NCBI GenBank assembly: GCA_950072105.1
Contig: CATMOE010000067.1
Span: forward strand, 1 to 17,418
DNA from: an uncultured Dehalococcoidia bacterium
Lineage (GTDB): Bacteria > Chloroflexota > Dehalococcoidia > Lucifugimonadales > UBA3495
Length of the DNA: 17,418 nt
Reading direction: 5' to 3'
Below the pieces are notes generated by a model. The model did not search any database. It saw nothing but the letters and a program-made list of their open reading frames with translations, and had not been told where the DNA came from. Every line of letters starts with the position of its first letter. Position 1 is the first letter of the stretch. Shown piece by piece: positions 1 to 17,418 of this stretch. The position numbers and the translations under genes are program-made.

Positions 1-763
1 GGGCACTGCCGCTGGATATTGGACGTTGACCTGAAGTTCCTTCTCCGTTGGCTTCACGGCTACCAGTTCGGCGACCTCTCGAACCACCGATTCCAAGTTG
101 AAAAGGACGGGCTCAATGGGCAACCGGCCTGCCTCGATCCTGGAAATGTCCAAGATGTCGTTTATCAAGCCGAGCAGGCCTTCTCCGCTGGTGTGGACCA
201 TAGACATCCACCTCGCGCTGATCTTCAGTCAGAGAGCTGTCGAGCAGCAAGCTGGCGGACCCAATCATGGTATTGAGCGGAGTGCGTATCTCGTGGCTCA
301 TGTTGGCCAGGAATTCGGCGGTGGTCCTTCTCGCTTCCAACGCGGCCTCCCGGGCGGCGTTGGTTTCAAATTCTAAATGCTTGCGCTCGATGGAATACCG
401 GATGGAGCTTTTTAGAATATTAGTATCTATGTGCCCTTTGATTAGGTAATCCTGGGCGCCCAACTGCATGGCCTCAATGGCAAAGGCCTGAATGTCCAGA
501 CCGGTCAGGATAATGGTGGGCACGGTCGAAGCCTGTTTGTGGGTTTCGATAAAGCTATCAGGTCCCCAGGAGTCGGGAAGACCCAAGTCCAACAGGACAA
601 CGTCAAAGCTATCTTCGGCAAGACGGGAAAGGGCATCGCCCAGCCTCATAACGTGGGTTAGACCGAACTTGATCCGTTCGCTCTGGGCCAACGTCCTTTC
701 AATTAACCGGGCGTCGGCCGGGTCGTCCTCCACCAATAGGACTTTGATCTGGTTTTCGTCCAT
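1..763 (-). pseudogene. Hybrid response regulator/histidine kinase (REC-HisKA, HATPase presumably beyond the left edge), interrupted by a +1 frameshift near 211-212
   Basis: N-terminal receiver ([26 protein letters not shown]) followed by an H-box ([15 protein letters not shown]). After EDQRE the kinase sequence continues one base out of frame as [50 protein letters not shown] and stays open to position 1. Confidence 0.85.
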
Positions 764-1204
764 TCAGATTTCCCTCCTGGGAAGGATTACCAGGCTGAGC
801 CAGAAATCTTCTATCATCTTGATGGTTCTGACAAACTCGTCCATGTCTACAGGTTTCTTGGTGTAGGCGTTGGCATGATGGTTGTAAGTGTCTAAGACGT
901 CCTCTTCAGCGTCGGACGAGGTAAGGACTATGACGGGTATGCGTTTCAACGCGGGGTCCTTTTTAATCTCTGCCAAAACCTCGGCGCCGTTTTTCTTGGG
1001 AAGCCCTAAGTCCAGCAGTATGATGTCCGGGCGCGGCGCGTTCGCGTATTCGCCCTGGCGCCGGAGGAAAGCCAAGGCTTGCTCGCCGTCCCGCACTACG
1101 CTGACTTGTTTCGTCAGCGTACCATTCTTCAATGCCCTCTCCGTAAGCCGCACGTCAGGCAGGCTATCTTCGATCAGCAAAATTTCAGCCTGTCTATTTT
1201 CCAA
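764..1204 (-). CDS. Single-domain response regulator, Rcp1-like (phytochrome-associated type)
   Basis: ILLIEDS, PDIILLDLGLPKKNG, IPVIVLTSS and ANAYTKKP, with the C-terminal DFWL typical of Rcp1-like receivers. TTG start lies 2 nt after the kinase stop, and its stop abuts the next ATG. Confidence 0.9.
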   Translation of the reverse strand: MENRQAEILLIEDSLPDVRLTERALKNGTLTKQVSVVRDGEQALAFLRRQGEYANAPRPDIILLDLGLPKKNGAEVLAEIKKDPALKRIPVIVLTSSDAEEDVLDTYNHHANAYTKKPVDMDEFVRTIKMIEDFWLSLVILPRREI

Positions 1205-1206
1205 TG

Positions 1207-2172
1207 CTACGTTACTCCCGACGCCTCGATGGTGAAGAAGAAAGTGCTCCCTGCTCCAATCTTGGACTTAACCCAGATCTTGCCGCCGTGCCGTTCCACG
1301 ATTTTCTTGCAGATGGCCGAGCCCATTCCCGTGCCTGGGTATTCTTCCTGGGTATGCAGACGTTGGAACATGGCAGAGATTCGCTCCACGTGTTCCGGAT
1401 CGATGCCTATACCGTTGTCGCGGACCGCAAACAGCCACTCCTTTTCGTTTCGTTCAGCAGACATATGCACCACCGGTTGGGCCTCGCCATGGAACTTGAT
1501 GCCGTTGCTGATCAGATTTTGGAACAACTGCACCATCTGGGTGCCGTCCGCCATTACTGTTGGGAGGTCATCCCTGGTAACCGCTGCCTCCGCATGATCG
1601 GAGTCCATCAAAAGGTCGGTTTTCACTTGGTCGAAAACTGCTGAGCAATCCACAGGTTCGAAAACTTTCCCCTGGGTGTCTATCCGGGAATAGGCCAATA
1701 GGTCGTTGATCAAAGACTCTAGCCTGTTGGCTCCGTCCACGATGAATCCCAGGTGTTCGTCAGCTTCCGCGTCTAGCCGGCCCGTATAATCATTCACCAA
1801 TATTTGGGCGAAGCTTTTCATCGCCCTAACCGGCGCCCGCAGATCATGAGACGCGACGTAAGCGAACTGAGCCAGGTCATGGTTCGAGCGCTCCAGGTCT
1901 TTGGTCCGCTCCGCCAGTTGTGCCTCGACCACCCGGATCTCCCTTAGTTGGTCCTCGACGAACGACATTTCCCGCTTGTCGAACCGGCGTATGACCGCGC
2001 TGCCCAGGAGGAATATTGCGAACAGAATAATGATGAAAAGTCCCGCCAGCAGCAATTCCGTGGGCCAAAGAAAAGTAGGTCCGGCGACAACAATCTTCCC
2101 TGATACATGGAAGAGGCCGTTCTCTAAAAGGCCGTCCCAGGCAGATGCGTTTTCAAGAAAGCCGTTTAACAT
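1207..2172 (-). CDS. Sensor histidine kinase with a Cph1/BphP-like transmitter (HisKA + HATPase_c), one TM helix and no recognisable sensor domain
   Basis: H-box LAQFAYVASHDLRAP, N-box QLFQNLISNGIKF, G1 VRDNGIGI, G2 GTGMGSAICKKIVERHGG, G3 GAGSTFFF. Hydrophobic segment LLLAGLFIIILFAIFLLGSAVI. The start codon is uncertain. Confidence 0.88.
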   Translation of the reverse strand: MLNGFLENASAWDGLLENGLFHVSGKIVVAGPTFLWPTELLLAGLFIIILFAIFLLGSAVIRRFDKREMSFVEDQLREIRVVEAQLAERTKDLERSNHDLAQFAYVASHDLRAPVRAMKSFAQILVNDYTGRLDAEADEHLGFIVDGANRLESLINDLLAYSRIDTQGKVFEPVDCSAVFDQVKTDLLMDSDHAEAAVTRDDLPTVMADGTQMVQLFQNLISNGIKFHGEAQPVVHMSAERNEKEWLFAVRDNGIGIDPEHVERISAMFQRLHTQEEYPGTGMGSAICKKIVERHGGKIWVKSKIGAGSTFFFTIEASGVT

Positions 2173-2284
2173 AACGAAAGCCGGATTTTGGCTGGAGGGT
2201 TGCTTTGCGATCTCATCAGGTCAGTTCTGGGTTTCCGAGACTGGCTGTTTGATATTTTCATGACGTGCCCACTCGGTCGGTTAC

Positions 2285-2290
2285 ATTATA
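2285..2290 (-). promoter_or_regulatory. Candidate sigma70 -10 box for the two-component triad
   Basis: Perfect TATAAT on the minus strand in an AT-richer intergenic patch. The -35 position at 17 nt spacing reads GTGATT, a weak match. Confidence 0.4.
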
Positions 2291-2425
2291 ACGGACATGG
2301 CATTTCTAATCACATTTGGGTTGAGATTGGGGTGCGGACAGGGCCGATCGGGCGTTATTCTGAGTAGCGGCCATTTGGCGCACGGTGGGAAGCAGGACCG
2401 TTTCTTGGTAGCAGGCCGGGATGCC

Positions 2426-4729
2426 TTAGCCGCTGAGCAGCTTGGCGATAAAACTCGGGCTGAGGGGTAGTTGGGTTATCTGAACGCCCAGGGGCGCCAG
2501 GGCGTTGCTCACGGCATTGGCCAGTGTCGCTCCGGTTGCCACGATTCCACCCTCGCCGGCTCCCTTCACTCCCAATGGGTTCAACGGTGAGGGCGCCTCT
2601 TCCAGAACGATGCTCTCTATCGGTGGTACGTCCGTGCTGGTGGGTAGCAGATAATCCATGAAACTGCCGGCCAGAAGTTGTCCGGAGTCGTCGTAGACTA
2701 GTTCCTCCAATAAGGTAGCGCCGATGCCCTGGGCAGCGCCCCCCACTGCTTGACCGTGGACCATCAACGGGTTGATGGCGCGGCCGATGTCTTCCACCAC
2801 CACGTAACGAATGATTTCTATCTTGCCGGTTTCCGGGTCCACGGCTACATGGGCGGCGTGACTCCCGTAACTGAAGGTAAGCTGGTCCGCTTCAAAGTAG
2901 GCTGTTATCTCCAGAGTCCCCGAGCCTTCTTCATTGAATCCAGGGTTCTCGGCTAGACCTGCGATCTCTCCCAAGCTCAGCAAAGCCGGTCCCTGCTCCG
3001 CGCCCTTACGAAATATCTCGCCTGTTTGTAAGACCAGGTTGGCCGGCTCGGTGTCAAGATACGTGCTGGCCAGGCTTAGGATCCGTTCCTTCATATTTTG
3101 ACAGGCCAGGTGTACGGCGTTGCCCCCCATCACCGTGCCCCGGCTGCCGTAAGTGCCGCCGCCGAAGGGTATATAGTCGGTGTTGCCGTGGTAGATGGTG
3201 ACGGCATCCATGGAGACGCCCAAGCTATCGGCGCAGATCTGGGCCATGGTGGTCTCATGGCCCTGGCCCATGGTGGTGATACCTAGATATACGTCAACGT
3301 CTCCCGTGCCGCTTATCACTATTCGGGCGCCTTCGTAGGGGCCCCGGCCGGTATTCTTGACGTATGTGGCGATGCCGATGCCGTGGTAGCGCCCGGCATC
3401 ATCCACCCATCGCTTGGGGTTTGTTTCCTCGTAGCCTATTTCGTCCAACGCCCGGGTCAATGCTTGGGGATAGTTGCCGCTGTCGAATATAGTGTCGCCG
3501 TCGGCCCGGGTGCGTCCCGCGTTGTAAGGCATCTGGGATGGCTGAATCAAGTTTTTGAAGCGCAATTCCGCCGGGTCTATCCCCAGGTCCGCCGCGGCCA
3601 TGTCCAGTAAGCGCTCCCGGATGAAACAGGACTCGTATCGACCCGGCGCTCGAAAAGTCCCCACGCCGGTCTTGTTGGTTATCACGCAATGTACGCCGCA
3701 CTCGTAGGCCGGCACGTTGTAAGGGCCCATCAGCAGGCCCGCGGTTGAAGCGGGCACCAGGCTGCCATGCGTCCGGATGTACCCGCCCATGTCGCCGTAG
3801 ACCTGGGCCCGGATCCCCAAGATGGTGCCGTCTTTTTTCATGGCGATCTCTATGTCGCAGAGAATATCCCTGGAATGGTTGGCGGCGATAAGGTGCTCCA
3901 GCCGGTCTTCCGTCCACTTTACCGGCCTGCCCAGCCGGATCGCCGCGAAGGGGACCAGGAAATCTTCCGGATAAAATTCCCCGCGTATGCCAAATCCCCC
4001 ACCCACGTCGCCTTCAACGAAGTGCATCTTCTCTTCGGGGAAGTCCAGAAGAGAAGACAATACCTCCCGGTTAAAGTGGGGTACTTTGGTGGCTCCCCAA
4101 ACCGTCAGTTCGCCCGCGTCGTAGGCCACTACCATTCCCCGGGTTTCCAGCGGGTTGCCCGTGTGGCGGTTGGTCTTGAAGCGTTCTTTGCGGGTATATT
4201 CGGCGTCTCTAAATGCCTGATCGATATCGCCGGTGGAGACAACGTAGTGCGCTGCCAGGTTGGTTCCCGGCGCCTCGTGGATGATAATCTCATCCCGTAG
4301 CGACTCTTCGATGTCAACGACGGCCGGCAAAGGCTCATAGGTCACGTCTATGACGTCTAGGGCGTCTTCGGCCAAATAGCGGCTATCCGCGATCACGATT
4401 GCCACCGGATCCCCCACATATCTGACCTTGTCTTGAGCTAGGGGATATTGTAGAAAGGGTTCCAGGCTTGGTAGTGGGTACAACCTGACCGGAATAGCCT
4501 TGGCCATGCCGGCGATGTCGTCGTAGGTAAAGACGGCCACGACTCCCGGCATGGCCAAGGCTGCCGTGGTGTCGATGGCTACGATCCGAGCGTGGGCATG
4601 GGGACTGCGCACGAATGTGGCATGGAGCATGCCGGGCAGCTTCACGTCGTCGGCGAAGGTTGCCCGTCCGGTTAGGAATCGCTCGTCCTCTTTTCTAGTG
4701 ATTGAGGCGCCGATATATTGTTGGACCAT
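2426..4729 (-). CDS. Xanthine oxidase family molybdopterin-binding large subunit (CoxL/CutL-like, not a bona fide CO dehydrogenase)
   Basis: RKEDERFLTG, VRSPHAHARI, VGGGFG, GQGHETTMAQI, GTYGSRG and catalytic KGAGEGG. The active-site loop is TFRAPGR. SD-like AAGGGGA lies upstream. Confidence 0.92.
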   Translation of the reverse strand: MVQQYIGASITRKEDERFLTGRATFADDVKLPGMLHATFVRSPHAHARIVAIDTTAALAMPGVVAVFTYDDIAGMAKAIPVRLYPLPSLEPFLQYPLAQDKVRYVGDPVAIVIADSRYLAEDALDVIDVTYEPLPAVVDIEESLRDEIIIHEAPGTNLAAHYVVSTGDIDQAFRDAEYTRKERFKTNRHTGNPLETRGMVVAYDAGELTVWGATKVPHFNREVLSSLLDFPEEKMHFVEGDVGGGFGIRGEFYPEDFLVPFAAIRLGRPVKWTEDRLEHLIAANHSRDILCDIEIAMKKDGTILGIRAQVYGDMGGYIRTHGSLVPASTAGLLMGPYNVPAYECGVHCVITNKTGVGTFRAPGRYESCFIRERLLDMAAADLGIDPAELRFKNLIQPSQMPYNAGRTRADGDTIFDSGNYPQALTRALDEIGYEETNPKRWVDDAGRYHGIGIATYVKNTGRGPYEGARIVISGTGDVDVYLGITTMGQGHETTMAQICADSLGVSMDAVTIYHGNTDYIPFGGGTYGSRGTVMGGNAVHLACQNMKERILSLASTYLDTEPANLVLQTGEIFRKGAEQGPALLSLGEIAGLAENPGFNEEGSGTLEITAYFEADQLTFSYGSHAAHVAVDPETGKIEIIRYVVVEDIGRAINPLMVHGQAVGGAAQGIGATLLEELVYDDSGQLLAGSFMDYLLPTSTDVPPIESIVLEEAPSPLNPLGVKGAGEGGIVATGATLANAVSNALAPLGVQITQLPLSPSFIAKLLSG

Positions 4730-4792
4730 AGCATTCCCCTTTGAGGGACTCGGTTTAGGGACGGGGGGACTGGCGGAGGGTCCGGGACCGCT

Positions 4793-5266
4793 TTATCCAG
4801 CCTCTTGGCTGACGTCCAAAATGGCCTGAACGATCGGGGCATATCCGGTGCAGCGGCAGATGTTTCCGGAGATTCCCTCTCGAACCTGCTCTTCGGTGGG
4901 ATTGGATGTATCTCTGAGAAATTCGTAGGCGGTCATCAACAGACCTGGGGTGCAAAACCCGCATTGAAGAGCGTGATTCCGCTGGAATGCCCGCTGAAGC
5001 GGATGAAGTTCCGGTCCGTCGGCCAGTCCCTCCACGGTCATCAGGCTGGCCCCATCGGCCTGGACCGCCAGCATCAAACATGACCGCATGGCGCTACCGT
5101 CCACCAAAATAGTACAGGCGCCGCAGACGCCGTGCTCACAGCCGACGTGGGTACCGGTAAGGTCTAGTTCGCCTCGAAGGAAGTCGACCAAGGTCATCCG
5201 CACCGGCACCAGGCTTTCGTATGCCTTGCCGTTGACTGTCAACCTTATGTTGCGTTCAGTGGTCAT
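4793..5266 (-). CDS. [2Fe-2S] small subunit (CoxS/CutS-like)
   Basis: GCEHGVCGAC...C and QCGFC...CRC iron-sulfur ligand sets. The start overlaps the stop of the medium subunit (ATGA). Confidence 0.95.
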   Translation of the reverse strand: MTTERNIRLTVNGKAYESLVPVRMTLVDFLRGELDLTGTHVGCEHGVCGACTILVDGSAMRSCLMLAVQADGASLMTVEGLADGPELHPLQRAFQRNHALQCGFCTPGLLMTAYEFLRDTSNPTEEQVREGISGNICRCTGYAPIVQAILDVSQEAG

Positions 5267-6162
5267 GCGGCGTCTTCTCCTTCATTAAAGGGCAACGCTT
5301 GGGGGAGCAAGGCCTGCTCCAGTGCCCGGCGGACCATGACGCCGGCCACGTCCTGGCGGTATTTGGCGGACGCGTGGATGTCAGAGATGGGATCCAGGGC
5401 ATCTGAAACCAACCGGGCGGCCTCCGACCGGTCATCCGTGCTCACTGAAGAGCCGGATAGATACACTTCCGCCGCGTCCATCCTCATCGGTGTGCCTCCG
5501 GCGCCGAATGTCGTTATCCGAGCCTCAAGGCAGATGCCTTTATCGTCTAGATGTAACATGGTGGCCGCCCCCACCAAAGCGAAGTCTCCGTCGCGGCGGC
5601 AGACTTCTTGGAACCCCCATCGCCAGTTCCCTACGGTTTGAGGTATTCGGATCTGAGTCAGCAATTCCACCGGCTCAAGGGCGGTGGTCAGGTGGTTCAA
5701 GAAGAAGTCTTCCGCCTTGACGGTACGTTCCCCGCCACTGTTTGCAAGTTCAAACTCGGTTTCTAAGGTAAGGCAAACCGCCGGAATCTCCGCGGCGGGG
5801 TCGCTGTGGGCCAGGCTGCCGCCCACGGTGCCCCGATTGCGTATCTGGAAATGTCCGATGTAAGGAATGGCCCAAGACAGCAAAGGAGCTGTCTCCAGAA
5901 CCAGTGCCGACCTCTCCAATTCCCGTTGCCTGGTCATTGCGCCGATGGCTAATCCGGCATCCCGCCTGGGCGAGATATGTGACAGGCCGGCTATTCGGTT
6001 GATGTCAATCACAACTTTCGGGCGAACAAGCCTCATGTTCATCATGGGCATCAAGCTCTGTCCACCGGCCAATATTTTGGCGTCGTCGCCGTATTGGCCG
6101 AGCAACTCTAGAGCTTCGTCTCGAGAGCTTGGAGAGTAGTAGTCGAATCTGGCTGGTTTCAT
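5263..6162 (-). CDS. FAD-binding medium subunit (CoxM/CutM-like)
   Basis: MKPARFDY, LAGGQSLMP, IRNRGTVGGSLAHSDPAAE, RRDGDFA and DIHASAKYR motifs. Confidence 0.95.
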   Translation of the reverse strand: MKPARFDYYSPSSRDEALELLGQYGDDAKILAGGQSLMPMMNMRLVRPKVVIDINRIAGLSHISPRRDAGLAIGAMTRQRELERSALVLETAPLLSWAIPYIGHFQIRNRGTVGGSLAHSDPAAEIPAVCLTLETEFELANSGGERTVKAEDFFLNHLTTALEPVELLTQIRIPQTVGNWRWGFQEVCRRDGDFALVGAATMLHLDDKGICLEARITTFGAGGTPMRMDAAEVYLSGSSVSTDDRSEAARLVSDALDPISDIHASAKYRQDVAGVMVRRALEQALLPQALPFNEGEDAA

Positions 6163-6633
6163 GTCTGACGGGCTCGTTGAATCATGGTTGTAGGTACCGG
6201 TTTGGTCTCATTAGCTCCCGCTACGCGAACCGCGAAAGGTTGGGTCAGGCAGATGAGCAAGCGGGAGAGGCTAGTATAGGATACGACCGTAAACACGGGC
6301 GGAAATCCACCGCGGCTAGACTTGGAAATCGAATTCTGCGTACACTTAAGCCCACGGAGTATAACCCGGCGGATGTTCCGCCGCAAGAAATTTATGTTAG
6401 CAGCCAAGTGTCAATGGTAGGTAGCGGCGCCGCTGGATGGAACTGGCGCCTAAGCCGGGCTCGTTTTCGGATATCTTTAGCGAATCGATCTGTTCCGATT
6501 GCGACGATCGCCCGGACCGCCTCCGCAAAGGAAGCGTATTACATAACGTAACGGTATTAGGCTCAGACGGTTGGCATAGTAGCACTCTTCGTCGTAGAAG
6601 AACCCAAACTTGCTCGAAGTTTCAAGACTTTTG

Positions 6634-6652
6634 GTCTAGACAAAGTGTAGAC
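6634..6652. promoter_or_regulatory. Candidate tandem GntR/HutC-type operator upstream of the archaellin genes
   Basis: Perfect palindrome GTCTAGAC (6634-6641) and GTGTAGAC (6645-6652), both fitting GTnTAnAC, 11 bp apart and 43 nt before the first archaellin ATG. Confidence 0.35.
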
Positions 6653-6695
6653 TGCCAAATCAGATATATAGCTGGGAGAGGTTTAAACACCAACC

Positions 6696-7310
6696 ATGAG
6701 GAAACTCAATATGAATTCGCAACAAGGGTTGCCGGGGTTGTATCGGGACCAAAGGGGAATCACGGGTCTTGAAACGGCCATCGTACTCATCGCTTTCGTG
6801 GTGGTTGCTTCTGTGTTTGCTTTCGCCGTTCTAAGCACCGGTTTGCTCAGCTCAGAAAAGAGTAAAGAGACGGTGTTGGGCGGGCTGGAAGAAACCTCCT
6901 CTACATTGAGTGTACGCGGCGACGTTATCGGCGACGCCAACTCGGGCAAAACCGCCTTAGATACCGTCAAGTTCACCCTGCCCAGTGCCGCACAAGCCGC
7001 GGACGCGGTGGACCTTTCCAGCACCGGCGTGGTAATCACATACCTGGATCAGGACCAGGCCCTAAACTGTACCAACGCGTCGGGGTCGGGAAATTCCTAC
7101 TGTTTCTGGACCACGTCCTGGATCATCGGTTCCGGTGATCTGGTGGACCCCGGTGAGCAGGTAGACGTAACCGTTGACCTTTAAAACATGACACCGGTCC
7201 TAGGACTTAAGAAGGAATTCACCATACAAGTTAAGCCCAACAAGGGAGCGGTGATCATCGTCAACCGGATGACACCTCCTGAATTCAAGGCGATCCAGGC
7301 TCTTAACTGA
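6696..7310 (+). pseudogene. arlB: Archaellin (archaeal flagellin, ArlB/FlaB family) copy 1, interrupted by an in-frame TAA at 7182-7184
   Basis: Class III signal peptide RDQRG|ITGLETAIVLIAFVVVASVFAFAVLSTG and late motif GDLVDPGE. After the TAA the same frame continues NMTPVLGLKKEFTIQVKPNKGAVIIVNRMTPPEFKAIQALN to TGA at 7308-7310, colinear with the C-terminus of copy 2. Confidence 0.88.
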
Positions 7311-7385
7311 CCATGGCGAGTCGTTGATCGATCAAAACTCCAGGCCAACGTAGTGAGATTATTAGGAAAGGTTGCAAGAGGTACC

Positions 7386-8012
7386 ATGAGGAATCTAATA
7401 AAAAGACCGTTAGGTAGAGCGGCTGAGTTGCAAGCCAACCAGAAAGGAATCACCGGTCTTGAAACGGCCATAGAACTCATCGCTTTCGTCGTGGTTGCCT
7501 CGGTTTTCGCTTTCGCCGTCCTCAGTACGGGACTGCTCAGCTCGGAAAAGAGCAAAGAAACCGTGTTGGGAGGCTTGGAGGAAACTTCGTCGACCATTAG
7601 CGTAAGGGGCTCGGTCATTGGCGACTCCAACAGCGCCAAGACCTTCATTGATACCGTTAAGTTCACACTGAGCAGCGCCGCCCAAGCGTCGGACGCGGTG
7701 GACCTCTCCACCACCGGTGTGGTGGTAACCTACCTGGATGACAACCAGGCAATCAACTGCGAGAACCCCCAGAGTTTCGACGGGGATGCTGACACCGCCG
7801 AGTGTTCATGGGCCACCAGCTGGGTTATCGGCTCCGGTGACTTGGTGGACCCGGGTGAGCAGGTAGACATGACCATTACGCTGACTAACCTAAGCCCCTT
7901 GCTCCCCAAGAGCAGAGAATTCACCATTCAAGTCAAACCCAACAAGGGAGCGGTAGTCATCGTGAACCGGACTACCCCGCCCGAGTTGAAAGCCATCATG
8001 GAGCTGAATTAG
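7386..8012 (+). CDS. arlB: Archaellin (archaeal flagellin, ArlB/FlaB family) copy 2, 208 aa
   Basis: NQKG|ITGLETAIELIAFVVVASVFAFAVLSTG class III signal and hydrophobic helix, then GDLVDPGE and EFTIQVKPNKGA. ATG 7386 follows SD-like GAGGT, so it is preferred to the GTG at 7353. Confidence 0.9.
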   Translation: MRNLIKRPLGRAAELQANQKGITGLETAIELIAFVVVASVFAFAVLSTGLLSSEKSKETVLGGLEETSSTISVRGSVIGDSNSAKTFIDTVKFTLSSAAQASDAVDLSTTGVVVTYLDDNQAINCENPQSFDGDADTAECSWATSWVIGSGDLVDPGEQVDMTITLTNLSPLLPKSREFTIQVKPNKGAVVIVNRTTPPELKAIMELN

Positions 8013-8042
8013 ACAGATTCCTCAGGAAACTGTTTCCGAACC

Positions 8043-8085
8043 AGGCGCCGGCCCGTTTTGGATGGGCCGGCGCCTCTTTTGTTTG
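8043..8085 (+). terminator. Rho-independent terminator after the archaellin pair
   Basis: 12-bp perfect stem AGGCGCCGGCCC (8043-8054) / GGGCCGGCGCCT (8064-8075), followed by CTTTTGTTTG. Confidence 0.85.
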
Positions 8086-8107
8086 CTTGCCGTAATTGGG
8101 AGAACAC

Positions 8108-8113
8108 TATACT
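8108..8113 (+). promoter_or_regulatory. Candidate -10 box for the SDR gene
   Basis: TATACT between the terminator and the SD (AGGAG, 8140-8144). TTG-initiated hexamers lie at 15 and 19 nt spacing, neither optimal. Confidence 0.35.
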
Positions 8114-8150
8114 CTGAGCTTTCTATCAGCCCATATCCTAGGAGATAGCG

Positions 8151-8900
8151 ATGAGTATGGAAGGATTGGTGGCGGTGGTCACCGGCAGCAGCCGGGGCAT
8201 CGGCAAGGGTATAGCAAATATATTTGGTGAGCAAGGCGCCCGAGTGGCGGTGGTGGCCCGCAGTGAAGAGGAAGGGGGCAGGCTCCCCGGCAACATCCAT
8301 CTCACCGTAAAGGAAATACAAGACGCCGGAGGCCAGGCAATGGCTTTCCGTTGTGACGTGACCGACGAGGAGCAGGTCGAGGCGCTGGCGGCCGCGGTGG
8401 TGGAAGCCTACGGGCGTATCGACGTACTGGTGAACAACGCTGGGGTTCAGGTAAATGTCGGCCTTTTGGATCTTCAAACACGCCATTGGGACCTGACCAT
8501 GCGGGTGAACCTGAGGGGTCCTTTCCTATGCTGCAAGTATCTGGCCCCCATCATGGTTCAGCAGAGCAGCGGAAGTATCATCAACATCACATCCGGGGCG
8601 GCTGAGAGGGTCCGGCCCAACGGCATAAGCTACTCCGTAACCAAGGCAGGCCTGAACATGATGACCCTTGGTTTGGCCCAAGAATTGGAGGAGCACGACA
8701 TAGCGGTCAACGCCCTGAATCCAGGCGGGATCAAGACCGAGGGCGCCGTGCTGGTGCGTCCAGCCGATTTCGATTGGACCGGGTGGGAATCGCCGGAAGT
8801 TGTTGGAGAGGCATCGGCCTGGTTGGCCATCCAGAACGCCAAGACTTTCACCGGACGTGTGGTGGACCGGGCTGAATTCGGCAAGACCTGGGGCGTCTAA
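8151..8900 (+). CDS. Short-chain dehydrogenase/reductase (classical SDR)
   Basis: TGSSRGIG nucleotide-binding motif, VNNAG, catalytic YSVTK and VNALNPG. SD AGGAG. Confidence 0.93.
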   Translation: MSMEGLVAVVTGSSRGIGKGIANIFGEQGARVAVVARSEEEGGRLPGNIHLTVKEIQDAGGQAMAFRCDVTDEEQVEALAAAVVEAYGRIDVLVNNAGVQVNVGLLDLQTRHWDLTMRVNLRGPFLCCKYLAPIMVQQSSGSIINITSGAAERVRPNGISYSVTKAGLNMMTLGLAQELEEHDIAVNALNPGGIKTEGAVLVRPADFDWTGWESPEVVGEASAWLAIQNAKTFTGRVVDRAEFGKTWGV

Positions 8901-8911
8901 GCCGGGGATCT

Positions 8912-8931
8912 AAAAGAAAAGCCGAATGGCC
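8912..8931 (-). terminator. Possible weak terminator for the acyl-CoA dehydrogenase operon
   Basis: The minus strand reads GGCC-ATTC-GGCT then TTTCTTTT immediately after the stop of the 8933-9637 gene. The stem is very short. Confidence 0.3.
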
Positions 8932-8932
8932 G

Positions 8933-9637
8933 CTACCACCACCGTTCCGCTCTGATCATCGAAGCTTCGACTCCCAGATTGCTCACCAGGACTGAAAGAT
9001 CGTCTTGGAACGAGGGGGGGCCGCAAACGTAGTACAGGCTGTCCTGCGTCGGAGCGTGCTCCCGGAGCAACTCCAGGTCTATCCTGCCCACTCGCCCGTC
9101 CCAAGCTCCCCCCTGGGGGCGGGATACGGTGAAAGCGCAGCGTATCCCGGTATTGCGGTCTGCGATGGCTTGGATCTCTTCCCGGAAAAGGAGTTCCGAG
9201 GGCTGGCTGGCGCTGTAGATCAGTTCGACCGGATTTTCCAGACGGGATTGGTCCACGTAGCGCAATATGCTGATCAATGGGGTGATGCCTATACCCCCGG
9301 CAATCAGCACTAATGGGCCTTGCCATTCCGGTTCGAAATGGAATCCCCCGGAACCTCCGCGCAGCTCGACCTCATCTCCTACTTTGGCGTGATCGTGAAG
9401 GTAGGCTGCCACCCGGCCTTGGGGTAATCTCTTGATCGCAAGTTCGATGATTCCTTGCTGCAAGGGCGTCGAGATTATGGAATAACCTCCCACCTGTACC
9501 GAGAGGCCCGTGTCGACGTACAGGTCCACCCATTGCCCCGGCAAGAAATCAAGTTCTACTCCCCCCAGGTCGAATCCAAAGACCTTTACGGTGGGAGAGA
9601 TCTGCTGAATGCTTGTTATGGTGGTGACGCCTTCCAT
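8933..9637 (-). CDS. FAD/NAD(P)-binding oxidoreductase, ferredoxin-NADP reductase superfamily (OXNAD1-like)
   Basis: FLPGQWVD, VGGYSIIS, LIAGGIGITP, YVCGPP and C-terminal ERWW. No [2Fe-2S] domain. Confidence 0.88.
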   Translation of the reverse strand: MEGVTTITSIQQISPTVKVFGFDLGGVELDFLPGQWVDLYVDTGLSVQVGGYSIISTPLQQGIIELAIKRLPQGRVAAYLHDHAKVGDEVELRGGSGGFHFEPEWQGPLVLIAGGIGITPLISILRYVDQSRLENPVELIYSASQPSELLFREEIQAIADRNTGIRCAFTVSRPQGGAWDGRVGRIDLELLREHAPTQDSLYYVCGPPSFQDDLSVLVSNLGVEASMIRAERWW

Positions 9638-9671
9638 TGTCTGGCTCCCTACCGAGTTGGAGAGTGTAGAT

Positions 9672-10808
9672 CTAGACCGCTAGGAGCTTGGCCATGCGGG
9701 CCTTGTGGTAGATAGCGTCCCCAAGGTAATGTTGCAGTGTCCGCGCCCGCTTGGTGTATTGGGTGAGGCCGAACTCCAGGTCTGTGCCGATGCCTGCATG
9801 AACGTGGTGAGAAGCTTCACATGCGCTGGGGAACCCGGTGCTAGCCACTGCTTTGGCCATTGAGATGGACAGCGATGCCCCTGGATCATCTTGATCCAGT
9901 TTCCATAGGGCCTCATAAGCGGACCATTTTGCGGCATCCGCTTCATTCAATGCGTCGATGACGTGGTCCTGGACCCGCTGGAAAGTACCGATGGGCACGC
10001 CGAAAGCGATGCGGGTTTGGCTGTAATCCCGGGCCATCTCGAATACTTTTTGGGTCCCACCGGCCATATAGGCGCACAGTAAGGCGGTGCCTCGGTCCAA
10101 CGAAGTGGCAATGGCCGGCCAGGCGCCGTCCACCGGACCCAAGACATTGGATTCGGACACTGACACATTGGCAAAGTTGACCTCGCAGACCTTGGGACCG
10201 ATCCAACCGGTTTGAACCCGCACCGAGACCCCTGGCGCGTCCTTATCAACTATGAAGATGGAAATGCCATGTTCGGGGTCCGCTCCGGCGGTGGTTCGGG
10301 CCACCACCAGCAGCCGGTCGGCCACGTTGGCGTCGGGAATGAACAGCTTGTCGCCTTCCAGGGTGAAAGAGCCGTTGTGGCGGGTGGCTTGGAGATGGAC
10401 CGTGTCAGCGCCCCAACCGTACTCAGGCTCGGTCAAGGCTAGAGAGAATATCTGCTGGCCCGACGCGATCGGTGGCAGAAGTGCCTGTTTCTGCTCTTGA
10501 TTTCCCGCCTCGAGAATCACTTGGGAACACAGAACAGCCGACGAGAGGTGGGGGCTAGAGCAGGCGTAGTAGCCCATCATCTCGTAGATCACGCCCAGGT
10601 CGGTGAAGGAATTGCCCGATCCGCCGTACTCTTCCGGCACGGCCATCCCGGACCAGCCGATACCGCACATTTTTTCCCACAGATCTACGGCGAATCCCGA
10701 CGGACTGTCGTCGATCTCCAAAACCCGCGACTTTGGCATCTCCGCTTCCATGAACTCACGGGCAGAGTTCTGGAGCATGGTTTGGACTTCATTCAGGGCT
10801 AGGTCCAT
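9672..10808 (-). CDS. Acyl-CoA dehydrogenase family protein, beta-subunit (FadE27/ChsE5-like) type
   Basis: PEEYGG, SLALTEP, GDKLFI, RIAFGVPIGTFQRVQ and HHVHAGIG. The short C-terminus (LQHYLG) resembles beta chains of heteromeric ACADs. SD AGGAG. Confidence 0.88.
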   Translation of the reverse strand: MDLALNEVQTMLQNSAREFMEAEMPKSRVLEIDDSPSGFAVDLWEKMCGIGWSGMAVPEEYGGSGNSFTDLGVIYEMMGYYACSSPHLSSAVLCSQVILEAGNQEQKQALLPPIASGQQIFSLALTEPEYGWGADTVHLQATRHNGSFTLEGDKLFIPDANVADRLLVVARTTAGADPEHGISIFIVDKDAPGVSVRVQTGWIGPKVCEVNFANVSVSESNVLGPVDGAWPAIATSLDRGTALLCAYMAGGTQKVFEMARDYSQTRIAFGVPIGTFQRVQDHVIDALNEADAAKWSAYEALWKLDQDDPGASLSISMAKAVASTGFPSACEASHHVHAGIGTDLEFGLTQYTKRARTLQHYLGDAIYHKARMAKLLAV

Positions 10809-10885
10809 GACGGTCTCCTGATGATATTTTGCGTTCTTTGGCTTCCTAGGGAACGGCCGATTTTCTCTACAGGCTATAGGCTGGA

Positions 10886-12082
10886 TTAACCGGCCGAACT
10901 CCCAACTCTTTCTGGTTCCTGGCTAGCCAACCCCAGCGCGCGGGCTATAATCTTCGAGTCGCTTCCGGAGGCGCTACTATTAGTTAAGGCGAGTCTTTGT
11001 TGCAACTCGAAGTTTCCGTTATTGGGCGCTCTGGGGTCCCGATGGTCCAACAGGGCGTAGACGCCCAGGACTTCCCGCGTGATCTCGGACAGACGGAGCG
11101 CCGAGCGCTGTTCCCAGAGTCGGGTCTGGGCGGCGTGATAAGTTAGGGCTGTTCCCGTTGACCTCATCCAGGTATCCCGCATCCGGAACAGCCGTTGGAT
11201 GCCTCTGTTGATGTAGGCTTCCATAAGCAGTTGTTGGCGGACCGGCTCGGCGGCTATGGAGACGCCTTGGACCGTGGTTGTCCTGGCGTAATCCAACAGG
11301 TCGTCCAGCGGCTGGTCTTGAACCGATGTGTAGGCCGTCGCGAATGGGATAGGGAAAGTGGACTGGGCAAGGTCCCATCCGTCTTTTTCTTGACCCAGCA
11401 GACAGTGGGGCGGCACACGAACCTGGTCGAAACATATCCGATGGGCCGGGTCCGGTGACATCCGCCGAACAGGATGGATGGAAATGCCGTCCAGATTCGG
11501 AGGAATCAGAAACGCGCTGAATGCTTGCTCAGGATCACCTTCAGGGTCATGGACCGCCAAGGTCCACAGGTATCCGGGAGCTGGGTCACGTCCCTGAAAA
11601 ATGCCCTCGCCGTCTAGAATCCGATCGTCGGCGTCTCGGGTTACTTGGATCCCCCAATCGCCGGGGTCCAAATCATCTATGGAGTCAATCTGGGACCGCC
11701 AACAACCTATCCGGCCGTTCGCAATGGCGTTTGCCCAAGATTCCCGGTCGCCCTGGGCGTCACATCGTGCGATGGCTCGTAACGCACCGGCAGTCTCTTC
11801 CAAGAGCCATCCTAGCCCCCTGGCGTCCAGTTCCTCAAAAAGGACAGTCGCATCGGCGGGGTCCAATCCCTTTCCGACCCGCTCCATCGGCTCCTGGGAG
11901 GCTAGCCAGCCTTTGGCGCCCAACTTTTCACGGAGGGCGGCGCACACTCCCCAACTAGTCTGGTCCAGCACCGGTTGGCCGGAGGAGTCTTGCACCTCAT
12001 GGGGCAGATTGGCTTTCAGCCAGGACTGGACCTCGCCCCGAAAACGTTGCTGCCCATCGGTGTATTTATAGGTAAAGTCCAC
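10886..12082 (-). CDS. Degenerate acyl-CoA dehydrogenase paralogue, probably non-catalytic
   Basis: Colinear with the 12957-14180 protein (MDFTYKYT, KGWL, FDQVRVP, LTYH, DPRAP, IIARALG), but it lacks EPxxGSD, GxKxFI, LxxE(R/H) and GGTxE. GTG start follows GAGG. Confidence 0.8.
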   Translation of the reverse strand: MDFTYKYTDGQQRFRGEVQSWLKANLPHEVQDSSGQPVLDQTSWGVCAALREKLGAKGWLASQEPMERVGKGLDPADATVLFEELDARGLGWLLEETAGALRAIARCDAQGDRESWANAIANGRIGCWRSQIDSIDDLDPGDWGIQVTRDADDRILDGEGIFQGRDPAPGYLWTLAVHDPEGDPEQAFSAFLIPPNLDGISIHPVRRMSPDPAHRICFDQVRVPPHCLLGQEKDGWDLAQSTFPIPFATAYTSVQDQPLDDLLDYARTTTVQGVSIAAEPVRQQLLMEAYINRGIQRLFRMRDTWMRSTGTALTYHAAQTRLWEQRSALRLSEITREVLGVYALLDHRDPRAPNNGNFELQQRLALTNSSASGSDSKIIARALGLASQEPERVGSSAG

Positions 12083-12091
12083 CGGTAATCC

Positions 12092-12925
12092 TCAGCGCTC
12101 CTGCCCGCCCTCTTGGCGGAGGTACTCATGGATGCTTTCCACCGTTCCATCTTCCGAAGGCCGGTGGGCAGCGCCGCCTCGCTCTTCTTCCAGTATGGAC
12201 TGGGCGATCTCCCAACCCTGGTAGGGCAGGCCGACCAGGCAGTTGCCGGAGACACGGACCCCGTCTAGGACGACTTTTCGCTCGCTGCCCGTCAACAGCC
12301 GCTGGGTGGTTATCGTGATTCCCGGGGAGTTGGCATCCACCATGAACAAGCCAAGGTTCAACCGCCCCGGGCGGTCGGGGTTGGTCACCACCAGCGTCCA
12401 CAGATAGTCCGGGTCGAAGCGGCCGGTGATGAACGATTTCTGGCCGTTGATCAGAAAATCTTCCCCGTCGGCGACGGCCTGGGTCTGGATCGATGCCAAG
12501 TCGGAGCCGCTGTTGGGCTCATTGAACGCTTGCCAGGTGATCGTTTCACCCCGCAATGCCGGAAGGACGTATCGCTGTTTCTGGTCTTCGGTGCCCCAGA
12601 CCATAACGGCCGGGATCCAGCGGCTGTTGTCGCCCATGGCCGGCAAGCCGAGGGTTTGTATCTCTTCCTGTATAACCTCGGCCAGGGCGGGATTTAGCCC
12701 ACCGCCGCCGTATTGTTTGGGCCACGTAGGGGCGAGCCAGCCTTGAGAACCCAATGCCCGTCTGAAATCTTTTACGCGGGTTTGGGTCTCCGGTTGGAGA
12801 GGGCTGCCGTCGGGCGGGATGCGCAAGTCACCGGGGGAGTGTTGCAGCAGCCAATCCCGGACCACGATCCGAAAGTCTTGCTGAGATTGGGTATAAGGTC
12901 TTTCGAATTGAATGGTCCACCTCAC
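12092..12925 (-). CDS. C-terminally truncated acyl-CoA dehydrogenase (N-terminal and middle domains only); the true start may be ATT at 12913
   Basis: WPKQYGGGG, AFNEPNSGSDLAS, NGQKSFIT and ILEEERGG are intact. The protein ends about 25 aa later, and the next gene starts 9 nt after the stop. Confidence 0.8.
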   Translation of the reverse strand: MRWTIQFERPYTQSQQDFRIVVRDWLLQHSPGDLRIPPDGSPLQPETQTRVKDFRRALGSQGWLAPTWPKQYGGGGLNPALAEVIQEEIQTLGLPAMGDNSRWIPAVMVWGTEDQKQRYVLPALRGETITWQAFNEPNSGSDLASIQTQAVADGEDFLINGQKSFITGRFDPDYLWTLVVTNPDRPGRLNLGLFMVDANSPGITITTQRLLTGSERKVVLDGVRVSGNCLVGLPYQGWEIAQSILEEERGGAAHRPSEDGTVESIHEYLRQEGGQER

Positions 12926-12956
12926 GCGGCGCCGGACTGATTCAGGTCTTCGGTGT

Positions 12957-14180
12957 TTAGACGCCCTGAACGCCGGATGTGGATGGCGTGGCGGCGGCCC
13001 GCTCTCTGGTGCGGCTGATGCCCAAACGCCGGCTGATGATGAGTTTCTGAACTTCCAGCGTGCCGCCGGGATGGGCGCCGGTCAAGCTGCTGCGCTGATA
13101 GACCTCGGGCTGTCCCCCGAAGGGCGCCCGAGGGTCGCCGACGCCTAACAATGAGTACATGTTCATAATGTCCCTGGTCCGGTCCGCATTTCTGATACGG
13201 AAAGTCTTGCGGAACAGGTCGCTCTGGGACCCGTGGTAGGTCATTTCCTGGCGAGCCTGGTACATCCAGTAGTTACGCTGGGCGAAGAGGGTGTTGATAC
13301 GCGAGTCGATGTAAGCGTCCGCCGCCAGTTGCTGTAGCACAGGGTCGTTTCCCACCGGCTCTCCGTTGCGCTGGATCTCCTTGGTGTACTTCAGCAGGTT
13401 TTCCAGGGCTTCGTCGATGGGAAGGGCGATGCCCCGTCCCCCGTGCTCAATCTCCAGGGTGGTTTGAGTGACTTGCCAACCTTCCAACTCACCGCCGATC
13501 AAACAGTCTCCGGGAACTCGAACGTTATCCATGAAGATAAAGCTCTGGTCGTGCCCGGTAAGCAGGTTCAACCGGGTTAGCTCCAATCCCGGCGACGGGC
13601 AGGGGATGAGGAAGTACCCCAGGTTGCGATGCCTAGGGGCGTCGGTGTCAGTGACGATGGGGCCAAATAGGTAGTCCGGGTCTCCGTGGCCGCTGATAAA
13701 GGTCTTCTGCCCCGATATTATCCAGTCGTCGCCGTCGCGCACCGCCCGGCTCTGAAGCGAGGCCAGGTCTGAGCCGGCATTGGGCTCGGTAAAGTTCTGG
13801 AAGGCCACTTTCTCCGCTTTCAGTATGGGAGCAAGGTACTTCTGCTTCTGCTCTTCGGTGGCCCAGACCAACATAGTGGGAAAGATATACCGGTTGGTGA
13901 AGTCGGGGACTACCCTGAAGCGCTCGAACTCTTCTTGGATAATGGTCTCGTGTTCTCCTGAGAGTCCGCCGCCGCCGTACTCTTTGGGATAGGTGGGGTA
14001 CAGCCAGCCCTTCTCCGCTATCTTCTGATGGGTCTCTCGCCAGAACCGGTGGTGCTCTTCGGTCAGGTCAAGCCGGTCGACCGGCGCCTTCATCGCAACG
14101 GGAACGTTCTCTTCCAGCCAGGAGCGGACTTCTTCGCGGAAGTCTTCCTGTTCCTGAGTGTACTGATATTTGAAGTCCAT
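12957..14180 (-). CDS. Acyl-CoA dehydrogenase, alpha-subunit (FadE26/ChsE4-like) type, 407 aa
   Basis: YPKEYGGGG, FTEPNAGSDLASL, GQKTFIS, TLEIEHG and GGTLEVQK. ATG 14180 (MDFKYQY) has SD AGAGGGG and lies downstream of the promoter, so the TTG at 14309 is not the likely start. Confidence 0.92.
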   Translation of the reverse strand: MDFKYQYTQEQEDFREEVRSWLEENVPVAMKAPVDRLDLTEEHHRFWRETHQKIAEKGWLYPTYPKEYGGGGLSGEHETIIQEEFERFRVVPDFTNRYIFPTMLVWATEEQKQKYLAPILKAEKVAFQNFTEPNAGSDLASLQSRAVRDGDDWIISGQKTFISGHGDPDYLFGPIVTDTDAPRHRNLGYFLIPCPSPGLELTRLNLLTGHDQSFIFMDNVRVPGDCLIGGELEGWQVTQTTLEIEHGGRGIALPIDEALENLLKYTKEIQRNGEPVGNDPVLQQLAADAYIDSRINTLFAQRNYWMYQARQEMTYHGSQSDLFRKTFRIRNADRTRDIMNMYSLLGVGDPRAPFGGQPEVYQRSSLTGAHPGGTLEVQKLIISRRLGISRTRERAAATPSTSGVQGV

Positions 14181-14259
14181 GAACCCCTCTTTGGATGTAG
14201 ACCGGAGTGCCAGACTACCCGGAATTTCCCCAACCCCGAACACCAGATCGGACGGCGAA

Positions 14260-14288
14260 AATATATCCGGTACGCATTTCTTTGTCAA
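14260..14288 (-). promoter_or_regulatory. Near-consensus sigma70 promoter for the acyl-CoA dehydrogenase operon
   Basis: TTGACA (14288-14283), a 17-nt spacer and TATATT (14265-14260), located between an upstream terminator and the ATG at 14180. Confidence 0.8.
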
Positions 14289-14309
14289 CAGCGACCGAGT
14301 GTGGAACAA

Positions 14310-14318
14310 ATGATAGCA
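14310..14318 (-). promoter_or_regulatory. Possible second, extended -10 promoter for the same operon
   Basis: TGcTATCAT on the minus strand, with no good -35. Confidence 0.35.
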
Positions 14319-14368
14319 CAGCAGGGGTTTTTACGTGGTCTCAATCTTGGGCCATAACATCCAATCTT

Positions 14369-14403
14369 AAAAAAACCGGAGCCCAATTCCAGGGCTCCGG
14401 TTT
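14369..14403 (-). terminator. Rho-independent terminator after the NHL-repeat gene
   Basis: Inverted repeat AAACCGGAGCCC (14373-14384) / GGGCTCCGGTTT (14392-14403) with a 7-nt loop. The GC stem is followed by 7 T on the minus strand. Confidence 0.88.
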
Positions 14404-14429
14404 AGAACGCTGATGGGTCCAGGCGCTGG

Positions 14430-15488
14430 CTACAGGTTGAATTGGGGGTCGTTGTAGCCGGTGTCCTTCTCGTATATCTGCAACCGTCCCCGATGGGTGT
14501 CGCACACGATAAGCCGGTTGGTTGGCTGGTCGAAGATACAGGCTACCGGCATACGGAAGTAGTTCTGTACTTCCGGATTCTTGACCCGGCGCCGGGCCAG
14601 TCCCATGTCCGGGTTGGAGTTTATGGACATCTCCGCCCACTTGGATAGGCCCCGGGCTTCTCCCCTAAGGGTAGCCATGGTCTGGCCCTCGGCGTTGAAG
14701 ATGACTACCCGCTCGTTCATCCAGTCCACCACGTACACATCGCCCTCGCCGTCGACCGCCACTCCGGTGGGGTGGTTCAAATCGTTGGGGTTGGCTTCAA
14801 TCTCCCGAACCGTGGCATGCATGTACGGGGTGCCTCCATCGGGGGAGACCCCGGTGGAAATTCCCGAGCCGAAGGTGCGCAGATGGGTGCCGCCGGTGGA
14901 GAACTTCTGAACGCGATGGTTGTTCCAGTCGGCGATATATACATCGCCGTTGTTGTCGATGGTTATGCCCCAAGGCATGTCCAGTTCCCCTTCAGCGCTG
15001 CCCTTGACGCCGAATCCACCCAGGTGGTTGCCGTCTTTGGTGAATTTTTGGACGCGGCTGTTCAAGCTATTGACGATCCATATGTTGTCGTCGGCATCAA
15101 AGGCCAGGCCGGACGGTCCGCTGAGCTGACCCTCCCCATCTCCTGCCTCGCCCCAGGTGTTGAGCAGATTGCCGTCGGCGTCGAATATGGTTATGCGGTT
15201 GAGCCACTCGTCAGCGACGTAAACCCTTTCGTCCTGGTCCAAAACGATGGCGGTAAGCCAAGTAAATTGACCCTGCTCATCGCCCCCGCGCCCGAACTCG
15301 CTGATGAAGTCTTGGTCTATCGTCGCTTTGGTGATCCTCGGCGAAGCCCGGTTGGCGACGAACAACACGCCGTCCTTACCGGCGGCCACTCCCACCGGCT
15401 GACTAAATCCCATTCCTGCGGTGGCGCGCCGGCCCACATAGTGGCTGTACTGCCAGCATCTGCCTGGCGCTAGTGTTATCTCCGACAT
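14430..15488 (-). CDS. NHL-repeat (beta-propeller) protein
   Basis: Repeated units FSQPVGVA, LSGPSGLAFD..VQKF, LDMPWGITID..YIADWNNHRVQKF and LNHPTGVAVD..YVVDWMNERV. SD GGGAGG. No signal peptide. Confidence 0.9.
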   Translation of the reverse strand: MSEITLAPGRCWQYSHYVGRRATAGMGFSQPVGVAAGKDGVLFVANRASPRITKATIDQDFISEFGRGGDEQGQFTWLTAIVLDQDERVYVADEWLNRITIFDADGNLLNTWGEAGDGEGQLSGPSGLAFDADDNIWIVNSLNSRVQKFTKDGNHLGGFGVKGSAEGELDMPWGITIDNNGDVYIADWNNHRVQKFSTGGTHLRTFGSGISTGVSPDGGTPYMHATVREIEANPNDLNHPTGVAVDGEGDVYVVDWMNERVVIFNAEGQTMATLRGEARGLSKWAEMSINSNPDMGLARRRVKNPEVQNYFRMPVACIFDQPTNRLIVCDTHRGRLQIYEKDTGYNDPQFNL

Positions 15489-15571
15489 GTACCTTCCTCC
15501 CTTGCCTAAGTCAGGTTCTACCCGGAGACCATTCCGGCCTCTCAGGTCAGCTAGTCGTTTGATTGGACGGC

Positions 15572-16699
15572 CTAGAGGAAGCTGTGCTTCTCGAAGTCGC
15601 CGTTAACGATGGGCTTAGCGTCCAGACCGAAGTGGTCCTCGACCAGGGTGGTGTACAGGCCGCGGAAGTCGTAGTTGGGAACCAGGTCGCCCTGCTCCAG
15701 GTCCTCGGGCTTGCGCGACGGGTACTGGCCGTACATGCCGCCCTTAACCGTGTCGCCGATGGCGAAGGCCACGCCGGCTGCGCCGTGGTCCGTCCCCGAA
15801 CCATTGTCGCGAACCCGGCGTCCGAACTCGGAGAAGAGATACATCACTACGTTCTCACCCTCGCCGTGGGCGTGCAGGTCCTCGAAGAAGGCCGCGATGC
15901 CTTCGGAAACGTCCTGCCACAGCTTGGGGTGGGCAGCGGCCTCACCGGCGTGGGTGTCGAAGCTGGCGTGCTGGGTGTAGAAAATCCGCGTCCCCAGGTC
16001 AGCCAAGTGCACCTGGGCGATGTCCTTCAAGTGGGCCGCGATTGGGGAGTTGGGATACTCAACGCTGGAGGAATAAATCTCCGGCGCTACCTTTACGATG
16101 TCGGCGCCGGTCATGGCTTCCATGCCGGTGGAGCGCAGGTAATCGGTGACCATTCCCGAACCGATCGCCGGGGAGTACATCCGGGCGAACAGGTCAAGGG
16201 CCTTGCTGCGCTGGGTCTGGTCGGCGATGCCGGTAAGCACACCGTAGGTGCTCAGATCGGAGATGGCGGCGACGGGGACGCCGGGCACCACCAATGCGCG
16301 GGGCAGGCCGTGGCCGAAGTTGATGGCGGTCAATACGTTCTCTTTGTTGGGGTCCAGTTCCCGGGCCAAACGTCCGGCCCAGCCCTCGGTGCCAACCTTG
16401 TCCGGTTCGCAGGTGTGCCAGATGTCCATGGAGCGGAAATGGGACCTAGGGGAGTCGGCATAACCGACGCCGTGGAATATGGCGACCTTACCCTGGTCGT
16501 ACAGGCCCTTGATCGGACCCATGGTGGGCATGAAGCCCAGTTCATCGTCAATCTTGATGATCTGGTCCTGCTGGTACCCCACCGCCGGGCGGTTGTCGTA
16601 GTAAAGGGAGTCGTTGTAAGGAATCACCGTATTGAAATAGTCGTTGCCGCCGGTTAGCTGCAGTACGACGATGACCGGGTCTTTCTTGGTTGAGGTCAT
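15572..16699 (-). CDS. DUF1501 family protein, 375 aa
   Basis: VVLQLTGGND, RSHFRSMDIW, FDTH, SEFGRR, GTDHG and DFRGLY motifs. ATG 16699 has SD AGGAGA. It lies downstream of a DUF1800 gene, as is usual. Confidence 0.9.
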   Translation of the reverse strand: MTSTKKDPVIVVLQLTGGNDYFNTVIPYNDSLYYDNRPAVGYQQDQIIKIDDELGFMPTMGPIKGLYDQGKVAIFHGVGYADSPRSHFRSMDIWHTCEPDKVGTEGWAGRLARELDPNKENVLTAINFGHGLPRALVVPGVPVAAISDLSTYGVLTGIADQTQRSKALDLFARMYSPAIGSGMVTDYLRSTGMEAMTGADIVKVAPEIYSSSVEYPNSPIAAHLKDIAQVHLADLGTRIFYTQHASFDTHAGEAAAHPKLWQDVSEGIAAFFEDLHAHGEGENVVMYLFSEFGRRVRDNGSGTDHGAAGVAFAIGDTVKGGMYGQYPSRKPEDLEQGDLVPNYDFRGLYTTLVEDHFGLDAKPIVNGDFEKHSFL

Positions 16700-16725
16700 T
16701 CGATTTCTCCTTTTCCTTATTGAGT

Positions 16726-16806
16726 CCCTTCCCCCTTCATGGGGGAAGGCTAGGATGGGGGTGATACCCCCCACCTCAATCCTCCCCCACAAGGGGGGGA
16801 GGAGGC
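16726..16806. repeat. REP-like palindromic doublet: two related units in inverted orientation
   Basis: Hairpin CCTTCCCCC/GGGGGAAGG (16727-16749), central GGGGGT-GAT-ACCCCC, and hairpin TCCTCCCCC/GGGGGAGGA (16780-16803). The left unit read on the minus strand (CACCCCCATCCTAGCCTTCCCCCATGAAGGGGGAAGGG) resembles the right unit on the plus strand (CCCCCCACCTCAATCCTCCCCCACAAGGGGGGGAGGAGG). Confidence 0.75.
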
Positions 16807-16809
16807 TAT

Positions 16810-17418
16810 TTATCCAAACTGGTACTCGGTGGTGGCGCCGACCAGGGCCAGCATCTCGCCTACCCGGGTACCTGAGGCGCTTTCGTCGCTCCAGTTCATG
16901 TTGCCTTCGCTTTTGGCATGGTCCAGCAACTGGGACATCGTCACATCGCCAACTTCCAGGAAGCCCATATATTCCAGAGACGCTCCCACCAGTTCCTCGG
17001 GAGTGTTGACCCCATCGTCCTTGATCCGGTCGATGATTGTCTGTATGCCGGGAAGGCTGGTGTTGGCCACTCGGTCGGCCACGAAGTTGATCCGGGCCAG
17101 CAGGGAGCCGCTGTTGATCCATTCCTGTCCCGTGTACCAACCTTCAACGCTGGGCGGGTCAAGCAGAGACTGACCCATGTAAGTCGATTCGGGGCCGATG
17201 TCCGGGATGGTGGGCTCGGGGAGTTGATAGGTGCCGACCATTTTCAAAGTACTAGCTACCACTTCAGCCGGGCTCTTAATTTTGGAGTACCGGGCATTCT
17301 TGAAGAAGTCGGAGTTGAACATGGTACGGAGCACCGCTTTGATCTCGTAGCCCGACTCCTCGAAGGCGTTAATCATCATTTCCAGCGCGTCTTCGTCCCG
17401 GGCGTCCTGGATGGTCCA
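16810..17418 (-). CDS. DUF1800 family protein, C-terminal part (5' end beyond the window)
   Basis: IKAVLRTMFNSDFF, KIKSPAE, MGQSLLDPPSVEGW, WINSGSLLARINF and terminal EYQ motifs. The frame is open to the window edge, and DUF1501 is adjacent. Confidence 0.88.
   Translation of the reverse strand, partial: WTIQDARDEDALEMMINAFEESGYEIKAVLRTMFNSDFFKNARYSKIKSPAEVVASTLKMVGTYQLPEPTIPDIGPESTYMGQSLLDPPSVEGWYTGQEWINSGSLLARINFVADRVANTSLPGIQTIIDRIKDDGVNTPEELVGASLEYMGFLEVGDVTMSQLLDHAKSEGNMNWSDESASGTRVGEMLALVGATTEYQFG

Follow-up and report, generated by a model that had tools for sequence, protein, structure and literature searches.

The window analysed here is the entire 17,418-nucleotide contig C67 of G000, a SAR202-like Dehalococcoidia genome; G001 and G002 are the other two genomes of its genus. 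The family members G010, G023 and G008, which contain complete arl clusters, and a further member of the order, G024, were used for comparison. Two arlB genes are located in tandem on the forward strand. Copy A (6696–7184, +) is a truncated ORF of 162 residues counted from Met 6696, with an alternative start at Met 6711. Its class III site consists of Gly (6756–6758), Ile +1 (6759) and Glu +5 (6771–6773). A premature TAA (7182–7184, +) occupies mature codon 142, which encodes Ser in the intact paralogue on contig C3, and is followed by an untranslated remainder of 41 codons and the natural stop (7185–7310, +). Copy B (7386–8012, +) is an open ORF of 208 residues with Gly at 7446–7448, Ile +1 at 7449 and Glu +5 at 7461–7463. 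At +9, within the hydrophobic helix, copy B has GAA (Glu; 7473–7475), whereas the G001 orthologue has GTA (Val). The preliminary description of this DNA had reported two paralogues with the class III signal (R/K)G followed, after the cut, by ITGLETAI with Glu at +5, and this is what is present; a wildcard in the motif as then written hid the Glu at +9 of copy B. It had also placed a strong terminator behind the pair. The intrinsic terminator (8043–8085, +) comprises a hairpin (8043–8075; −33.8 kcal/mol, z −4.9) and a U-tract, and none of 200 shuffles was equally stable.

The intergenic region upstream of copy A (6163–6695) is common to the pair and a divergent Mo-hydroxylase operon. The left flank (2426–6162, −) contains the L, S and M genes of a xanthine/CO dehydrogenase family enzyme and the right flank (8151–8900, +) a short-chain dehydrogenase; both are syntenic in G001 and G010. 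In G001, a deletion corresponding to 6518–7205 of the window has taken most of copy A. Profile scans of 17 window ORFs identified, besides the archaellins, catabolic enzymes and two-component proteins; as described earlier, there is no arlF/G/H/I/J or other motor gene and no prepilin peptidase among them. The bacterial setting claimed for the pair holds for the catabolic enzymes and two-component proteins; the sigma-70 promoters were not confirmed, a scan of 6000–8300 giving no promoter-like site (shuffle mean 1.4). The Receiver-HisKA protein at 113–763 (−) stops inside the HisKA domain at 216 residues, compared with at least 407 residues in its G010 orthologue, and is perhaps another frameshifted gene.

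Copies A and B are genuine ArlB archaellins, as first proposed. The PF01917 profile, the check then suggested, matches them with 69.8 and 77.9 bits, respectively (cut-off 29.5), and the N-terminal domain TIGR02537 is above its cut-off in both. The basic residue, Gly −1 and Glu +5 of the class III signal are found in both copies, by sequence and by TIGR02537. NF006325 (PRK08541) gives only 37.7 and 40.5 bits against a cut-off of 210, with a similarly low score for the motor-linked ArlB of G023. The best sequence match of mature B is the Litorilinea aerophila archaellin 9I5H (phmmer E 1.5e-25). A model of B was obtained with AlphaFold2 on a 17-row alignment (pLDDT 73, pTM 0.57); its best fold match is again 9I5H (Foldseek E 9.3e-13), and the Foldseek list is headed by 16 archaellin/flagellin rows. 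As in Litorilinea ArlB (PDB 9I5H; PMC12488501, in the text available), the mature chain starts from the Ile after the Gly and consists of an N-terminal helix and a β-sandwich. The C-terminal β-sandwich is complete in the model of B; A ends before the final three strands. A Cys pair flanks a variable loop in this archaellin clade (window regions 7067–7108 and 7766–7816), the loop being short in A and long in B; the same pair is seen in the Aeropyrum pernix alignment and may form a disulfide.

The in-frame TAA removes 42 residues of copy A; archaellin codons continue behind it to 7310. The missing part covers the final three β-strands of the prediction (178–185, 191–196, and 204–207 of the B model). 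The hydrophobic N-helix of A is uncharged after +5, whereas that of B carries Glu +9. This position is Val or Ile in 37 of 38 collected ArlB starts, Glu being found in B. The best 19-residue hydropathy of B is 2.67 versus 3.07 in the G001 orthologue; the helix is still hydrophobic. The TAA of copy A is found on DNA contigs from two studies (X3 record 18, identical to the window; X5 record 27, two synonymous differences), and the Glu +9 codon of B is also on the X5 contig. Truncated A products of 157, 162 and 148 residues occur on 84, 6 and 29 + 5 contigs, respectively. The exact Glu-bearing B protein occurs on 46 contigs, with Glu in all 15 cluster members listed. In the cluster of copy A, none of the 30 rows listed extends past mature residue 141, though full-length forms might cluster separately. 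As they recur in independent metagenome contigs, both lesions are real. Copy A is a nonsense pseudogene; copy B is probably non-functional, given the Glu in its core helix and the null alleles that segregate in the population. Contigs X14 and X16 from RNA runs contain parts of A and B; we rejected them as evidence of expression since they also cover the flanks and intergenic DNA, and DNA carry-over is possible.

The GC content of the contig (57.7%) is that of the genome (median 57.6%). The stretch is present in 19 of 23 sequencing runs among those listed, which are mostly marine. The gene order of the window is repeated in G001 (89–93% DNA identity) and in G010, with a single arlB at the site in the latter. 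A Chloroflexota-labelled record (L115) is syntenic and 85–93% identical to contig C3 of G000, and one member of the protein cluster of copy A is labelled Dehalococcoidia. The Chloroflexota host is thus upheld. G000 has 118 luciferase-like monooxygenase matches; expansions of this family mark SAR202 group III (PMC10444878, in the part available), which suggests that G000 is group III-like. The X5 DNA contig spans 6373–8186 and differs from the window by only two synonymous changes. On these data the contig, whose taxonomy and continuity had been singled out for checking, was judged non-chimeric.

The preliminary description had recommended a genome-wide search for ArlH/I/J/F/G and PibD. No motor cluster or peptidase was detected in G000 (92% complete; 85% for G001 and 95% for G002): of the required archaellum parts, ArlI, ArlJ, clustered ArlH/F/G and the peptidase were not found. 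The ten PF01917 neighbourhoods of G000 scanned (136 of 171 ORFs) contain no motor genes, and ArlI, ArlJ, ArlG and ArlCDE queries from five motor loci of relatives gave no tblastn match in this genome. The ArlI query found no match in any of the three genus genomes; the same was true of ArlJ, in a search made without a positive control. No PF00437 match is above cut-off in G000, G001 or G002. PF00482 was rejected as a test for ArlJ because it misses the known ArlJ of this family; its null result concerns PilC/TadBC only, and no Tad/PilC platform was found with it. The only ArlH-like gene of G000 is fused to REC (C18; 128 bits versus a cut-off of 194), and the only ArlF-like genes are two lone ones (C10 and C63), with no motor cluster. 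The C18 gene (L056:3920–5146, −) encodes a 409-residue fusion of a receiver domain with an ArlH/KaiC-like ATPase (PRK06067, below cut-off) and adjoins a minor-pilin cluster, the first pilin of which has a TAG. Behind the ArlF-like gene on C10 of G000 (L023:8501–10050) is a 329-residue ORF made of approximately 50-residue repeats. In G001 (C20; L045:8043–9353), an archaellin carries at its C-terminus what looks by eye like a similar repeat; these are possible adhesin-type tip domains.

Prepilin peptidase searches gave no PF01478 match in G000 and G002 and no PF06847 match in five genomes, and a PilD query had no match in G000 at E 0.1. The A24 peptidase of G001 is a 147-residue protein among unassigned ORFs, located outside the pilus loci and without a match in G000. 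In G001 and G002, the PilB–PilC block near glmS is deleted at its syntenic site, which lies inside a single contig; in G000, there is a contig gap at this place. CheW was found in none of five genomes, the motor-bearing G010 and G008 included, and is hence uninformative. Twelve bacterial type IV pilin N-termini (PF07963) are dispersed in G000 even though no PilB, PilC or PilD was found; with these scattered pilins, the genome has another group of filament subunits that are orphaned. With neither a PilB/TadA ATPase nor a PilC/TadBC platform found, no PF00437 match above cut-off in the genus and no PilD, the earlier suggestion that the archaellins were repurposed for a type IV or Tad-like filament is not supported.

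G023 and G010 share the arrangement coxS–coxM–coxG–arlB–arlCDE–arlG–arlF–arlH–arlI–arlJ–orfZ–glmS. All three genus genomes have lost this motor cluster from the coxG–glmS interval, and in each the deletion is seen inside one contig. On contig C35 of G000, coxG and glmS are about 1 kb apart, with nothing but the 3′ part of orfZ between them. The site in G001 retains a frameshifted arlJ tail and orfZ, and that in G002 only 24 codons of orfZ. The alignment of G000 with G001 continues across the left junction, which suggests that the deletion is older than their split. The orfZ gene, located behind arlJ (L035:11202–11912, L054:7611–7991, and L066), is acidic and of low complexity and matches no Pfam or NCBIfam profile; G001 has it at full length, G000 in truncated form, and in G002 it is nearly gone. 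G010 has two complete archaellum motor clusters (C83 and C238; L038 and L034) and 19 PF01917 matches. The second cluster (C238) is headed by an archaellin of the clade of copy B (74–79% identity), and the sister genus g9 carries this motor type. No trace of its core was found in the three genus genomes; the search for an empty site gave only a one-sided hint, a 5′-truncated DUF58 gene on C72 of G000.

PF01917 has 14 matches on 10 contigs of G000. Two are the lone ArlF-like genes; the others represent 11 arlB genes, one of which was matched twice, scattered over 9 contigs. Four of the 10 scoreable copies are broken: copy A, C69 (stop at Gly −1), C31 (7-nt frameshift) and C33 (1-nt frameshift). 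The four copies C3-A, C3-B, C9 and C4 are intact in the assembly. In-frame stops are found in 2 of 10 arlB genes but in only 2 of the 118 luciferase-like genes taken as a control (Fisher p 0.03), a control that is blind to frameshifts. The lesions differ in G001 (A deleted, C28 with TAG) and G002 (two 1-nt frameshifts, although an indel of one base in a MAG may be an error). Alleles of copy B ending at mature residue 46 are present on 27 contigs and alleles of C3-A ending at mature residue 120 on 9 contigs (15 members listed per cluster); population alleles include changes at residues that are invariant elsewhere. The arlB copy on C69, cut by the contig end, is a pseudogene that stands alone: six of six spanning contigs show no motor beyond it. 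That on C26 runs off its contig, and the sole match to this end stopped at the same place. The two contig ends (C26, L021; C69, L022 and L104–L110) carry cassettes that resemble each other, each combining a small HTH gene with an 18-nt palindrome and arlB; a search of G001 and G002 found no orthologous sites. Behind the C69 copy, at a distance of about 1.5 kb, there is IS-like DNA. In G000, genes for a prohead protease and a capsid-like protein (L014:13743–15723) lie about 4 kb from the intact C3 pair; the syntenic record L115 lacks almost all of this pair.

Polarised dN/dS is 0.139 for four arlB genes versus 0.077 for 17 flank genes (p 0.004), in favour of relaxed selection, although raised values are also common in surface proteins. 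Pairwise values remain low. The window copies differ from their C3 paralogues by dN of 0.027 and 0.017 at dS of about 1.4 and 1.0, giving dN/dS of about 0.02 for the A and B types. Archaellin dN/dS is 0.07–0.11 between G000 and G002 (flank median 0.07) and 0.08–0.25 between G000 and G001 (B 0.08; dS about 0.2–0.4; flank median 0.09), with 0.47 for the 5′ part of C31 in the latter comparison. The selection-free share of the G000–G001 path would be about 5%, a rough estimate. As the deletion junction is common to G000 and G001 yet archaellin dN/dS is low, selection outlasted the deletion of the motor site. This persistence is the main result against a plain relic; it also fits a second motor that was lost late.

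That archaellins occur in Chloroflexota is established, as the preliminary description acknowledged: bacterial archaella have been reported (PMC12488501), as have scattered flaB copies in SAR202 (PMC10444878). In the available text of the former, archaella are counted in 243 of 3,780 Chloroflexota genomes, complete loci being counted, and a class III peptidase is said to process ArlB, which ArlI/ArlJ then assemble. The Litorilinea arlB belongs to a complete expressed locus (PDB 9I5H; PMC12488501), whereas the window pair are remote satellites, with A truncated, Glu at +9 in B and the motor not found. According to the part of PMC10444878 available, Chloroflexota FlaB is monophyletic, and the SAR202 strain 'Ca. 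Lucifugimonas marina' JH545 has six tandem and six scattered flaB copies and a full motor. The scattered copies resemble the 11 arlB genes on 9 contigs of G000; however, JH545 keeps flaGFHIJ and a FlaK candidate, whereas in G000 the motor site is deleted and no peptidase was matched. The complete arl clusters of G010, G023, G008 and G024 contain the same ArlB clades as the window pair. These genomes retain ArlH/I/J (NCBIfam FlaI 662 and 639 bits, above cut-off), unlike G000, where these were not found; G010, G023 and G008 also have a PF01478 peptidase, again without a match in G000. Of the 200 genomes of the family that were searched, ArlB was matched in 26 and ArlI in 16 (both, 13; ArlB only, 13; ArlI only, 3), mismatch counts that are inflated by incomplete assemblies; the 3 of 16 ArlI-positive genomes without an ArlB match indicate that assembly misses do happen. 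Four ArlB-only genomes (G004, G009, G018 and G020) have a PilB-type ATPase. Motor-less SAR202 archaellins are not treated in the available parts of 10.64898/2026.05.11.724246 or PMC13705601, and a literature search, with subscription journals outside its scope, found no paper on motor-less or decaying SAR202 archaellins. We class the window pair as probable relics belonging to a known family; neither bacterial archaellins nor scattered copies are new.

We consider it probable that the pair are satellite ArlB subunits orphaned by loss of the motor, now decaying, which build nothing today. They would have originated as stand-alone genes of a Chloroflexota archaellum, their prepro-archaellins formerly cut after the Gly by a prepilin peptidase and the hydrophobic N-helix used for polymerisation by an ArlI/ArlJ motor encoded elsewhere, to which the pair may once have given alternative subunits. 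The coxG–glmS cluster was then deleted in the genus; the second motor type and, PilD included, the machinery of the type IV pilus, neither of which was detected, were most likely lost as well. Selection would have relaxed recently, with the scattered copies decaying one at a time, and the locus most likely forms no filament at present. The relic of a lost archaellum, one of the options raised earlier, is thus best supported, by the deleted motor site, the lack of ArlI/ArlJ matches in all three genomes and the lesions in both copies. The satellite option holds for the origin of the pair, the same site having one arlB in the motor-bearing G010, but no motor that it could serve was found. For decay to be recent and independent in three lineages, however, the motor must have been lost late three times or have been part of a variable island.

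The persistence of selection could also mean that a working second motor of the G010 C238 type is present in the species or part of its population and missing from the MAGs, with the C3 pair, C9 and C4 feeding it and the window pair being dispensable paralogues lost by birth-and-death turnover. The position of the B clade at the head of this cluster in G010 is consistent with this, as are the incompleteness of the genomes and the unextended end of C26. Among the best 120 of 6518 ArlI matches, the nearest unplaced clusters (14, 2 and 8 members, 1–4 contigs each) are 83% identical to the ArlI of G010. However, they are far rarer than core proteins of this species such as CoxG (163, 183 and 64 contigs). 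As this motor, like PilD, is missing in three of three genomes, none lies beyond the C69 end and null alleles segregate in C3-A as well, we regard a hidden motor as unlikely.

We give similarly little credence to the proposal that some archaellins were kept after motor loss in a role that needs no motor, perhaps that of uncleaved β-sandwich surface proteins anchored in the membrane (adhesion, envelope or phage decoy), while redundant copies decay. Purifying selection between G000 and G001 after their common deletion, the dN/dS of about 0.02 of the A and B types, the 13 of 26 ArlB-positive family genomes without ArlI and the persistence of the 12 type IV pilin-like genes would all agree with such a role. 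The same signal would be given by a second motor lost later, though, and lesions affect many copies in all three genomes, segregating even in intact-looking ones; nor does the window locus show a new domain or partner gene. A fuller version, in which a widespread marine SAR202 lineage kept horizontally acquired archaellins under purifying selection as uncleaved, membrane-anchored surface proteins after loss of motor, platform and peptidase, the window pair being redundant copies in the course of being shed, seems to us just as doubtful. An assembly chimera, archaeal contamination or consensus errors in the lesions are highly improbable and already largely refuted: G000 has a contamination rating of 6.08% and no single independent contig crosses the whole of 5600–8900, but GC content, gene order in G001 and G010, the X5 contig, the Chloroflexota and Dehalococcoidia labels of relatives and the exact lesion-bearing proteins on 46 (B) and 84 (A) contigs all stand against it.

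The locus provides a case study of the renewed loss of a cross-domain archaellum, in which the syntenic site is empty and the decay is dated. Counts of arlB/flaB overstate motility in SAR202, as half of the ArlB-positive family genomes searched have no ArlI match. If the lingering purifying selection does reflect a motor-free role, this would be a new use of archaellins, an exaptation without a type IV filament machine.
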